NCBI GenBank assembly: GCA_014382285.1
Contig: JACNKA010000116.1
Coordinates: 1,395-65,394, forward strand
Origin: Nitrospinota bacterium
Lineage (GTDB): Bacteria > Nitrospinota > Nitrospinia > Nitrospinales > VA-1
Length of the DNA stretch: 64,000 nt
Reading direction: 5' to 3'
The notes under the pieces are model-generated. The model was not told where the DNA came from. It was given only the letters and a program-made list of their open reading frames with translations, and ran no database searches. The translations under genes and the position numbers were made by a program. Positions 1-64,000 of this stretch are shown in pieces (within the stretch, counting starts at the first letter, position 1; the number at the start of each line of letters is the position of its first letter).

Positions 1-249
1 CATAATGAAAGTTGCCAGAGACAAAGCTAATCAGGAACATAAAAAAAGAAAAAAAACGGACCTTCTAAGTAAAACTGTGGAATCAGAACCCCAGTGGTCA
101 AGTTCGTCGATAAAGTTTATGGCTGAGTTCTATGGTATTGAATACAGCGAAGATTCTGTTCTCACCTGCTCTAAAAATGTTGTTGCACAGTAATAATTCG
201 TTTCAGTCAGTCTGAACGTGATACCGTTGATGGAAGTTGCTGTTTGTTT

Positions 250-439
250 TTTCAGGTTTATTTTGTAAGTAAACATCGCTCATACCATTTATTGCCCAGC
301 CTTTTAGTCACCTGCATGGCCTCTTCGAGGTCCCACTCTTCAGCAACCCTTGCGGTTTTCGCTTTCAACACTTAAGTTGTTCTTCCTTTTCTCTAAGCTT
401 TACAATGATTTGCTCTGCACTAAATCGTTTTCTCGCCAT
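250..439 (-). pseudogene. Degraded IS3-family transposase OrfA (HTH_Tnp_1-like) N-terminal remnant
   Basis: The minus-strand ATG at 439 reads MARKRFSAEQIIVKLREKEEQLKC, then TGA at 367..365. This N-terminus is typical of IS3/IS407-group OrfA proteins. A shifted frame continues with weakly OrfA-like residues (..AKTARVAEEW..) to about 250. No OrfB/DDE region follows, so this is a relic rather than an active IS. Confidence 0.45.
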
Positions 440-483
440 AATACTCCTCTTATCAAACGGTTTTTATGGGTTTAATATTTGGA

Positions 484-744
484 CTACTTTCCGGGGGTCG
501 GGTCAGGAGTGTGGCACATTGTACAGTTGCCCATCGGGCGGTGAGGCATGATGGGGATTTTCTCCACTCCCTGGATGTGGCATTGCATGCACTGTTCTGC
601 CGGGAGAGAGGCCTTATGGTATTCGGACGTTCTAAAGTCTGGAGCAGCACTGATGAATGAATAGCCCAGGCCACCAATAACGCCAACCCCGATCAGCATC
701 ATAAATCTATAAAAGTTTCTTGTTCCGTTTGATTTTTTTGCCAC
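484..744 (-). CDS. Small membrane-anchored diheme c-type cytochrome (NapB-like heme-motif pattern)
   Basis: 86 aa. It has an N-terminal TM helix (FYRFMMLIGVGVIGGLGYSFI) and two CxxCH motifs (CMQCH, CTMCH). The segment 'IPIMPHRPMGNCTMCH' resembles the P-H...CxxCH spacing of NapB-type diheme cytochromes. No reductase partner lies in the window. Confidence 0.7.
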   Translation of the reverse strand: MAKKSNGTRNFYRFMMLIGVGVIGGLGYSFISAAPDFRTSEYHKASLPAEQCMQCHIQGVEKIPIMPHRPMGNCTMCHTPDPTPGK

Positions 745-806
745 AATGTTTTTGCCAGGTTGAGGTGAACTATTTTAGCCCGCATATTGTATGAGAGTTT
801 TTAAAT

Positions 807-876
807 CACCCCAGCCCCTCTTCGGAGAAGAGGGGTTCATTAAAGCTCCCCCTTCTACGAAGAGGGGTTGGGGGGA
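807..876. repeat. Composite GC-rich palindromic (REP-like) element: two hairpins enclosed by an outer stem
   Basis: Hairpin 1 is CCCCTCTTC(815-823)/GAAGAGGGG(827-835), 9 bp with a 3-nt loop. Hairpin 2 is CCCCCTTC(848-855)/GAAGAGGGG(859-867), 8 bp with one bulge. The outer pairing is CCCCA(809-813)/TGGGG(869-873). The element lies just 3' of ridA. The core motif recurs at 22290-22412. Confidence 0.7.
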
Positions 877-897
877 TTTGTTTTTACCCCTGCGGAG

Positions 898-1278
898 CTA
901 ATCCGCAGCAATAGCGTCAATTTCTACTTTTGCCCCTTTGGGTAATGCCGCGACTTGCACACAGGCGCGGGCCGGTTTGGTTTCTGCAAAAAATTTCTCG
1001 TAAACCTGATTCATTCGGGCAAACTCACCCAGATCGGTTAGATAAACCGTGGTCTTAATAACATGGGCCAGACTCAGGCCGTCGGCTTTTAAAATCGCCT
1101 CGACATTTTTGAGCACCCATTCGGTTTCTTCCTCAATATCACTGTTCATCATTTCCATGTTCTGCGGATTGAGAGCAATCTGCCCGGAAGTATAGAGAAA
1201 CTCACCAATGCGGATGGCCTGAGAGTAGGGGCCTATTGCTGATGGGGCCTGGGATGTTTGAATCTGTTTTTTTTCCAT
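898..1278 (-). CDS. ridA: RidA/YjgF-family reactive intermediate deaminase
   Basis: 126 aa. 'APSAIGPYSQAIRIG.FLYTSGQIALNP' and the C-terminal 'PARACVQVAALPKGAKVEIDAIA' are YjgF/RidA hallmarks. Confidence 0.85.
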   Translation of the reverse strand: MEKKQIQTSQAPSAIGPYSQAIRIGEFLYTSGQIALNPQNMEMMNSDIEEETEWVLKNVEAILKADGLSLAHVIKTTVYLTDLGEFARMNQVYEKFFAETKPARACVQVAALPKGAKVEIDAIAAD

Positions 1279-1291
1279 GATGGACTTCCTA

Positions 1292-2047
1292 CTAAAGGTT
1301 TGCCATATTTTTAATGAAGGGGTAAGACTTCAACTCACGACCTAAATGAGAAAGCACCAGCCGATGCGTCACTTTCTCGATTTCTTCTGTCTGAGATTTG
1401 GGGAATTTTAACCTTTCACAGGTTTTGATTTCCACATCTAATAATTTTTTTATGTAATTTCTTGTTCCGATGCTGAATTGTATGTCAATCCTTGCATTGT
1501 TGGAACATGAATTACAAAGGATTCCGTTATGGGCGTAGCTGAAGGGAATCATACCGTTTTGTGGTGTTTTTCGACAAAGGACACAATGCTCCAACTGGGG
1601 TTTATAGCCGGATAATGCAAGCAGGCGAATTTCAAACAGCCGGCGCAGAGGCTCCAATTCGGTCTGTTGGTTGAGCGCCGCCAGTGCCTGGTAAAGCAGG
1701 GCGAAAACTTTTGGGTCCCAGTGGCCTTCAAGGACCATGGCATCGATCAGGTCAAGAAAATAGACGCCTGTATAAAGTTTGTCGAAGTCATCACGGATTG
1801 TATGAAAAGATTCGATGATATCCGAGTGATTGAGGCGGAAAAGACTCTGGTGCTCGCGGCCAAAATAAATTAGATGGATCAGGGACATGGGTTCCAAGGC
1901 ACCCCAGAACTGGTTCTTGGCTTTTCTGGCTCCCTTGGCGACACACTTAACTTTACCGTGGTTCTCGGTCATGAAAGTGACCAACCGGTCGGACTCAGAC
2001 AGGTTCATACTTTTGATGACGATGGCTCTGGTTTTATAGAGGGCCAT
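1292..2047 (-). CDS. recO: DNA repair protein RecO
   Basis: 251 aa. It has an N-terminal OB-like segment (YKTRAIVIKSMNLSESDRLVTF) and a Cys4-like zinc motif (CVLC...CNSC), with RecO-typical length. Its start codon overlaps the ogt stop codon at 2047. Confidence 0.8.
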   Translation of the reverse strand: MALYKTRAIVIKSMNLSESDRLVTFMTENHGKVKCVAKGARKAKNQFWGALEPMSLIHLIYFGREHQSLFRLNHSDIIESFHTIRDDFDKLYTGVYFLDLIDAMVLEGHWDPKVFALLYQALAALNQQTELEPLRRLFEIRLLALSGYKPQLEHCVLCRKTPQNGMIPFSYAHNGILCNSCSNNARIDIQFSIGTRNYIKKLLDVEIKTCERLKFPKSQTEEIEKVTHRLVLSHLGRELKSYPFIKNMANL

Positions 2048-2589
2048 TAAATCGCCTTCTCCAATTTCAGCAGGTAACGCTTAGTCTGGATACCTCCTGT
2101 ATACCCTCCCAGTTCGCCATTTTCACGGACCACTCTGTGGCAGGGAATGATGATGGAAAGTGGATTCTGGCCATTTGCATTGCCAACCGCTCTAGCTGAG
2201 TTGGGATTCTCAATGGAATGGGCCAGCCACTTGTAGCTGCGGGTAGATCCATAAGGGATGGTGAGAAGACATTTCCAAACCTTTTGCTGGAACGGTGTTC
2301 CCAGTCTTAAATCCAAGGGGAATTGAAAGGTCTTCAGTTCGCCGTTAAAATATTTTTGAAACTGCTCGACGATGGCTTTGAAATGGTTCGGATCTTTTTT
2401 AGTTTGAAAGCCAAGGTTGTTGGTCAATAGTATTTCAAAAGCTTTTTCGCTGGGTACTTTGTTGGCCAGTCGGATCAGGCCTTTTTGCGTTGCCGCCAGA
2501 CCTGTTAATCCTATTGGGCTTTTAAAAACAGTGTAAAAAACCGTTTCATCATTCAAGGTGTGATGGTATTTCTTTTTCATGTTATTCAA
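2047..2589 (-). CDS. ogt: Methylated-DNA--protein-cysteine methyltransferase
   Basis: 180 aa. It has the active-site 'IIPCHRVV' and the helix-turn-helix 'SYKWLAHSIENPNSARAVGNANGQNP'. Confidence 0.9.
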   Translation of the reverse strand: MNNMKKKYHHTLNDETVFYTVFKSPIGLTGLAATQKGLIRLANKVPSEKAFEILLTNNLGFQTKKDPNHFKAIVEQFQKYFNGELKTFQFPLDLRLGTPFQQKVWKCLLTIPYGSTRSYKWLAHSIENPNSARAVGNANGQNPLSIIIPCHRVVRENGELGGYTGGIQTKRYLLKLEKAI

Positions 2590-3846
2590 TTACCGGGAAA
2601 CCCAATCAACCAAAAAGAGGCTGATTGCGGGTATATAAGTTATCAAGATAAGCCCGATTAACCGTAGTCCCAAAAATGGCAAAACGGCTTGATACAATTT
2701 TAATATGGGTTTGTTAAAACGGGTGGCAGCTATAAAAAGGTTGATGCCTACCGGGGGTGTCGAATAACCAATTTCCAGATTAGTCAGGAAAATGATTCCA
2801 AGGTGCACCATGTTAACGTCAAAACTCTGCGCAATCGGGATAATCAGCGGAACGACCACGATGATGGCGGAAAATATATCCATCATGCAACCCACGATGA
2901 GAAGGAAAACGTTCAATACCATCAAAAATGTTAAAGGATCATGGATGTATTGTTGCATGGTTGCCAGTATAGTCATGGGCACTTGTTCATCCACGAGGTA
3001 GTTTGTGAACCCCATAGCCGTTCCCAGGATGATGAGGATAGAGCCAACCAGAACCATGCTGTCTTTCATCAAATGCGGCAAATCTTTAAAAACGTCCAGA
3101 TCTTTGTAGATAAGGGTTTCCACCAGAATCACATAGACCACAGTCACAGATGCGGCTTCGGTGACGGTGAAAAATCCGCCATAGATTCCCACTAATATAA
3201 TGAAGGGCAGCGGTAGCTCCCAACCCGCATCTATCAGAGCGGACTTAGCCTCGGGCCAGTTAAAACTCTCGGAGGATCGGGGGCTGCGGGTGATGGCGAA
3301 GACCGATACGATCAGTATCATGATCAGGCCCGGCACAATACCGGCAATAAATAGCTTGTCGATGCTAACCTGGGCAACGAGGCCATATAAAATAAGTGGC
3401 AGGGAAGGGGGGAATAAAAGCCCCAGACTCCCTGATGAAGTGATCATGCCCAGGGAAAAATTTTCGCCATATTTTTCCTTTAATAATAGAGGGTAGAGCA
3501 GGCCACCCAAGGCGATGATGGTGACGCCGGAAGCTCCTGTAAGGGCCGTGAAAAAAGCACAGGCAATCAGGATTGCCATGGGGATGCCACCGGGCGCACC
3601 GCGAAAAATGGACTGGGATACTCGCGTCAAACGTTCTGGAGTTTTGCCGTGAGCGAGAATGAATCCTGAAAAAGTGAAAAGAGGGATGGCAATGAGTGTC
3701 GGATTGCTGGCTACTCTGTATAGTTCAATGAAGATTGCCGCAGAATCTATTTCAGCATTATAAAAAGAAGCCAGGGCTGAAAGCCCAATGATTGCAAACA
3801 GGGGTACGCCCAGAAGGGCTAGTAGAATGATTCCCAGGGCGATCAT
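2590..3846 (-). CDS. dctM: TRAP transporter large permease subunit (DctM family)
   Basis: 418 aa polytopic membrane protein with a DctM-like N-terminus (MIALGIILLALLGVPLFAIIGLSAL). It overlaps the upstream small-subunit gene by 4 nt (ATGA). Confidence 0.85.
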   Translation of the reverse strand: MIALGIILLALLGVPLFAIIGLSALASFYNAEIDSAAIFIELYRVASNPTLIAIPLFTFSGFILAHGKTPERLTRVSQSIFRGAPGGIPMAILIACAFFTALTGASGVTIIALGGLLYPLLLKEKYGENFSLGMITSSGSLGLLFPPSLPLILYGLVAQVSIDKLFIAGIVPGLIMILIVSVFAITRSPRSSESFNWPEAKSALIDAGWELPLPFIILVGIYGGFFTVTEAASVTVVYVILVETLIYKDLDVFKDLPHLMKDSMVLVGSILIILGTAMGFTNYLVDEQVPMTILATMQQYIHDPLTFLMVLNVFLLIVGCMMDIFSAIIVVVPLIIPIAQSFDVNMVHLGIIFLTNLEIGYSTPPVGINLFIAATRFNKPILKLYQAVLPFLGLRLIGLILITYIPAISLFLVDWVSR

Positions 3847-4343
3847 TTGAGTGTTTGCTCGGAATCATTTTTAATGAAAGCGGTTTCAAAGCCGCTTATT
3901 ATAAAACGTATGGCAATAATCATAAAACTATAGGGCAGAATAGTCTGGAAGATCCAGACCGGAATATCCAGGAAAAGAACAGATTGCGAATCTTTTTCAA
4001 ATTGCATAAATGACCAGGCCGCCCAAGTCAGAAAACCACTGATGATGCCGGCTGAAAATCTGGTGAAAGCTTTTATAATACGTTTCCAGTAAAGAGACGA
4101 AAAATTAGAAAAGACCTCAATAGAAATATGCTTGTTATGATTGACGGCTATCGAGGCTCCCAGGAATCCCAGCCAGAGCACCCATTGACGGAGCAGGGTG
4201 TCTCCCCATACAATTCCCATATCAAACAGGTTCCTCAGCAACATTTGACCGAACGAAAGTAAAATCATCAGGCTCAAGATCAGGACGATCAGGTGGCCTT
4301 CAATTTTTTCCAGAAACCGGTCAATTTGTTTTAAGATGTGCAT
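3843..4343 (-). CDS. dctQ: TRAP transporter small permease subunit (DctQ family)
   Basis: 166 aa with 4 hydrophobic helices, immediately upstream of and overlapping dctM. No DctP-type binding-protein gene is adjacent. Confidence 0.8.
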   Translation of the reverse strand: MHILKQIDRFLEKIEGHLIVLILSLMILLSFGQMLLRNLFDMGIVWGDTLLRQWVLWLGFLGASIAVNHNKHISIEVFSNFSSLYWKRIIKAFTRFSAGIISGFLTWAAWSFMQFEKDSQSVLFLDIPVWIFQTILPYSFMIIAIRFIISGFETAFIKNDSEQTLK

Positions 4344-4452
4344 AAATAAAAGGGTTGGGAGAAAGGGTGGGTCTGCTGGATATTTGCTCTACATTCTATA
4401 ATAAACGTTTAGCCTTGCAGGCTCAATAAATAGTGAGATGAGTGTGTGAATT

Positions 4453-5223
4453 ATGAAGATATTGCAACAGATTTTTTGCATTTGGATGGTCCTGTTTTCT
4501 CAGGCGGAGGCCAACCCTCATCCTGAGATGGTTCCTATCCCTGCGGGAGAATTTGAGATGGGCAGTCCTGATGAGGAAGGGAAATCCAACGAACATCCCC
4601 GCCATAAAGTTTATCTGGATTCGTTCTATATAGATAAATATGAAGTGACTTTTAAGGATTTTGAGGAATATCTGGCCGCTAACTCCCGGCAATATCCGAC
4701 CATAACTGGATGGGTTGACCGCAAGGCACGGCCTGACATGCTGAACAAGCCTGTTTTTGGTTTTCAATGGAAGCGTTGCAAAAAATATTGTGAATGGAAA
4801 GGTAAGCGTCTGCCGACGGAGGCAGAATGGGAACGTTCGGCAAAAGGTGTTGAGGGTCTAAACTATCCTTGGGGTAACGAGCCTCCTGATGACAAGCGGG
4901 CCAATTTCGGGAATTGTTGTTTTATACAAAAAGGTACTGTGCTTTCCCCGGTCGGTAGTTTCGAGCAGGGCAAAAGTCCTGAAGGAGTGTACGATCTTGG
5001 TGGTAATGTTGCCGAATGGGTTTATGATTGGTATGATAAAAAATATTACAGGACAGCACCCTATAAAAACCCCCAAGGGCCAGAAAAAGGGAAACACCAC
5101 GTTATTCGTGGAGGTGCCTGGAACAGCCTTCCCGTTTATCTTCGATCATCCAGCCGCTATGGAGATAGTGACGCCAAGGATTATTATGGTATAGGGTGTC
5201 GTTGTGCCAAAAGCGCGGATTAA
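4453..5223 (+). CDS. Exported formylglycine-generating-enzyme (FGE/SUMF1) family domain protein
   Basis: 256 aa with a signal peptide (..VLFSQAEA). FGE-sulfatase motifs are present: 'MVPIPAGEFEMGS', 'KRLPTEAEWERSAKG', 'YPWGN', 'YDLGGNVAEWVYDWY', 'VIRGGAW'. Confidence 0.85.
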   Translation: MKILQQIFCIWMVLFSQAEANPHPEMVPIPAGEFEMGSPDEEGKSNEHPRHKVYLDSFYIDKYEVTFKDFEEYLAANSRQYPTITGWVDRKARPDMLNKPVFGFQWKRCKKYCEWKGKRLPTEAEWERSAKGVEGLNYPWGNEPPDDKRANFGNCCFIQKGTVLSPVGSFEQGKSPEGVYDLGGNVAEWVYDWYDKKYYRTAPYKNPQGPEKGKHHVIRGGAWNSLPVYLRSSSRYGDSDAKDYYGIGCRCAKSAD

Positions 5224-5261
5224 TGCATCATCTCACTAACACTATTTTTGAAAATTAATTT

Positions 5262-6170
5262 ATGGAAGATCTGGATAAGACCCTGGATATCATGGAGCGG
5301 GATAAATGCACATCCCTCCTGGCTGAAAATGCAGTTCGCTTGAAAAAGAACAATATTAAATTCACCAAAACCAATAAGAAACATTCTGATGAACATTTGG
5401 AGGCCCAGTTCGTTTCTTATGAGCGATTGATACGCACTCTTATAAAAGGGTTTGTCACCATCGAAAAAAAGGTGAGACTTAAATACATGGTGCCCCTTGA
5501 AAGTGTAAGAGCCAATAAACTGAAAGCCAGTTGGAATACGGAGGTTGAGTGTATTCTGGAGGATTTAAAGAAGAAATACCGGGATGTTCATTTGCAAAGA
5601 AGGAGTGTGGAGGAATTTGATGGAAGGGTTTCACAAAGCCTCGATGCGGCTAAAATTTCAGTGGACACGGAAGTGTCAAATTTAGAACAGAAATTGAAGA
5701 CTGAAATTGAAGGTTCTGAGAAAATTCAACCTTCCGAGTTGAGCCGATTGTATGATTTGGATGTAACGGCATTGATTGATCTGCAGGTTATTGATCCGCT
5801 ACAGAACTTGCAAATCCTCTGTAAAAAACTTAAGGACTCCGGTTGCGATGGTGGGGCTTTAACCCCTGTAAATGAAATCATCAAAATGTATGTAAAGGAA
5901 ATTAAATCTGTTGAAGCTACTGTCTGGTCTGGGCGTTCTGCCGATCAACGCAAGGAAATTAAAATGCGTGCCGCAAAATTGAACTTAAACCTTAAAGAAA
6001 TCGTTCTCTGTTTGCATGATTTGGTCAAGCAGGCCATTCTGGAAAAAGAAAAGCGCAATGATGACGTCATTCTGAAAATTCGTAAAAATCTTGATAAAAT
6101 CTTTAAGTCTGAGACGGATTCCGCACTCTTCCAGAATGTGCTGGAACCTTTTTGGGGTATTTTGGCTTAA
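5262..6170 (+). CDS. Hypothetical protein, predicted helical/coiled-coil, K/E-rich
   Basis: A 302-aa ORF fills the gap between the FGE gene and sppA on the same strand. I recognise no motif. Confidence 0.5.
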   Translation: MEDLDKTLDIMERDKCTSLLAENAVRLKKNNIKFTKTNKKHSDEHLEAQFVSYERLIRTLIKGFVTIEKKVRLKYMVPLESVRANKLKASWNTEVECILEDLKKKYRDVHLQRRSVEEFDGRVSQSLDAAKISVDTEVSNLEQKLKTEIEGSEKIQPSELSRLYDLDVTALIDLQVIDPLQNLQILCKKLKDSGCDGGALTPVNEIIKMYVKEIKSVEATVWSGRSADQRKEIKMRAAKLNLNLKEIVLCLHDLVKQAILEKEKRNDDVILKIRKNLDKIFKSETDSALFQNVLEPFWGILA

Positions 6171-6188
6171 CGTTAATTTTAGAAATAT

Positions 6189-7169
6189 TTGAGAATGTTG
6201 AAAAACTCTAAACTTATTCATTATGCATTGGTTCTGTTTTTGGCTGTTTTTTTTAACGGTGCCTGCGCGTCCATTCAACTCGGCCCGAGCATGGGGTCCT
6301 TGAAAGAAACCGTGTTGGAGGGGGAGGGGGCCGAGAAAGTACTGCTGATAGATTTACAAGGTGTGATCAACAACCAAAAAGAACATGCCTTCACAGGTGC
6401 TACGACGGCATTAGGTATGGTGGAGCAGGTTCGAGAAATTATTTCTAAAGCGGAGACGGATAAAGATATCAAGGCTCTGTTAATAAAGATTAATAGCCCT
6501 GGCGGCACGGTGACCTCCAGCGATATCATCTTTCATGAGTTGGTGACTTATAAGATTAAACATGAAATTCCTGTTTATGTTCATGTTATGGATATTGCTG
6601 CTTCCGGTGGCTACTACATAGCTCTTGTTGGGGATGAAATTATTGCACACCCTACTTCTTTGATTGGCAGTATTGGCGTGATAGCGCTAAAGGTCAACCT
6701 GGAGAACTTGATGGAAAAAATAGGTGTGAATTGGGAAATTGTAAAATCCGGCGATAAAAAGGATTTCATGTCTCCGTTTCGATCTTTCACCGATGAGGAA
6801 CGAAAGCTTTTTCAGCAAACGATAGATAATTTTCATAGCCGCTTTGTCACCCTCATCGCTGAAAACAGAAAAGAGCTTGATTTAAATGAAGTGACGCCGC
6901 TTGCTGATGGACGTGTTTTTGACTCGAAACAGGCCATGGACCTGAACCTGATTGATGCGGTTGGTTATCTCTCGGACACCGTGGACAGGATAAAGCTTAA
7001 ACTTGAAAATCCTGATTTGAAAATTGTTACCTATCAGCGTCAAGGTGATTATAAATCTAACCTTTACTCCATTTCCCCGCAGCCCCCTACCTTTAATATG
7101 ATTAATTTAAACCTTGGGTTGGCTAAAAGCGCCCTAAGCCCTTACTTCTTATATCTTTGGATGCCCTGA
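6189..7169 (+). CDS. sppA: Signal peptide peptidase SppA, 36K type
   Basis: 326 aa with an N-terminal anchor. S49 peptidase segments are present: 'INSPGGTVTSSD', 'AASGGYYIA', 'TSLIGSIGV', 'KSGDKKD'. The track start is TTG at 6189; an alternative ATG lies at 6195. Confidence 0.85.
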   Translation: MRMLKNSKLIHYALVLFLAVFFNGACASIQLGPSMGSLKETVLEGEGAEKVLLIDLQGVINNQKEHAFTGATTALGMVEQVREIISKAETDKDIKALLIKINSPGGTVTSSDIIFHELVTYKIKHEIPVYVHVMDIAASGGYYIALVGDEIIAHPTSLIGSIGVIALKVNLENLMEKIGVNWEIVKSGDKKDFMSPFRSFTDEERKLFQQTIDNFHSRFVTLIAENRKELDLNEVTPLADGRVFDSKQAMDLNLIDAVGYLSDTVDRIKLKLENPDLKIVTYQRQGDYKSNLYSISPQPPTFNMINLNLGLAKSALSPYFLYLWMP

Positions 7170-7272
7170 ACCGTGCATTGATATTCGCGGTTAATTCGGG
7201 TATCGTATCCCCAAAGGCAATTTATCGCTTTTTTCGTAACTATTATACAGCCAACTTTCTCCCCATTTAACT

Positions 7273-9210
7273 ATGAAAAATAATTCACTAAGAGTACTCG
7301 TTGTTGATGATGACGAAGACGATATTTTTCTAGTCAAAGAGATGTTGAAGGAAGGGTTTCCGGAGTCTGAATTGATTTTGGACTATGCAATGAAAAGTGA
7401 AGATGCAATCACCCTCATAGATAACTGTGAACACGATATTTTTATTCTGGATCTTCAATTAGGAAAAGCGGATGGCCTCTCAATACAGAAACATTTAAAT
7501 GAACGGAATGTTGCTACTCCGGTAATATTTCTGACTTCACACGGAAATCAGGAGAAGGCGGTTGAAGTGATGAAGGCAGGGGCGACGGATTATATAATGA
7601 AGTCAAGGCTTACTGTTGAGGTCCTGTCCGGTTCCATACGATCCGCGTTAAAGATTCAAAAGGAGAAAATACAAAGGGGAATAGCCGAGCAGTCGCTTAA
7701 GGTTCAAGGTGAACTTTTGCAGGGAGTCTCAAGGGCAACCCATAAATTATTGACGGTTCCGGATTTCCATTCTGCAATCAGCCAGGCTCTGGAGGAGTTG
7801 GGGAAAGCTGCAAATGTTGACGCGGCCTTTATTTTTAATCACTCTCCTGACTCTGAAAAAAAACCTATGTGCAGCCTTGCGTTTACCTGGGTCGATAAAA
7901 AAGATTTCAGGGGTATTAACCCAAGGGTTGAGAACTTGAGTTATGCGGAATTGGGAATAGAAGAAGTTTTGCCACCTCTGATCAAGAAACAATCTGTTAT
8001 AACCCGTGAAATGCAGGGGTCCAACTTCCCAGGAGAAATATTCAAACATTTAAATATAAGATCTTTGTTTTTAATTCCACTGGAAATAAGTTCTAACTAT
8101 TGGGGTTTTGTGGCGTTGGGGTGCAAAAATGTCGACCGCCTTTGGCTGGAATATGAGAAGTCTATTTTAGAAGCCGTTGTTGCCAGTATTGGTGGGGAAA
8201 TTAAACGCCAGATTGAGGAAGAAGCTTTTAGGGATATTGTTGAAGGAACATCCTCACGGGTTGGCGATGAGTTTTTTCGATCCTTGGTTCGACATTTAGC
8301 AAAAGCGCTTCCCGTAAAATATGCTTCTGTCAATGAAACCGTTGATATTAAGGAGTTTCAGTGCTCGACTCTCGCGGGATGGGGAGGCAATGATTTTGTT
8401 GAAAGAAAAATCTTTAATGCATTAGATACTCCTGGGGAAGAAGTTCTGGCGGGAATGCTGGCATTTCATCCAAGAGATATTGTAACTGCTTACCCAAAAT
8501 TTCATACTATGCTGGACTCGAAAATTGTCAGCTATGCGGGGGTACCCTGTTTTGACGCGCAATTTAAAATTTTAGGGTATTTGTCAGTCATGGATGACAA
8601 ACCCATGCTCGATAAAAAAAGGACTCTTTCCATCCTCAAAATATTCGCGGCACGGGCCGGGGCGGAATTGGAAAGAAAACGGACTGAAAGTGCCATGAGG
8701 GACATGGCTTATCACCATGCCCTGACAGGATTGCCCAACAGAATTCTATTGCATGATAGATTAGAAATGGCATTGCTCCAGGCCCAACGAAATAATGGTC
8801 TCGTGGGTTTGCTATATATAGATTTTGACCGCTTTAAACAAATCAATGACACCCTGGGGCACGATGTTGGAGACAAACTTTTGCAGGAGGTGGGAAACAG
8901 GTTGAAGAAATGTTTGCGACAACAGGATACTGTAGCTCGCTTGGGTGGAGATGAGTTCATTCTTCTTTTTCCGGAAATTTCCAACCATGAAGATGCTGGT
9001 ACTCTGGCTCAAAAATTATTGGATACGGTTCGTCCCCCTGTTATTATTGGTGAGCACGAACTTAATATAACGCTGAGCATAGGTATTGGTTTGTATCCCG
9101 ATGATGCAACAGATTTGAAGAGACTGATAAAGTGTGCTGATGAAGCTCTTTATTTGGCAAAAAATAATGGCAGAGACTGCTACCAATACTATAAATCAGC
9201 GCTTAAATAA
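7273..9210 (+). CDS. Response-regulator receiver - GAF - GAF - GGDEF diguanylate cyclase
   Basis: 645 aa. The REC domain shows 'VLVVDDDEDD', 'ILDLQLGKADG' and 'K' (MKS). Two GAF-like regions follow. The C-terminal GGDEF domain has an intact 'GGDEF' (8944-8958) and a canonical I-site 'RQQD' (8917-8928) five residues upstream. Confidence 0.9.
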   Translation: MKNNSLRVLVVDDDEDDIFLVKEMLKEGFPESELILDYAMKSEDAITLIDNCEHDIFILDLQLGKADGLSIQKHLNERNVATPVIFLTSHGNQEKAVEVMKAGATDYIMKSRLTVEVLSGSIRSALKIQKEKIQRGIAEQSLKVQGELLQGVSRATHKLLTVPDFHSAISQALEELGKAANVDAAFIFNHSPDSEKKPMCSLAFTWVDKKDFRGINPRVENLSYAELGIEEVLPPLIKKQSVITREMQGSNFPGEIFKHLNIRSLFLIPLEISSNYWGFVALGCKNVDRLWLEYEKSILEAVVASIGGEIKRQIEEEAFRDIVEGTSSRVGDEFFRSLVRHLAKALPVKYASVNETVDIKEFQCSTLAGWGGNDFVERKIFNALDTPGEEVLAGMLAFHPRDIVTAYPKFHTMLDSKIVSYAGVPCFDAQFKILGYLSVMDDKPMLDKKRTLSILKIFAARAGAELERKRTESAMRDMAYHHALTGLPNRILLHDRLEMALLQAQRNNGLVGLLYIDFDRFKQINDTLGHDVGDKLLQEVGNRLKKCLRQQDTVARLGGDEFILLFPEISNHEDAGTLAQKLLDTVRPPVIIGEHELNITLSIGIGLYPDDATDLKRLIKCADEALYLAKNNGRDCYQYYKSALK

Positions 9211-9243
9211 ATCGCTTTTGATCGACTTTCCCTGTCGGGGAGT

Positions 9244-9906
9244 TTGAGACGTAACGAGTTGAAGATTATTTCCCTTAATATTGCATCTCCCGCCCGTGTT
9301 TCCCTCGATGGAGGCCCCAAAAAAATCAGGTCAGGAATTTTTAAAGAGCCTGTTTCCCAACCTGTTTTTCTGGATTATCCGGGGTTTGAGAAGGACGGTG
9401 TTGGCGACACCCGAATCCATGGTGGGGAAGACAAGGCCGTATGTGTCTACTGCGCTGATCATTTTCCTTATTGGGCTGATAAGTTTCAGCGCAAAATCTT
9501 ACCGGGTTCTTTTGGAGAAAACCTGAGTGTGTCGGGTATGTCTGAAGAAACTATTAATATTGGTGATATTTTTGAGATGGGATCGGCTCAGGTTGAAGTC
9601 TCACAACCTCGCCAACCTTGTCATAAGCTGAATAAAGTGTTTAATGATCAGAGTATGGCGTGCAGTGTTCAAAAAACCGGTTTTAGTGGATATTATCTCC
9701 GGGTTCTTAGGTCGGGTTTGGTGGAACCTGAGGCACTCATAAAAAGAATTCATGAAGGCCGGTTCCCCATTGAAAAGGCCAATGCGCTTTTGCGTAAGGG
9801 TGGAACAAATATTCAACACATGCAGGAATTGATTTCTCTTCCGGCTTTGGCAGATGACTGGAAAGGAATGCTTCAAAAACGTTTGGATAGATATAAATCG
9901 CAATAA
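9244..9906 (+). CDS. MOSC domain-containing protein (YiiM-like)
   Basis: 220 aa. 'GDTRIHGGEDKAV', 'PGSFGENLSVSG' and 'VSQPRQPCHKLN' (the conserved MOSC Cys) are present. The start codon is TTG. Confidence 0.8.
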   Translation: MRRNELKIISLNIASPARVSLDGGPKKIRSGIFKEPVSQPVFLDYPGFEKDGVGDTRIHGGEDKAVCVYCADHFPYWADKFQRKILPGSFGENLSVSGMSEETINIGDIFEMGSAQVEVSQPRQPCHKLNKVFNDQSMACSVQKTGFSGYYLRVLRSGLVEPEALIKRIHEGRFPIEKANALLRKGGTNIQHMQELISLPALADDWKGMLQKRLDRYKSQ

Positions 9907-9952
9907 AAAAACATCAGTGGTGCCAGTTTATAGAAGTCCTAAAGGATGGTTT

Positions 9953-10543
9953 ATGAAAAACAATTATTCGAGCAGAATGGGGTTGCCTGACTGGGTAAGA
10001 TTTTTTATGGAATTTATTGTTCCTGATGATTTGAGTGAAGAGGTTACTGAATCTTTTTTACGCCATCTTGCCGACCTTGAGGTCTTGGTTCCAGTTGATG
10101 AAGATATTTGGCAATGGGGTGTTTGCAATTCCATGGTTGATTCGACAAGCCTGATTGCAATGGTTCAAGCCGATCTTGAATTGTTAAATGATGCTGAGTC
10201 CGGGTTTGCTCTGTCCTATTTTATTGGTTTTAAAGACTTGAATAAAAGGTCGATTTTCAATAAAACGGATAGTACTGATTCTGAAAATATTAACCAAAAA
10301 AGTAGTGAGCTTGTTCCTGAGGGCAAGCCCGCTTCAGACTTTAGCAATCTTCAAATTGTGAAAAAGGTCGGTAAACAATTACAACCATTTTTGCAGATGG
10401 AAGAGGCTGTTATCTCCAGGCTTGTTGCTAAATATGTTGGCAAGCAGGATGCCCAAAGACTATTTCATTATATGTTTGGAAAAGTGGGTTCGAAAGCCGA
10501 GCCGAGAGTTTGGGAACAATTGAGTCGTAAAAGGCACCGTTAA
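9953..10543 (+). CDS. Hypothetical protein
   Basis: The track ORF starts at 9854, inside the MOSC gene. The ATG at 9953 is preceded by AAAGGA and avoids the overlap. I recognise no domain. Confidence 0.5.
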   Translation: MKNNYSSRMGLPDWVRFFMEFIVPDDLSEEVTESFLRHLADLEVLVPVDEDIWQWGVCNSMVDSTSLIAMVQADLELLNDAESGFALSYFIGFKDLNKRSIFNKTDSTDSENINQKSSELVPEGKPASDFSNLQIVKKVGKQLQPFLQMEEAVISRLVAKYVGKQDAQRLFHYMFGKVGSKAEPRVWEQLSRKRHR

Positions 10544-10550
10544 ATAATTT

Positions 10551-11951
10551 ATGCTTATGAATAAAAAAAGAGTGATCATTCTCGGTGCTGGCCCTGGTGG
10601 GTATGCGGCTGCTTTTCTTGCTGCCGACCGAGGAATGAACGTTACCCTGATTGATGAAAACCCCAAGCCAGGTGGTGTGTGTCTGCATCGAGGTTGTATT
10701 CCATCGAAATCGCTGCTTCACCTTTCACGATTGATAGAGGAAGCTCGGAATGCCGAGGTCTGTGGTGTTAAATTTTCGGCTCCTGAAATTAATTTGAATC
10801 GGATCAGAGAGTGGAAAAGTGAAGTCGTTAATAAAATGGCCAATGGCCTGATCTCTCTTTGCAAGCAGCGTGGGGTTGAGTTTTTAAATGGGAGGGCACG
10901 GTTTCTTGATGGAAACAATCTTGTCATCAACGATAGTGATAGGATGAGTTTTGATCATTGTATTCTGGCAACAGGTTCTCAGCCGGTTTGCCCCCCCTTA
11001 TTTTCCGCAATCGGCGACCGGTCTCTAACCTCGACCTCAGCACTGGAATTGGAAGACATCCCGGAACGTTTATTGGTGGTCGGTGGTGGATATATTGGTT
11101 TGGAACTGGGCACGGTGTATTCCTCGCTGGGCAGCCAGGTGACGGTGGTGGAAATGACCGGTGATATATTGACAGGCGTCGATCGTGACCTGGTCCGGCC
11201 TTTGTTTTCCCGGCTTAAATCTCAATTCCAGAATATTTATTTGAATACTCAGGTTGTTTCCTGTGCGGTACAAGATGATCAGGTCACGGTCCAATTTAAT
11301 GGAGATGTGGTTACCGCTGTTTATGATCGGGTTTTAATAGCTGTAGGTAGAAAACCCAATACGATGGATATTGGTCTGGAGTCTACCGGGATTAAGACAA
11401 ATGATAAGGGCTTTATTCAAGTAGACGAACGTTTTCAAACTGGTGAGCCCTCCATCTATGCTATTGGCGATGTGATTGGCGGAGCCATGTTGGCGCACAA
11501 AGCATCTACAGAAGGAAAAGAAGTCGTCGAGTTTCTATCCGATGAGGGTTTCAGTCGAAAAGTGCGTAGTGTCCCTGCGGTAATTTTCACCGATCCAGAA
11601 ATAGCCTGGTGTGGCTTGACCGAAACTGAAGCCGAAAATAATAATAGAAAGGTTCAAGTCGCTAAATTCCCTTGGGGGGCGTCAGGAAGAGCCCAGACTC
11701 TTGGTAGACCGGATGGCGTGACTAAACTGATTCTTGACCCCGGCACAGAACAGGTTTTGGGGATGGGGATTACAGGGGTTGGCGCTGGTGAATTAATCGG
11801 GGAAGGTGTTCTGGCTGTCGACAGTGGTTTGAAAGCAAAAGACTTGGCGCATTCCATTCACCCACATCCAACGCTTTCTGAAACAATAATGGAAAGCGCA
11901 GAAGCATTTTATGGAGAGGCCACCCATATCTATAAAAGACCTAGGAAATAA
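10551..11951 (+). CDS. lpdA: Dihydrolipoyl dehydrogenase (E3)
   Basis: 466 aa. It has the FAD motif 'GAGPGGY', the redox disulfide 'GGVCLHRGCIPSK', the NAD motif 'GGGYIGLE' and the C-terminal 'HPHPTLSE'. Confidence 0.9.
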   Translation: MLMNKKRVIILGAGPGGYAAAFLAADRGMNVTLIDENPKPGGVCLHRGCIPSKSLLHLSRLIEEARNAEVCGVKFSAPEINLNRIREWKSEVVNKMANGLISLCKQRGVEFLNGRARFLDGNNLVINDSDRMSFDHCILATGSQPVCPPLFSAIGDRSLTSTSALELEDIPERLLVVGGGYIGLELGTVYSSLGSQVTVVEMTGDILTGVDRDLVRPLFSRLKSQFQNIYLNTQVVSCAVQDDQVTVQFNGDVVTAVYDRVLIAVGRKPNTMDIGLESTGIKTNDKGFIQVDERFQTGEPSIYAIGDVIGGAMLAHKASTEGKEVVEFLSDEGFSRKVRSVPAVIFTDPEIAWCGLTETEAENNNRKVQVAKFPWGASGRAQTLGRPDGVTKLILDPGTEQVLGMGITGVGAGELIGEGVLAVDSGLKAKDLAHSIHPHPTLSETIMESAEAFYGEATHIYKRPRK

Positions 11952-12297
11952 CCACCGACTTTAAATATCTATGACATCATCGTCGCTCTTGATATTTCGG
12001 GGTGAAGAGTAAGGACGGGTTTGGAAATCAGCAGGGGGATGTGGGATGGAACCAGGCCTGTTTTTTTTCTGGAACAGGTTGGTGGTGAATAAAACCAAAC
12101 CAACCATCAAGGCGATTAAAAATATGCCGAACGCAAAAAGGATAAAAGGGCCAATGTCAGAATGATCCAGAAAACCAAGGCCAACTTGGTCGTGAAGGGT
12201 ATTTTCTGGTTGTGGCCGAGTTGTTGAAAAAAAAACATTTTATTAAATAATTGTAAGCACTATTTAAATTTTAGCTGCCAGTTTGTTAAGATGAATT

Positions 12298-12513
12298 ATG
12301 ACTGATCCCGATTTAGCCATCATACCTTGTCCGCAATGCGGAGTCAAAAACAGGATTCGAAATTGCGACCCCGATAAAATACCGGTTTGCGCTCGTTGCC
12401 GGACAAAATTGATGGATGAAAGCGAACATGAGGCTTTTCGAAAATTTCAGGATAACCTCACCCAGTTTAAAGATTTTCCGGATATTGGGCTTCGATCTAA
12501 TCCCCCCAAATAA
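12298..12513 (+). CDS. Zinc-ribbon protein resembling the N-terminal zinc finger of thioredoxin-2, with no thioredoxin fold
   Basis: 71 aa. 'CPQCGVKNRI..(13)..CARC' forms a CxxC...CxxC ribbon. It sits directly upstream of bolA. Confidence 0.55.
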   Translation: MTDPDLAIIPCPQCGVKNRIRNCDPDKIPVCARCRTKLMDESEHEAFRKFQDNLTQFKDFPDIGLRSNPPK

Positions 12514-12546
12514 TATTTAACAATATAAAAAAGACCTTTAAATCAT

Positions 12547-12831
12547 ATGGATACTACTGAAATCATCAATGTTAACTTAAAAGATAAACTCTCTGCAGAA
12601 TATGTGGAGATTCTGGATGAAAGTCACAAACATCGCGGACATAAAGCCGCCGGAGGAGGGGGGCATTATTCCATCATTGTCGTGTCGCCGCAGTTTGAAA
12701 ACCTCAATGTCATGGACAGAGTGAGACTGGTCCACAAAGCCTTGGATCAGGAAATGACCGGCACTCCAAAGCTTATCCACGCGTTGCAGGTCAAGACTTT
12801 TGATACTGCTCAGTGGAATGAAAAGGGTTGA
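12547..12831 (+). CDS. bolA: BolA family protein
   Basis: 94 aa. 'DESHKHRGHK', 'SPQFENLNVMDRVRLV' and 'IHALQVKTF' match the BolA pattern. Confidence 0.8.
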   Translation: MDTTEIINVNLKDKLSAEYVEILDESHKHRGHKAAGGGGHYSIIVVSPQFENLNVMDRVRLVHKALDQEMTGTPKLIHALQVKTFDTAQWNEKG

Positions 12832-12844
12832 AACTGTTTTTCAT

Positions 12845-13336
12845 TTAATCCCGATAAACTTCAAGCTCTTCACAGTTTTTCAGGTTCTCTGATTCGGTGA
12901 GAGCTTTATAACCGATCTCGCTATACTGGTTTTTATAGAGATCCAGTTTGATGTATTGCTTGCTGGTAGGAGAATTGGCAAAAGCCTGCGCCCCTATATC
13001 CCCCACCACATTGCCAAACATGGTGAGCTCCCTCAATTTTGGTAAATTCTTTGAGTTTGCCAGGGCGACGGCACCGTCATCCCCAATATCATTGTGGTTG
13101 ATGTTGAGAACCTCAAGGTTTCCCAGATATGGAGAGTCGGCAAGGGCCTCCAGGCCTTCATCGGCAATCTGGTTTCCTGGAACAATCAGTTGCTTCACGG
13201 TTTTTAATTGTTCTTTAGTTGCAAGCTCCATGCATCCACGGATTCCTATGTATTTATCGCGAAGATGAAGGATGGTTCCATCCTCCAGCAGGTTATCTTT
13301 TATAAAATCATCAATTTTACTCATTGCAATCTCCAA
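12845..13336 (-). CDS. Leucine-rich repeat protein (ribonuclease-inhibitor/RNI-like LRR)
   Basis: 163 aa. It has repeated ~28-residue units such as 'L..L.L..N.IGDDGA.ALA' (e.g. LEVLNINHNDIGDDGAVALANSKNLPKLRELTMFGNVVGDIGAQAFA). Confidence 0.75.
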   Translation of the reverse strand: MEIAMSKIDDFIKDNLLEDGTILHLRDKYIGIRGCMELATKEQLKTVKQLIVPGNQIADEGLEALADSPYLGNLEVLNINHNDIGDDGAVALANSKNLPKLRELTMFGNVVGDIGAQAFANSPTSKQYIKLDLYKNQYSEIGYKALTESENLKNCEELEVYRD

Positions 13337-13397
13337 AGAGGGACAAACTTAACAGTGCCACCATTCTAGCAAACCCGTACTGGTTTTGTCGATCAGG

Positions 13398-13435
13398 CAA
13401 AAATAAAGCCGACCCCGTTAAACGGGATCGGCTTT
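13398..13435 (-). terminator. Rho-independent terminator of the bd-like/cytochrome c operon
   Basis: AAAGCCGACCCCG(13405-13417) pairs with CGGGATCGGCTTT(13423-13435): 12 bp, one mismatch, 5-nt loop. On the minus strand it is followed by ATTTTTG. It lies 19 nt after the cytochrome c stop. Confidence 0.75.
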
Positions 13436-13453
13436 ATGAATTTTAAAATTATT

Positions 13454-14713
13454 TTAGAGCAAGGGATCGAGGAACATCTCTTTGGTTGTCCAGCTCTCTA
13501 TCTCTTCTTTGGTGGGGATGGGTGGTACAGGCCGTTTGGCTGTGCGTTTATCCAGAGGATCATGGAAGGTTCGGGCATAGGCCTCAGCCTTCCAAAGATA
13601 AAGATGCTCAAAAATCATTCCCCAAGGCGCCATAGGCGTGTTGGGAACACCACGGGTAACACGGCGGTACCACAGATCATCCGGCCAGTCTTTTAACAGT
13701 TTGTCGGTATGATCACCTTCAATTTTATCAGTGTCTTTGTTATTTTCATCTCTAAAATCAAGTGCTCCAGTCATCATAGGAGTGCCATCCTTGCCATGAC
13801 AGACTGCGCAACTGAGTCCTTCAGTCGCAGGGTGTACACCTTCAAACACCTGTTTACCTTCGGCAAGGACGTCTTTATCGTCCCACCAAGTCCATTGATT
13901 GGGGAATTTTCCTTCAACCGGCATATGGGTCGGGTCTCGCAGGGTCTTTAAATAAGACACCAGGGCATGCAATTCGTCTTCACTCAAGTCATCGCCATAA
14001 TAAGTTGGCATGGCTTTTTTGGATTTTGGATCCTCAAAACCCGGAGCTTGATTTGCTCGAGGGTCGAGGATCTGACCTTTAATATAATCCTCGGAGTAAA
14101 GGCCAATTTGTTTGCTACCCAAGTTGGGGCCACGGTCTGAATTGCCTTCCCAGAACACTTTATGACAGTTGAAACATTTGTTGTTCTCGAACACTTCGCG
14201 TCCAGCGGCGATGACTTCAGGCCCCGCCAACCCGGTCAACACAATAGGAGGCCTGTTAAGCTTGGCAAGTTCAAGTTCGGGGTCAAACTGCGGCAGTTGT
14301 GCGGTCACGCCAATAAATATGCCGGAGGCGAGGGCGTAGGTAGCAAGAAGACGCTTGACCGAGTCAAAATTAGATTTTTCCAGTTTGAGGGTTTTCCAGT
14401 CAAGAAGCGCGAAGAAAAAGAAACCCACAAAAACGAAAGATACAAATTCTATTTGCCACCAGACAGGAAAGTTAAACTTGCCAGCCAGAACCCAAACACC
14501 CCCAGCTATAACGATGGTGACTGGGAGCTTGAAGCGAATATTCTGGAAAAGAGTTTTTTCTTGTGTCTTTTTGGATTTGATTTTGAGGAGGAGGGCATAT
14601 GTAATCATCACCGCCAACCCGGCACCTGCCCCTAAAGCTCCAAAAGTGCTGAAAAGTGCGTACAGACCACTTAACGCGGCAATTAAGCCAACAATGATAA
14701 AATCAATTTTCAT
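13454..14713 (-). CDS. Membrane-anchored (4 TM) diheme c-type cytochrome
   Basis: 419 aa. Four N-terminal hydrophobic helices are followed by two heme-c motifs, CFNCH (res 180-184) and CAVCH (res 302-306). Candidate distal Met residues are present (KKAMPTY, TPMAPWG). It starts 23 nt after the bd-like gene stop. Confidence 0.85.
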   Translation of the reverse strand: MKIDFIIVGLIAALSGLYALFSTFGALGAGAGLAVMITYALLLKIKSKKTQEKTLFQNIRFKLPVTIVIAGGVWVLAGKFNFPVWWQIEFVSFVFVGFFFFALLDWKTLKLEKSNFDSVKRLLATYALASGIFIGVTAQLPQFDPELELAKLNRPPIVLTGLAGPEVIAAGREVFENNKCFNCHKVFWEGNSDRGPNLGSKQIGLYSEDYIKGQILDPRANQAPGFEDPKSKKAMPTYYGDDLSEDELHALVSYLKTLRDPTHMPVEGKFPNQWTWWDDKDVLAEGKQVFEGVHPATEGLSCAVCHGKDGTPMMTGALDFRDENNKDTDKIEGDHTDKLLKDWPDDLWYRRVTRGVPNTPMAPWGMIFEHLYLWKAEAYARTFHDPLDKRTAKRPVPPIPTKEEIESWTTKEMFLDPLL

Positions 14714-14736
14714 TAACCGTTTGCTCCTGAAAAATC

Positions 14737-16809
14737 TTATTCGGCCATTTGCGGTGAGGCTTGCGTAGGCGCGATCTCTTTCTTTTTGGTTTTAGGATAC
14801 TTGATTCCGATCCAGATAATGGCTGTCATCAGGATGAAAAAAGTCCAGACTAATGTTGTGACGTGAAAGCCTGACTCAGCCAGGCTCGGCGCAAATTTTT
14901 CAGGCGTCACATCCTTAAAGACTTTATAGACATGCCAGTTCATCCGCGATAGTTCTCGAATGGTGCCCATCCAACTCATCAGCCAGATATCGGCGAAACC
15001 GAGGAAAATGAGCACATACGGCCCGAGTGGATTAATTTTACCGTAATGTACTTTTCCGGTTTTGGTGGCTATCGTATAGAAAATATAATTGATGAAAGTA
15101 ACGGTCACCAGACAGAACGCCGCTGTATTCTTTGAAATCATCAGCGCCAGAAAGGCCAGATTATCGGGTAAAACCATATCCGGATTCATATGCGGTTCGG
15201 GTAGCATGGTGGCAAAAAAGCGTCTGGGAGTGAACCAGATTGTTGCCGAAATCACAATCAATATGAACCCAAACCTCATGGCCGGGAAAAACCGCTCGGC
15301 GTTTTCAATACGCTTCATACTGACCCACATATAAATATTACTGGCGCTGAACATGGTTCCGACCAGAAGTCCTTGCACCAGCATGAACATGGATTCTCGA
15401 TCGGACATGATGTACATGCCGATGGTGGCATCATATTGATAAATTTCGCGGACAAAAATATAACCCATTGCCGGCAGGGGAATCATAATGGCAACGCCGA
15501 TCAGGTTGCCGATGTATCCGACCCAATCATAGTATTCCCGCTCTTCTGTCTTGTCTGACCACAGGTACATATAGGCACCAATGATACAAACCATATATCC
15601 ACCAAAAGTGCCGTTACCGACCAGTCTGTGATAGTTCAGAGGCATCCATGCCATATTGGCAATTCTGTCCCACTCGCTTATATTGAGGAGTTGGTCAAGA
15701 GGCTTGGGCGGTGTCTGCATGAAGGTTGCCGGACCATCCAGGGCTACTAGAAGAGAAAGACCCAGAACATTGAGAATTACACCCGTAACTATATGTCGCC
15801 CTTTTTTGTTGGACTTGTTCAGGGGATCCCAGGAGTAAACGTATATGTACATGACCACCGTTTCCAGAATAAACAGGGTGGGGTAGGCCACCATAAAGAG
15901 TGTCGGAAACGAGGATATGAGATAACTAATGAAATCCTGATAGGCAACCAGCATAACGAAGAGAAAGAGCCCTCCCGTCAGTGCCGTGAAACTATAACAA
16001 ATACCAATTACCTTGGTGATTTCATGAGCCAGACGTTCAAATTTGTAATCGGATTCGGCAAACATGATGCCATTGGAGATCAAGCCGCCGATCGCTCCGT
16101 TAACCACAGCGAGAATAATGCCGGAGACCTCATAATGCTCGACCGGTGTCAGTGCCATGGAAATCAGGGCTCCAAACAACGCTCCAACAAAGGCAGATGC
16201 GCGGATATTCATCAAACGGTGGAAATAATTCAGGAAACTGACTATTAGAGCCCCGAAGGCACAGGCCCACAGGCCATATAACACGCCATGGTGGATTCCA
16301 ATTATGACCTCACCCGTGATTCCGACAACAACACCTATAAGAACTCCTAAAAACACGTTTGAGAGGATAATTGCTTTACGCACCCCCTGTGTCCGGCGGG
16401 CACCCATGACTTCCATGATGACCACGAACATGGGACATCCCAGAATGAAAGAGGCGAATAGTATATGAAGCTGAGCCGCAGCCCAAGTGAACTTGCGGTT
16501 GCTCATGCCCAGAAACGAGAATTCTTCAAACTCGTGATCTGCAGCAGGTCCAATATCGGTTAAATAGGAGAGGTCTTCTTCTTCGGCTTCTCCTTCTCCT
16601 TCTCCTTCTTCATCGCCTTCTTCTTCCTCATCATCCTCTTCATCTTCCTGGGCGTATGCCAGGGACTGAAAACTCAGATTTGCAAAGAGGGAATTAGTAG
16701 AAGCAGGAAGGAAAGGGGTTAAGTGCCCTAACATATAAACAAAGATAATGCAGATGAGGGATTTGAAAAAAGTACTCTTAAAAGAACTTTGAGATTGATT
16801 CATCATCAC
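14737..16809 (-). CDS. Cytochrome bd-like (CydA-related) polytopic membrane protein, no CydB partner
   Basis: 690 aa. After a signal/anchor and an acidic run, 'FTWAAAQLHILFASFILGCPMFVVIMEV' resembles CydA helix 1 (E. coli ..TAMYHFLFVPLTLG..), including the His. 'DYKFERL...FTALTGG' and 'FILETVVMYIYVYSW' resemble the CydA helix 2-3 region. I count about 15 hydrophobic segments by eye. Confidence 0.65.
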   Translation of the reverse strand: MMMNQSQSSFKSTFFKSLICIIFVYMLGHLTPFLPASTNSLFANLSFQSLAYAQEDEEDDEEEEGDEEGEGEGEAEEEDLSYLTDIGPAADHEFEEFSFLGMSNRKFTWAAAQLHILFASFILGCPMFVVIMEVMGARRTQGVRKAIILSNVFLGVLIGVVVGITGEVIIGIHHGVLYGLWACAFGALIVSFLNYFHRLMNIRASAFVGALFGALISMALTPVEHYEVSGIILAVVNGAIGGLISNGIMFAESDYKFERLAHEITKVIGICYSFTALTGGLFLFVMLVAYQDFISYLISSFPTLFMVAYPTLFILETVVMYIYVYSWDPLNKSNKKGRHIVTGVILNVLGLSLLVALDGPATFMQTPPKPLDQLLNISEWDRIANMAWMPLNYHRLVGNGTFGGYMVCIIGAYMYLWSDKTEEREYYDWVGYIGNLIGVAIMIPLPAMGYIFVREIYQYDATIGMYIMSDRESMFMLVQGLLVGTMFSASNIYMWVSMKRIENAERFFPAMRFGFILIVISATIWFTPRRFFATMLPEPHMNPDMVLPDNLAFLALMISKNTAAFCLVTVTFINYIFYTIATKTGKVHYGKINPLGPYVLIFLGFADIWLMSWMGTIRELSRMNWHVYKVFKDVTPEKFAPSLAESGFHVTTLVWTFFILMTAIIWIGIKYPKTKKKEIAPTQASPQMAE

Positions 16810-17045
16810 TTAAATGAAAGGCCTGAAGTAGGCGGTAAGTACCCGTTTCCCAACGATGGAAAACCTCTGCTCCCTAAACTTTTAACCTGTTTTTTAGGTT
16901 GAAAGGACTTAAAGAATGTAGAGAAATATCATACAGGTTGGGTAAAGTCAAGAACTTTCAAAACTGTTGCTAACTAAAGGCTTGTCTAACTTTTTCAGTA
17001 GGAAAAATAAGGCGGTTTGGGAAGGTGTGATTGAAAAAGATGTGG

Positions 17046-17246
17046 CTAGTCTGTTGTGGAGTCCTCTGCGTATAAGTCCGTGGGCATGATGAGAAGGGCA
17101 AAACCCATGGCTGTGCTGAACACCGAGAGTAAACCCACAAAAATTTGCGGCCACTCAGACTGAATGTATTTAACAGACCAGACGAAAAGGAATCCGCCCA
17201 GAACCATGAGTATCAAGCCAGCTATTCTAATTTTCCAGTTGCTCAT
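17046..17246 (-). CDS. Small 2-TM membrane protein
   Basis: 66 aa with two hydrophobic helices. It overlaps the 3' end of the upstream LAB_N-domain gene by 20 nt and is probably the last gene of that operon. Confidence 0.5.
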   Translation of the reverse strand: MSNWKIRIAGLILMVLGGFLFVWSVKYIQSEWPQIFVGLLSVFSTAMGFALLIMPTDLYAEDSTTD

Positions 17247-17523
17247 TTTCAGCTCCCACCATGGATTTTCGTTTGCGGTCGATGAGTATCAGGTTGCGGA
17301 CATAGACAATGCTGCCCAGGCTTTGCCCAACAATGAATACGGGATCTTCTTTATAGATGGCATAACTCAAAAGCACTACGGCTCCACCAATGCTGCAATA
17401 CCAGAAGGCGAGGGGAATCGTGCTTTCGCCCTTTTTTTCGGAAACAATCCACTGAATAATAAAACGAGCACCGAAAAGGGCTTGTCCCACAAATCCAATG
17501 ATCAACCATTGGCTTGTTGTCAT
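17227..17523 (-). CDS. Lipid-A-disaccharide synthase N-terminal domain (LAB_N) membrane protein
   Basis: 98 aa. 'WLIIGFVGQALFGARFIIQWIVSEKKGESTIPLAFWYCSIGGAVVLLSYAIYKEDPVFIVGQ' matches the LAB_N domain pattern. It abuts the GT2 gene stop. Confidence 0.75.
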   Translation of the reverse strand: MTTSQWLIIGFVGQALFGARFIIQWIVSEKKGESTIPLAFWYCSIGGAVVLLSYAIYKEDPVFIVGQSLGSIVYVRNLILIDRKRKSMVGAENEQLEN

Positions 17524-18255
17524 TCAATCCTCCTTAATAATATCATAATTGATTTTTCGTTTTTTCATCCAGCGGATGGCCAGTAAATCATGAAAAGAAG
17601 AAAACAGGCGGTTTCGAATATTATATTTTGATACCCCATGAAGCCGCGGATGGTGACTGACCTTGACCTGAGTTACCCGGAACCCTTCCATTTTCATTAA
17701 AGTGGGGAAAAACCGGTGCATTCCTTTAAAAAGCTTAACATTATCGAAGCACTCCCGGCGAAAGGCCTTGAGAGAGCAACCGGTATCGGCAATTTCCTCT
17801 TCACTTAATCTATTCCGCACTGCATTGCCTATTTTTGAGGAAACCCTTTTGATCCACGGGTCATTTCTTTTATGACGCCAGCCGCACACCACATCATAAT
17901 CCTGCATCTCTTCAAGGAGTAGGGGGATGTCGGCGGGGTTGTTCTGCAAATCAGCGTCAAGCGTGATAAAAATATTTCCTCTTGCGGTTTTGAATCCGGC
18001 TGCAAATGCTGCCGACTGTCCATGGTTGTGGCCGAACTGGATGAGCCTGATGCGTGGATTGTGTTTCTGCATGGACTCAATCAAATGAGCGCTGCCATCG
18101 CTACTGCCATCATCAATCAAAATAATTTCATAACTCAGATTCAGTTTTGCAAGTTCTATTTCCAGTTTGTCTTCCAGTGGGATAAGGTTGTCTCTCTCAT
18201 TATAAACAGGGATGACAATGGACAATTCAGGATTTTGCAGATCGGGATTATTCAT
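17524..18255 (-). CDS. Family-2 glycosyltransferase (polyprenyl-phosphate glycosyltransferase, ArnC/GtrB-like)
   Basis: 243 aa. 'LSIVIPVYNERDNL', 'IILIDDGSSDGS' and 'ITLDADLQNNP' (the DxD region) are present. Confidence 0.85.
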   Translation of the reverse strand: MNNPDLQNPELSIVIPVYNERDNLIPLEDKLEIELAKLNLSYEIILIDDGSSDGSAHLIESMQKHNPRIRLIQFGHNHGQSAAFAAGFKTARGNIFITLDADLQNNPADIPLLLEEMQDYDVVCGWRHKRNDPWIKRVSSKIGNAVRNRLSEEEIADTGCSLKAFRRECFDNVKLFKGMHRFFPTLMKMEGFRVTQVKVSHHPRLHGVSKYNIRNRLFSSFHDLLAIRWMKKRKINYDIIKED

Positions 18256-18276
18256 GGAAGTATTATAAGACGATGG

Positions 18277-19359
18277 TTAGCCAGCGGTGCCTATTGAATC
18301 CAGCGTCACGCTGGCTGCTTGTGTAGCGAGTTGCCCGCAGGCGCCGAGTATGTCCGTAGCTCGATTTTTCCTGATAAATGCAGAAAAATTTTGTTCGATC
18401 AAATAATTTTGAAACGCCAGGACTCTCTGGTCAGAGGGAGGCCTGTATTCAGAGGAATCAAAAGAATTAAAAGGAATCAGGTTGATCTTGCAGGGAACCC
18501 CCTTCAACCATTTTGCCAGCCTCTTTGAATCTTCATCAGAATCATTGATGCCTTCCAGCAGGACATATTCGATGGTGTGTCGCCTTTGCGGTTTCAAAGG
18601 ATATTTTTTAAGGCAATCGATCAGCACTTCAATAGGGTATTTTTTATTGATAGGCATTAACCGGTCGCGGGTGGTGTTATCAGAGGCATTGAGAGAAATA
18701 GCCAGGTTTATGTGCAGGTTTTCCTCTTGAAAGGCTTTCATTTTTCCAACCAGCCCGGAGGTGGAAACAGTTACCTTTCGGGTTGAAACCTTCATGGCTT
18801 CCGGGGAGACCATGAGGCGCAACGCATCGACAACCGACCCATAATTATCCAGAGGTTCACCCATACCCATAAAAACAACATTGGTGATCTGGTCTTTCTC
18901 TTCGAGTTCCTCGTTGATAGCGATGTGCTGGCCGATGATTTCACCCGCTGTTAAATTTCGTTTGAGCCCAAGACTGGCTGTCAAACAGAATGAGCAATTC
19001 AAACGGCAACCTACTTGTGTGGAAAGGCATAAAGTCTTTCTGGAATCAGAAGGCATCCAAACACATTCCACAATCGCTCCATCGTCCAATTCCATTAAAT
19101 ATTTTATCGATCCATCTTTTGAATGGGTACGCTGTTGAATTTTTGGGAGTGCGAAATGAAAATGCTCGGCTAACTGAGACCGCAGGGTTTTAGAGATATT
19201 ACTCATCGCGCTGAAATCACGATAATTGTAATGATAAACCCATGTGAAGACCTGATGCACCCGATAGGGTTCAACGTTCCACTCAGTAAACAGTTCTTTG
19301 AGCGCGGCTTCCGAGGTGCCAAAGAAATTCTGTGTTTTTAATGTGTCAGAGGAGTTCAT
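18277..19359 (-). CDS. rlmN: 23S rRNA/tRNA (adenine-C2)-methyltransferase RlmN (radical SAM)
   Basis: 360 aa. It has the radical-SAM cluster 'GCRLNCSFCLT', 'FMGMGEPLDN', and the C-terminal 'DILGACGQL' with the catalytic Cys. Confidence 0.9.
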   Translation of the reverse strand: MNSSDTLKTQNFFGTSEAALKELFTEWNVEPYRVHQVFTWVYHYNYRDFSAMSNISKTLRSQLAEHFHFALPKIQQRTHSKDGSIKYLMELDDGAIVECVWMPSDSRKTLCLSTQVGCRLNCSFCLTASLGLKRNLTAGEIIGQHIAINEELEEKDQITNVVFMGMGEPLDNYGSVVDALRLMVSPEAMKVSTRKVTVSTSGLVGKMKAFQEENLHINLAISLNASDNTTRDRLMPINKKYPIEVLIDCLKKYPLKPQRRHTIEYVLLEGINDSDEDSKRLAKWLKGVPCKINLIPFNSFDSSEYRPPSDQRVLAFQNYLIEQNFSAFIRKNRATDILGACGQLATQAASVTLDSIGTAG

Positions 19360-19620
19360 CTCAAAACCAGCTGGAAAAGCTTCAAATACAATTTAAACGG
19401 ATGAGGGAAATTCTGCCGAACCCAAGCTCGCGCCTCAGCCAAATAATTTCCATTATTGATAAATATAACTCATTGAAAAATAATAAACTATAAATTTCAG
19501 GAGGCATCGGTAGATTTTTCCCGGTTGCAACTCCCTGAAAAAGGCGATATTTTTATATCTTCTTGATATTTAAGGCGTCAACAAAACTTCAAGGTTTGGC
19601 GCAAAACCACAGGGGCTCTT

Positions 19621-20391
19621 ATGCAAATTGCCGAGTGTTTTGAAATTCTGAATGTCTCCCCCGGAGAAGAATGGCCGAGGGTGCGCAAATCCTATCATTC
19701 TCTTGCCCGACAACTCCACCCGGATATCAACCAGTCCAACACCCCGTCTGGTGACACCGGTGATACCCGACTGAAAGAAATCAACCGGGCTTTTGCTAAA
19801 CTGGAAACTCATTACAAGACTCATGCTTTGCCAGTCCATCAGGAACCTTATGGTAAAGAACAACCTAAATGGCGAGCCTTGTTTAAAACTCTGGCTGGAA
19901 ATCCAGCCTTACAAGCGGCACTACGGTCCGGCCTGAATTTTCTGGAGGATTTGGATAATAAAATTTTCCAATTGGATATTCAAAAAGACATCAAATTGTC
20001 AGGGGCAATTCTGCAAAAAGGTGGCAGCCTGTATTTAAAGTCAGGGAAAGAACGTTTTGAAGTGAAAATTCCTTCCGGAGACTGGAATCAGATGTCTCTA
20101 AGAGTTCATGGAAAAGGCGAGAGCAGTCTGTTTTCCCATAGGCGTGGAGACCTGTTGTTGAACCTCTGTGTACCGATTGCAGAAATAGCAATACCGGGAA
20201 ACTCCCGCTTTTCTTATCAGATGAAAATACCGGCAGACAAGATTGCTGATCGCAAGGCCTTGACTTTGAATTCTTCCGAAGGTCCGATCAAGTTCATACT
20301 TCCCCGCAATACCCGCGATGGTCAGAGTTTCACACTCCGGTCCAATGCTGGAACAGAAACTCTTCATGTTCTTGCTTTGCGGCTGGGGTGA
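19621..20391 (+). CDS. J-domain protein with DnaJ C-terminal-like beta domain (CbpA-like, no zinc finger)
   Basis: 256 aa. The J domain shows 'YHSLARQLHPDIN' (HPD motif). The C-terminal half ('LSGAILQKGGSLYLKSGKERFEVKIPSG...LRVHGKGE') resembles a DnaJ CTD. Confidence 0.7.
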   Translation: MQIAECFEILNVSPGEEWPRVRKSYHSLARQLHPDINQSNTPSGDTGDTRLKEINRAFAKLETHYKTHALPVHQEPYGKEQPKWRALFKTLAGNPALQAALRSGLNFLEDLDNKIFQLDIQKDIKLSGAILQKGGSLYLKSGKERFEVKIPSGDWNQMSLRVHGKGESSLFSHRRGDLLLNLCVPIAEIAIPGNSRFSYQMKIPADKIADRKALTLNSSEGPIKFILPRNTRDGQSFTLRSNAGTETLHVLALRLG

Positions 20392-20397
20392 AGGGGC

Positions 20398-21171
20398 TCA
20401 GCCGAATGTTTTAAGCATATACAGCATGACCCCGGCACTCGATAGAGAAATCAGTAGCGTGCATGCCAAAAGGCTGATCAGGGGAGCAGATGGAGGATTT
20501 TTGTTTTTTATCAGCCATGAGCTTCCTAATCCAAACGCCAATAAGGCTATTGCCAGTCCAACCCAGGTGAGCATGGCTATGTTATGGGTGAACACCACAT
20601 TGCCTTCCACATTTCCCAAGAGGGCAACTGCCCAACCCATAGCAGGCAAACACAATATATAAGCCCAAATAGCGGTATTGTTTTCCGGGGATCGATGGCG
20701 TGAAAAAAAGCGCAATCCCAGAAATGACATTCCCCCCATTAATAACCAGCCGGTTAGCTCGTTCAGATCTTTTTTATGCTTTTCATCGCGGATATGTTTC
20801 AACGCTCCCAGCACATATCGTGAAACTTCGTCTTCCTCCATTTCATAAAATCCACCTTGATCGCTGTCATGAGCGAATACCCGTGCGGTGGTCGATTCTG
20901 CAGGAAGGGAAACGGCTCGGTATCCATCCTTCCCCGCCGACTCAATTTCAAGGTAGACGATGCCGGAATGATATTTTAAATTGTATTTTTCAATTTCAGC
21001 ATGGCCGGTAGCATATCTCTGGTTTTCCTGATAAAACTTGTCCTGTATTTCCATCAGGTCCAGCAGGGCTTGCCGGGCCTGGACATCTGCATCGACTTCG
21101 AAAATCTGGCCGCACGAAGTGAGGAATAAGAGAAAAAAAGAATACGTGAATGACTGAAAGAACGGTTTCAT
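20398..21171 (-). CDS. Lipoprotein-signal protein with pilin-like periplasmic domain and C-terminal 4-TM domain
   Basis: 257 aa with a lipobox 'LFLTSCG'. 'QARQALLDLMEIQDKFYQENQRYATG' resembles the type IV pilin globular-domain start. The C-terminal third is hydrophobic, with about 4 helices. Confidence 0.5.
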   Translation of the reverse strand: MKPFFQSFTYSFFLLFLTSCGQIFEVDADVQARQALLDLMEIQDKFYQENQRYATGHAEIEKYNLKYHSGIVYLEIESAGKDGYRAVSLPAESTTARVFAHDSDQGGFYEMEEDEVSRYVLGALKHIRDEKHKKDLNELTGWLLMGGMSFLGLRFFSRHRSPENNTAIWAYILCLPAMGWAVALLGNVEGNVVFTHNIAMLTWVGLAIALLAFGLGSSWLIKNKNPPSAPLISLLACTLLISLSSAGVMLYMLKTFG

Positions 21172-21318
21172 TAATTTTAATTGGGTAAATAATGGATGTG
21201 AGGCTGTCAGTATACTATGTAGGAAAGGTCAATATATAACAAATGTACAATAACTCGTCAATACCGAGCATGCGTGATGCCCTTTTCATGTGGGGCGGAT
21301 GAGCAATAACTTTATATT

Positions 21319-21861
21319 ATGTTGAATCAATTTAAATTTGTAACGGGAAACCCCAACAAGGTTCGAGAAGCGAGCGAAATTCTTGATCTCATCCTTGAAC
21401 CGGTTCAGGTTGGAGGTCTCTTTGAAGTTCAATCGCCGGATCTGGATGTAGTGGTTCGACATAAAGCTCTTCAAGCATACGCATCTTTGCAATGCCCGGT
21501 GATGGTGGAGGACTCTGGCTTACTGTTCCGTGCCTGGAACGGCTTGCCCGGTGCATTGGTGAAATGGTTTGAAGAGACCGTGGGTTGTTCTGGAATGTTG
21601 AAAATGGTCGAGGGATTCAGTGACCGTGGTGCCACGGCAATATGTTGTTTCGCTGTCTATGATGGACAGACTATGAAGATCGCCCGCGGAGAAGTGAACG
21701 GAACTTTGTCGGACAGCATACGCGGAAAAAATGGTTTTGGCTGGGATGTGATTTTTATCCCTGAGGGTCATGAGCAAACTTATGGAGAAATGTCCGCCAG
21801 TGAAAAAAATGGCATTTCACATAGAAAAAGAGCATTGGATGAGCTGAAGCAGATTTTATAG
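21319..21861 (+). CDS. rdgB: Non-canonical purine NTP pyrophosphatase (RdgB/HAM1 family)
   Basis: 180 aa. 'FVTGNPNKVREA', 'VEDSGL', 'GFGWDVIFIP' and 'SHRKRA' are present. Confidence 0.85.
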   Translation: MLNQFKFVTGNPNKVREASEILDLILEPVQVGGLFEVQSPDLDVVVRHKALQAYASLQCPVMVEDSGLLFRAWNGLPGALVKWFEETVGCSGMLKMVEGFSDRGATAICCFAVYDGQTMKIARGEVNGTLSDSIRGKNGFGWDVIFIPEGHEQTYGEMSASEKNGISHRKRALDELKQIL

Positions 21862-22290
21862 TAAGCTTTGCAGATGGGAATAGAGGTTTTTAAAAGCCTT
21901 CTGGTAGCGGGGTAGTTTCTGGTAGACGGCTTCTGCCTCCTGTTCATCAGGCTTTTGATTGATGCATTTATAGTCTGCAATCATTTCCTGCCATTGCGGT
22001 GGGTCTTCCATCCAGCCGTTTTTCTTGGCCAGTTCAATGCACTGCTCGGCATTGATTTTTTTGGTTTCATCTTCGGTTTCGCCAAATCCGCTAATGCTCT
22101 TGATTGCCATGGTATAAGTATGACCAAAGCGTTGCAGAGCGGCACTCTTGAAATAATCAGTGCTTTCCTGTTTCAAGGCTTCATCCAATCTCTGCAGGTT
22201 CCAGTCGAGATGGGTCAATAATACCTTTTTCTGTGGTGGTGGAGCTTCAGACACGTTAATTTTGAACCGGGAAAGATTACTAAAAAACAT
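21856..22290 (-). CDS. HI0074-type HEPN domain protein (nucleotidyltransferase substrate-binding family), catalytic motif degenerate
   Basis: 'AALQRFGHTYTMAIKSI' and 'WQEMIADYKCINQKPDEQEAEAVYQKLPRY' align with the family pattern (..QRFEYT.E.AWK.. / W..M..DRN.TSHTYDE..A..IY..IP.Y). The track start at 22365 runs through a hairpin repeat. I prefer the ATG at 22290 (144 aa), which is preceded by AAAGGAGGG. Confidence 0.6.
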   Translation of the reverse strand: MFFSNLSRFKINVSEAPPPQKKVLLTHLDWNLQRLDEALKQESTDYFKSAALQRFGHTYTMAIKSISGFGETEDETKKINAEQCIELAKKNGWMEDPPQWQEMIADYKCINQKPDEQEAEAVYQKLPRYQKAFKNLYSHLQSLL

Positions 22291-22412
22291 CCCTCCTTTC
22301 ATAGGGAGGGACTGAGGGAGGGTTTGATTTTCTTTCTGGGCATGGCAGAAATTGTTTTCAACCAAAACCCAGCCAACCCTCCCCTTACCCCTCCCTATGA
22401 AGGGAGGGGATT
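22290..22412. repeat. Cluster of GC-rich palindromic (REP-like) hairpins, CCCTCC/GGGAGGG type
   Basis: The first hairpin is CCCTCC(22291-96)/GGAGGG(22305-10). An extra GAGGGAGGG arm lies at 22313-22321. The second hairpin is CCCCTCCC(22388-95)/GGGAGGGG(22402-09), 8 bp with a 6-nt loop. It shares the C4TC/GAG4 core with 807-876. Confidence 0.65.
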
Positions 22413-22496
22413 CGAAAATTCAGGCTGATATTTTTTCCGCGCTAGTAAGTATGGTATTTTATCTTAATTATTTAACCTGAGTCGAGTTTTATATCT

Positions 22497-22928
22497 ATGA
22501 ATTCCGATAACCTTGAAAATGGCTTTATTGATAATGGGGATGGCACTGTCACCTCCAAGGCGCATAACCTGATGTGGTGTAAAACTGATTCTATGCTTGA
22601 TTTGAAGAAATGGGTCAATTATCAGGATAGTGTCGATTATGCGCGAGGGTTGAATGAAAATAAATACGCCGGATATGATGATTGGCGGCTCCCCACAAGA
22701 GATGAAATGTTGACCTTGTTTAATAAAAGTTTTGAGAATTCCGACCAGTTTGGCAAGACGATTCATATCAGCGATCAATTCGCCTCTGGCGGTGGATTTT
22801 CCATGATCGCGCAACAGGTTCCTGGTCGTATGCGTGTCTTTGTGCTCAATATTCGTGATGGAGAATTCAGCCAGCCTGACGGACTCTGGACCTTGACCGA
22901 AGCGGCAAGAGCTGTTCGTAACCTTTAA
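22497..22928 (+). CDS. DUF1566 (Lcl C-terminal-like) domain protein
   Basis: 143 aa. 'DNGDGTVTSKAHNLMWCKTDS' and 'YAGYDDWRLPTRDEMLTLF' match the DUF1566 pattern. Confidence 0.7.
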   Translation: MNSDNLENGFIDNGDGTVTSKAHNLMWCKTDSMLDLKKWVNYQDSVDYARGLNENKYAGYDDWRLPTRDEMLTLFNKSFENSDQFGKTIHISDQFASGGGFSMIAQQVPGRMRVFVLNIRDGEFSQPDGLWTLTEAARAVRNL

Positions 22929-22970
22929 AAAAAACACCGTTTTGCCAAACGGTTTAGTTGGAGAAATATT

Positions 22971-24956
22971 ATGAGCGAAAAAATCTATAACCCTCCTGAA
23001 TCTGTTTCCGCCAAAGCATGGATCAAGAGCATGGATCAATACAAGGAAATGTATGACCGTTCAATTAATGATCCTGAAAAATTTTGGGCGGATGAGGCAG
23101 AAAAGTTTACCTGGTTTGAGAAATGGGATCAGGTGCGGGACTATAATTACGATGTCAGAAACGGGGACATTCGCATTGAATGGTTCAAGGGAGCAAAAAC
23201 CAATATTACAGTCAATTGCCTGGATCGCCATTTGGAAAAACGAGGAGACCAGACTGCGATATTGTGGGAGGGGAACGAGCCCGGTGACAACCTTCGTTTG
23301 ACTTACCGCGAACTCCATGAAGAAGTTTGTAAGTTTGCCAATGTCCTGAAAAGTCATGGTGTTAAAAAGGGCGACCGGATTTCTATTTATATGCCCATGG
23401 TTGTTGAGCTATCAATTGCGATGCTGGCATGTGCAAGGGTGGGGGCAATTCACTCCATCGTTTTTGGTGGTTTTTCTCCTACGGCCTTGGCGGATCGCAT
23501 TGTGGACTCCACCTGTACAGTTCTCATCACCACCGATGGAGGGTTTCGCGGTGCCAAGCCAGTGCCTTTAAAAACCAATGCTGATGACGCCATGAAGCTG
23601 GCCGAAAAGGAAGGGGTCGTGGTTAAAACCTGCATCGTATCCCAGCGTGTGGGCGATAAGGTTCCAGCGGAAATGCAGGCAGGGCGGGATACCTGGTGGC
23701 ATGACGAAATGAAAAATGCCAGCCCGGATTGTGAAGCGGAATCCATGTCAGCAGAAGACCCGTTGTTTATTCTCTACACTTCAGGCTCAACGGGAAAACC
23801 CAAAGGGGTTCAGCATAATGTCGGGGGATACATGGTCTTCGCCGCGCTGACCCATAAATATATCTTTGATTATCAGGATGGTGATATCTGGTGGTGCACG
23901 GCGGACATTGGCTGGGTCACGGGTCATTCCTATATCATTTATGGGCCGTTGGCCAATGGCGCGACAACGGTAATGTTTGAAGGCATCCCTACCTACCCGG
24001 ATTGTGGGAGATTTTGGGATGTAGTGGATCGACTTAAAGTCACCCAGTTTTATACCGCTCCAACGGCTATTCGTGCGCTCATGGCTCATGGGGAAGACAC
24101 GCCGGCAAAGTATGATCTATCTACGTTGCGGGTTTTGGGCTCAGTGGGTGAACCGATTAATCCGGAAGCATGGCGATGGTATTACAAAAATGTGGGGAGA
24201 GGGAATTGCCCGATTGTTGATACATGGTGGCAGACTGAGACGGGTGGTATTTTGATCACACCTCTACCAGGTTGCACTCCGGCAAAACCTGGCTCTGCGA
24301 CCCTGCCTTTTTTTGGCATAAAACCCGTAGTGATCGAGGCAGAAACCGGTAAACTTCTTGAAGGCAACGGTGTTGAAGGTGTGTTGGCGATATCCCAACC
24401 TTGGCCGGGTCAGATGAGAACGCTTTATGGCGACCATAAACGCTTTGAGGAGACTTATTTCAAACTTTACCCTGGTTATTATTTTACCGGTGACGGTTGT
24501 CGCCGTGATGAAGACGGTTATTACTGGGTCACGGGAAGAGTCGATGACGTTATCAATGTGTCCGGGCATCGGATGGGAACGGCTGAAGTGGAGTCGGCTC
24601 TTGTGCTTCATGAGTCCGTGGCCGAAGCTGCTGTCGTAGGGTTTCCACATGACATAAAGGGGCAGGGCATCTATGCCTACATTTCTCTTATGGATGGAGT
24701 GCAGGCTGATGACGCGTTGAAGAAAACTCTGGTGCAGTTTGTCCGGAAAGAAATTGGCCCGATTGCAGCGCCGGATGTCATACACTGGGCTCCAGCACTG
24801 CCTAAAACCCGTTCAGGGAAAATCATGCGGCGCATATTGAGAAAAATTGCCGCCAATGAGGCCGATCAACTAGGAGATATCTCGACGTTAGCGGACCCTT
24901 CTGTTGTCGAAAGTCTTAAGTCTTCTTATGTCGCAATGTTTTCTGGGAAAAAATAA
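22971..24956 (+). CDS. acs: Acetyl-CoA synthetase (AMP-forming)
   Basis: 661 aa. '[12 protein letters not shown]', 'WWQTETGG', '[24 protein letters not shown]' and '[16 protein letters not shown]' are present. Confidence 0.95.
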
Positions 24957-25062
24957 ACGGCTCACTCGGAGTGGAGCCAATGTGTAATAACTTGTGCTGA
25001 CAACTAAAGAGTTGGCCAATAGAACCCCTGCCCAATGGGAGTGGGCGGCAAGCAGAAACGGG

Positions 25063-25100
25063 ATCATGGAGTCGAATGAGATTCAACTCCATGATTTCTC
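25063..25100 (+). terminator. Possible intrinsic terminator downstream of acs (weak)
   Basis: ATCATGGAGT(25063-72) pairs perfectly with ACTCCATGAT(25086-95): 10 bp with a 13-nt loop, followed by TTTCTC. It lies 107 nt after the acs stop, and the T-tract is poor. Confidence 0.3.
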
Positions 25101-25254
25101 ACCCCTACAGTGAAAAGAGAAAGGTGCCCCTTCCTCCCCAAATGTTTGAGCGTCTTTAATTTATAACAACCAGTGGGATATTAAGCTATTGTAAGCGAAT
25201 TCAGACAAGTGTCAATTAAAAGTTTTGATTTTTCGCGGATAAGTTGTTAATGAG

Positions 25255-27612
25255 CTAGTTTGGACTTGTTTGGAGGAAGTAAAAAGGGGAGCCTTCTTTG
25301 GTTTTCAAACGCTCTTCGGTAATAGCATGTTTGGCTTTTACCAGGCCTTTTTGTGCTGAGTTATTCAGGGGTTCCAGGCGAATTGCGGTTGTGAAAGCGG
25401 TTCTGGCTTCGAGAGCACGGTCTTGCTTGAGGTAGGCCCATCCCAATCCATCGTAGGCATCAGGCTGGCTTGAGTTTAGACGGATTTCCTCGTTATATGC
25501 GTTGATGGCCTCGAGGATATTGTCATTGATAAAGCGAGCCCTTCCAAGTTTAGTTCGGGCTGTTGTCTGCATCTGAAATGGAGCAATGGCGTTGGAACCG
25601 GTCACCTCTTCAAATACCGGGTTGGGATCAGGATTCAAAGCCAGGCATTGCTCCAGCATGGTTATGGCTGAATCATATTTTCCCAGCCGAAAATAAATAT
25701 AACCCATTCCTTTGCGAGCTTCAGATTTGTTGGGCTGGATTTGTAAAGAGTATTTGAACATTTGCATGGCTTGTTGATTCAATTGATTTTGATAGTACGT
25801 CCAGCCCAGGAAATTATAGACCTGCCATCCGAAGCGTTCCTTTTCCAGTAATGTCAGAAATTCCGGCGTCATGGCAAAATCAGGATCGAGAGAAATTGCT
25901 TTGAGAAAATACTCGATTCCCAGATCAAAATTTTTCCAATTGTAGTGAATCCAACCAAGAGCCATATAGGACGAAGCGCGCAGAGGATGATCTTCTAAAA
26001 TATTTTCGAAATATTTTTGAGAAACATTCAGGGACTCGCCTCTCAGAATACTCCAGTCGAGCTTGTATGCAAGATCCTTATTTTCAGGATCATGTTTCAA
26101 AGCTATTTGCAGATAGGGAATGGCATCCTGATAATTTTTTATGGCAAACAGGGAAAGGCCAAGCCCTTTAGCAGAAGATGCTTTGTAATCTTCATGCTCG
26201 ATGGATTTTGAAAACTTGTCAATGGCATACTCATATTGCTTCTTGTAGAACTGGCTCCAACCAAGCCCGTTGTAGGCGTGGGCAAGGTTAAATTGAGGTG
26301 ATGGCCAAGTGTCATCTCCTACATAGTCGTGATAAATTATAGTGGCTAACTTGTAGTCACCTTTTTTGAAAGCCTGATCGGCTTTATATAACTGCTTGTC
26401 CAAAGCCAGTTGCACTTGCTCAAGCCCGAGTTTAGAGGGATTGTCATTGGGCGAAAACTTTTGTGCATACAAAAAGTACTCCCGGGCTTTTTCGTATTCT
26501 TTGCGGGCAAGAAAAATCTTTCCATACTGATTGTAAAGGTGAGCCCAGTCGTCGTACCGATCGAGTAAATCATCAAGTTTGTTTGCGGCAAGTTGGTATT
26601 TACCCATATCTATATAATTTTGCACATAAACGGCTTGGTGCTTTTTGATTTCTTCAATTTCCCGCAGGCCTTTGAAGGCTCCTATGAATTGTGGGTAAAG
26701 CTCCAGGATTTCCTTGAAGGTCTTTTCTGATTTATTGATTTGTTTTGCATGCAGAAGGCTCCAGGCCAGTCCGTTCACTGCATCCAGATTTGGTGAATTT
26801 GATCGGGCCAAACGGTCAAAGAGGTTAGAGGCCTTGGTGTATTTGCCCTGATAATAGCTTTCCCAGGCTGAATCCAGGGCATTTATGTCATCTGCGGGCA
26901 TCCCTAAAAGAAGACTGCGGTATCGAGGAAACTCAACCTGCAAGGTAAATATAGAACTGGATTCAGAGTTAGAGGGAACGATCTCCCAACGCATGGTAGC
27001 ATCATCCCGGTTTGAGGCTTCCCACGCTTCCAATAACTCGTTCACCTTTCTGGGGTGAAGAATTTTTCCCAGTTCTTCTTTTGCCAGTTGGCTCCGCATT
27101 TGCTCCAGATAGATGAAGGCCTTCCCCTTGTGAACTTCGTAAGAGTCTGGAGAGAACCTTTCGGCGCGCTCAAAACTGTCCAGAGCTTGTTGGTATTTCT
27201 TTAAGGTAAAATAAGACCAGCCCATACCCAATAAAGGGGTGGGGTCTTTTTTGTGCAGAGTGTGAGCCTGCTTGAAAGATGCTAATGATTTGTCAAAACG
27301 CTTTTGGAAAAAATAAGCCCAGGGCAGCAGATGGATAGCTTCTTTGTTTTCCGGTTGATTGGCGAGTGTTTTCTTTAAATAAAATTCAGAAGAGGCATAT
27401 TCTCTGCGATTGAACTGGTGTCTGGCAAATTGCAGATTAATATCCTTGTCCAACCCTAAGGCAGGACGATAGCTATCCTCGGCGGAGTTGACAATATTGC
27501 TCATGACCTTGCGTGTTTTCTGGTAGCTTTTTTCCAGGGTACTGCAACCTGCGCCCAGTAAGATCAAAAGGATCAAAACGATAAAAAGCCTGAATGGTAT
27601 TATGATTCGCAA
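25255..27612 (-). CDS. Large TPR-repeat lipoprotein
   Basis: 785 aa with a lipobox 'LLGAGCS'. It has many 34-residue TPR-like units (e.g. 'A...L..A..L.P.....A...LG.....G.Y..A'). Confidence 0.8.
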   Translation of the reverse strand: MRIIIPFRLFIVLILLILLGAGCSTLEKSYQKTRKVMSNIVNSAEDSYRPALGLDKDINLQFARHQFNRREYASSEFYLKKTLANQPENKEAIHLLPWAYFFQKRFDKSLASFKQAHTLHKKDPTPLLGMGWSYFTLKKYQQALDSFERAERFSPDSYEVHKGKAFIYLEQMRSQLAKEELGKILHPRKVNELLEAWEASNRDDATMRWEIVPSNSESSSIFTLQVEFPRYRSLLLGMPADDINALDSAWESYYQGKYTKASNLFDRLARSNSPNLDAVNGLAWSLLHAKQINKSEKTFKEILELYPQFIGAFKGLREIEEIKKHQAVYVQNYIDMGKYQLAANKLDDLLDRYDDWAHLYNQYGKIFLARKEYEKAREYFLYAQKFSPNDNPSKLGLEQVQLALDKQLYKADQAFKKGDYKLATIIYHDYVGDDTWPSPQFNLAHAYNGLGWSQFYKKQYEYAIDKFSKSIEHEDYKASSAKGLGLSLFAIKNYQDAIPYLQIALKHDPENKDLAYKLDWSILRGESLNVSQKYFENILEDHPLRASSYMALGWIHYNWKNFDLGIEYFLKAISLDPDFAMTPEFLTLLEKERFGWQVYNFLGWTYYQNQLNQQAMQMFKYSLQIQPNKSEARKGMGYIYFRLGKYDSAITMLEQCLALNPDPNPVFEEVTGSNAIAPFQMQTTARTKLGRARFINDNILEAINAYNEEIRLNSSQPDAYDGLGWAYLKQDRALEARTAFTTAIRLEPLNNSAQKGLVKAKHAITEERLKTKEGSPFYFLQTSPN

Positions 27613-27825
27613 AGTCCTACTCCGTGACAGGAAAAGATGTATCTCTTAATTTATCGGTATTTGGGCGAAAAATTTAAGCTATTTATTGGGGTAATATGTG
27701 GATGTAGCCCTATTTTTCAACTTATTTAAAGAAAAACCCCTGTGATTTCTTAAAGTTTAGATTTATTTTTGAAAAACCCCGGTAAAATGGTATCATTCAG
27801 CCTTTTCACAACTCCTGCTAAAACA

Positions 27826-28725
27826 ATGCGTTTTTATAAAATACTTATTAGTGTCTGTCTTTTTTCTCTGTTTTCCGCTTGCACTGACAAAACTGAAGAA
27901 CATGTGGGTGAAGAAATGCATCCCAGCTTTTCTGAACTGCCGGAGGTGTCGGAAGAATTCTCTTCATCCCCCAAGCAGAGGATCGTACCGATCCCGCTTT
28001 CTCCTGAAGATCAGGCAAAGGCCGACAAAGCTCCTGAAGGGATGGTGTTCATAAAAGGCGGGTGTTTTATCATGGGCAATGATTACACTCAGGAAGATGA
28101 AAAACCAGAGCATGAGGTTTGTGTGGATGATTTTTATCTGGATAAATATGAAGTGACTCAGGCACGCTGGGAAAAACAGATGGGTTTTAATCCTTCCAGG
28201 TTCGTGGGAGCAGACTTGCCTGTTGAACAGGTCAATTTTCTGGGTGTGCAGAAATTTATCAAGAAATCCAATAGTGCTTGTCGCTTGCCCACTGAAGCTG
28301 AATGGGAATATGCGGCGCGGGGAGGATCCACTACCCGCTATTTCTGGGGTAATATGGTGAACGAAGATTACACTTGGTATGAAGACAACTCAGCAGAAAC
28401 CACACACCCTGTTGGGACTAAAGCTGCCAACCAATATGGTCTGCACGACATGATGGGGAATGTCTGGGAATGGGTCAACGATTGGTATGAACCCTATTAT
28501 AAAATCCGCTCTAAAAATAATCCTCAAGGGCCGGAGACAGGAGAATCAAAAGTTGTTCGTGGCGGTTCCTTCGATTCCTCAGCCGGTGCATTGCGCATCA
28601 CCAACCGGGTCTGGTTGCATCCAAAAAATAAAGTATTTCCGAAAGTGACCACCTACGGTCAGATCATGAACGAAGTCTTTAACTACATAGGCTTTCGTTG
28701 CGCCCAGTCTCTCCCTAAAAAATAA
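27826..28725 (+). CDS. FGE/SUMF1-family domain lipoprotein (second paralogue)
   Basis: The track ORF starts at TTG 27769. The ATG at 27826 gives the lipoprotein signal MRFYKILISVCLFSLFSAC. FGE motifs are present: 'MVFIKGGCFIMGN', 'CRLPTEAEWEYAARGG', 'GLHDMMGNVWEWVNDWY', 'VVRGGSF'. Confidence 0.85.
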   Translation: MRFYKILISVCLFSLFSACTDKTEEHVGEEMHPSFSELPEVSEEFSSSPKQRIVPIPLSPEDQAKADKAPEGMVFIKGGCFIMGNDYTQEDEKPEHEVCVDDFYLDKYEVTQARWEKQMGFNPSRFVGADLPVEQVNFLGVQKFIKKSNSACRLPTEAEWEYAARGGSTTRYFWGNMVNEDYTWYEDNSAETTHPVGTKAANQYGLHDMMGNVWEWVNDWYEPYYKIRSKNNPQGPETGESKVVRGGSFDSSAGALRITNRVWLHPKNKVFPKVTTYGQIMNEVFNYIGFRCAQSLPKK

Positions 28726-28837
28726 CCTGTCCGAGACGAAACCCGCACAGACTTTTAAAAGACAATAGCTGGAATTACCTTGTCAGATCGGGATACCGGT
28801 TGTTTGCCCTGCAAAGTTACGGCTATTAGCCCCGCGC

Positions 28838-29266
28838 TTAGCGGCACTCGCTACACAGGCCGAACATGTCGAGTTTGTGAGAGGTGATGGTGAATCCGTT
28901 TCGGCTGGCGACTTCTTCCTGAAATTTTTCAATGAGGGGATGGTTGAACTCGATGATTTTTCCGCACTCGGTACAGATCATGTGGTCGTGGTGGCTGTGC
29001 ATATATTTATGCTCGTAGCGTTTTTGACCGTCGCCAAAATCCAGATCCGAAGCCAGGCCGCTCTGGGTGAGCAATGCCAGGGTGCGATATACCGTCGCCA
29101 GCCCAACTTTAGGTTCGGTGATGATGACTTGATTATAAAGTTCTTCGGCACTGACATGTTTCTCGCATTCAAGAAAGGCATTGAGGACAGCGCGTCTTTG
29201 CTTGGTGATCTTCAGCTTATTTTGAACAATATAATCTTCAAGAACTTCTAATTCTCTGCTAGCCAT
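28838..29266 (-). CDS. fur: Fur-family transcriptional regulator
   Basis: 142 aa. It has a winged-helix N-terminus (..LATVYRTLALL..), the metal sites 'HSHHDHMICTECGKIIEF' and a C-terminal 'CSEC'. Confidence 0.85.
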   Translation of the reverse strand: MASRELEVLEDYIVQNKLKITKQRRAVLNAFLECEKHVSAEELYNQVIITEPKVGLATVYRTLALLTQSGLASDLDFGDGQKRYEHKYMHSHHDHMICTECGKIIEFNHPLIEKFQEEVASRNGFTITSHKLDMFGLCSECR

Positions 29267-29386
29267 AATATTTTCTATGTAAGATTTTTACAGGGTTAAT
29301 CTAGCACGGTCACTCAGATGGGTCAATCACAGGACTGATCTTAGATGCATGACATCAGAGAAAATTTTTGCCCAAGAAAAAAACTA

Positions 29387-30646
29387 TTATGAACTTTCGG
29401 AAAATTTAGCTATTTCTGTTGCCAGTTCCTGGGCAGGACATTCTATTTGCTCGCCGGTCTCCATGTTTTTCAATAAATATTTACCGGAACAGATTTCATT
29501 TTCTCCAAGAATCAGGGTAAACCGGCACTGGGTTTTGTTGGCTTTACGCATTTGGCTTTTCATGCTGCCCGCGTCGTAATCTCTTTCGATGCGAATTCCT
29601 TTTAATCGCAGTTCGTGGGCAATTTGAAATGCTGCGGTTTTGGCTTCGTCTCCAAGGCAGACAATAAAAATATCGGGGTTTTTCTGCAGTGTTTTTGCAT
29701 TATCAAAAGGTACCAGCGAAACCAGGCGTTCGAGACCCAAGGCAAAACCAAAACAAGGAGTGGAGGGGCCATCAAGCTCTTCGACCAGAGTGTCATAACG
29801 TCCGCCTCCGCAAATGGCATTTTGAGCGCCTAAATTTTGCGAGGTGACCTCAAACGCGGTGCGGTTGTAATAATCTAATCCGCGAACCAGGTTGGGGTTA
29901 ACAGAGTAGGGGGTTCCGGCCGAGTCTAGTAGAGATTGCACTTCCGAAAAATGTTCGGCACTGGCTGGGTCGAGATGGTCAATGAGTTTTGGGAGTCCTT
30001 CTGCAATTTTACCGCATTGCTTGCAATCGAGAATGCGCAAAGGGTTGCGCTGGTATCGGTTTGTGCAGTTGGAGCAAAGTTGATCCAGATGTTTTTCGAT
30101 TTCTGTTATTAAGATTTCACGATAATGAGGTCGGCATTCCTGGCTGCCCAGACTGTTGATCTGAAGTTGGGTGTCGGTGAGTCCTAACTGCTTGAAAAAC
30201 TCCATGAGCATGGTCATCACTTCCACATCCACAATTGGACTGGGTGAACCCATAGCTTCGACCCCAATTTGATTGAACTGTCTTAACCGACCTGCCTGCG
30301 GCCGCTCATAGCGAAACATCGGGCCAATATAAAACATCTTGAGTATCGAAGGGGGGTTGTACATCTTATGCTCTACATAGGCACGCACCACCGATGCGGT
30401 TCCTTCAGGGCGAAGCGTGATGGAGTCACCACCACGGTCTTGAAAGGTGTACATTTCTTTTTCGACGATATCCGTGGCTTCACCAATGCTGCGGGTAAAC
30501 AGCCGGGTGTTTTCAAAAATGGGTAGGCGTATTTCCCTGAAACCGTATCGAGGAAAAATGTTATGGACGATGGATTCAATGTATTGCCATTTCCAGATTT
30601 CATCAGGCAGAATATCTTTAACACCGCGTATGCTTTGAATTTTCAT
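29387..30646 (-). CDS. hisS: Histidine--tRNA ligase
   Basis: 419 aa. 'MKIQSIRGVKDILP', 'FRYERPQAGRLRQF' and 'GGGRYD' are class II HisRS motifs. Confidence 0.95.
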   Translation of the reverse strand: MKIQSIRGVKDILPDEIWKWQYIESIVHNIFPRYGFREIRLPIFENTRLFTRSIGEATDIVEKEMYTFQDRGGDSITLRPEGTASVVRAYVEHKMYNPPSILKMFYIGPMFRYERPQAGRLRQFNQIGVEAMGSPSPIVDVEVMTMLMEFFKQLGLTDTQLQINSLGSQECRPHYREILITEIEKHLDQLCSNCTNRYQRNPLRILDCKQCGKIAEGLPKLIDHLDPASAEHFSEVQSLLDSAGTPYSVNPNLVRGLDYYNRTAFEVTSQNLGAQNAICGGGRYDTLVEELDGPSTPCFGFALGLERLVSLVPFDNAKTLQKNPDIFIVCLGDEAKTAAFQIAHELRLKGIRIERDYDAGSMKSQMRKANKTQCRFTLILGENEICSGKYLLKNMETGEQIECPAQELATEIAKFSESS

Positions 30647-30737
30647 AATAAATTAGATGATGGGGATTAAACAGGCTGGGAAAAGCGACTCCGTGTATAT
30701 AAAAAATAAATATTAAATTTTCGCAGGTTGCTCAGGG

Positions 30738-31772
30738 TCATCCGCTTAACCATTTGAACCAACCGCCTTTTTTCACTGTAGCGGACAGACGCTGTTCTGC
30801 TAACTCCACATCTTTTTTGCTGCCGATGAACAGAGGCAGACGGTCGTGAATGCCGGTTGGCGTAATATCCAGAATGCGTTGCTTTCCTGTAGAAGCTTTT
30901 CCTCCCGCATTTTCAACTATAAAAGCCATTGGTGCGGCTTCAAAAGAAAATCTCAACTTCCCTTTAGGACTTTTCATATCCCGGGGATACATGAAGAGCC
31001 CCCCCTTCAACAAAGTTCTGTGGAAATCCGCGACAAGAGAACCGATATAACGTAACTTGTAGGGCCGTCCTGATGCGGGAGCATCTTCCTTTAAGTAAGA
31101 GACCAGGTCCTTTTGAGGTTCATCCCAAACTACCCAGTTGCCTTCGTTGATGCTGTAAGTCGAGCCCTGCTCTGGGATAACTAGATTAGGATGGGAAAGA
31201 AAAAACTCACCCAGAGCCGGATCAAGCGTAAACCCATGAACACCTTGACCGGTTGTGTAAACAAAAATTGTGCTGGAACCATAAGCGATATAACCGGCGG
31301 CAATTTGTTCATCCCCTTTTTGCAGGAGATCTTCATCTGTGACCTGGTAGCCTGGGCTTTTCTTTCGGTAAATGGAAAATATTGTTCCGATACTGACATT
31401 CACATCAATGTTGGAAGAACCATCCAGAGGGTCCATCATAAAGATATATTTTCCGGGATTGTCTTCCTGGGGGATGATAAAAGCCTCTTCCCTTTCTTCA
31501 GAAGTGATGGCGCACACCGTGCCGGATTGTCCGATGATTTTGGTGAACGTAATATCAGCAAACTCATCGAGTTTTTTAACTTCTTCCCCTTGAACATTTA
31601 TTTTTCCGGTGAGCCCAAATATATCCTCTCCTATCCCTGCGCTGTTGACTTCAAGAGAAATGATTTTGGCTGCTACCATGATTTCATTCATCAGGCTGGT
31701 GAACTCTCCGGTAGCACCGGGAGTGGCATTTTCCTGCCGCCTGATGTGTTGAACCAAGGTTGTATGTTCCAT
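30738..31772 (-). CDS. fbp: Fructose-1,6-bisphosphatase class 1
   Basis: 344 aa. 'MMDPLDGSSNIDVNVSIGTIFSIY', 'YGSSTIFVYT' and 'KLRFSFEAAPMAFIVENAGG' are present. Confidence 0.9.
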   Translation of the reverse strand: MEHTTLVQHIRRQENATPGATGEFTSLMNEIMVAAKIISLEVNSAGIGEDIFGLTGKINVQGEEVKKLDEFADITFTKIIGQSGTVCAITSEEREEAFIIPQEDNPGKYIFMMDPLDGSSNIDVNVSIGTIFSIYRKKSPGYQVTDEDLLQKGDEQIAAGYIAYGSSTIFVYTTGQGVHGFTLDPALGEFFLSHPNLVIPEQGSTYSINEGNWVVWDEPQKDLVSYLKEDAPASGRPYKLRYIGSLVADFHRTLLKGGLFMYPRDMKSPKGKLRFSFEAAPMAFIVENAGGKASTGKQRILDITPTGIHDRLPLFIGSKKDVELAEQRLSATVKKGGWFKWLSG

Positions 31773-31946
31773 ATAGATCCAATTCTCGGACGAGCGTTAA
31801 TCCGGTTTTTTATTTAAGAAGGCTTGTTCGTCGAAAAGTCTTAGGGGCTTGAAAAACGAAACAATGTTTTTCAGAAAGAAGCCCTGATATTTGAAGGTCG
31901 TTGATTCTACAACATTTCAAAAATCAGGGCAATGAAAATGGAACAA

Positions 31947-33785
31947 TCAGGATACGGAAACAGGAATGCTGTTTCGTGTTCTTCCATATCTTTTTCTGTC
32001 GTTTTCGTTCAGGATTTTTTTCCGTAAGCGTATGCTCGTAGGGGTGATCTCCGCCAGTTCGTCTTCATTGAGAAAACCAAGAACCTGTTCGAGGCTCATG
32101 ATTACCGGAGGAGTGAGAATAATATTCACGTCAGACCCCGATGCACGCATATTGCTGAGCTTTTTTTCCTTGCAGAGATTGACCACCAGGTCATTATCTT
32201 TTTTGTTCGTGCCTACAATCATTCCGGTATAAAGCTCTTCACCCGCTCCGACAAACATGGAACCTCTTTCCTGTAAATTGAACAGGGAGAAGCCAGTAGT
32301 TTTCCCACTTTCCATGGCAATTAAAGCACCATTGATGCGCTGGGCAATTTCACCACAATGTGGAATGAAGTTGTGGAAGTTGCGATTGATGATTCCCGTA
32401 CCTTTGGTCAATGTTAGAAATTCAGAACGAAAACCAAAAAGACCACGTGTGGGAATGACGAACTCAAGTCTCGCCGTGGTTTCTCCTTGAATCATGTTTT
32501 TCAGGGTGGCCTTACGTTTCCCCATAGCCTCCATAACAGAGCCCATATGAGAGTCGTCAATATCGAGGATCACAAATTCTTCCGGCTCATGCGCAACACC
32601 ATCGATATTTTTGATCAAAACCTCCGGACGGGAAATGGAAAACTCATAACCCTCCCGGCGCATGGTTTCTATTAAAATAGTTAAGTGCAATTCTCCACGT
32701 CCAGAAACCTTGAAAGTGTCTTGTGTATCGGTTTCCTCCACTCTCAGAGACACGTTGGAACGGGTTTCCCGAAACAAACGATCGCGCAATTGTCTCGATG
32801 TGACAAACTCACCATCACGGCCCACAAAGGGTGAGGTGTTGGAACAAAAGTGAATGCCTAGAGTGGGTTCGTCAATTTCAATGACCGGGAGTGGTTCCGG
32901 GCAACTGGTGTCCGCAATGGTTTCGCCTATCTGCACTTCTTTCATCCCGGCAAGGCCGATAATATCTCCCGTGGTTGCTTCTGCCGATTCTACTTTTGAC
33001 AAGCCCTGGTAAGTATAGAGTTTTGAAAGAGAAAAGGTTTCCATGTCTCCCTGACGATCAATCTGGGTGTAGCTGGCTTTGGCCTTGATATGTCCACGTG
33101 TGATTGTGCCGATTGCAATTCTTCCAACATAGTCGTCATAATCGATGGAGGACACCAACATCTGGAAAGGACCTTCGGGGTCTCCCTGATGAGCAGGAAC
33201 TTTGTCGATAACCATATCGAGAAGCGGGGTGATGTCGCTGTCGGGGTCTTCAGGGTTCAGTCTGGAAATCCCTTGTTTGGCCGAAGTGTAAATGACAGAA
33301 AAATCCAATTGTTCGTCATTCGCTCCAAGCTCAACGAATAAATCAAATACTTCATCAACGACCTGTTCAATGCGCGCTGCAGGGCGGTCGATTTTGTTGA
33401 CAACAACTATGGGTTTGAGTCCCAATTCGAGCGATTTTTTCAAAACGAATCGCGTCTGCGGCATCGGGCCTTCCACTGCATCAGCAAGAAGTAAAACTCC
33501 GTTGACCATTTTTAATATCCGTTCCACTTCACCGCCGAAATCGGCATGCCCGGGTGTGTCAACGATATTAATTTTATACCCCTTGTAGTTTATCGCCGCA
33601 TTTTTGGAAAATATGGTGATTCCCCGTTCTTTCTCCAATTCATTGCTGTCCATGATGCAGGTTTCCGTGAGCTCACTGTCCCGGAACATTCCGCTCTGTT
33701 TAAGGAGACAATCGACCAAGGTGGTTTTTCCATGATCAACATGAGCAATGATTCCAATATTTCTGATAAATTCCTGATTCAACAT
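31947..33785 (-). CDS. typA: Translational GTPase TypA/BipA
   Basis: 612 aa. It has the G motifs 'AHVDHGKTTL', 'DTPGHADF' and 'NKIDR', plus a BipA-typical C-terminal domain. Confidence 0.95.
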   Translation of the reverse strand: MLNQEFIRNIGIIAHVDHGKTTLVDCLLKQSGMFRDSELTETCIMDSNELEKERGITIFSKNAAINYKGYKINIVDTPGHADFGGEVERILKMVNGVLLLADAVEGPMPQTRFVLKKSLELGLKPIVVVNKIDRPAARIEQVVDEVFDLFVELGANDEQLDFSVIYTSAKQGISRLNPEDPDSDITPLLDMVIDKVPAHQGDPEGPFQMLVSSIDYDDYVGRIAIGTITRGHIKAKASYTQIDRQGDMETFSLSKLYTYQGLSKVESAEATTGDIIGLAGMKEVQIGETIADTSCPEPLPVIEIDEPTLGIHFCSNTSPFVGRDGEFVTSRQLRDRLFRETRSNVSLRVEETDTQDTFKVSGRGELHLTILIETMRREGYEFSISRPEVLIKNIDGVAHEPEEFVILDIDDSHMGSVMEAMGKRKATLKNMIQGETTARLEFVIPTRGLFGFRSEFLTLTKGTGIINRNFHNFIPHCGEIAQRINGALIAMESGKTTGFSLFNLQERGSMFVGAGEELYTGMIVGTNKKDNDLVVNLCKEKKLSNMRASGSDVNIILTPPVIMSLEQVLGFLNEDELAEITPTSIRLRKKILNENDRKRYGRTRNSIPVSVS

Positions 33786-34043
33786 AGTTGTCTTTAGTCT
33801 GTTTAATTGTGAATGAATAAATGCGGTGATTCAGCCTGAATAAACTGGCAATAGAAAACGACCTGCGGAGAGGTTAAACGGTCCGAAGTTTATGGAAGGG
33901 TAAAAACCAATAAGGGGTTAATTTCATTATACTAACGATTCCATCCTCTATAATTCCAACAATTGAGTTTAACAGATTGCACGGAATTAACCTAGAGGAA
34001 AATAACAATTGTAACTCATTGAATTTTATACCATAATTTTATC

Positions 34044-34916
34044 ATGGATGTGTTAATTCAAGAGTTCTCGGAATATTTGCGCATTGAAAAGAGGCATTCG
34101 CCTCATACGGTTGCCGGTTATTGCCGTGATCTGCGACGTTTTGCCCGGATATATTCCGAGGTGTCTGGCCTGACAACTGCGGATATTCGAGGTTTTCTTT
34201 TGATATTGCGCGATGAGGGATTGTCCTCCTCTTCCATCGCGCGGAGCTTGTCTTCGATCAAATCTTTTTTCCGTTATCTATGTCAGGACAAACAACTCAA
34301 GGAAAATCCTGCCGAGATTTTAGAGACCCCCCGTCGCTGGAGAAAGCTACCTCATGTCTTGTCACTGACAGATGTCGATACACTTTTGAGTTGTCCTGAT
34401 AGCGACACTGCCATTGGTTTGCGCGACCAGGCCATGCTGGAGGTTGTATACGCTACCGGAATGCGGGTCTCCGAACTGATTTCGGTGAAAGGCCATAACC
34501 TGGATTTTGAGGCCGGGTGCCTGAGAACTATGGGCAAGGGCTCGAAAGAACGCATTGTCCCGATAGGCATGGTTGCGAGAAGGTCGGTGGAAGACTACCT
34601 ATTAAACTCCCGACCGGTACTGGCGAAAGGACAAAAGGTGGAAGAATTGTTCCTGACTCGCCGAGCCAAGGCCATGACGAGGCAAGGATTCTGGAAGATA
34701 CTGAAAACCTATGTCCGCCAGAGTAATATAAAAGCCGATGTGTCGCCGCATAGCTTGAGACATGCCTTTGCCACGCACTTACTGGATCGGGGAGCAGATT
34801 TAAGATCCGTCCAGCAGATGCTGGGGCATGCCGATATCTCCGCAACACAAATCTACACCCATGTTCTCGAAAAAAGAATGCTCGAAGTCCACGACCAGTT
34901 TCACCCAAGAAGCTAG
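34044..34916 (+). CDS. xerD: Site-specific tyrosine recombinase XerD
   Basis: 290 aa. 'YATGMRVSEL', 'HSLRHAFATHLLDRGADLRSVQQMLGHADISATQIYTHV' is the R-H-R-Y catalytic set. Size and context fit chromosomal Xer rather than a phage integrase. Confidence 0.85.
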   Translation: MDVLIQEFSEYLRIEKRHSPHTVAGYCRDLRRFARIYSEVSGLTTADIRGFLLILRDEGLSSSSIARSLSSIKSFFRYLCQDKQLKENPAEILETPRRWRKLPHVLSLTDVDTLLSCPDSDTAIGLRDQAMLEVVYATGMRVSELISVKGHNLDFEAGCLRTMGKGSKERIVPIGMVARRSVEDYLLNSRPVLAKGQKVEELFLTRRAKAMTRQGFWKILKTYVRQSNIKADVSPHSLRHAFATHLLDRGADLRSVQQMLGHADISATQIYTHVLEKRMLEVHDQFHPRS

Positions 34917-34931
34917 GGCCACTCCGCGTGG

Positions 34932-35105
34932 GGCGAATTAGCAATAGTGTCATGTGGTTGGCAACGAGTTATCTCGGCCTGATGGAGGTTTGCTCCCTCT
35001 TTTGTTAAATAGGGTCTATTAAAACCCAACTTAGGCTGTCAAGTTCAGCCGAGATAACTCTTTGCTGGCAAACAAGATATGGCTATCTGCCACGGGCGGT
35101 TCGCC
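34932..35105. other. Candidate structured RNA or palindromic element (~174-nt imperfect rod)
   Basis: The helices are nested. GGCGAA(34932-37) pairs with TTCGCC(35100-05). ATAG(34944-47) pairs with CTAT(35083-86). GGCAA(34960-64) pairs with TTGCT(35062-66), including G-U. A perfect 13-bp stem joins GAGTTATCTCGGC(34966-78) to GCCGAGATAACTC(35048-60), and TGA/TCA adds 3 more bp. These enclose a weakly paired 62-nt centre. The strand is undetermined. Confidence 0.3.
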
Positions 35106-35119
35106 GGGGAATTATTTGC

Positions 35120-35148
35120 TTGACTGAAATTGCTATAAAAGTTAACAT
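35120..35148 (+). promoter_or_regulatory. Putative sigma70-type promoter of the yceD-rpmF-plsX-fab operon
   Basis: TTGACT (35120-25), a 17-nt spacer, then TAACAT (35143-48). It lies about 50-75 nt upstream of the yceD start candidates. Confidence 0.4.
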
Positions 35149-35199
35149 TCCCGCTTAATATCCCTCCTTCTGAACTGAGCTTCCGGAAATGTAAAGGGT

Positions 35200-35754
35200 T
35201 TGAATTCAAGGGTTTTTCAAGCCATGATTTTTGATATTGAGAAAATTTATGAAGAGGGCTTGGATTTTGAAGTGCTTGAGGCTAAAGAGCGTTTTAATTT
35301 AGATTCCCCCGATAGCGTTTTAACGGAGGATATTAAAGTTCAGGGGAGGCTGGAAAAATCGGGTCAGACGATCCTGTGCCAGGGTAGTTTAGAGACAGGG
35401 CTCACTGTCACTTGTACTCGTTGTTTGAGTGATTTTACTTTTTTGGTTAAAGGTGATCTCAAGGTTCACTTCACTCCACGGGAAGAAAATAGCAAGCCAG
35501 CCGATGAAGTTGAACTGACTAGCCAAGATATAGAGCAGGAATTTTATAACGAGAGCCAGATTGACCTATCCAGTTCGGTTCGGGATTTGATACTATTAAG
35601 CCTGCCACAAGTTATACTGTGCCAGGAAGATTGTGCCGGTTTGTGCCTTGAGTGTGGGACAAACCTGAATAAAAAAATATGTGCATGCAAACACGAAGGA
35701 TCTGGTGATCCTCGATTGGCAGTTTTACAACAATTAAAAGACAAGTTGAAATAG
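35200..35754 (+). CDS. yceD: YceD/DUF177 family ribosome-maturation protein
   Basis: 184 aa. It has a C-terminal Cys cluster 'CQEDCAGLCLECGTNLN..CAC' and the conserved position immediately upstream of rpmF. The start is TTG at 35200 or ATG at 35224. Confidence 0.8.
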   Translation: MNSRVFQAMIFDIEKIYEEGLDFEVLEAKERFNLDSPDSVLTEDIKVQGRLEKSGQTILCQGSLETGLTVTCTRCLSDFTFLVKGDLKVHFTPREENSKPADEVELTSQDIEQEFYNESQIDLSSSVRDLILLSLPQVILCQEDCAGLCLECGTNLNKKICACKHEGSGDPRLAVLQQLKDKLK

Positions 35755-35763
35755 GGAGATATC

Positions 35764-35946
35764 ATGGCAGTCCCAAAGAAGAAAACATCTAAATCCAAAC
35801 GAGGAATGCGTCGTTCTCACGATGGCTTGAGCGCTCCTTCCTATGCAGAGTGTCCCCAGTGCCATGAGATGGCCCGCCCGCACCATATTTGTGCGCATTG
35901 CGGCTATTATAAAGGCAAAGAAGTGATGGCAGTTGAATCGGTTTAA
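35764..35946 (+). CDS. rpmF: 50S ribosomal protein L32 (zinc-ribbon form)
   Basis: 60 aa. '[19 protein letters not shown]' and 'CPQC...CAHCG' are present. Confidence 0.95.
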
Positions 35947-36032
35947 TACCTCGTTTGTCTCACTGCTTGGTCACTAGTTTTCCTGATAGATAATCATCCC
36001 CAACGTTCGTTGGAAAGGAGCCACATCCAGAA

Positions 36033-37166
36033 ATGAAAATCGTGGTTGACGCGATGGGAGGCGATCACTCTCCAGAGGCCGCTGTAGAAGGTGCGGTCAT
36101 GGCGGCGAGGGAATATGAAACGGAAATTATTCTCACCGGTTTATCCGATCAGATCCATGCGGTTTTAGAACGGCTTGATCCCGATCACAACCTTCCAATT
36201 CAGGTCGTCCACGCCGATGAGGTGGTGGAAATGCATGACAGCCCAGGCAAGGTCCTGCGCTCGAAACGTAAATCCTCCATGAAAATCGGTTTGGATCTGG
36301 TCAAAGACGGCACGGCATCGGCTTTTTTGAGTGCCGGAAATACCGGCGCAGTTCTGGCTTATTCAACGGTTATTTTGAGGCCGTTAAATGGTGTCGATAG
36401 ACCTGCTATTGCCATTCAATTGCCCACTCTGAAAGGCGACACCATCCTTTTGGATGCTGGCGCGAATGTGGACTGCAAAACCAGTCAGTTATTCCAGTTT
36501 GGTATTATGGGACATGTCTTCGCGGAGTACATTCTAGGCAAGGAAAATCCCCGTGTAGGTTTGCTCAGTATTGGTGAAGAGGATGGCAAGGGCAATGAAA
36601 TCGTCAAAGAGGCTTTTCAAATGCTCAAAGCCAGCCACATCAACTTTATTGGCAATGTAGAGGGGAAGGAAGTCTATCGGGGCAATGCGGATGTGATCGT
36701 TTGCGATGGTTTTACCGGTAACGTGGCACTCAAAATTAGTGAGAGCCTGGCCGAAATGATTGGAACCAATCTCAAACGCATGTTTCAAAGTAATTGGCTC
36801 AGCAAGCTGGGTTATCTATTGTTAAAACCACAGTTGGACGACTTCAAAAAAAAGGTGGATTATTCAGAAACCGGCGGTGCTCCTCTTTTAGGAGTGAACG
36901 GTGTTGTTATCATCGCGCATGGAAGCTCTTCACCAAAAGCGATAAAAAATGCTATCAACCGGGCTCGCGAATTGAGCGAGAAGAATATAAATGCACATAT
37001 TCGGAAGGGCATTGAATCCAATTTGATGGATGTGGAAGCGGCCAAAGGAACGATTTGGAATCAGATCAAAAATATAGCTTTTGGTACCGACCCCGAAGAG
37101 CCTGACAATAACGAACCTAAGAAACCGACCGATAAACTGCTTGATGAAAATAATGACAAAACCTGA
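36033..37166 (+). CDS. plsX: Phosphate acyltransferase PlsX
   Basis: 377 aa. 'MKIVVDAMGGDHSP', 'SAGNTGA' and 'VCDGFTGNVALK' are present. It has an unusual ~40-aa acidic/Pro-rich C-terminal tail that overlaps the fabH start. Confidence 0.9.
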   Translation: MKIVVDAMGGDHSPEAAVEGAVMAAREYETEIILTGLSDQIHAVLERLDPDHNLPIQVVHADEVVEMHDSPGKVLRSKRKSSMKIGLDLVKDGTASAFLSAGNTGAVLAYSTVILRPLNGVDRPAIAIQLPTLKGDTILLDAGANVDCKTSQLFQFGIMGHVFAEYILGKENPRVGLLSIGEEDGKGNEIVKEAFQMLKASHINFIGNVEGKEVYRGNADVIVCDGFTGNVALKISESLAEMIGTNLKRMFQSNWLSKLGYLLLKPQLDDFKKKVDYSETGGAPLLGVNGVVIIAHGSSSPKAIKNAINRARELSEKNINAHIRKGIESNLMDVEAAKGTIWNQIKNIAFGTDPEEPDNNEPKKPTDKLLDENNDKT

Positions 37167-38157
37167 AAACTCCTTCAAGGCTGTAGTTGCTGGAACCGGT
37201 GCCTATTTGCCAGAAAAAATACTTACAAATCTAGACCTCGAAAAGACTCTGGATACTACTGATGCATGGATCACTGAGCGGACAGGAATCCGTGAACGCC
37301 GCATTGCTGCCGATGATGAGTCCGCTTCAACTATGGCGGCCAGAGCCGGGAAGCAAGCGATGGAGGCAGGTGGGGTTAGTGCCGATGATGTGGACCTGAT
37401 CATTGTCTGCACTTCCAGTCCTGATGTACTATTTCCTTCGACAGCCTGTTTTGTGCAAAATGAGTTGCAGGCTTTCGGTGCCGCCGCTTTTGATGTTTCC
37501 GCTGTATGTTCCGGGTTTGTTTTCGGCCTTTCCATTGCCGAACAATATTTAAAAAATGGGCGTTACAAAAATATTCTGCTCATTGGCAGTGAGGTCAATT
37601 CCAGAATCGTTGATTGGACGGATAGGTCCACCTGCATTCTCTTTGGCGATGGGGCAGGGGCCTTATTGCTGAAACGGATGGAACAGGAAAAACCTCTGGG
37701 AATTTTATCCACCCATATTTATTCGGACGGACGCTTGTCTGATTTGATTTGTGTTCCAGGTGGAATTGGGCGGACGGGTGTTAATAAGCAGGATATCGAC
37801 GACAAAAAATACTTCATAAAGATGTCTGGCAATGCGACTTTTAAAATCGCTGTTAAAAGAATGACGGCTGTGATCCAGGAAGCTTTGCAGTTTAATGGGC
37901 TGAGTATTGAAGAAGTGGGGCTTTTGGTTCCACATCAGGCCAATCAAAGAATTATCAGCGCGGTTGCTGAAAGGATGAATTACCCGATGGAAAAAGTATT
38001 CATGAATATCCATAAATATGGGAACACCTCTGGAGCCTCCATCCCTATTGGGATTAATGAAGCGTGGCGGAGTGGACGTATTCAGCCAGGAGACACCTCT
38101 GCACTTGGAGTGGTTGGGGCAGGCTTGACCTGGGGGTCGGCGGTGATCAAATGGTAA
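37153..38157 (+). CDS. fabH: 3-oxoacyl-ACP synthase III
   Basis: The track ORF (37081) starts inside plsX. The ATG at 37153 (or 37144) gives MTKPENSFKAVVAGTGAYLPEK. The active-site residues are 'AVCSGFVFGL', 'VPHQANQRI' and 'GNTSGASIP'. Confidence 0.9.
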   Translation: MTKPENSFKAVVAGTGAYLPEKILTNLDLEKTLDTTDAWITERTGIRERRIAADDESASTMAARAGKQAMEAGGVSADDVDLIIVCTSSPDVLFPSTACFVQNELQAFGAAAFDVSAVCSGFVFGLSIAEQYLKNGRYKNILLIGSEVNSRIVDWTDRSTCILFGDGAGALLLKRMEQEKPLGILSTHIYSDGRLSDLICVPGGIGRTGVNKQDIDDKKYFIKMSGNATFKIAVKRMTAVIQEALQFNGLSIEEVGLLVPHQANQRIISAVAERMNYPMEKVFMNIHKYGNTSGASIPIGINEAWRSGRIQPGDTSALGVVGAGLTWGSAVIKW

Positions 38158-39092
38158 AAACTGCTTTTGTTTTCCCGGGTCAGGGTTCCCAGTTTATAGG
38201 GATGGGCAAAGACTTTTATGATCATGTGCCATCGGCTCGCGCACTGATGGAAGAGGCCAATGATGTTTTAGGATATGACCTTGCAAATATATGTTTTAAT
38301 GGCCCTGAAGAAACTTTAAAGTTGACGGAAAATACCCAGCCGGCACTGTTGGTACACAGTACAATGGCCTTGAAAGTATTAAGGGAAAATGGTATAGATT
38401 CGGTAGTCGCTGCAGGCCATAGCTTGGGTGAATTTTCGGCTTTGGTTGCTGCAGGGGCTCTTCAATTTAAGGATGCGGTGAGGTTGGTCCGATTGCGAGG
38501 CCAGTTCATGCAGGAAGCGGTTCCGGTTGGGGTGGGGACAATGGCCGCCATTATAGGCTTGTCGATTGAAACACTTCAGGAGTTGTGCGACCAGGTTTCT
38601 AAAGAGTCTTGCATAGTCCAACTCGCTAACTTGAACAGTCCGGTGCAAACCGTTATCGCTGGACATAAAGAGGCTGTTGAACAGGCTTCCGCAAAAGCTC
38701 TGGAAGCGGGCGCAAAAAAAGCCGTGACCTTGCCGGTGAGTGCTCCGTTTCACAGTGTTCTTATGAAACCGGCTGAGGTCAAGCTTCAAAAAGAACTGGA
38801 GCAAACTGAGTTTCACGACTTGTCCTATCCTGTGATCACCAATATTGAGGCCAAACCCATCACTAAAGGAAGCGATGCCAGATCAGCCCTAGTCAAGCAG
38901 GTTTGCTCTCCCGTACGCTGGTCAGAGACAATGCAGGTGCTGGTGGATCAAGGTGTTGAGAGAGTCATCGAGTTGGGGGCGGGGAAAGTTTTATCGGGCC
39001 TGATAAAAAGATATGACAAGAATATAACCTGCTATCAGGTGGGAGATCGCGAAAGTTTGTCGCAAACCCTGACAGCATTAAACGGTAATTAA
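38151..39092 (+). CDS. fabD: Malonyl-CoA:ACP transacylase
   Basis: The ATG at 38151 overlaps the fabH stop (ATGGTAA) and gives MVKTAFVFPGQGSQ. 'GHSLGEFSA' is the active-site Ser. The track start at 38064 is an in-frame upstream extension. Confidence 0.9.
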   Translation: MVKTAFVFPGQGSQFIGMGKDFYDHVPSARALMEEANDVLGYDLANICFNGPEETLKLTENTQPALLVHSTMALKVLRENGIDSVVAAGHSLGEFSALVAAGALQFKDAVRLVRLRGQFMQEAVPVGVGTMAAIIGLSIETLQELCDQVSKESCIVQLANLNSPVQTVIAGHKEAVEQASAKALEAGAKKAVTLPVSAPFHSVLMKPAEVKLQKELEQTEFHDLSYPVITNIEAKPITKGSDARSALVKQVCSPVRWSETMQVLVDQGVERVIELGAGKVLSGLIKRYDKNITCYQVGDRESLSQTLTALNGN

Positions 39093-39116
39093 CTCAATCG
39101 TTCAAACAGGATTTTC

Positions 39117-39857
39117 ATGGAATTGCAAAACAAGGTGGCTTTGGTCACTGGAGGAGCTCAGGGAATTGGTAGAACCATCGGCGAAGAACTGACCCGCGCA
39201 GGAGCTCATGTGGTGCTTGGTGATGTGAACCTGGAAGGAGCTCAGGCCACAGCAGAGGCCATAAATAATAATGGTGGGTCTGCTTCTGCTGTTAAAATTG
39301 ATGTCTCAAACGCTGCTGAGGTGCAACAGGTTTTTGATTTCATCATGAAAGATAAAAAGCCGGTGGATATCGTGGTCAACAACGCTGGAATCACCCGGGA
39401 TGCTTTGATGGTGCGGATGAAAGAAAGTGATTGGGACCTGGTTTTAGACATCAATCTTAAAGGAAGTTTTCTTTGTAGCCAGCAGGCGGCAAAGCAGATG
39501 ATGAAACAAAAAAGTGGGACAATTGTCAATATTGCTTCGATTGTTGGGGTGATGGGCAATTTTGGTCAGGCAAATTACTCAGCATCCAAGGCTGGAGTGA
39601 TAGGCTTAACAAAAACTCTGGCCCGGGAAGTTGCATCCAGAGGGATCAGGGTGAATGCAGTCGCACCCGGTTTTATTGATACCGAGATGACAAGGGTTTT
39701 GGATGAAACAGTGCGTCAAAAATTGATTGAGCAGATACCTCTTGCCAGGCTGGGACTGCCTGAGGATGTAGCGCGCTGTGTTGCTTTTTTAGTATCTGAC
39801 AGGTCCAGTTATATTACAGGACAGGTTATTAATTTAAACGGTGGTATGTTGATGTGA
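39117..39857 (+). CDS. fabG: 3-oxoacyl-ACP reductase
   Basis: 246 aa SDR. 'VTGGAQGIG', 'NNAG' and 'YSASKAG' are present. Confidence 0.9.
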   Translation: MELQNKVALVTGGAQGIGRTIGEELTRAGAHVVLGDVNLEGAQATAEAINNNGGSASAVKIDVSNAAEVQQVFDFIMKDKKPVDIVVNNAGITRDALMVRMKESDWDLVLDINLKGSFLCSQQAAKQMMKQKSGTIVNIASIVGVMGNFGQANYSASKAGVIGLTKTLAREVASRGIRVNAVAPGFIDTEMTRVLDETVRQKLIEQIPLARLGLPEDVARCVAFLVSDRSSYITGQVINLNGGMLM

Positions 39858-39881
39858 TTCCAATAAGGAGTTTTAAAAGTT

Positions 39882-40115
39882 ATGTCAGTTGAAGATAAAG
39901 TTAAAGAAATTATTGTTGATCAGTTGGGTGTTGATGAAAAACAGGTGACGGCAGAAGCGTCTTTTATTGATGATCTTGGTGCTGATTCTCTGGATACTGT
40001 GGAATTGGTGATGGCTCTTGAGGAGGAATTTGATATTGAAATTCCCGATGAAGAGGCTGAAAAAATTGCCACTGTTCAGGATGCTACAAGTTATATAACC
40101 AGTCGGACCAACTGA
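39882..40115 (+). CDS. acpP: Acyl carrier protein
   Basis: 77 aa. '[19 protein letters not shown]' contains the phosphopantetheine Ser. Confidence 0.95.
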
Positions 40116-40144
40116 TTGGTCGTCATAATCATCAGGGTGTATGC

Positions 40145-41386
40145 ATGAAAAGACGCGTTGTCGTGACTGGGTTGGGGATCGTTTCACCTTTAGGGCTTGG
40201 TGTGGCTGAAAACGAGACGGCTTTGTTTGAAGGCCGTTCGGGGGTTGATTTCATTAAAACCTTCACTCCTGATGAAAATTTTCCTGTTAAAATCGCCGGG
40301 GAAGTCAAGGGATTTGATCCTGCCGAGTATGTAGACCACAAAGAAATCAAGAAGATGGATCGGTTTATCCATTATGCCGTGGCCTGCAGTAAAATGGCTT
40401 TGGATGATTCGGGCATTGAAATAAATGACCAGAATGCAGAGCGGGTCGGCGTTATGATCGGAGTCGGCTTGGGGGGTCTGCCTGCGATAGAAAAATATCA
40501 CGATATATTTAAGGAAAGGGGAGTGAAAAAAATCACTCCCTTTTTTATTCCCATGTTGATTGCTAATCTGGCATCGGGGCAGGTATCAATCTTAATGGGC
40601 GCTAAGGGTCCCAACTCTTGTGTGGTTACGGCCTGCGCTACCGGAACACATTCTATTGGAGAGGCCGCAAGGCTCATTCAGTATGGTGATGCTGATGTTA
40701 TGTTCGCGGGAGGTACCGAGTCGGTCATCACGCCACTTTGTATTGGAGGTTTTTATGCGGCCAAAGCCTTATCAACCCGCAATGATGACCCCCAGGGCGC
40801 AAGCCGCCCCTTTGATAAAGACAGGGATGGTTTTGTGATTGGTGAGGGATGTGGTGTTGTTATGCTTGAAGAGTTGGAGATTGCCAAAAAGCGCGGTGCT
40901 AAAATTTATGGTGAAGTTATCGGCTATGGTCTCAATGGCGACGCCTTCCACATCACTGCGACCTCTCCAAGTGGGGAGGGGGCCGCACGTTGTATGAAAC
41001 TTGCTCTTAATAGTGCCGGAATTAACAAAGAAGATGTAGATTATATTAATGCGCATGGAACTTCTACTTCCGCCGATGCAACAGAAACACAAGCTATCAA
41101 AACCACGTTTGGCGACCATGCTTATAAACTCGCTGTCAGTTCTACTAAATCCATGACAGGTCATTTACTTGGGGCTGCAGGAGGCGTCGAAGCAATTTTC
41201 ACTCTTCTTGCCATGAAAAGAGGATTGATCCCACCGACGATTAATCGCTCCACGCCTGACCCTGAATGTGATCTGGATTATATACCCAATGTTGCCCGCG
41301 AAAAAAAATTAGATATATGTCTTTCTAATTCATTTGGTTTTGGTGGGACTAATGGGGTTCTTATTTTTAAGAAATTTATAAACTAA
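40145..41386 (+). CDS. fabF: 3-oxoacyl-ACP synthase II
   Basis: 413 aa. 'VTACATGTH', '[12 protein letters not shown]' and '[11 protein letters not shown]' are present. Confidence 0.95.
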
Positions 41387-41394
41387 TTTCCGCC

Positions 41395-42117
41395 ATGATC
41401 GAAGTCTCTCCTGATCGCGCTGGTGCATTGGCTCCTCTTCAGGAAACCCTGGGATATACGTTTTCCGACCTGAAACTCCTCAATAAAGCCCTGACTCATA
41501 AATCCTATGTGAATGAAAAAAACGGATCTCTCAAGCATAATGAGAGGTTTGAGTTCCTGGGTGACTCTGTCCTTGATATTCTGGTTAGTGATTATCTGGT
41601 GTCTAAGTTCAGTGATTACGCAGAGGGAACCTTGTCAAAAATTCGTGCAGCGGTGGTCAATGAAAGTTGCCTGGCGGGTCTTGCCCGCGAATTAGAATTG
41701 GGAAAATATTTGCTTCTGGGAAAAGGAGAAGATTTGTCAGGGGGAAGAGACAAATCCTCCATCCTGGCGGATGCTTTTGAAGCGGTTGCAGGAGCTCTGT
41801 TCAGAGATGGTAGATTGGAGTCTGCATCCAAGGTATTTCTTCCACTGCTGGAAGTACAAATATCCAATTTTGCGCACTCTTGGGATTTCAGGGATTTTAA
41901 AAGTGAACTTCAGGAATACACACAGGACAAATGGGTGTGTACCCCTTCTTACAAGGTTGTCAACGAATTGGGGCCGGATCATGCCAAGGAATTTGAAGTC
42001 GCCGTAACGATCAAGAATGAAGTTAAAGGACAGGGGGTAGGAAAAAGTAAAAAGGAAGCGGAACAGGCGGCTGCTAAAATGGCCATGGAAAGTTTTTCGC
42101 CCCCATCCAAAACTTGA
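41395..42117 (+). CDS. rnc: Ribonuclease III
   Basis: 240 aa. It has the signature 'NERFEFLGDSVLD', 'LADAFEAVAGA' and a C-terminal dsRBD 'GKSKKEAEQAAAKMA'. Confidence 0.95.
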   Translation: MIEVSPDRAGALAPLQETLGYTFSDLKLLNKALTHKSYVNEKNGSLKHNERFEFLGDSVLDILVSDYLVSKFSDYAEGTLSKIRAAVVNESCLAGLARELELGKYLLLGKGEDLSGGRDKSSILADAFEAVAGALFRDGRLESASKVFLPLLEVQISNFAHSWDFRDFKSELQEYTQDKWVCTPSYKVVNELGPDHAKEFEVAVTIKNEVKGQGVGKSKKEAEQAAAKMAMESFSPPSKT

Positions 42118-42220
42118 GAGTGAATTTAATTTGATCCTTTCTTTATGTCCTGACATAATTTTAGCGGAACTGTTTATTTGTTGAAATGGTACTAAAAGTG
42201 CCCTCTGCATATCATGGAAC

Positions 42221-42628
42221 ATGCTGGAAGAATGGATTTTAAAGAAAAGAGAAATTGAGGCCTCTAAAGATAGCTTGAAGGGGAGTGACCTCTGCAATGC
42301 CAAGTTGATGGGTGCCAAACTTGATGGGGCAGATTTAACTGATGCCGATTTGTCTGCGGCGTACTTGATCAAAGCAGATCTCAGTAATGCAAGCCTGGTC
42401 GGAGCCGATTTGACGGGAGCAATTTTAAGTGAGGCCAACCTTTCATATGCTGACTTGGCGGGTGCTGAACTCATGGACACTTTTTTGCATGGGGCGAACC
42501 TGAAAGGTGTTGTCAATTTGACCTGCGATCAGATAGAATTAGCCAACTTTGATAATCAAACGATTTTCCCTGATTATATAGATATTAAGTGGACTGAGGA
42601 TGGACACTGCGAGTGTCAGGAAAGATAA
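42221..42628 (+). CDS. Pentapeptide-repeat protein
   Basis: 135 aa with consecutive A(D/N)Lxx units ('GADLTDADLSAAYLIKADLSNASLVGADLTGAILSEANLSYADLAGAEL'). Confidence 0.8.
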   Translation: MLEEWILKKREIEASKDSLKGSDLCNAKLMGAKLDGADLTDADLSAAYLIKADLSNASLVGADLTGAILSEANLSYADLAGAELMDTFLHGANLKGVVNLTCDQIELANFDNQTIFPDYIDIKWTEDGHCECQER

Positions 42629-42681
42629 GGGATACTTTGAAAATATTCATCAGTCAGTTGTGAATTCAAACTGAACCCGTC

Positions 42682-42882
42682 ATGGTCAACGAAAGATTGC
42701 CTTATGAGAGGGATCCTATTCCGCAAGACAAAGAGCCTCCGCGTTTTGAACGGGAAACTTTAGGGTCGAGAATTGTCTTTGGTTTCAGTGTGGCCTTGGG
42801 ATGTTTTTTTTTGGTGCTTGTCTTAATTGGTATTTGGCAATCCCTTAACCAGCTTTTCAATTACCTGTCCAGATTGTTTTGA
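42682..42882 (+). CDS. Small single-TM protein
   Basis: 66 aa with one hydrophobic helix (IVFGFSVALGCFFLVLVLIGIW). I recognise no homology. Its coding status is uncertain. Confidence 0.35.
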   Translation: MVNERLPYERDPIPQDKEPPRFERETLGSRIVFGFSVALGCFFLVLVLIGIWQSLNQLFNYLSRLF

Positions 42883-42910
42883 TTTTCTTCGCTTATCGAC
42901 TGCTTGTCCC

Positions 42911-43927
42911 GTGAAAAAGAAAAAACACTTAATCATTCCAGTTTTTGTCTCTCACGAGGGTTGTCCTTACAGATGCTCATTTTGTAATCAGTCAAAAATA
43001 ACGGGCGCAGAAAAAAAGACGGACAGGAAGATGTTAAAGGAAATCCTGCGCACTCATTTAGAAGACTTGGACCCGCACTGCCTTCCAGATAGAAGAGAAT
43101 TAGCTTTTTTTGGCGGGAGCTTTACCGGCATTCCCCTGGAGCGTCAGGAGTATTTGTTGTCGGCAGTTCAGCCATGGATATTGTCGGGAGAGGTTCAATC
43201 AATCAGGGTTTCTACGCACGCCTTGTTCATTGATGACTCCAGGCTCTCAAGGCTTAAAAGCAACCATGTTGAAACGGTGGAACTGGGAATCCAATCTACC
43301 GATGAAAAAGTATTAAAGTTGGCGGGGCGTGAATGTCCGTTCAAGGTGATTCAGTTTGCTGTGAACAGAATTCACGCAATGGGGTTTCGTTTGGGTTTGC
43401 AGCTGATGCCCGGTCTCCCCGGCGACGATGAACAGAAGTTTCAAAAGTCAGTGGAGGATGTCATCAACCTCGGGCCGGATTTTGTCAGGATTTATCCCAC
43501 TTTGGTTATTAAAAATACCGGTTTATTCGATATGTACCAGCAGGGAATTTATACTCCCTGGAGCCTGGAAAGAATGATTGAAGCGGTCAAAGAAGCCGTT
43601 GTTAAATTTGAAAAGTCCGGTATCAAGGTTATAAGAGTTGGTTTGCATCCCGACCCGTCTTTAATGGAGAATTATGTTGCTGGGCCTTTTCACCCTTCAT
43701 TCCGCTATCTGGTTGATAGTCGTATTGCTCGAGAAAGAATGATAAAGATGATCAAGGCATTGAAACAGGTTCCTTTATCGGTTACTTTCAGAGTGCCAGC
43801 CAGAAGGGTGTCTCTGTATCTGGGACATAAGAAGGAGAATCTTTCCATCATTAAAAATATTTTCGGATTGGACTCCATTAGCTTGCAACAAGATGCTACA
43901 GGAGAGCATCTGGAACTTGTTGCCTGA
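42911..43927 (+). CDS. Radical SAM protein, ELP3-like core without acetyltransferase domain
   Basis: The GTG at 42911 gives VKKKKHLIIPVFVSHEGCPYRCSFCNQ (a CxxxCxxC cluster). 'ELAFFGGSFTG' and 'VELGIQSTDEKVL' are present. The track start at 42827 overlaps the preceding small ORF. Confidence 0.75.
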   Translation: MKKKKHLIIPVFVSHEGCPYRCSFCNQSKITGAEKKTDRKMLKEILRTHLEDLDPHCLPDRRELAFFGGSFTGIPLERQEYLLSAVQPWILSGEVQSIRVSTHALFIDDSRLSRLKSNHVETVELGIQSTDEKVLKLAGRECPFKVIQFAVNRIHAMGFRLGLQLMPGLPGDDEQKFQKSVEDVINLGPDFVRIYPTLVIKNTGLFDMYQQGIYTPWSLERMIEAVKEAVVKFEKSGIKVIRVGLHPDPSLMENYVAGPFHPSFRYLVDSRIARERMIKMIKALKQVPLSVTFRVPARRVSLYLGHKKENLSIIKNIFGLDSISLQQDATGEHLELVA

Positions 43928-43964
43928 TAAATTTGATTATTAGTTTTTCACAAAGGAGATAAAT

Positions 43965-44249
43965 GTGGTCACGATAGGAATGAATTATAAAATGATTCCC
44001 GGAAAAGAAAAGGTTTTCGAAGACGCTTTTGATGCTGTTATAAAAGTGATGAATGAGATGGAGGGGCATTCGAAATCGTTTTTATACAAGGATGTGAACG
44101 ATGCCCAGTCATACCTGATTGTGTCAGAATGGAATGCTGAGGAAGCGTTTAATGAGTTCATGCAATCGGATAAATTCAAAAATGTGGTGAACTGGGGTAA
44201 GGAGAATATTCTTGCGGGTCGTCCTTCTCACACTGTTTACAAACATTAA
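43965..44249 (+). CDS. Antibiotic-biosynthesis-monooxygenase (ABM) domain protein
   Basis: 94 aa. 'GHSKSFLYKDVNDAQSYLIVSEWNAEEAFNEFMQSDKF' matches the ABM ferredoxin-like pattern. The start is GTG at 43965 or ATG at 43980. Confidence 0.7.
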   Translation: MVTIGMNYKMIPGKEKVFEDAFDAVIKVMNEMEGHSKSFLYKDVNDAQSYLIVSEWNAEEAFNEFMQSDKFKNVVNWGKENILAGRPSHTVYKH

Positions 44250-44255
44250 GATTCG

Positions 44256-44471
44256 TTATGCAGGGTCCTGTTTGGGGGTGTGTTCATAGTAACCGTCCCG
44301 AACGGCCCTTTGAACTTTTTTGTAGAATAATTCGGTGTCATGAGGCAATTCTCCTGGTATGCGCCATCGGACCTTGACGATCTTTCCCGCTGGATGCTCT
44401 ATGATTGAAGTTATCTCTCCGGTATTTCTGGAAAGCGGCTCATAAAGATTATCGCCTGTTCTAAGTTTCAT
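44256..44471 (-). CDS. Hypothetical small protein
   Basis: A 71-aa ORF in an otherwise empty gap. I recognise no motif. Confidence 0.35.
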   Translation of the reverse strand: MKLRTGDNLYEPLSRNTGEITSIIEHPAGKIVKVRWRIPGELPHDTELFYKKVQRAVRDGYYEHTPKQDPA

Positions 44472-44578
44472 AATTAGAGGTGAGTTTAGGGTTTCTTCAT
44501 TATACTGTTTAATGACCTGGTAATAAATTATTATGTAGGTACGGCCTAAACAAAAATCTCTGAGTTGGAGAAAGCACT

Positions 44579-44824
44579 ATGGAAGATTATATTGTCATGG
44601 CCGCCATGTATCCCACCATGACTTCGGGTAAGGTGGATAAATACCTGGTCCGAAAGGGAGATAAAGTTGCTCCTGGCACCGCTGTGGCTGAAATTATTTC
44701 TGAGGGTTATTTCACTTTATTGTCGGAAGTGGCAGGAAGGGTGAAAGAATTTTATGTGATGGAAGGAGATTATGTTGAAGTGGATACCGCTTTAATAGAA
44801 GTGGAGTTGGCTGAGGAGGATTAA
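44579..44824 (+). CDS. Stand-alone biotinyl/lipoyl-like barrel domain lacking the modifiable lysine
   Basis: 81 aa. 'VRKGDKVAPGTAVAEIISEGYFTLLSEVAGRVKEFYVMEGDYVEVDTALIEVEL' follows the lipoyl/biotinyl hairpin pattern. It has 'EIISEG' where E(A/T)MK is expected. Confidence 0.55.
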   Translation: MEDYIVMAAMYPTMTSGKVDKYLVRKGDKVAPGTAVAEIISEGYFTLLSEVAGRVKEFYVMEGDYVEVDTALIEVELAEED

Positions 44825-44830
44825 CCTGTT

Positions 44831-46183
44831 TTACAGGGTTGAAAAAAAATAAGCTGCGGTCGTAAGATAAATAGCCAGCCCCAGAATATCGTTAATGACG
44901 GTGATTATTGGGCCGGTGCTGATAGCAGGGTCAATTTTTAGATTTATAAAAAGAATCGGGGCTAATGAGCCCAACAGCGATGAGACGGAAACAGCGAGAA
45001 TAATTCCTGTGCCAACCACCAACCCGAGCACAGGATTGGTGTGCAAAATGGACTCAGAGGTCAGATAGACAAGCCCTCCGCATAGCAGTCCAAAAATTAC
45101 TCCGTTTAATATTCCAACAGACAGCTCACTTTTGACCACCGTAGCAAGATTATCCTTTTGAATATCTCCAGTTGCCATCCCCCTCACAATGACCGTAGCA
45201 CCCTGAATGCCAACATTGCCCGCCAAACCAATCACAAAAGGAATAAAGAATATAATTGCAGCAAATTCAGCAAGGGTTGTTTGATAAAAGCCTAGCATCC
45301 AGGCACTGACCAAGCCTCCAATAAAGGTTGTGAACAACCAGGGTGCCCGGGATATGATTTTGTTGCTAATTTTTTTTGCGAAGGGATCCACCTTTGCGGT
45401 TCCAACCATGGTGTATATATCTTCACTGGCACTGTCTTGCATGGCTCGAATGACATCGTCAAAAGTGATGATTCCCTGAATCACATTGTCGCTGTTTACA
45501 ACGGGCAGGCTACTAAGATGTTCTTGTCCCATAACTTGTGCCACCTTTTCACAAGGATCATCCAGATAGACTTTGGGAGTTTCAGGTCGGATAAACTCTT
45601 TTGCCATGGCAGATGTTTGAATATTTAACAAATCTCTCAATTTGAAAAATCCGAGTAGCTGGTCTTTTTCATCCACAACATAGAAATAGGGAAGAGTTTC
45701 CTTAATTGACTCTCGCCTGATTTTGGTAAAGATATCTCCGGCTCTGCTGTTGAAAAAGATTTTATTGAACTCTGGAGTCATCAAACCCCCAGCAGTTTCT
45801 TCTTCATAGCGGATCAGATCTTTTATGATTTTCGCGTCCCGAACCTCCATTTTACCCAGGAGTTCTTCCTGAGTCTCATCAGGAAGCTCTTGAATAATAT
45901 CTGTAGCTTCATCTTCTGGCATAGCATCCAGAAGAGTGGCTAAATAGTTCAGGTCCAGAGATTTCTGAATTTCAAGACGGCTGTCAATGTCTGTTTCATA
46001 AAGGAGTTCCTGCCTTTTCTCATCATCTGCCAGAAGGTTGAAAACTTGTATTTTCTGCTCCAGATTCAATTCGTGAAGGCGTCGGGCAACTTCAAAGTGA
46101 TCCATGTTGATAATGACAGCACGTAATGATGATTCCTCAAAATCTGGATCTTTGAGGGCTTCCTTTAATTTATCGATAGACAT
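44831..46183 (-). CDS. mgtE: Magnesium transporter MgtE
   Basis: 450 aa. It has the MgtE N-domain ('LLDAMPEDEATDIIQELPDE'), tandem CBS domains and a 5-TM C-terminal domain ('GNVGIQGATVIVRG', 'DPAISTGPIITVINDILG'). Confidence 0.9.
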   Translation of the reverse strand: MSIDKLKEALKDPDFEESSLRAVIINMDHFEVARRLHELNLEQKIQVFNLLADDEKRQELLYETDIDSRLEIQKSLDLNYLATLLDAMPEDEATDIIQELPDETQEELLGKMEVRDAKIIKDLIRYEEETAGGLMTPEFNKIFFNSRAGDIFTKIRRESIKETLPYFYVVDEKDQLLGFFKLRDLLNIQTSAMAKEFIRPETPKVYLDDPCEKVAQVMGQEHLSSLPVVNSDNVIQGIITFDDVIRAMQDSASEDIYTMVGTAKVDPFAKKISNKIISRAPWLFTTFIGGLVSAWMLGFYQTTLAEFAAIIFFIPFVIGLAGNVGIQGATVIVRGMATGDIQKDNLATVVKSELSVGILNGVIFGLLCGGLVYLTSESILHTNPVLGLVVGTGIILAVSVSSLLGSLAPILFINLKIDPAISTGPIITVINDILGLAIYLTTAAYFFSTL

Positions 46184-46276
46184 AGAAATAATTATAAAAT
46201 TGGTTGAAATTGTCGTACTCTAATTGTCACAGGATTGATTCTATAATCCTGGAACGATTCTTTTGAGCGAGGCAAT

Positions 46277-46519
46277 ATGATCCTGAATATGTCCCATGAG
46301 GATAAAAAAAGATACCAAAAAACGTTTGGTAAAAAGAAAACCCAAGCCAGAAAACATAGATCTTCAATCCTATCAGATAAGACTAAAGATCTTCTATCAA
46401 AAAAATTTGATGCGGGTCATCCCGATGGTAAAGAACAGGACGCCCCCCAAATTGATGCTCATGTGAAAATGAACGACAACTATCTTCGTACCGGCCCCTA
46501 TAAGCCTAAAAGTAAATGA
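46277..46519 (+). CDS. Hypothetical basic protein
   Basis: An 80-aa K/R-rich ORF with no recognised motif. Confidence 0.35.
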   Translation: MILNMSHEDKKRYQKTFGKKKTQARKHRSSILSDKTKDLLSKKFDAGHPDGKEQDAPQIDAHVKMNDNYLRTGPYKPKSK

Positions 46520-46595
46520 TGTGTTCTTCGAAAATTAATAAAGGAAATACTTGGGGATAGGGCAGGGGGCCTGATGACCATGAGTGAAGATGAAC

Positions 46596-48272
46596 TTATG
46601 ACTTATCTGTATTGGCGTTTTCGCATGTTTCCTGATAACGCTTGTAAACGTTCTTTTCTATGAATAATTCAACGAGACCATTGTCCAGCTCTTCTTTTTC
46701 GGCCATGGATCTGAGAATTCGATAGACCGTTTCCAAGGGCATTGCTTTTTTATAAGGTCTGTCTGATGCGGTTAATGCCTCCGCAATATCGGTGACGGCC
46801 ATCAGTTTCCCCTCAAAAGGTATCTCGTCCCCTTTCAGGCCCAGAGGATAACCTTTCCCATTGATGAACTCATGGTGAGCTCCGGCAAAATCGGGGATGT
46901 TCTTTAGTTTTTTGGTAAAGGGGATTTGTTTCAACATTCTTAATGTGACAGCGGCATGGTCCTGCATTTTTTTTCTTTCGGCCTCTGTTATGCTTCCTCG
47001 TCGAATTGACAGATTGACCAATTCATCTTCCGTCAGGAAGGGTTGTTCCTCCTCGGCATCATCAATGTAAGTCTTTTGAGCTATACCCCTTAACCTCTCT
47101 AATATTTCATCGTCAAGAAATTCTCCAGGTTCATTACATTTGTTAATGAATTCCCGTATTTCTTTTATCTCTTCAAGCTTGTCTGTGGTTTCTTTTTCAA
47201 GGGCCTTTAATTTTTCAGGTTCAGCACCATTCTGTAGTATTTTTATCTGGGTATTCTGACCTTCCAGTATGATTTTCTGACTGATGTAAGCCATTCTCAA
47301 ACGAATATATTGAATACGGTCAAAAATGGTTTGGAGTTTTTTCGCCTTTTCAACGATTTCAACCGGAGACGTGACTTTTCCTATATCGTGCATATAGGCG
47401 GCAATTCTTAATTCGTAAATCTGATCTGGTGAGAAGGTTATGTCCTTATACGGGCCGTCCTCCATCTCATGAATGACATCCGCCATCGTCAGAGTAAGGT
47501 CGGCCACCCTGCGAATATGGCCACCTGTGACAGGAGACTTTTCATCGATGGCAGTAGCCATGACTTTAACAAATGCCTCAAACAGTTCAGTCATGTTGGA
47601 AATCAGTTTTGCGTTAGTGATTGAGACCGCTGCTTGTGAGGCCAATGATTCACAAAGATTTTCGTAATCCTGTGAAAATGCAATTACCTGATTACTGGTA
47701 GGGTTGGTGGCATTCAAAAGTTGCAAAACGCCGATCACATCGTTGTCGTGGTTGCGCATTGGAACTACCAGCATGGATTGAGACCGATACCCAGTGGAAC
47801 TGTCAAATTTCTTTGGGCCGGTGAAATCAAAAAGATCGGTATCGTAAACATCGGGGATATTTACGGACACTCCCTTTAAGGCAACAAAGGCGGAAACATT
47901 GGATTCCTTTAATTCAACCGGTGGAAAGGGAATCGTTTCTCCCGTTTTGCCACCCATCCGAATCTTCAAGCTATCGTTTTGGACTATTTGAAATCGAAGA
48001 GTATTGTCTTCAACAATATATAAGGTGCCGGCATCTGCGTTAGTGAAATTCCTGGCCTGATCGACGATCATTTCGAGAAGGGTGTTTAAATCGTAAACGC
48101 CTGAGAGAGCCCTGCCAATATCGGACAGTTTTTTAATCTGCCCACCAAGTCGCTCAGCGTAGGCACTCACTTCACTGACCACGCTATTCAGTAAGGTGTT
48201 TAAATTTTCATCATTTGAAAATTGACGAGGCCGGGGTGTTTCCATTTTTTTTGAAGTATCTTTAATATCCAT
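46596..48272 (-). CDS. GAF domain - HD-GYP c-di-GMP phosphodiesterase-type protein
   Basis: 558 aa. It has a GAF-like N-terminal half. The HD domain shows 'AAYMHDIGKV' and 'GAHHEFINGKGYPLGLKG' (HD...HHE...GYP). Confidence 0.85.
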   Translation of the reverse strand: MDIKDTSKKMETPRPRQFSNDENLNTLLNSVVSEVSAYAERLGGQIKKLSDIGRALSGVYDLNTLLEMIVDQARNFTNADAGTLYIVEDNTLRFQIVQNDSLKIRMGGKTGETIPFPPVELKESNVSAFVALKGVSVNIPDVYDTDLFDFTGPKKFDSSTGYRSQSMLVVPMRNHDNDVIGVLQLLNATNPTSNQVIAFSQDYENLCESLASQAAVSITNAKLISNMTELFEAFVKVMATAIDEKSPVTGGHIRRVADLTLTMADVIHEMEDGPYKDITFSPDQIYELRIAAYMHDIGKVTSPVEIVEKAKKLQTIFDRIQYIRLRMAYISQKIILEGQNTQIKILQNGAEPEKLKALEKETTDKLEEIKEIREFINKCNEPGEFLDDEILERLRGIAQKTYIDDAEEEQPFLTEDELVNLSIRRGSITEAERKKMQDHAAVTLRMLKQIPFTKKLKNIPDFAGAHHEFINGKGYPLGLKGDEIPFEGKLMAVTDIAEALTASDRPYKKAMPLETVYRILRSMAEKEELDNGLVELFIEKNVYKRYQETCENANTDKS

Positions 48273-48448
48273 GAGTCGTGAATGAGAAACGAGCGAGGTC
48301 AGTTTCGTGAATATTGATGATCTGTGCTTTTAATTATCAATTAAAAAAGCAGCAAAATCAATTTAAATGAAATATCCCAAGAAGGATACCAGTATCCGTC
48401 CGTATTTTCTATTGTTAAATCGCATTACTGTCTAACAGAAAATGCGGC

Positions 48449-49252
48449 TTAAAGGTAATCCTTGAGAAGGAGAGGAGAATCAGAGAGCCAAATTCGTTTA
48501 CCGCAAACATTAACAAAAACAGCTTCACTAGAATCGAACAGCGTCAAATGGGACTGATACAAATCATCGGCAGTGGTTCTGCAATCGCCATAAGCTTCTT
48601 TTTCTTCACTGAAAATACCTTCTTCAAACTTTTGTATGCCTTCTTTAGAACTTTTCCCTTCAAAGTATGAGCGGAGCAGGGGATCTCTCAAGTTTTCCGG
48701 GTTTTTTGCTGTTTTTCTTAAAAGCAATTTGATGCCGCGTGAGGATTTAGACTCAAATAGTCCGGCGCGAATACAAACATGCCGGGCCTTGCCCTTCTCA
48801 ACCGTCCATTTTTCAATTGCCTCTTTTGAGTGACCCATTGCTCCATAAGTGGAAAGCTGATGCCTGATGACATAAAAGGTGGAATAGGCAACGATGGCTT
48901 TTACGTTCAGCTGCGCTTCCAGTTTCAAGATAGGGTCAAATGAAAGCAGATTGGATTGCTTGATGGACTCGAGGGTAGCTTCTGCAATGGGCACTCCAAC
49001 TTCGCCGAGAGCGGTGGCATAGAATAAAATCTCGAATTGCCCATCATCGTAAGCTTTGATTTTATCCAGAACCTGTTGATCATTGATGTCGCCAAATAGA
49101 GTTTCATCAGCACCTTCAATGGTGAAACCGGGTTCTTCTTTACCATACCAGTTAGCCAGAATATTGGCGGTGCTCCCAAACTTTTCACGAATGGCTTTGA
49201 TCGCTGCAGTCCCCATCACACCTGTTCCGCCTATGACTAGAAAATTGCTCAT
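48449..49252 (-). CDS. NAD(P)-binding Rossmann-fold protein, function unknown
   Basis: 267 aa. The N-terminal 'FLVIGGTGVMGTAAI' is a GxxGxxG dinucleotide-binding motif. I do not recognise the rest. Confidence 0.55.
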   Translation of the reverse strand: MSNFLVIGGTGVMGTAAIKAIREKFGSTANILANWYGKEEPGFTIEGADETLFGDINDQQVLDKIKAYDDGQFEILFYATALGEVGVPIAEATLESIKQSNLLSFDPILKLEAQLNVKAIVAYSTFYVIRHQLSTYGAMGHSKEAIEKWTVEKGKARHVCIRAGLFESKSSRGIKLLLRKTAKNPENLRDPLLRSYFEGKSSKEGIQKFEEGIFSEEKEAYGDCRTTADDLYQSHLTLFDSSEAVFVNVCGKRIWLSDSPLLLKDYL

Positions 49253-49299
49253 TGTTTCCTCGTTAAATTAAGAAATAGAAATGGATGTCAGTTTAAATA

Positions 49300-49965
49300 T
49301 CAGGAGCCGCCGTAGTTTTCATCCCAATCGGCAAAAGGGATTTGGGAGTTTTCATAGATGGCTTGCGACATATATGGATCTGTCTCGAAAAAGTTCTGGA
49401 TTTGGTTTGTCTGAGTTTGTGCTTCATGAATCACGGAACTCAAGTTCTCTTTACGATCTATCCTTTTGGCAAGCTCCAAATATCTCTTGATAAAAGGTTG
49501 AGCCGACTGGCTGGTGAGAGTAACTTTTTTAGGCTGCAAAACTCGATACCGATTTGCGACAGCAAATTTGGCGAACTCAAACCACACTTCTATTTGCCCT
49601 TCATTTCTACCAAGAACGATGAGTTCTTCTCTAAATTTCTGCGCTCCTTTTTCTGCCAGGTTTGTTGAAACGTAGTCGGATAACTCATCAAAAGGAATTC
49701 CATCGATGGTGTCGCATAAATATTCTAAATGAAAAATCATTGAGTTGATCATTTTGTCCAAGTTAATGCCCAGGGCAGAAAAACCTTGTAGTTCTGCATT
49801 CTTTTGAAATAAGCCCCAAACCCCATCAAATTCTGCTGCCTGATCTCTTGGAACTTTCAGCAGCTCCACTTGTTTGAGGCAGGTAGATTTTTCTGCAGGG
49901 CTGGCCCATATGGGAGGAACCAGAATGCAAAAAATAAATACCATTAGAAGATAAGTTGGCTTCAT
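49300..49965 (-). CDS. Secreted hypothetical protein
   Basis: 221 aa with a signal peptide (MKPTYLLMVFIFCILVPPIWA). I recognise no domain. Confidence 0.5.
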   Translation of the reverse strand: MKPTYLLMVFIFCILVPPIWASPAEKSTCLKQVELLKVPRDQAAEFDGVWGLFQKNAELQGFSALGINLDKMINSMIFHLEYLCDTIDGIPFDELSDYVSTNLAEKGAQKFREELIVLGRNEGQIEVWFEFAKFAVANRYRVLQPKKVTLTSQSAQPFIKRYLELAKRIDRKENLSSVIHEAQTQTNQIQNFFETDPYMSQAIYENSQIPFADWDENYGGS

Positions 49966-49973
49966 AGCTGGGT

Positions 49974-50231
49974 TTACTGACCGCTTATGTGCTCGGATGT
50001 TGAAGTTATTCCTGAAATATGAGTGTTCTCGGTGCCACTGAGATGCAAATCCGGTTGTAAATCCTGAGCATTGGGCGAATTGATGGCAGGGATAGCAGGT
50101 TTCGCTTCAATATGTTCTGGTGCCGATTGTGAGGCTTGAGGTTTTGGGGCCTGTTTGTCGGTTTTGTCTCCAGAGCAATTTAATAAGCTCATTAAGGACA
50201 TAACAACGATAAGAGAGAGTACTGCTTTCAT
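49974..50231 (-). CDS. Small lipoprotein, low-complexity
   Basis: 85 aa with a lipobox 'SLLNCSG' and a P/A/Q-rich mature region. It sits directly upstream of 49300-49965. Confidence 0.5.
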   Translation of the reverse strand: MKAVLSLIVVMSLMSLLNCSGDKTDKQAPKPQASQSAPEHIEAKPAIPAINSPNAQDLQPDLHLSGTENTHISGITSTSEHISGQ

Positions 50232-50327
50232 GGTTTACACCCTAGATAAATTATCTTTGCCTGAATTTATACTTCAATATTTTTGAAGTCAATGGAATTT
50301 CTTTTAGTTGAACTCTGAAACGCACAT

Positions 50328-50753
50328 TCAAATTGAGGTTTTGCTCAGTTGTAAAATAATCCGGCTCTCCTTTTTTGTCACAGGCATGACAGATAGACGG
50401 GATTGGCGAACCAACGCTATTTCCTGAAGATCCTTATGAATTTTAACCTCTTCAAGAGTGACGGGGTGAGTGAGTGCTTTAAGAGGTTTTAAATCGACCA
50501 CGACCCATCGTGGGTCATCGCTGGTCGGGTCTGGATAAGCCTCACGGGTTACCTTAGCGATACCCTTAATGTCCTTACCCGTGACACTGTGATAAAAGAA
50601 AACAAGGTCGCCTTTTTTCATGGCTTGCAAATTGTTGCGGGCTTGGTAGTTTCGTACCCCATCCCAGTAAGTTTCCCCGTCCATCACAAAGTTATCCCAA
50701 CTGTATTGCGAGGGTTCCTGTTTGACAAGCCAGAAAGATGTTTTATTAGCCAT
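50328..50753 (-). CDS. EVE (PUA-like) domain protein
   Basis: 141 aa. 'FWLVKQEPSQYSWDNF...WDGVRNYQARNNLQAMKKGDLVFFYHS' is present. Confidence 0.85.
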   Translation of the reverse strand: MANKTSFWLVKQEPSQYSWDNFVMDGETYWDGVRNYQARNNLQAMKKGDLVFFYHSVTGKDIKGIAKVTREAYPDPTSDDPRWVVVDLKPLKALTHPVTLEEVKIHKDLQEIALVRQSRLSVMPVTKKESRIILQLSKTSI

Positions 50754-50771
50754 AGGTTGGATAGTTTTTAG

Positions 50772-51926
50772 ATGAGTTTGCTTGAGTCGATTATGAGACT
50801 TGGGTTCGATGTTGAAACTATTGTGTCAGGGGTCTTAAAAGAATCTATCGAGAATTATCTCATTGACCCCCACCAATTTAATAAATATAATGATCTTCTC
50901 CAATTTATTGAAAGTTTTACCCAAAACCACTTTTTCCCGGGGGATGTATTGATCCCCGTCAGGAGATTTAAGACAATGTACCGCAAAGAGATTAAAGTAT
51001 TAGATTGCACCATTCGTGATGGGGGATTGATGAACAATCACCTGTTCAGCGATGATCTGGTTCGCAGGGTTTTTCAAGCCGTGAATAATTCTGGAGTTGA
51101 TTATATAGAGCTTGGTTACAAGGCCGATGAAAATCAGTTTAAACGTGGTGAATATGGCCCTATGAAATTTTGTTCCGAACAAGATCTGGAAAACATTGTC
51201 GGGGATACGGAGAAAAATTGCAAGATTTCTGTGATGGCTGATATTGGACGTTTTGACCCTGACGTGCTGATCCCAAAATCAGAAAGCCTTGTGGATATGA
51301 TGCGGGTTGCTTCTTACACCAAGGATATTGACAAGGCTATTGATCTTGTCAATACGCTTCATGCTAAAGGCTATGAGACCACTATCAATATTATGGCCGT
51401 GTCCCACGCTAGAGAACGAGAGCTGGATGAAGCTCTGGAACAGGTCGAAAAAGAAAGTGCTGTTGATGTTGTTTACCTGGTCGATAGTTTTGGGGCTTTG
51501 TATTCTGAACAGATTGCTTATCTCGCCAAAAAATATAGGGCCGCGCTTCCAACCCGTGAACTTGGTATTCACGCACATAACAATCAGCAACTGGCCTTTG
51601 CCAATACTATTGAATCCATCATCCAAAACATTAACTATTTGGATGGAACTATTTGGGGCATAGGCAGAGCCGCAGGAAACTGCCCTCTGGAATTGTTGTT
51701 AGGTTTTTTGAAAAACCCCAAATTTAATATTCGACCTATTCTCGAAGTGTTGGAAAGTGATTTTGTGGAATTGCGTGAGAGTGTTGAGTGGGGCTACACC
51801 ATTCCTTATGTGATCACCGGTATTCTGGACTTGCATCCTCGTGCGGCTATGAAACTTAGAGATTCGGACCAGAAGGACAAATATCTGGATTTCTACAATA
51901 AACTCACCACAGAAGCCAACGTCTAA
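50772..51926 (+). CDS. HMGL-like/DmpG-like DRE-TIM aldolase family protein
   Basis: 384 aa. 'IKVLDCTIRDGG', 'VDYIELGY', 'VYLVDSFGAL' and 'LGIHAHNNQQLAFANT' are present. It has a ~60-aa N-terminal extension. No DmpF-like dehydrogenase is adjacent. Confidence 0.7.
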   Translation: MSLLESIMRLGFDVETIVSGVLKESIENYLIDPHQFNKYNDLLQFIESFTQNHFFPGDVLIPVRRFKTMYRKEIKVLDCTIRDGGLMNNHLFSDDLVRRVFQAVNNSGVDYIELGYKADENQFKRGEYGPMKFCSEQDLENIVGDTEKNCKISVMADIGRFDPDVLIPKSESLVDMMRVASYTKDIDKAIDLVNTLHAKGYETTINIMAVSHARERELDEALEQVEKESAVDVVYLVDSFGALYSEQIAYLAKKYRAALPTRELGIHAHNNQQLAFANTIESIIQNINYLDGTIWGIGRAAGNCPLELLLGFLKNPKFNIRPILEVLESDFVELRESVEWGYTIPYVITGILDLHPRAAMKLRDSDQKDKYLDFYNKLTTEANV

Positions 51927-51932
51927 GCCCCC

Positions 51933-52625
51933 ATGGCAGGATTTGACTTAACTCTCTTTGAGAAAGAACCCGTATTGGGAATTATACGCGGTGTTGACGA
52001 AGACTCCCTCCCGGGTGTGCTGCAAGCGGCATACTCGGGGGGGCTGCGTTATTTAGAAATCACCCTCAATACTCCTCATGCCCTTCTTCTTATTAAAAAG
52101 GCTATCGAACTGTTCCCCGATTTTTGCATAGGGGCTGGAACGGTTTTATCTGCCGAGTCTAGCCAGCAGGCCATTGATGTTGGGGCGCAATTTATTGTGG
52201 CTCCAAACCTGAATGAACAGGTGGCCCAATGTTGCATTAAAAACAATCGAGCTTATTTCCCGGGAGCTTTGACTCCTACAGAAATTGAAAAGGCATGGAG
52301 TTTCGGGGCGACAATGGTGAAAGTTTTTCCTGCCGCTCAGATGGGGCCGGGCTATATTAAGCTCTTAAAGGGACCCTTTGACAAGATTAAGCTGATGGCC
52401 GTGGGCGGGATCAGTCCTCAAAATATCCCTGATTATTTTTCTGCGGGGGCCTCTGCTGTGGCACTGGGGGGATCAATATTTTCCACAAAGCGTATGGCAG
52501 ACCGGGCATTTTCTGTAATACAGAAAGAAATCGAAGAATTTATGTTTGCAGTGAACAAAATTTATTCTAATATGGGTGTGACAGATATTGCGAACCACTC
52601 TAGTAAGGGGAGAAGAGAGGCATGA
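51933..52625 (+). CDS. eda: KDPG/KHG aldolase family (Eda-like)
   Basis: 230 aa. 'VLGIIRG', 'LRYLEITLNTP', 'IGAGTVL', 'FIVAPN', 'MVKVFPA' (Schiff-base Lys region) and 'MAVGGI' are present. Confidence 0.75.
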   Translation: MAGFDLTLFEKEPVLGIIRGVDEDSLPGVLQAAYSGGLRYLEITLNTPHALLLIKKAIELFPDFCIGAGTVLSAESSQQAIDVGAQFIVAPNLNEQVAQCCIKNNRAYFPGALTPTEIEKAWSFGATMVKVFPAAQMGPGYIKLLKGPFDKIKLMAVGGISPQNIPDYFSAGASAVALGGSIFSTKRMADRAFSVIQKEIEEFMFAVNKIYSNMGVTDIANHSSKGRREA

Positions 52626-52888
52626 CCTTTGATTTTATGAAAGACTTTATGATGTTTGAAGATGAAGAACGGTTTGCCAGTCTTTGCGAGCAGTTGGAAG
52701 ATGTGATTCGTGAAATGGATGGCGGCGAAGGAAAAATCTCTGAGCTTGAAGTCATGCAAGCTCTGGATTATGTCGGATTCAACTTGTTTAGAGACAACTG
52801 GGAAGAGTATAAGAAAATGGATATGATCAACCGCGACCAGTCTCTTTCCCCGAATTCCTCAGGCAAAGAAAAGCGTTATATTCATTAG
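52622..52888 (+). CDS. Hypothetical acidic protein
   Basis: An 88-aa ORF overlapping the eda stop by 4 nt (ATGA), which suggests translational coupling. I recognise no motif. Confidence 0.45.
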   Translation: MTFDFMKDFMMFEDEERFASLCEQLEDVIREMDGGEGKISELEVMQALDYVGFNLFRDNWEEYKKMDMINRDQSLSPNSSGKEKRYIH

Positions 52889-53034
52889 TCCATCTGCTCC
52901 AGTTTCTCCAGGTTTTGCATCAGCCGGTGCATTTATGTCCCGTGCTTGGCATATCCCCTGTTTTTTTCTGATCTATAAACCCGTAGACACTTCTCAATAA
53001 TCAGTAGGCCAACCCACTTGCGGAGCGCCTGATT

Positions 53035-55182
53035 TTATTTAGCCTGGAAGCCTTGCTTCGCCAACTTTTCATATTCATCCTGAAGTTGGTTCTCGACATG
53101 TTTCACATGCCCGACCAACTCGTGGATTTTGATATCTATCTCCTTCAAATGGCTTGAGAGCTCTTGCAAATCCTGATCTGGAGTGTCTTTGAGAAACACT
53201 TCACAACGCTTGGCATGATGGGATATATGTTCAACCAGGTCGTGTACTTGGTTGATGTTATTTTGCAGTTGAGTTGTTTCCTCCTTCAACTGGGTGGCAC
53301 CCAACTCAGCCTTGATAATAAAAGTGTAGATTAGCGCAAAGACAAAAGCCCCAAACAATACCCCCTGCCCGATGAATGTCTCCCAAGTGGGGTACATGCC
53401 AAGCCAGGAAACTGAGGGTAAGAAATTTGCGGCAGTCATGGAAAGTTGTTCACCCATTTGCAACTCATGAAGTCCTTTTCCCATGAAGGTGAATGCCATG
53501 TAATACAAAAGAACACTGGTGAAACCAAAAAACCATTTGATGGGAATTCTCATGCCCAACTTATTGACCAGGTAAAATACCACCGCCAGAACCACACAAC
53601 CTGCCAGAAACCCCGGCAAAATCCCCTCGTTCGCATCGCCTGAATACAAATACAATGCTTTATAAAAAAGTACCGTTTCGAATCCTTCGCGGTAGACAGA
53701 TATAAAAGCCACCGCACCCAGAGTAAAAGTATTTCCCCTGGACAGGGCGCCATGCATTTGTTTGTTGATATATTCCTGCCATCGCTTGTTGTCTATTTTG
53801 GAAACCAGCCAATAGCTGACAGAAAATAATACGGCAACAGCTACCAGCATGATCCAGCCTTCAAGGACTTCCTGGCTGGCCATGCTCAAGTGAAGGACTT
53901 CGTGGACTATATAAGCTGTGGCAAAACTGGCAAGAATGCCGACCACCACGCCGATATGGATGGATTTCACCCGGCCCTGATTGCGGGATTTAACCAAAAA
54001 CGCGATCAATGCCGCAATAATGAGAATGGCCTCAAATCCTTCGCGAACGATGATGGAGAATGATTGAAAGAACATCCCCGTAAAACCGACCTCACTCTTG
54101 AGCAGTTCCAAACTCTTTGCCAGGTTCAGGTTGATTTCCTTCTGAAGCGATTCAACATCCTCAAATGGCGCACTACGCTTGATCTCTCCGCGATAACGGC
54201 TAAAAGCTGACTCAAGACTCACACCAAGATCCTTGTCCTTGGTAATGAGGTTGGACTCAATTTTTTCATACACCAGATAAGCGTCGAAAGCCAATTCGGC
54301 GGCATCATCAACTTGACCTGCTTTGTAGATGCTTAAACTCTCTGCAAGAAGTCTTCCGACCTCTTCAATGACCTGATCGACAATATCCTTGTTGGCATCT
54401 GCGGATGATTCGATAGCGGCCAGTTCAATGTTTACGGGCGGGAGTTTTAAGTCTGCGTTCGAAAAAGTCCTGAGATAATATGTAACATCCCAAATCTGCT
54501 GATCCGAAAGTATCCCGGCCCAGCCGATCATTGCGGTGTTGGCAATCCCAACAATAATCACTTCAAAATTATCATAGGCCTTGGTGTTTGCATCTCCTGT
54601 CAGCTTTGGATTAGATAAAACGGCAGGGGAGGGTTCAAAGTGAACGGACAAAGGGCCATCACCATCACCTTTAATGCCATGGCAAACCGAACAGTTAGTT
54701 TCATATATCTTTTTCCCATTTGCCAGCGATACGGGTGTAATGGGTGTTTTATAAATTCGAACATTGAAAGTTTCCAGAAGTTCTGAGTTGATGCTGTTGA
54801 CTTCTTCCCACATGGTTCGCGATTCGACTTTGCCCTCAACCATATCCATCAAGTTTAGAAACCGCTTTTTAAGGTTTTCTGCTTTTTCAGGCTCTTTTAT
54901 TTTTGTGCTTATTCTTTCAAACCTCTCAGTTGCCTGCTGTAGAAAAACCTTGCTTTCTTTATACTCCATGGGCACAACTATCTTCCCATCCACCACACCC
55001 TCTTCAAATTCTTTGGCGGCGATGTTGAGCATCATTACTATTTTTCTTGTTCTATCTATGGTCTCTTGATTTACGGCTTCACCCTGCTCAGTAGCCCAAA
55101 AAATCTGACTTAAAAATAAGGCCGCTAGTAAAATTTTATTAAAACCCGTTTTCTGGGTCATTGCGTTTTTTATGGATGACAT
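53035..55182 (-). CDS. Fusion protein: periplasmic mono-heme cytochrome c domain + FTR1/EfeU-type iron permease + His-rich cytoplasmic tail
   Basis: The heme motif CSVCH lies at 54679-54693. The two FTR1 signature motifs are REGFE (res 414-418) and REGFE (res 532-536, track numbering). About 7 TM helices are present. I place the start at ATG 55182 ([10 protein letters not shown]..signal anchor), because the track start at 55284 lies upstream of the predicted promoter -10. Confidence 0.85.
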
Positions 55183-55247
55183 GATGGGTAAACCATTAAG
55201 ATGTTTATATTTATGATAGTTGCTACCGAGCTTGTACTTTTTAAAGT

Positions 55248-55295
55248 AATAATGAGAATTGTTATCAATATAGAAGAAAGTCATTGAAATGTCAA
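55248..55295 (-). promoter_or_regulatory. Sigma70 promoter with abutting Fur box upstream of the cyt c-FTR1 gene
   Basis: The minus strand reads TTGACA (55295-55290), a 17-nt spacer, TATATT (55272-55267), then immediately GATAACAATTCTCATTATT (55266-55248). Its plus-strand form AATAATGAGAATTGTTATC matches the 19-bp Fur consensus GATAATGATAATCATTATC at 15/19. Confidence 0.7.
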
Positions 55296-55423
55296 GGTAG
55301 GAAAGAAACTCAGAATATATGACACAAACAATTATTTAAGGAGCGAATAAACCGGGTTTGATAGCAGAGTTTTCCAGAAGTAAAAAGAGGACATCGAGGC
55401 CTGTAAAATATGATCAGATATAT

Positions 55424-55720
55424 CTAGAACTGCTTGAGCCGGTTTTCCCACTCACCAATGAGTTCGTGAAAACGATCAACATGCTTTTTTTCTTCCGACA
55501 TCAGGTCATAATACATTCTTCGCATACCGATATTGGTATCCGAATCTTCAAGAGTTTTTTCGACCAGAGTCTGGTAATAATTGACGGAGTTTTCTTCGCT
55601 AACAATACCCTTGCGCAAAACATCCAGCCGAGCTTGTACGGTTTCGGGGGTTTCTTTATCGGATTCCATATATGCCTCAGGATTTGATACTATTAATTGA
55701 TGAGAACGATCCCAATACAT
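55424..55720 (-). CDS. Small ferritin-like (rubrerythrin/EncFtn-like half-ferritin) protein
   Basis: 98 aa (81 aa from the alternative Met at 55669). 'SEENSVNYYQTL' is followed 34 residues later by 'EEKKHVDRFHELIGEW'. This gives an E...ExxH di-iron half-site pattern on a predicted two-helix hairpin. Confidence 0.5.
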   Translation of the reverse strand: MYWDRSHQLIVSNPEAYMESDKETPETVQARLDVLRKGIVSEENSVNYYQTLVEKTLEDSDTNIGMRRMYYDLMSEEKKHVDRFHELIGEWENRLKQF

Positions 55721-55789
55721 CGTATCTAGCTCATGATTTGCACGAGGACGTTTTTAAATTATACCAGAGAACTTATTATGGAGTGTGTC

Positions 55790-56257
55790 ATGTACAAAAA
55801 AATAGCGGTTTTTTTTCTGATGATCCTGCTTTCTTGCCTTTCCGGTTGTTCCCTGCATTCCGGGTCAACTTATGACCGCAGCGAAATGGGTTCGCCGGAA
55901 TACTTTAAAAAGGGCGTTATTGTATCTGTAAGGGATGTGGAGATTAAGGGAACGGAATCGGGAACAGGTGCTGTAGCAGGAGCAACAGCAGGGGGCCTTG
56001 CGGGTTCTACTCTGGGTGGGAACACAGCGACTCGTGCGCTGGGTGCTTTAGGGGGCGCAGTCATAGGCGGGGTGGTGGGCCATGCTACTGAAAATGTAAT
56101 CACCAGCGGTGATGCATCGGAATTCATCATCCAACCAGATGAAGGGGAACCTTATGCCATTGTACAAGTTAACGATGAAGAACTTAAAGCAGGCGAACGG
56201 GTCTTGATCATGGATTCCGGTAAGGTGCGTGTCGTCAGAGACCAAAGCAAAAAATAA
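55790..56257 (+). CDS. Glycine-zipper outer-membrane lipoprotein (SlyB/17-kDa-antigen-like)
   Basis: The ATG at 55790 gives the lipoprotein signal MYKKIAVFFLMILLSCLSGCS. It has a Gly-zipper 'GAVAGATAGGLAGSTLGG...LGALGGAVIGGVVG'. The track start at 55733 is an upstream extension. Confidence 0.75.
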   Translation: MYKKIAVFFLMILLSCLSGCSLHSGSTYDRSEMGSPEYFKKGVIVSVRDVEIKGTESGTGAVAGATAGGLAGSTLGGNTATRALGALGGAVIGGVVGHATENVITSGDASEFIIQPDEGEPYAIVQVNDEELKAGERVLIMDSGKVRVVRDQSKK

Positions 56258-56322
56258 TCAGGCGGTATCCACTGACAGGTTTTAAATAAAATGCACGGTC
56301 TATTCTGGAGGTTTGCAGCAGC

Positions 56323-57840
56323 ATGAATGAAGATTTAAAAAAAGATTATCTTTCTCTGACTCAACGTTTACAGGAGAGCAACCGGCTAGGTGGAGTTATG
56401 GGCATCCTGCATTGGGATCAGGAAGTCATTATGCCGACAGGAGCTGCAGAATCCCGAGCCCAACAACTTGGCGCCTTGGCCGGAGTCCTGCACGAAAAAA
56501 CCACTCACCCTGAAATGGGGAAACTGCTGGATCGCCTGCCCGAGACCAATGAAAATGGATTCACCGCTTTTGAATGGTGCAATATCCGCGAGGCCCGCCG
56601 GGATTTTGATATGGCGACACGGATTCCAAAGACATTGGTCACTGAGTTGGCTGAACTGTCCTCCCGAGCGCACCAGGTTTGGGTGAAAGCCCGTGCTGAA
56701 AACAGGTTCACAGATTTTTCTCCGGTTTTAAAACGCCTGGTGGATTTGAAAATAAAGTGGGCCGGTTATGTTTTTCCTCAAATGCAGGCTTATGACGCCA
56801 ACATTGATATTTATGAAAGAGGAACCACTCAGAAGGAGATCACTCCCGTATTCGACAAGCTTAAAGCTGAGCTGATTCCATTGATAAAATCTATTCAGGA
56901 GTCCGACTATCAACCAGACACTACTTTTTTGACCGGCCAGTTTCCGATTGAAAAGCAGGAAGCACTGGGACGGAAGATCAGCGAAGAGATGGGGTTTCAG
57001 TTTGACAAGGGCCGGATGGATGTTTCGGTACATCCTTTTTGTGGCGGAAGTCACCCGACGGATGTGCGTATTACCACTCGCTATCGAACAGACAACTTTG
57101 TCGAGTCTCTCTATGCAGTCATTCATGAAACAGGACATGGGCTTTATGAGCAAGGGCGAATGCAGGATGGTCGTGACTTGCCTGTATCTGAGGCACTGAC
57201 CATGGCTGTTCATGAGTCTCAATCCCTTTTCTGGGAGCGCATGGTCGCGCAAGGAAGACCTTTTTGTAGCCGTTATCTGCCGTTGCTAGCCGATACATTT
57301 CCACAAAACTTCAAAGGCGTGACTCCCGAAAGGTTCTATGAAGCGGTCAATGTCAGTCAGCCCTTATTGATAAGGGTGGAGGCGGATGAGGTGACTTATT
57401 CACTTCATGTCATTCTTCGCTATGAACTGGAAAAGGGTTTGTTTGACGGGTCGATTCAAGTCGAGGAGTTGCCTGAGCTGTGGAATGCTAAAATGGTAGA
57501 ATATTTGGCAGTGGAACCGCCAACAGACACGCTTGGAGTTTTGCAGGACACACATTGGAGCGGAGGAGCCTTTGGTTATTTCCCTTCTTATACTTTAGGG
57601 GCGATTTATGCCAGCCAGTTTCATAAGGCATTAATCCAGGCTATGCCTGATATGGAAATACAAATATCGGCAGGAAACCTGTCTCCTGTAAGGGATTGGC
57701 TAGGCACTCAAATTCATCAACAAGGCAGGTTGTTATCGGTTCCCGATCTGGTTAAGCAGGTCACGGGGGAAGACTTGAACCCTGCGATTTTTCTCGGCTA
57801 TTTGAAAAATAAATACCGTCAAATTTACCGACTTAACTAA
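56323..57840 (+). CDS. Carboxypeptidase Taq-type (M32) metallopeptidase
   Basis: 505 aa. 'HPFC', the zinc site 'IHETGHGLYEQG', 'HESQSLFWE' and 'IRVEADEVTY' are present. Confidence 0.9.
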   Translation: MNEDLKKDYLSLTQRLQESNRLGGVMGILHWDQEVIMPTGAAESRAQQLGALAGVLHEKTTHPEMGKLLDRLPETNENGFTAFEWCNIREARRDFDMATRIPKTLVTELAELSSRAHQVWVKARAENRFTDFSPVLKRLVDLKIKWAGYVFPQMQAYDANIDIYERGTTQKEITPVFDKLKAELIPLIKSIQESDYQPDTTFLTGQFPIEKQEALGRKISEEMGFQFDKGRMDVSVHPFCGGSHPTDVRITTRYRTDNFVESLYAVIHETGHGLYEQGRMQDGRDLPVSEALTMAVHESQSLFWERMVAQGRPFCSRYLPLLADTFPQNFKGVTPERFYEAVNVSQPLLIRVEADEVTYSLHVILRYELEKGLFDGSIQVEELPELWNAKMVEYLAVEPPTDTLGVLQDTHWSGGAFGYFPSYTLGAIYASQFHKALIQAMPDMEIQISAGNLSPVRDWLGTQIHQQGRLLSVPDLVKQVTGEDLNPAIFLGYLKNKYRQIYRLN

Positions 57841-57847
57841 AAGGTGG

Positions 57848-58369
57848 ATGATGGGCCTCGGTGACAGCAGCACAACTTATCCTAATATGAAACGCCAACA
57901 TCAATATTGTGATGTCTGCGGATCTCTTTTACCCGCTCCAGGTTTTTTTTGCGTCCAATGCGGCCCTCCTCAGCCGCCAGAACCTGACCCTGAAAAGGGC
58001 TTGAATGCTTCCCAGACTTTTTTGCGTATTGCCTTGCTAACTCTGATTTTTATTGTGGTCGTGATGGTCAAGCTGGAATTTAATCTCAAAGACTTTCTTC
58101 CGCAGGAGATCATTACTGAAGCACCCCTTAAGGTTGCTGAGGACGAAGACTTTAAATTACTTTTTAAGGTTAAAGTGAGTTTTGCCAATTTGCGTGACAA
58201 ACCCAGCACAAAGACAGGCAAAATCATATTTGTGCTGACTCAAGGCACTCAGGTTGAAATTCTGGAGAAAAAGGGTAAATGGTCAAAAATTCGCTCCAAG
58301 CCGGGATCGGGGGAGCAAGCCCGGACAGGATGGATAGGCAATAAGCTGCTTGATTCAGAAATCAAATAA
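57848..58369 (+). CDS. Zinc-ribbon - TM - bacterial SH3 (SH3b) domain protein
   Basis: 173 aa. 'CDVCG..(11)..CVQCG' forms the ribbon. One TM helix follows (IALLTLIFIVVVMV). The C-terminal 'ANLRDKPSTKTGKIIFVLTQGTQVEILEKKGKWSKI...GWI' is SH3_3-like. Confidence 0.65.
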   Translation: MMGLGDSSTTYPNMKRQHQYCDVCGSLLPAPGFFCVQCGPPQPPEPDPEKGLNASQTFLRIALLTLIFIVVVMVKLEFNLKDFLPQEIITEAPLKVAEDEDFKLLFKVKVSFANLRDKPSTKTGKIIFVLTQGTQVEILEKKGKWSKIRSKPGSGEQARTGWIGNKLLDSEIK

Positions 58370-58375
58370 TTTTTT

Positions 58376-58990
58376 TCAACCACTCAGTTTGTCACTCGCT
58401 TCAAGGATTGCTGTCTTGAATTCTTCATAAGTCTGGGTTACGGGAAACTGTGGAAATTCTTGCACAACGTTATCGGGCGCCCTGAACAAAATCCCGGCAT
58501 CGGCTTCTTTCAGCATTCCTGTGTCGTTGTAAGAATCTCCAGCGGCGATGACTTTCAAGTTAAGCCCTTTCAATGCTGCCACTGCCTTGGTTTTTGCATC
58601 CGGAAGCCGTAAACGGTAGTCGGTGATTCGTCCCTCGTCATCAACAATCAGGTCATGGCAAAACAGGGTGGGGTAGTCGAGTTGTGCCATCAAAGGGCCG
58701 GCGAACTGGTTGAAGGTGTCCGACAGAATGATGACCTGAAACTCACTTTCCAGCCAGGATAAGAATTCCTTTGCGCCAGGAAGCGGTGCAATGCCACTGA
58801 TCACCTCTTCTATGTCAGATAGTTTGAGATTATTTTCAGTGAGAATTTTGAGCCGCCCCTGCATCAGTTCATTGTAATCGGGGATATCTCGCGTGGTAAG
58901 CCGTAATTTTTCAATACCAGTTTTTTCAGCAAAAGCGATCCAGATTTCAGGAACCAAAACTCCTTCTAAATCCAAGCAGGTGACGATCAT
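58376..58990 (-). CDS. thrH: Phosphoserine phosphatase/homoserine phosphotransferase ThrH
   Basis: From the ATG at 58990 the protein reads MIVTCLDLEGVLVPEIWIAFAEKTGIEKLRLTTRDIPDYNELM...VIILSDTF...AAGDSYNDTGML...FPQFPV. From memory, this is near-collinear with Pseudomonas ThrH. The track start at 59137 overlaps murJ. Confidence 0.8.
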   Translation of the reverse strand: MIVTCLDLEGVLVPEIWIAFAEKTGIEKLRLTTRDIPDYNELMQGRLKILTENNLKLSDIEEVISGIAPLPGAKEFLSWLESEFQVIILSDTFNQFAGPLMAQLDYPTLFCHDLIVDDEGRITDYRLRLPDAKTKAVAALKGLNLKVIAAGDSYNDTGMLKEADAGILFRAPDNVVQEFPQFPVTQTYEEFKTAILEASDKLSG

Positions 58991-59028
58991 CGGGGCTGCA
59001 TCCTTTGTTTCATGTTTACGAAAGTGAG

Positions 59029-60594
59029 TTATAAGGGCATTTGTTTTTTCTTTCTCAAATCCAGAAGAAAACGCCATTCTTCGTTCCTGGTAAAATGAGA
59101 GATTAAGCCATATACCAATATTCCGGAAGATATGCAAGCAGTCAGAACAAACAATCGGGTCGAGAGAGGATCACTGGCATGAAAAAAGCTTTCCCTTCCA
59201 AGATAAGTAATGGCACCCATGGCTACTGAGGCAGAAGACATTTTAAGAGTCGAACGCAGTATTTTCCTGCCACCCATCAGACCGAGGCGTTTCCTTAAAT
59301 AATAAATCAACATCGCAACATTAAATAAAGCGGATATTGAAGTCGCTAATGCCAGGCCACCATGTTGCAAGGGACCCATTAAAATTATGTTCAAAACCGT
59401 GTTGAGAATCATAGAGTAAATACCTATTTTAGCCGGAGTTTTGGTGTCCTGCAGGGAATAAAAAGCGGGGGCTATGATTTTGATTCCTGAATAAGCGCAA
59501 AGGCCAATGGAATAATAGAGTAGAGCAATGGCCGTGCCCTCGGTGGTGGAGGCCAGAAATTCACCCCGCTCCCACAAGGTATTGATGATAGGTTCGCGGA
59601 GAATGATCAATCCTACCGTTGCGGGTATGGTGACAAAAAGAATGAGACGAATACTGAAGCCTAAAGTCTGGACCAACTCCTTCAGGTTGCCCTTCGCCGC
59701 CTGGCCCGATAATGTAGGCAGAAGGGCCACCCCTAAAGCTACCGCGAATATTCCCAGAGGCAGTTGCACCAGTCGGTTTCCATAATAAAGATATGAGATC
59801 GATCCACCCGGCAACAGGGAGGCGATCAGTGTATCAATCATAATGTTTAGTTCATAAACAGCCAGACCCAATACAACCGGTCCCATCAGCCGGGCAATTT
59901 TAACAACTTCCTTCTGTCTGAAGTTAAGGGTTTTCTCAAAGCGCAGACCTTTTTTAAATACCGCAGGGAGCTGAACTAAAAGTTGCAGGGCACCCCCGAC
60001 CACAACGCCGATGGCCAACCCTGTAATGGGTTCATCCATCAACGGAGCAATCACCAGAACCGAGACAATCATGCTGACATTTTGTAAAATGGGAGTGGCG
60101 GCTGGAAGAGCAAAAACCTTCAGGGTATTTAAAATTCCCATACAGAAGGCAGCCAGACCGATGAAGAAAAGATAGGGGGACATCCAGCGTGTCAGTTTAA
60201 CCGTCAGTTCAAACTTTCCCGGTTCATCGAGGAAGCCCGGAGCAAAGACTGTTATTACTGCGGGAGAAAACACCAGAATCAATAAGGATGCTGCGGATAA
60301 GATAATAAAAAGGATGTTGAATAGGTTGGTGGTTAGTTTCCATGCGGCGGCTTCGCCCTTCAGGGTCAGTGTCTCCGAGAAGACAGGAATGAAAGCCGCC
60401 GTCACGGCACCTTCACCTAAAATTCTACGCTGCATATTTGGGATTCGAAAAGCGACAAAAAAAGCATCGGCGGATGCCGAGGAGCCAAATGCCATGGCAA
60501 TAACCATATCACGCAGGAACCCGAAAACTCGGGACACCAGAGTCATCCCGCTTACAGCTCCTGCTGCTTTACTGACTTTCTCATTGCTATTCAT
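59029..60594 (-). CDS. murJ: Lipid II flippase MurJ
   Basis: 521 aa. 'TLVSRVFGFLRDMVIAMAFGSSASADAFFVAFRIPNMQRRILGEGA' is present, and I count about 14 TM helices. Confidence 0.9.
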   Translation of the reverse strand: MNSNEKVSKAAGAVSGMTLVSRVFGFLRDMVIAMAFGSSASADAFFVAFRIPNMQRRILGEGAVTAAFIPVFSETLTLKGEAAAWKLTTNLFNILFIILSAASLLILVFSPAVITVFAPGFLDEPGKFELTVKLTRWMSPYLFFIGLAAFCMGILNTLKVFALPAATPILQNVSMIVSVLVIAPLMDEPITGLAIGVVVGGALQLLVQLPAVFKKGLRFEKTLNFRQKEVVKIARLMGPVVLGLAVYELNIMIDTLIASLLPGGSISYLYYGNRLVQLPLGIFAVALGVALLPTLSGQAAKGNLKELVQTLGFSIRLILFVTIPATVGLIILREPIINTLWERGEFLASTTEGTAIALLYYSIGLCAYSGIKIIAPAFYSLQDTKTPAKIGIYSMILNTVLNIILMGPLQHGGLALATSISALFNVAMLIYYLRKRLGLMGGRKILRSTLKMSSASVAMGAITYLGRESFFHASDPLSTRLFVLTACISSGILVYGLISHFTRNEEWRFLLDLRKKKQMPL

Positions 60595-60811
60595 TAATGG
60601 TGTCGATCCAGGTGGGAATCATTGAACGCACGTGTACGAGGTTTTACCTGTATGCAGTATAGCAAAGCTGGGGTTCATGAAGGCGAATTATTCAATGGCT
60701 TCCCTAGATAGAGGGTGATTTAAAAATCCTCCCGTTATACATCTCTTTAATATAGAGAGCCTCCGCGCATGTTATAATGATTTAAGAATAATTTTTCCCC
60801 CATGATCCTCA

Positions 60812-61393
60812 ATGCCGAAAATTAGAGTCAGGACAAAAGACCAGGAAACTTACGAAAAGCTTGTTGATGCATATGAGAAAACCGTCATTATCCAAAAACA
60901 GAAGCGATTGACCTATGGGCATTGGGATTTTGTAGTATTTGGGCAGACAGATAAAAATGAGACGGTTCTTCGCCAAGGCTACGCTGAACAGGCATCTATA
61001 AAAAAGGTTCCCATTTATATTGCTTCATTGGCTCAACCGGGACTCACCAATGTCAATGGTATCCCTATCGAAGAGTTTGTCGAGGAGGATGTTCCTGAAA
61101 AGTACAAGGGGCTGGAAATCATTCATATCGACCCTCTTCGCCCCCTCACCATAAATAAGAAGGAAACTCTCCCTGGAGCCAGTCGAACATCGGATCAAAT
61201 CTGCAAGGACTACGAAGATGAGAATATTGCGGTTATTCATTCTCCACATGAGTCGGATTGGATGATCGCCGTAATGAGATATCTCAGCGAATGTGACCGT
61301 GCATTTCCAGATGTTGTTCAGGAGGCTTTTTCTAGTAATGCCCCGCTTCATAGAAATTTTTTGTCCCTGGAAACACCCAGCCAACTTAATTGA
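60812..61393 (+). CDS. Hypothetical protein
   Basis: A 193-aa ORF with no recognised motif. Its stop overlaps the next ORF start by 4 nt. Confidence 0.45.
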   Translation: MPKIRVRTKDQETYEKLVDAYEKTVIIQKQKRLTYGHWDFVVFGQTDKNETVLRQGYAEQASIKKVPIYIASLAQPGLTNVNGIPIEEFVEEDVPEKYKGLEIIHIDPLRPLTINKKETLPGASRTSDQICKDYEDENIAVIHSPHESDWMIAVMRYLSECDRAFPDVVQEAFSSNAPLHRNFLSLETPSQLN

Positions 61394-61791
61394 TTCAAGC
61401 ACCTGTGAAAGTGATTTTAATTGCTACGTTGATTTTCGGATTTTCAGGTTTAGTGCTCGCAAAAGAGAATTCTGAGCTTGTCGTGTGTACGATGGATGCA
61501 AAGCCTTGTCCTGATGGAAGCTATGTTTCTCGTGCAGGAGCAAATTGTGAGTTCACAACATGTCCGAAGTCAATATCAGGAAAAGAGGAACTCATCGATA
61601 CCGTAATAATAGGAAGTGCTGAAACTCCTGACCCCGTATCAGAAAGAGTTTTTGAGTTAGAAAAAAAGGGCGTCGTTTCAAGTGTGACGATAATGGAATC
61701 ATTCCCTGTCCAAATACGACTGAAAGCGACACAACAAATTATTGATGAGTTAAAAGCCATCCCCCGAATTATATCACCGACATTTAAGTGA
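61390..61791 (+). CDS. Secreted protein with Cys-motif 'CxxDxKxCPDGSxVxRxxxNCEFxxCP'
   Basis: 133 aa with a signal peptide (..LIFGFSGLVLA). The Cys motif 'VCTMDAKPCPDGSYVSRAGANCEFTTCP' recurs in many small bacterial exported proteins. The start codon is TTG. Confidence 0.5.
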   Translation: MIQAPVKVILIATLIFGFSGLVLAKENSELVVCTMDAKPCPDGSYVSRAGANCEFTTCPKSISGKEELIDTVIIGSAETPDPVSERVFELEKKGVVSSVTIMESFPVQIRLKATQQIIDELKAIPRIISPTFK

Positions 61792-61827
61792 TTCGTTAAG
61801 TCCATTCTTGACTGGGAATCGCACTTC

Positions 61828-63660
61828 TCAAAGGTCCTGGATGAAACGTTGTGCGTAGGAGCGGATGTTTTTCCCGTTCAGCACATGGAACCGCCTTACT
61901 TTTTCAATCGTCTGATTAGAAAATCGTTTCAAAGGAATATGGATGATTTTTTTACCATATCTTTTAGCAAGCCTCCGCCAGGTTATCCGTGGTGTACAGG
62001 GTGATACAACCGTGACATGCTTTTCTTTTGAATGAAAAAAAGCCGCCTCCAGAAGTCTTTCCTCAAGGGTGTCAGAAGAATGTATGCGCGGATCCTGCCA
62101 TATATCCGGAATAGGGCGTGGAGGATAGATCATCATGCACCCTCCATAAGTGGCTTGTCCAATACCAGGCCCGATTAAATTACTCATATATTCAGTCGCG
62201 AAAAAACACAGCGTAGATTCCTCATTATGTTCGGCGTACCAGGTCTGACACCAGCTGTATTTCTGCGGATCGGGTTCAGGATCAAAAAGAAAGACGATGA
62301 TTTCGACCTGTCCTCTGGAGGGAGGAATTTCTTTCACGTAAATATCTCCCGTATGCCAGTGACGCAGGGTGTCCCGAATGTCTATGCCATCTTTAACGGA
62401 GGATGTGAACTTTTCGGTTCGGGCCAGATCGTGACTCAATAAAAGTTTAGTTTGCTCACGCACATGGGTGTTCAGATTTTCTATTTTCTCATCCTCCACT
62501 GGCCAGGAGCACTGGCCATAAGGGTCCCAGTCGTATTGCCATTTTACTTGTGACTGGATGTCCGGCTCAGGTTTTAAATTTAGAGTACGCCATTCAAAAT
62601 GGGTTTCCGACAAGCGGTTTTTCATGATGACCGGTTTGGCACCTTCTTCATGCGGCATGGCCTGATCGATCCCCAGCGAAAGGCTTTCTGGTAAATTATC
62701 ATCGGGTTCGAACGGATATTCTCTGGCTGCTTCCAAAACTGCGATAGCAAAGGGGTCTCCCCCGAATTGTTTGGCAGCGTTTACCAGCGTGTAGAGGTCG
62801 GGCAGAAGACGAGACTCCATCAAAGTCAGGTTACGAATGTACTGCAAAAGAATTTGGAAAGTCTGCGAGGTCAGGTTGTGATAACGAATTTTGTGTTTTT
62901 TAATGAACAATTCACGGGCGCGCAGGAGAATTTCTTTTACCCCGTCAACCGGTGTATTTTTGTCGGGCCGTAATTCCTGCCGCTTCTTTTCATACAAGTA
63001 TGTCACATAGGGCAATTCGGTGAGCGCAAAGAATAAGGTTTGTTTATCCACGCCATGTAATGCTGGCAAACCCTCAGCTTTTTGCGGAGGAGTGACCTCC
63101 AGCCGTTCATCATAAGCCTCCTTAACCCAAGGCCAATCAAGGATGGAACATATGAAAACTATATTGGTATATTCCATCTCCAACTGATGCAGTTGATAGG
63201 CCATCCAACGTGCCCGCCAGAAGTGTTGGCCCTTATCCTTGGGCCGCTTTTGGGTTAAGAGCAGAGTACTGACAAACTTCTCGTAGGATATCTGGCTCAA
63301 TGCAAAACTGTCGGGAAAGTCGACACTTCTTTTTTCATAACTTTCCGTGCTCCAGTCTATAAAATGACGCGGTATCCCTTCCTGCATGGCAACGCGTAAA
63401 CCCATGATTATCGGCTGGCTGGGATCAATGGGTACATAATTCATTTCACCCTCTTGCTCGACCTGGCAACTCAGGGAAATGTTCGGGAGGATGTCGATAC
63501 CTTCTTCAACTGTTTGCTTGAATTCAGGCGGGAGTGCGACTGCCAGACAATCACAGGGAATCGATAAGAGTTGCTTGCGTATTTCCCGCGAAAAGCTTCC
63601 GCTACCATGGATCACAGGCAAAAATTGAATACGATCACTGAGCTTGAGGGCTTGACTCAT
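61828..63660 (-). CDS. Large uncharacterised protein with TraB/GumN-like, DUF5682-like N-terminus
   Basis: 610 aa. The N-terminal 'IQFLPVIHGSGSFSREIRKQLLSIPCDCLAVALPPEF' resembles the 'hhhGhrHhGpGSa...P D hh hE P' opening of TraB/DUF5682 proteins. I do not recognise the rest. It starts 12 nt after the upstream AAA-like ORF stop. Confidence 0.45.
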   Translation of the reverse strand: MSQALKLSDRIQFLPVIHGSGSFSREIRKQLLSIPCDCLAVALPPEFKQTVEEGIDILPNISLSCQVEQEGEMNYVPIDPSQPIIMGLRVAMQEGIPRHFIDWSTESYEKRSVDFPDSFALSQISYEKFVSTLLLTQKRPKDKGQHFWRARWMAYQLHQLEMEYTNIVFICSILDWPWVKEAYDERLEVTPPQKAEGLPALHGVDKQTLFFALTELPYVTYLYEKKRQELRPDKNTPVDGVKEILLRARELFIKKHKIRYHNLTSQTFQILLQYIRNLTLMESRLLPDLYTLVNAAKQFGGDPFAIAVLEAAREYPFEPDDNLPESLSLGIDQAMPHEEGAKPVIMKNRLSETHFEWRTLNLKPEPDIQSQVKWQYDWDPYGQCSWPVEDEKIENLNTHVREQTKLLLSHDLARTEKFTSSVKDGIDIRDTLRHWHTGDIYVKEIPPSRGQVEIIVFLFDPEPDPQKYSWCQTWYAEHNEESTLCFFATEYMSNLIGPGIGQATYGGCMMIYPPRPIPDIWQDPRIHSSDTLEERLLEAAFFHSKEKHVTVVSPCTPRITWRRLAKRYGKKIIHIPLKRFSNQTIEKVRRFHVLNGKNIRSYAQRFIQDL

Positions 63661-63672
63661 AGTTTTAAGTTC

Positions 63673-64000
63673 CTAGTGGTCACTATCAGGATGCAATGGA
63701 TTGTCATCATTAAAAAAGAAATCTCCAAGACCCATTGGCAGTCTTTCTTCACCTAAAGATCGCCTGTTTCGGGCTGCGAGAGAATCCAAATCGAGAGCTT
63801 CTTCACCGAGAACTTTACTGATGGCCTCTTGCCATATGGTGTCTTTAGCCAGAGGACTGTCCTTTTCCTGACTCATTCGTTTCAGCGCATACCGGAGGAT
63901 GTGAATGCCATCGCGGGGTGAAAAATCCAGATCTAATTGATGAGATTTTTGCAGGAACTCAGCAGTCATTATTAACAATTCTTCTTCTGAATAGGGCAGG
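63673..64000 (-). CDS. C-terminal part of a MoxR/AAA_5-like ATPase (truncated by window edge)
   Basis: The reading frame stays open to position 64000 (..LPYSEEELLIMTAEF..). 'FSPRDGIHILRYALKRM' resembles the AAA+ lid-domain 'SPRa...LLRaA.a.A' segment of MoxR-type ATPases. No Walker motifs are visible because they lie outside the window. Confidence 0.4.
   Translation of the reverse strand, partial: LPYSEEELLIMTAEFLQKSHQLDLDFSPRDGIHILRYALKRMSQEKDSPLAKDTIWQEAISKVLGEEALDLDSLAARNRRSLGEERLPMGLGDFFFNDDNPLHPDSDH

Follow-up and report, generated by a model that had tools for sequence, protein, structure and literature searches.

A two-gene operon encoding an OR-N1-type CydA homologue and a membrane-anchored dihaem cytochrome c in a marine nitrite oxidiser of the Nitrospinaceae

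Analysis of a 64,000-nt stretch of Nitrospinota DNA (hereafter the window) revealed a two-gene operon of a Nitrospinaceae marine nitrite oxidiser, in which the gene for a CydA homologue is followed by that for a membrane-anchored dihaem cytochrome c. The locus is the Nitrospinaceae orthologue of Nitrospira bd-like_1, that is, a member of the OR-N1 subfamily, and is of a known kind rather than a new one. What we add is the fusion of the cytochromes, the trio of bd-like protein and two c-haem domains seen wherever flanking DNA survives in 80 related loci, the alternative complex III (ACIII) and molybdoenzyme contexts of the outgroups, a four-helix insertion and acidic tail, and a five-helix anchor.

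Nitrospinaceae carry out most oceanic nitrite oxidation. To our knowledge, several Nitrospinaceae and most Nitrospira have no recognisable haem-copper oxidase, and the OR-N proteins are the standing candidates for the reduction of O2 in them, none of these proteins having been purified. The present locus leaves that terminal-oxidase picture unchanged. It is, however, the simplest known version of the system, two genes between a putative promoter and a terminator of their own, with a single polypeptide carrying both c haems, where the equivalent genes in Nitrospira form a cluster of about ten. This unusually compact form is convenient for asking whether OR-N1 is the terminal oxidase still missing from the respiratory chain of such bacteria. 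The fusion, the independence from OR-N2 in several lineages, and the placement after complex III, ACIII or molybdoenzymes sharpen the predictions that can be made about the content of the complex and its source of electrons. The elements of the operon are as follows:

16918..16952, minus strand: conserved promoter-like motif CTTGACTTT-N10-TATGATATTTCTCTAC, ~110 nt 5′ of the start codon
14737..16809, minus strand: ORF of the CydA homologue, bd-like (OR-N1 type), 690 aa
14714..14736, minus strand: intergenic spacer of 23 nt with an AGGAG ribosome-binding site
13454..14713, minus strand: ORF of the membrane-anchored dihaem cytochrome c, 419 aa
13403..13437, minus strand: intrinsic terminator, 16-bp stem (8 G-C pairs) and then a T-run

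An earlier note on this DNA had described the two genes as operonically coupled and closed by a strong terminator, and both points were borne out by the short, AGGAG-containing gap between two ORFs confirmed on the minus strand and by the 16-bp stem with its T-run. The promoter-like motif occurred once in the window, had 0 matches in 100 shuffles, and recurred 5′ of the orthologue at 10 loci from Nitrospinaceae, Nitrohelix among them. It may well act as the promoter of the operon; a simple sigma-70 scan made no call at this position. As the note had also stated, there was no cydB- or cydX-like ORF: the PF02322 profile gave no match at E ≤ 1 in either protein, and the genes flanking the operon, which encode LRR, BolA, LAB_N, GT2 and RlmN proteins, are unrelated to bd oxidase. 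OR-N1 genes typically share an operon with petA/petB/petD, but neither a Rieske nor a cytochrome b gene was found in the window flanks or, at the Nitrospinaceae loci, within 7 kb.

By sequence, profile and fold, the 690-aa protein belongs to the cytochrome bd subunit I superfamily. The peptide strings in which its likeness to CydA had been noticed are present in the protein, and the likeness held in three comparisons. Pfam Cyt_bd_oxida_I (PF01654) matched at 30.8 bits (E = 1.5e-7; cut-off, 26.2 bits), although over residues 244–449 only; TM1 lies 115 residues upstream of this match because a lineage-specific insertion intervenes. Using hhalign, a family profile built from 81 sequences aligned with E. 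coli CydA at E = 5.6e-6 (probability 85.6%), collinearly across residues 105–634 (~400 columns). For the AF2 model (pLDDT 76.7), the top ten Foldseek matches in the PDB were all cytochrome bd chain A (CydA), each at probability 1.00. The protein combines a predicted signal peptide with ~15 TM helices (11 core and 4 inserted), and its Nitrospinaceae orthologues are 78–93% identical. Its regions, all on the minus strand, are:

16573..16809, minus strand: predicted N-terminal signal peptide, aa 1–54 (ending AYA, before Q), and then a poly-Asp/Glu tail, aa 55–79
16402..16500, minus strand: TM1, aa 104–136, carrying H115 (E. coli CydA His19) and E133 (E. coli E37)
16054..16389, minus strand: Nitrospinaceae-specific insertion, aa 141–252, four helices between CydA TM1 and TM2
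14737..16053, minus strand: conserved CydA core, aa 253–690, with residues mapped by MAFFT, hhalign and family conservation

We examined the positions known from E. coli CydA. H115, which the note had proposed as the His19 equivalent, was aligned to H19 by both MAFFT and hhalign, lies in a region that shares the H-x2-F-x5-G-x6-IME spacing with E. coli CydA, and is kept in 123 of the 124 family members examined. The haem b558 ligand positions are occupied by H394 (H186) and M557 (M393) according to hhalign, and both residues are invariant. E619 corresponds to E445, a haem b595 ligand position, where Glu is specific to Nitrospinaceae and most Nitrospirales relatives have Ser, leaving the third haem site uncertain across the family; R622 corresponds to R448, and H626 is family-invariant. 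The proton-channel positions E107 and H126 are retained as E316 and H339, and a Tyr pair (Y323/Y325) forms a Y-x-Y motif after E316. Among the 124 family members, H115, H394, M557, E316 and H339 are near-invariant, E619 being the exception. The alignment matched three of the positions singled out beforehand (H19, H186 and M393), but not E99, which is conserved in all quinol-oxidising bd oxidases: hhalign placed A308 there, next to an invariant Y309. The Q-loop, including the quinol-binding residues K252 and E257, was not found either, E. coli residues 240–390 having no counterpart in the hhalign alignment; in their place the protein has short helices and a TM hairpin (aa 473–525). With these residues in place, haem would be expected at H115, at H394/M557 and at E619/H626.

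The four-helix insertion is missing from all relatives at 28–48% identity and stayed unaligned in hhalign against E. coli CydA. AF2 modelled its helices at residues 141–170, 175–195, 202–220 and 228–250 (pLDDT ~73–90), and H173, H174 and H197 within it are invariant. At the N-terminus, the signal peptide is probably cleaved, and residues 30–86 were disordered in AF2 (pLDDT < 50). The tail is variable in length and constant in acidity among the orthologues, and the outgroups are without it.

The 419-aa partner qualifies as a dihaem class I c-type cytochrome in which the haem is predicted to be covalently bound. It consists of a 5-TM anchor (aa 1–140), a first haem domain (C180xxCH, M235) and a second haem domain (C302xxCH, M361), so that the two CxxCH motifs reported previously are present, while the count of four TM helices has to be corrected to five (3–21, 26–44, 55–79, 84–108 and 115–138 in the AF2 secondary structure). 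With an odd number of helices, the haem domains come to lie on the periplasmic side. Both of them have invariant Cys, His and Met residues, with the Mets in MP-type motifs, and the protein matched Pfam Cytochrom_C (PF00034) at 60 bits as well as Cytochrome_CBB3. The first haem domain resembles the CcoP/cbb3-subunit III families with weak scores, and all NCBIfam scores of the protein (CcoP and cbb3 models) were far under their cut-offs. The AF2 model of the cytochrome was poor (pLDDT 47). In those relatives that were scanned, the anchor of the cytochrome c gave no CydB-like match.

On sequence, the 419-aa protein unites in one chain the two monohaem cytochromes found on either side of bd-like_1 in Nitrospirales. 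Residues 50–262 correspond to the gene that lies downstream of bd-like_1 in Nitrospira and residues 263–383 to the one upstream of it, with E values against the Nitrospirales monohaem cytochromes of 1e-22 to 1e-31 for the anchor and first haem domain and of 1e-19 to 1e-23 for the second. In a set of 80 genome loci, both haem domains adjoin the bd-like gene, and are co-conserved with it, at every locus for which flanking DNA is available. Nitrospinaceae and 4 outgroup MAGs have the two domains fused, at least 55 Nitrospirota have them split, and in one further locus (L041) they are adjacent but unfused; more distant bd-like proteins, such as P0128, carry C-terminal c-haem domains in the same polypeptide.

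Upstream of the pair, the Nitrospirales have Rieske/cytochrome b genes, which are present at 55 Nitrospirota loci. The L027 locus has ACIII genes instead, and L026, L036 and L033 have genes for a TAT-exported type II DMSO-reductase-family alpha/beta pair or a Mo-enzyme with a NarJ-like chaperone; in the closest outgroups, the pair directly follows ACIII or periplasmic molybdoenzyme genes. The context in relatives always provides an upstream periplasm-facing donor. Cytochrome c oxidase genes usually lie downstream of complex III or ACIII.

In agreement with the note, which had pointed to the bd-like group of Nitrospira and Nitrospina, the best match outside the Nitrospinaceae was bd-like_1, or OR-N1, at 39–48% identity, with bd-like_2 at 31–33% (Mundinger et al. 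2019; Murali, Gennis & Hemp 2021). We assigned the protein to OR-N1 because its best identity is to the pet-linked paralogue, because its residue spacing agrees with that of the OR-N1 reference, and because the NIDE0901-like protein is OR-N2 in the literature (PMC12342949). Of the OR-N1 traits in Supplementary Table 6 of the Murali et al. preprint, we found the missing Q site, Y309, E316, Y323/Y325, H339, H394, M557 and the multi-TM extension. Common to bd-like_1 are the H19, H126, H186 and M393 equivalents, the Tyr beside the E99 position, the Y-x-Y motif, the lack of a Q-loop, the gene for a TM-anchored cytochrome c directly downstream, and a second c-haem domain that is always present. Unlike the Nitrospirales form, the Nitrospinaceae form is unlinked from petA/petB and OR-N2, has its cytochromes c fused into one 5-TM dihaem protein, contains the 112-aa insertion with H173, H174 and H197, and has an acidic N-terminal tail and Glu, not Ser, at the E445 position. 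The label CydA-only accordingly holds at the locus itself, whereas the literature proposes a partner paralogue, OR-N2, encoded elsewhere. The note's remark that these proteins had never been shown biochemically to be oxidases also stands, in that the literature we could search contained neither biochemical nor structural data on an OR-N enzyme. Its suggestion that cytochrome c rather than quinol is the donor is supported by the absent Q-loop and by the c-haem subunits, which invariably co-occur with the bd-like protein and have been fused repeatedly; it has been published before, for the OR-N family (Murali et al. 2021) and in Nitrospinota/Nitrospirales genome papers.

The reading that we favour, and to which we give about an even chance, is that the CydA homologue and the dihaem cytochrome form one complex, a self-contained membrane module that oxidises cytochrome c and probably reduces O2. 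Homology, conservation of the ligand positions, operon structure, and co-conservation and fusion of the partners are established; we infer that haem occupies these sites, which way electrons flow, that O2 accepts them and that the module is autonomous from OR-N2. The OR-N1-type homologue would supply the CydA haem-binding core without a Q-loop, and its partner a polytopic subunit with two periplasmic His/Met-ligated c haems. Electrons from a periplasmic donor, which in a nitrite oxidiser would be the cytochrome c pool reduced by nitrite oxidoreductase, would enter at the haem c of the C-terminal domain and pass via that of the first domain to the b558-like haem (H394/M557), at the site that is supplied by the Q-loop in canonical enzymes. 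Their next stop would be the haem or haems at H115 and E619/H626 in the TM1–4 bundle, where O2 reduction is the most likely terminal reaction. Protons would be drawn from the cytoplasm along a conserved E316/H339/Y309 path, and the resulting charge separation could build a membrane potential without pumping. Such a module would probably need neither CydB nor an adjacent second bd-like subunit. Two candidate genera, Ca. Nitrohelix and Ca. Nitronauta, respire O2, have no haem-copper oxidase and keep bd-like genes (PMC8026999), and N. moscoviensis strongly transcribes its bd-like_1 region during growth on nitrite (PMC6606698). Related bd-like proteins are also encoded in NXR clusters of anammox bacteria, which are strict anaerobes (PMC3578206), so that O2 reduction need not be general in the wider family.

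A different composition has been published for Nitrospinota and Nitrospirales (PMC10839748; PMC12342949), namely a CydAA′-type heterodimer in which OR-N1 takes the structural place of CydB beside OR-N2, the NIDE0901-like protein that Nitrospinaceae encode elsewhere, in the NXR-associated cluster, with the dihaem cytochrome as the point of electron entry. Canonical CydA needs CydB at the haem d interface (Murali et al.), the OR-N1 and OR-N2 paralogues have nearly all conserved residues in common, and bd-like_1 and bd-like_2 sit in one cluster, ~4 kb apart, in at least 46 Nitrospirales loci. In Nitrospinaceae and the four closest fused-type outgroups, however, no second bd-like gene lies within 7 kb, and the pair is bracketed by a conserved promoter motif and a terminator of its own. 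Moreover, the c-haem subunits go specifically with OR-N1, OR-N2 having a separate cytochrome c pair and an EB_dh subunit, and Murali et al. name OR-N1/OR-N2 as a possible exception to multi-CydA-like complexes arising after gene duplication. We consider the heterodimer fairly unlikely.

Less likely again is that the pair is an ACIII- or NarI-like membrane anchor that conducts electrons between the quinone pool and periplasmic molybdoenzymes or cytochrome c, serving reverse electron transport in nitrite oxidisers. Lucker et al. 2013 proposed this for the NXR-cluster bd-like protein (PMC3578206), the occurrence of such proteins in anaerobic anammox NXR clusters speaks for it (PMC3578206; PMC8026999), and in L026 and L036 the pair holds the operon position of the membrane/gamma subunit of a periplasmic Mo-enzyme. 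But there is no recognisable quinol-binding site, since the Q-loop is absent; Nitrospirales (bc-type) and L027 (ACIII) already link quinol to cytochrome c, which would make a second quinone link redundant; and the O2-reduction residues of the TM1–4 bundle (H19, E107 and H126 equivalents) are strictly conserved. It is highly improbable that the protein is a detoxifying haem enzyme, a scavenger of NO, peroxide or O2 that shields the O2-sensitive enzymes of the rTCA cycle and conserves no energy. Canonical bd oxidases have such side roles, and one has been raised for OR-N (PMC10839748), but no specific evidence favours it here. Core respiration fits better with two observations, that the genes of relatives are tightly linked to respiratory complexes and that Nitrospira expresses the orthologue region highly on nitrite (PMC6606698).

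The favoured reading, an autonomous cytochrome-c-oxidising module, can be extended tentatively, to a version that we regard as possible but rather doubtful. The two genes alone might constitute a complete cytochrome c:O2 oxidoreductase on a bd scaffold, without CydB, OR-N2 or copper, and this might be the terminal oxidase of marine nitrite oxidisers without haem-copper oxidases. The insertion, with its periplasmic HH and cytoplasmic H197, and the acidic tail might then provide a lineage-specific extra cofactor or partner-docking site.

The 690-aa protein shares the CydA fold with canonical CydABX (E. coli bd-I and bd-II; Geobacillus, Mycobacterium) and conserves H19, H186, M393, E445, E107, H126 and R448, but is without the Q-loop, quinol site, CydB, CydX and the Glu at E99, and differs further in its additional TM helices, its probably cleavable signal peptide and its c-haem partner. 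The OR-N2 or NIDE0901-like bd-like_2 proteins and the NXR-cluster bd-like protein of Nitrospina and anammox bacteria have the same 11-TM core and near-identical invariant residues and adjoin c-type cytochromes. The partners of OR-N2 differ, being two other cytochromes c and an EB_dh-type haem b subunit, and in OR-N2, at 31–33% identity to the 690-aa protein, M364 is replaced by Gln. OR-C (e.g., Desulfovibrio) and CcoP embody the same concept of c-haem domains feeding a membrane oxidase core; unlike OR-N1, OR-C has 8 TM helices, haems c in the same polypeptide and no H186 equivalent, and the cbb3 catalytic subunit is unrelated to the 690-aa protein. At the E107 position, all 78 OR-N1 sequences that we aligned have Glu, whereas the published table gives G140 for the reference, which may be an off-by-one in that table.

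The bd-like gene and its cytochrome c partner form a two-gene unit on the minus strand of the window, and the following features were located in and around it:

13403-13437, minus strand: terminator with a 16-bp stem, closing the two-gene unit
13454-14713, minus strand: ORF of the dihaem cytochrome c (419 aa), co-directional with the bd-like gene
14737-16809, minus strand: ORF of the polytopic bd-like protein (690 aa)
16054-16389, minus strand: predicted four-helix insertion of 112 residues (aa 141-252) in the cytoplasmic TM1-TM2 loop
16573-16647, minus strand: poly-Asp/Glu stretch (aa 55-79), directly after the predicted signal-peptide cleavage site AYA/Q
16918-16952, minus strand: 35-nt motif CTTGACTTT-N10-TATGATATTTCTCTAC, about 110 nt upstream of the bd-like gene

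The 23-nt spacer between the two genes contains AGGAG, and we confirmed the coupling across this gap and the strong terminator that the earlier note had described; the peptide strings quoted there are likewise all present in the window. The motif occurs once in the 64-kb window, and ten Nitrospinaceae loci from several genera have it 5′ of their orthologous gene. Bounded by this motif and the terminator, the pair stands out as a transcription unit of its own. The conserved block is longer than a -10 element needs, and may include a regulator site. The flanking genes encode LRR, BolA, LAB_N, GT2, RlmN, Lpd and MOSC proteins, and no further bd-like or c-type cytochrome gene was found in the 64-kb window, where the other CxxCH-bearing ORFs are without family support. 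One of these (487-774, minus strand), a 96-codon open frame with two CxxCH motifs and no Pfam match, is probably not a gene.

The 690-aa protein is a CydA homologue, as had been claimed from its helix 1. Pfam Cyt_bd_oxida_I scored 30.8 bits (cut-off 26.2), covering residues 244-449 only. Searches of PDB sequences, using phmmer with the protein and hmmsearch with a close-orthologue profile, returned nothing meaningful, the acidic tail alone being matched, and hhalign aligned just 55 columns when the profile came from close orthologues only. A diverse profile of 81 family members was required for the alignment with E. coli CydA, which was then collinear between query residues 105-634 and CydA residues 9-460 (E 5.6e-6). 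The AF2 model of the protein (pLDDT 76.7, pTM 0.75) agreed with this result, its ten best PDB matches being cytochrome bd chain A entries at probability 1.00. The alignment gave the following correspondences:

H115: E. coli CydA H19
E133: E. coli CydA E37
E316: E. coli CydA E107
H339: E. coli CydA H126
H394: E. coli CydA H186
M557: E. coli CydA M393
E619: E. coli CydA E445
R622: E. coli CydA R448

The axial-ligand positions His19, His186 and Met393, which the earlier note had singled out, are matched by H115, H394 and M557. At the position of Glu99, named alongside them, there is no Glu; hhalign puts A308 there, next to an invariant Tyr (Y309). In place of the Q-loop, the protein has short helices and a TM hairpin (residues 473-525), and H626 is invariant in all groups examined.

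Orthologues with 78-93% identity occur in Nitrospinaceae, including Ca. Nitrohelix, and all fall in one 50%-identity cluster. The next relatives (39-48% identity) are Nitrospirales proteins whose genes precede those for Rieske protein and cytochrome b, and which correspond to "bd-like_1" of Mundinger et al. (PMC6606698); the NIDE0901-like "bd-like_2" proteins are only 31-33% identical to the window protein. Murali et al. (preprint) described OR-N1 as pet-linked and OR-N2 as linked to cytochrome c plus ebdC, and a paper on Nitrospirales names the NIDE0901-like protein OR-N2 (PMC12342949). The pet-link of the relatives, the naming of the NIDE0901-like protein and the residue spacing of the window protein, which fits the OR-N1 reference in Supplementary Table 6 of Murali et al., lead us to infer that the window protein belongs to OR-N1. 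Glu was observed at the E445 position in 12/14 Nitrospinaceae sequences, and Ser in Nitrospirales (55/59 bd-like_1 and 46/46 bd-like_2 sequences). The E107 equivalent, E316, is Glu in all 78 OR-N1-type sequences examined (loci L028-L088). Supplementary Table 6 gives G140 for the OR-N1 reference at this position, an entry that may be off by one, judging from the Nitrospira sequences, which read ...FIGET....

The system is therefore already known in kind, as an uncharacterised family. According to the literature, OR-N enzymes are without a quinol site and have cytochrome c as their probable donor, OR-N1 and OR-N2 are both conserved in Nitrospinota, and an OR-N1/OR-N2 complex, CydAA′, has been hypothesised, with experimental confirmation lacking (PMC10839748, PMC8026999, PMC12342949). 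We found no structural or biochemical paper on OR-N enzymes in the literature searched.

The 419-aa partner carries two CxxCH motifs (C180 and C302), each haem having an invariant Met sixth ligand (M235 and M361). Its anchor has five helices in the AF2 prediction (pLDDT 47, a model that served for helix counting only), not four as first reported, an odd number being required for periplasmic haem domains. Residues 50-262, which comprise the last three anchor helices and haem domain 1, match the gene directly downstream of Nitrospira bd-like_1 (E 1e-22 to 1e-31), while haem domain 2 (residues 263-383) finds its match in the small cytochrome encoded directly upstream of bd-like_1 (E 1e-19 to 1e-23). 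By these matches, the partner is a fusion of the two cytochromes that flank bd-like_1. Anchor size ranges widely (3, 5 or 9 helices) with constant haem domains, the largest being the 9-TM anchor of the dihaem partner at locus L036 (7267-8934), compared with 3 to 5 elsewhere. We also considered that the polytopic anchor might be a degenerate CydB, and rejected this since Pfam gave no support, even for the 9-TM version.

We classified the bd-like gene neighbourhood at 80 genome loci. At eleven Nitrospinaceae loci the fused dihaem gene comes next after the bd-like gene, and at six more the contig stops within or just past the bd-like gene. The fused form also occurs in four outgroup MAGs (one non-Nitrospinia Nitrospinota, one "Deltaproteobacteria" and two Anaerolineae). 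At 55 Nitrospirota loci the order is cytC / bd1 / cytN / Rieske / cyt b / hyp / bd2 / cyt c / cyt c, where bd1 and bd2 denote bd-like_1 and bd-like_2, and at one locus (L041) bd, cytN and cytC are adjacent and unfused. The co-conservation of the pair, which the earlier note had proposed to test, was borne out, the trio being invariant among the 80 loci wherever the contig extends far enough. In some more distant bd-like proteins, such as P0128 (889 aa), the c-haem region lies in the same polypeptide; the extension of P0128 is homologous to the window cytochrome c. This co-evolution with the partner, seen as repeated fusion and invariant adjacency, is strong evidence that the bd-like protein and the two c-haem modules form one complex. 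C-terminal extensions with one or two CxxCH motifs were noted in five distant bd-like proteins of 29-35% identity (P0128, P0131, P0151, P0161 and P0242).

In the closest outgroups, we found the pair beside genes for other redox enzymes. At L026 (1532-8119) it lies downstream of a TAT-exported alpha subunit and an FeS beta subunit of the type II DMSO-reductase family, with the gamma subunit absent; at L036 (1101-8934) it is preceded by a Mo-enzyme alpha subunit, an FeS beta subunit and a NarJ-like chaperone, and at L033 (1433-5877) by a NarJ-like chaperone and a further dihaem cytochrome. At these loci, one in a Nitrospinota MAG from groundwater and the others in two Anaerolineae MAGs, the pair stands in a row with periplasmic molybdoenzyme genes. 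None of the three encodes a gamma or haem b subunit, and the pair is placed as though it served the Mo-enzyme as membrane partner. At L027 ("Deltaproteobacteria" MAG, 1-9504), the pair lies directly 3′ of alternative complex III genes (an ActB-like ORF, NrfD/ActC, ActD and ActE, plus a trihaem cytochrome), a position usually held by cytochrome c oxidase. Taking these outgroups with the bc-type genes of Nitrospirales, the module always comes after something that delivers electrons periplasmically. No second bd-like gene was found within 7 kb at any fused-type locus.

We consider the most likely reading, held at about even confidence, to be a self-contained complex with an electron path from cytochrome c to O2. 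Along the path that we infer, in haem content, direction of flow and acceptor alike, the two high-potential c haems would be reduced by the periplasmic cytochrome c pool and would pass their electrons to a b558-type haem (H394/M557), standing in for the missing Q-loop; the next carrier would be the H115-bound haem of the TM1-4 bundle, the site at which O2 would be reduced with cytoplasmic protons arriving via E316, H339 and Y309. The donor suggested in the earlier note, cytochrome c and not quinol, is supported, and is the same as that inferred in print.

The main rival, which we regard as unlikely, is the published CydAA′ complex, with an OR-N2 encoded elsewhere as obligate partner (for Nitrospinaceae, the genomic place of this paralogue is taken from the literature). 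The clustering of OR-N1 and OR-N2 in Nitrospirales favours this rival; the operons that stand alone in five lineages count against it. A quinone-linked conduit serving reverse electron flow would suit the anammox homologues and the Mo-enzyme contexts; however, the quinol site is missing and the module adjoins complexes that already join quinol to cytochrome c, making this reading quite improbable. A purely protective role is possible, without specific support. The locus is valuable because its two genes form so compact a unit and because the comparison constrains the composition of the complex; both make it easier to test what serves as terminal oxidase in marine nitrite oxidisers without haem-copper oxidases.

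Two additions are specific to Nitrospinaceae. The four-helix insertion was found only in these orthologues; H173 and H174, on its periplasmic turn, and H197, on the cytoplasmic side, are invariant. Its origin as an internal hairpin duplication was not significant, the score being reached by 34/500 shuffles, and a link between the insertion and the two extra anchor helices of the cytochrome was rejected by L019 (insertion with a 3-TM anchor) and L026 (5-TM anchor without insertion). The poly-Asp/Glu tail, confined to Nitrospinaceae, varies in length among orthologues and is always acidic; docking and cation binding are possible roles. Finally, two unrelated contigs with the fused pair, L005 (3783-8485) and L027 (9560-11866), share the same downstream genes, encoding a Usp-domain protein and a radical-SAM/SPASM protein with a PCP_red domain.

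Follow-up and report, generated by a model that had tools for sequence, protein, structure and literature searches.

How might a heme protein serve an FTR1-type iron permease to which it is fused, and is such a fusion real? Nitrospinota carry out a large share of ocean nitrite oxidation and have a high iron need, and in every studied FTR1 system that we know of (Fet3-Ftr1, EfeUOB, FtrABCD) the Fe(III) that the RExxE motifs handle is taken to come from an oxidation step. Within a 64,000-nucleotide stretch of DNA from a marine, nitrite-oxidizing member of the Nitrospinota (the window), an earlier note made from the sequence alone had described one ORF with five parts, running from a membrane-spanning N terminus through a periplasmic heme region and a permease core to a His-rich tail, and all of these elements were located (Table 1). 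The note had also named a frameshift between separate ORFs as something to check. A single ORF of 711-722 aa recurs in about 80 Nitrospinota species, and because this identical single-ORF layout is kept among them, a frameshift or misassembly as the source of the fusion was ruled out; the gene is real and intact and joins a heme protein to an FTR1 channel. Its location is chromosomal. The initial 34 codons of the longest ORF overlap the promoter and Fur box, and homologs begin at a Met matching M35, the ATG at 55182; the protein therefore probably has 715 aa. The start annotated by NCBI (M84, giving 666 aa, P0001) was rejected, because it would cut off a signal peptide that is present in all loci.

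Table 1. Features of the cytochrome c/FTR1 permease locus in window coordinates; residue numbers of domains and motifs, here and in the text, are those of the 749-aa ORF.
Feature	Coordinates	Strand	Residues or extent	Remarks
Encapsulated-ferritin-like small gene	55424..55669	-	81 aa from second Met	longest ORF extends to 55720
Sigma-70-type promoter	55267..55295	-		TTGACA (55295-55290), 17-nt spacer, TATATT (55272-55267)
Fur-type 7-1-7 operator	55253..55267	-		TGATAACAATTCTCA; abuts -10 hexamer
Longest ORF	53035..55284	-	749 aa	
Cytochrome c/FTR1 (PbrT-family) permease gene	53035..55182	-	715 aa + stop	probable true extent
Signal peptide	55075..55182	-	aa 35-70	probable cleavage after GEA
Periplasmic four-helix bundle 1	54769..55068	-	aa 73-172	AlphaFold
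Class I cytochrome c domain	54466..54723	-	aa 188-273	Pfam, Foldseek
Periplasmic four-helix bundle 2	54100..54390	-	aa 299-395	
FTR1 core, 7 TM helices	53308..54084	-	aa 401-659	
Cytoplasmic His-rich helix-loop-helix tail	53038..53307	-	aa 660-749	
Relic of 3' end of deleted PepSY_TM/BNR partner gene	52860..52998	-		translation, blastn, tblastn

The N-terminal segment had been read as a signal anchor; it ends in a conserved AxA-type site and looks like a cleavable signal peptide, with a hydrophobic core followed by that site (GEA/VNQ in the window protein, AQA/TNQ in relatives) in 55/55 loci inspected. Beyond it, the CSVCH motif (aa 198, 54679-54693) is present as described, and the helical segments flanking it correspond to two four-helix bundles in an AlphaFold model of the periplasmic part (pLDDT 90). 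The central domain is a class I c-type cytochrome, with heme predicted to be attached, as indicated by the CxxCH motif, an invariant distal Met252 (54529-54531), the fold, and the signal peptide. It matched Pfam Cytochrom_C, the HMM search proposed beforehand, at 47.8 bits (cut-off 21.3; E=3.9e-12), had a PDB sequence match to 6h5l_B (2.9e-15), and by Foldseek resembled cytochromes c6 and c552 (target TM 0.7-0.78) as well as ACIII ActE. The bundles carry invariant residues of their own: E92, E107 and E110 (an EYxE motif), and F114 in bundle 1, and Y336, E340 and E343 (an ExxE motif), and E358 in bundle 2. Neither the heme-ligand columns (C, C, H, M) nor the periplasmic Glu/Tyr columns vary among 67 sequences, the most distant of which share about 25-35% identity. 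The two bundles show weak internal similarity (hhalign probability 54%, E=1.3e-4), and bundle 2 together with the permease core forms the portion common to most relatives. An EfeO/imelysin (M75) or cupredoxin fold, which the note had advised looking for in the periplasmic region, was ruled out for its helices by Pfam and Foldseek: bundle 1 matched only generic four-helix bundles, and Escherichia coli EfeO (7wgu_A) appeared at rank 38 with a TM score of 0.21.

The permease core was recognized by Pfam FTR1 (PF03239) at 97.2 bits (cut-off 25.3; E=1.4e-27), and its two REGFE motifs lie in TM1 (aa 414, 54031-54045) and TM4 (aa 532, 53677-53691). Both are invariant in 67 homologs and align with REGLE/REVFE of PbrT. 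Hydropathy and AlphaFold (full-length model, pLDDT 77) agree on the seven TM helices that the note had estimated, with a predicted outward-facing N terminus and inward-facing tail; positive charges in the loops that follow TM1 and TM3 are consistent with this topology. The HMM match, the RExxE pair, and the predicted 7 TM helices place the protein in the FTR1/iron-lead transporter superfamily. Matches to TIGR00145 (7e-37) and to the EfeU equivalog model fell under their full-length cut-offs, and by these models the permease is therefore not an EfeU ortholog. No solved FTR1 structure was found by sequence or fold search.

Cytochrome c-FTR1 fusions are not new, and sequence comparison assigns the window protein to the little-studied PbrT family. 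Close homologs carry the NCBI name "cytochrome c/FTR1 family iron permease," and a threshold of E<1e-30 gives the family at least 950 representative clusters, the majority having one or two CxxCH motifs followed by the RExxE pair. PbrT itself, from Cupriavidus metallidurans plasmid pMOL30, was aligned by BLASTP over query aa 18-621 (numbering as given) and PbrT 6-633 (E=1e-68, 28% identity), with the CxxCH (CASCH in PbrT) and both RExxE motifs in register. The likeness spans 600 residues and takes in the signal peptide, the EY-E helical module, the CxxCH cytochrome c, the second helical module, and the 7-TM core with two RExxE motifs, whereas the 90-residue His-rich tail of the window protein has no counterpart in PbrT. 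The two also differ in setting, PbrT belonging to a plasmid-borne lead-resistance operon with the MerR-type regulator PbrR (PMC3431237) and the window gene lying on the chromosome behind a Fur box. The note, which knew of no functional study of such fusions, overlooks this full-length homolog with its own CxxCH, a member of the iron/lead transporter family to which Pb(II) uptake has been putatively ascribed (PMC3431237). A literature search on the fusion, Nitrospina iron uptake, and PA5248 yielded nothing mechanistic. Elsewhere in the family, the N-terminal periplasmic region holds a P19 domain, a weak cupredoxin-like match (in one relative), or a second cytochrome c. That relatives have such domains in this place indirectly favors the view that the fused heme domain may substitute for the usual redox or metal-binding partner. 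In some relatives, the C terminus is fused to ApbE, an enzyme that transfers flavin and serves electron transfer outside the cytosol.

Control by Fur, claimed in the title of the earlier note, stood up well. The promoter agrees with the consensus at 11/12 positions and outranks every other promoter-like site within 52600-56300; the TGATAACAATTCTCA box directly following it has 2 mismatches to TGATAATnATTATCA, and relatives too (e.g., loci L042-L047) have TATATT immediately before the box. A clade consensus, TGATAAYnATTCTCA, had its sole exact match in the window at this box and occurred exactly once per locus, 5' of the permease gene, in 42 loci. Fur sites with ≤2 mismatches were found at this fixed position in about 44/52 distinct Nitrospinota loci, against 5/1768 background windows (0.3%). 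Because the box keeps its position among these loci, Fur-family control of the permease gene is well supported by sequence conservation. The 7-1-7 form is the informative one: scanning the window with the 19-bp E. coli Fur consensus at ≤3 mismatches returned no site. No Fur gene was found in the window, ten small ORFs of which were checked.

Directly upstream of the permease and on the same strand, as in 31 loci, lies a small gene whose 81-aa product has an E...ExxH half-site and no signal peptide. The product aligned its E and ExxH residues with those of the Pyrococcus furiosus EncFtn (PDB 5n5e_e, E=5e-4); its matches to NCBIfam EncB_fam (E=3e-5, 23.9 bits against a cut-off of 90) and Pfam Rubrerythrin (E=0.002) were below cut-off, and no encapsulin gene adjoins it.

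These observations bear on whether iron is the substrate at all. As a full-length PbrT homolog, the protein might transport another metal (Pb, Mn, Zn, or Cu), with a heme domain that is structural or vestigial; plasmid-borne members of the family sit in heavy-metal clusters beside MerR-type regulators, P-type ATPases, and RND or CDF efflux genes, and the Fur family includes Zur and Mur, which have similar boxes; judged by the box alone, a Fur paralog (Zur, Mur, or PerR) may be the regulator. We nevertheless regard transport of another metal as very unlikely, given that the box agrees with the classical 7-1-7 consensus for Fur (perfectly in several species), that heme ligands invariant across the family argue against a vestigial domain, and that the chromosomal gene occurs in about 80 Nitrospinota species and adjoins a ferritin-like gene.

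What lies downstream differs between the window and most other Nitrospinota. In the latter, a gene for a PepSY_TM/beta-propeller membrane protein directly follows the permease gene, separated by a gap of 9-15 nt or overlapping it by 4 nt, and it does so only where the permease has a tail (46/57 tailed versus 0/13 tail-less permeases, as raw counts without phylogenetic correction). In the window, the corresponding DNA translates as IEKCLRVYRSEKNRGYAKHGT and, after a stop, MHRLMQNLEKLEQMD, and by blastn it matches the end of the intact gene at locus L010 (87% identity over 75 nt, E=6e-21); the partner gene has been lost from this locus, leaving a relic. The earlier statement that no EfeO, EfeB, Fet3, or P19 gene is nearby thus held within about 5 kb, but it missed an ancestral partner that had been deleted. 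The window's permease gene persists without an adjacent PepSY partner. Where retained, the PepSY_TM protein is likely a transmembrane ferric reductase: PepSY-like proteins have been tied to the reduction of iron outside the cytosol and to repression by Fur (PMC8238504), and a preprint presents FoxB as a membrane siderophore reductase (bioRxiv 10.1101/2021.01.28.428567). Like FoxB and VciB, the Nitrospinota protein has PepSY_TM helices, and it is putatively co-transcribed with a Fur-boxed iron permease; unlike them, it has no more than two TM helices, one on either side of a BNR/Sortilin-type beta-propeller, and ends in the same His-rich hairpin as the permease, with only the relic left in the window.

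Such a partner raises the prospect of a permease that works reductively, in which the heme domain, fed by the respiratory chain or by the PepSY_TM protein, would reduce periplasmic Fe(III) or its chelates and the core would move Fe(II). The iron of oxic seawater is mainly Fe(III), ApbE fusions occur in some relatives, and the ancestral operon partner belongs to a family tied to extracytosolic iron reduction (PMC8238504; 10.1101/2021.01.28.428567), all of which would suit reduction. Yet the RExxE motifs of FTR1 systems are taken to receive Fe(III) from oxidation, the ligands conserved in the periplasmic part, Tyr and hard carboxylates, favor Fe(III), and the window gene persists without its PepSY partner; on balance, a reductive permease seems unlikely to us.

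The tail has the length of about 90 residues that was reported and 8 His within the final 94 residues, but AlphaFold predicts a helix-loop-helix hairpin (pLDDT only 55-67) in place of one coiled coil; at that low model confidence, ligand geometry was deduced from residue spacing and not from coordinates. Its invariant core, H-x3-E-x4-H / H-x4-D-x3-H (H681, E685, H690 / H712, D717, H721, with H686, H689, C694, and H726 in addition), is compatible with metal binding. Conservation of the tail within Nitrospinota equals that of the TM core, the invariant core is retained in distant relatives and in the tails of the PepSY proteins, and the tail as a whole is homologous to the C terminus of the PepSY_TM/beta-propeller partner (E=8e-14). 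Pfam and NCBIfam contained no family for it, only weak coiled-coil noise, and a tail-profile search for other architectures returned only short fragments and split genes, all from Nitrospinota. A hemerythrin/HHE (PF01814) assignment was rejected, as there are only two helices and no Pfam or NCBIfam match; only the HxxxE and HxxxxD spacings recall that family.

Those weak coiled-coil matches, the only ones that the libraries gave, would suit a tail that is a mere oligomerization element, and the single heme with no obvious second redox centre could belong to a periplasmic redox or O2 sensor that gates the permease and is no catalytic partner, as might befit Nitrospinota, whose habitats span oxygen gradients. 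However, the invariant acidic motifs nearby suggest a metal site near the heme domain, its replacement in relatives by P19 or cupredoxin-like domains speaks for a role with metals, and the invariant tail residues are His, Glu, and Asp and not hydrophobic heptad positions alone. A gating sensor is accordingly hard to credit, and we give it little chance.

In the reading that we prefer, the permease is an iron importer of the inner membrane, repressed by Fur and belonging to the PbrT branch, in which the heme drives oxidation; this mechanism, taken as a whole, we judge about evenly balanced between being right and being wrong. At low iron, Fur would leave the box abutting the -10 element and the permease gene would be transcribed. 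Sec export and heme attachment would then place in the periplasm a His/Met cytochrome c between two four-helix bundles, and periplasmic Fe(II) would bind at the acidic ExxE-type sites of the bundles (E92, E107-x-x-E110, Y336, E340-x-x-E343, E358) before being oxidized by the heme. The two REGFE motifs of TM1 and TM4 would receive the resulting Fe(III), which would then cross by way of the permease, as it does in Fet3-Ftr1, EfeUOB, and FtrABCD. Re-oxidation of the heme by the periplasmic cytochrome c pool or a terminal oxidase would mean that no copper oxidase is needed. On the cytoplasmic side, the mirror-symmetric ligands of the hairpin would face each other and bind metal. In most Nitrospinota, the permease tail would pair with the homologous tail of the co-transcribed PepSY_TM/beta-propeller protein, the two together making a reductase-oxidase-permease unit; since the partner has been deleted in the window's genome, the permease there would act alone or with an unlinked partner. 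Heme-dependent oxidation is not established across the PbrT family, because PbrT, its only named relative of the window protein, was proposed to take up Pb(II), which is redox inert, and later work found no role for PbrT (PMC3431237).

Set against known systems, the window protein shares with the yeast Fre1/Fet3/Ftr1 pathway an FTR1 permease with paired RExxE motifs and, if the ancestral Nitrospinota operon did include a membrane reductase, the logic of reductase, oxidant, and permease. It differs in that Fet3 is a separate multicopper oxidase whereas the oxidant proposed here is a fused heme c domain, and in that Fre1 is an NADPH oxidase homolog whereas the Nitrospinota reductase candidate is a PepSY_TM protein. 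EfeUOB (E. coli, Bacillus subtilis) and FtrABCD (Brucella, Bordetella) likewise have an FTR1-type permease relying on periplasmic redox or metal-binding partners, and relatives of the window protein carry a fused P19 (FtrA-like) domain or, in one case, show a weak cupredoxin (FtrB-like) match. In contrast, no EfeO, EfeB, P19, cupredoxin, or polyferredoxin gene or fold was found at the window locus, where any partner function would be fused and heme based. A bolder extension, which we put forward tentatively and consider rather improbable, is that the His-rich hairpin is a cytoplasmic domain of an undescribed kind, one that both binds metal and serves in docking, and that pairs an FTR1 permease with a PepSY_TM reductase in a copper-independent, all-heme counterpart of the yeast pathway.

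The permease is probably a main iron entry route of Nitrospinota, because its gene occurs in about 80 species behind a Fur-type operator. It represents a very large family, PbrT or "cytochrome c/FTR1," that has seen essentially no mechanistic study, and a heme domain acting as oxidant would meet, without copper, the need of FTR1 permeases for an oxidase. The tail common to the permease and its PepSY_TM operon partner offers a testable handle on their coupling or regulation; if the hairpin does pair them, metal occupancy of the two tails would feed back on uptake. The copper requirement of eukaryotic phytoplankton links their iron and copper limitation, and marine nitrite oxidizers would, by such an all-heme route, acquire iron without that need.

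The permease gene is one unbroken ORF of 749 aa, and it is a single ORF of similar length in 80 species-level Nitrospinota genomes; a frameshift or misassembly as the source of the fusion is therefore excluded, in line with the single ORF read in the earlier note. The organism belongs to the Nitrospinota. Assemblies of Nitrospina or Nitrospinales supplied an identical protein as well as about 120 close homologues. The elements first described (ORF, CSVCH, REGFE pair, and 8 His, here counted in the final 94 residues) were matched exactly, coordinates included, and the observation was confirmed overall. The two models proposed for checking both exceeded their Pfam cut-offs, FTR1 with 97 bits against 25.3 and Cytochrom_C with 47.8 bits against 21.3; NCBIfam EfeU/Ftr1 models also matched, yet below equivalog cut-offs. 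AlphaFold (pLDDT of 77 at full length, 90 when the periplasmic part was modeled by itself) predicted, in order, a signal helix, a first four-helix bundle, cytochrome c, a second four-helix bundle, seven transmembrane helices (about seven had been claimed), and the tail.

Homologues start at the Met equivalent to M35, and a hydrophobic segment with an AxA-type site at its end, followed by a conserved KKIVMM motif, was found in 55/55 loci inspected; a length of 715 aa, including a cleavable signal peptide, is thus most likely for the window protein. The public record of the identical protein (P0001, 666 aa) starts at M84, which, judged against the related sequences, is too late, cutting off a signal peptide conserved in all related loci.

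The earlier note had also proposed Fur control. A strong promoter-like site was identified, with a Fur-type box next to it. Taken alone, this box would be weak evidence for such control (the window holds seven sites with ≤3 mismatches to the 7-1-7 consensus versus 4.8 expected), whereas the cross-species comparison provides strong evidence: 44/52 distinct loci have a site with ≤2 mismatches whose distance to the coding anchor is unchanged, six of the 44 being perfect, versus 5 of 1768 random 380-nt windows drawn from the same loci that reached an equal score. The clade consensus TGATAAYnATTCTCA occurred exactly once per locus in 42 loci, always upstream of the permease gene, and once in the 64-kb window. 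Given the fixed position of the box and its rarity in the background, control by a Fur-family repressor is well supported at the sequence level. No Fur gene was found within the 64-kb window.

Features of the permease gene and its surroundings (window positions; aa numbering of the 749-aa ORF)
Feature	Position	Strand	Detail
Permease ORF	53035..55284	minus	749 aa
Promoter-like site	55295-55267		TTGACA-17-TATATT; overlaps 5' end of longest ORF
Fur-type box	55253-55267	minus	TGATAACAATTCTCA; directly after -10 hexamer; 2 mismatches to 7-1-7 consensus TGATAATnATTATCA
Start at M35	55182		ATG
Stretch affected by M84 start	55033-55182	minus	
Bundle 1	54769-55068	minus	invariant E92, E107, E110, F114 (67-sequence comparison)
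CSVCH	aa 198 = 54679-54693	minus	haem motif
Bundle 2	54100-54390	minus	invariant Y336, E340, E343, E358 (67-sequence comparison)
REGFE x2	aa 414 and aa 532	minus	motif positions
Partner-gene relic	52860-52998	minus	translation ...IEKCLRVY...*MHRLMQNLEKLEQMD
Encapsulated-ferritin-like small gene	55424-55669, longest ORF to 55720	minus	81-98 aa; directly upstream of permease
Two genes with export signals	49300-50231	minus	221-aa secreted, 85-aa lipoprotein-like

The cytochrome domain matched class-I cytochromes in sequence (6h5l_B; E=2.9e-15) and c6, c552, and ACIII ActE in fold, and its Cys198, Cys201, His202, and Met252 were invariant in a set of 67 sequences whose identity falls as low as about 25-35%. 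Periplasmic invariant residues outside the cytochrome were mostly acidic and make two ExxE-type motifs, besides the two membrane RExxE motifs. The bundles showed weak mutual similarity (hhalign probability, 54%; E=1.3e-4). This points to an ancient duplication within the protein and to insertion of the cytochrome between the resulting copies.

Relatives having bundle 2 and the FTR1 core in common with the window protein carried a P19-type Fe-transport domain (P0129 and P0168), a weak, below-cut-off cupredoxin-like match (P0182), two cytochrome c domains (P0134), or a C-terminal fusion to the flavin transferase ApbE (P0189), a comparison of sequences that shows accessory redox and metal domains to be swapped modularly around the FTR1 core. 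In FtrABCD, P19 is the FtrA partner and cupredoxin the FtrB partner; the swapped modules lend indirect support to the idea of the fused periplasmic domain as supplier of the metal or redox partner function. Consistent with what had been noted, no EfeO, EfeB, Fet3, or P19 gene was found among the neighboring genes.

The fusion is not new. An exhaustive profile search returned 950 representative clusters at E<1e-30, and among the top 150 the majority show one or two CxxCH motifs near residues 110-260, then an RExxE pair; “FTR1 family protein” and “cytochrome c/FTR1 family iron permease” are the names given to plasmid copies. On the Cupriavidus metallidurans plasmid pMOL30, the copy adjoins the Pb-responsive regulator and the P-type ATPase, which identifies it as pbrT. 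PbrT bears CASCH, REGLE, and REVFE, and its alignment with the window protein begins at the signal peptide and ends with TM7 (E=1e-68). From this alignment and the 950 clusters, the window protein is assigned to a known, widely annotated, PbrT-related family that is mechanistically unstudied. PbrT, of the iron/lead transporter family, has been presented as a putative protein for Pb(II) uptake, and no role for it emerged from a later model (PMC3431237); PbrT members also occur on Pseudomonas chromosomes (PMC2573884). A metal other than iron, as proposed for PbrT, is a rival candidate substrate. On a Xanthomonas hortorum plasmid (L002:5001-7601), the gene directly after a PbrT-family permease encodes a cation-diffusion-type “cation transporter”; the tblastn match extended beyond the permease stop into this gene, and an RND efflux cluster follows.

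The tail, which matched no curated Pfam or NCBIfam family, is as conserved within Nitrospinota as the membrane core and recurs in a subset of distant relatives. H681, H712, D717, and H721 were invariant in all tails, and E685 and H690 nearly so; helix one thus reads H-x3-E-x4-H, and helix two H-x4-D-x3-H. The spacing of these patterns is identical when they are read antiparallel, with its center in the loop at aa 699-705. In a hairpin, His would therefore face His and Glu would face Asp, which would suit one or two bound metal ions. AlphaFold modeled a long helix-loop-helix running on from TM7, at low confidence (pLDDT 55-67).

In most Nitrospinota, the next gene after the permease (gap of 9-15 nt or overlap of 4 nt) encodes a protein of about 510 aa, in which two PepSY_TM helices flank a BNR/Sortilin-type beta-propeller and the C-terminal ~70 residues share homology with the permease tail (E=8e-14; 31% identity), its His, Glu, Asp, and Cys positions being kept. 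This partner gene adjoins 46/57 tailed versus 0/13 tail-less permeases, as raw counts ignoring phylogeny. The window has no intact copy; a degraded 3' end lies between the permease stop and a convergent 88-aa gene, its last 75 nt 87% identical to a relative's intact gene (E=6e-21). New here are a His-rich hairpin that is conserved, the homology of this hairpin to the tail of the PepSY_TM operon partner, and the partner's loss in this genome. PepSY-like proteins have been tied to extracytosolic iron reduction and Fur repression (PMC8238504), and FoxB has been described as a membrane siderophore reductase (bioRxiv 10.1101/2021.01.28.428567). Compared with L007:6262-7797, the PepSY_TM/BNR gene at L003:6166-7700 (same contig as L008) is broken into 430-aa and 80-aa ORFs, leaving the tail module alone; short stand-alone tail proteins also occur in databases (P0329; NITGR_740004 of N. 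gracilis). Either true gene splits or frameshifts could account for such cases.

The small gene upstream of the permease, in this position in 31 Nitrospinota loci, matched the P. furiosus EncFtn (PDB 5n5e_e; E=5e-4) with Glu and ExxH residues aligned, and NCBIfam EncB_fam below cut-off. It is without a signal peptide, is located upstream of the Fur-box promoter, and has no adjoining encapsulin gene. The two adjacent genes with export signals, for the 221-aa and 85-aa proteins, matched no family; about 20 loci have the one for the 221-aa protein close to the permease.

Beyond the demonstrated family, architecture, conserved operator, and tail homology of the permease, we propose that iron limitation would derepress its gene through Fur, and that the acidic bundle motifs would bind periplasmic Fe(II), from which the His/Met haem would take one electron. 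Rival readings have the haem acting reductively or serving a purely sensory role. If the haem does oxidize Fe(II), Fe(III) would be passed to the RExxE motifs and imported, and the respiratory chain would re-oxidize the haem; the tail may bind cytoplasmic metal and, where the PepSY partner exists, pair with that protein's own tail.
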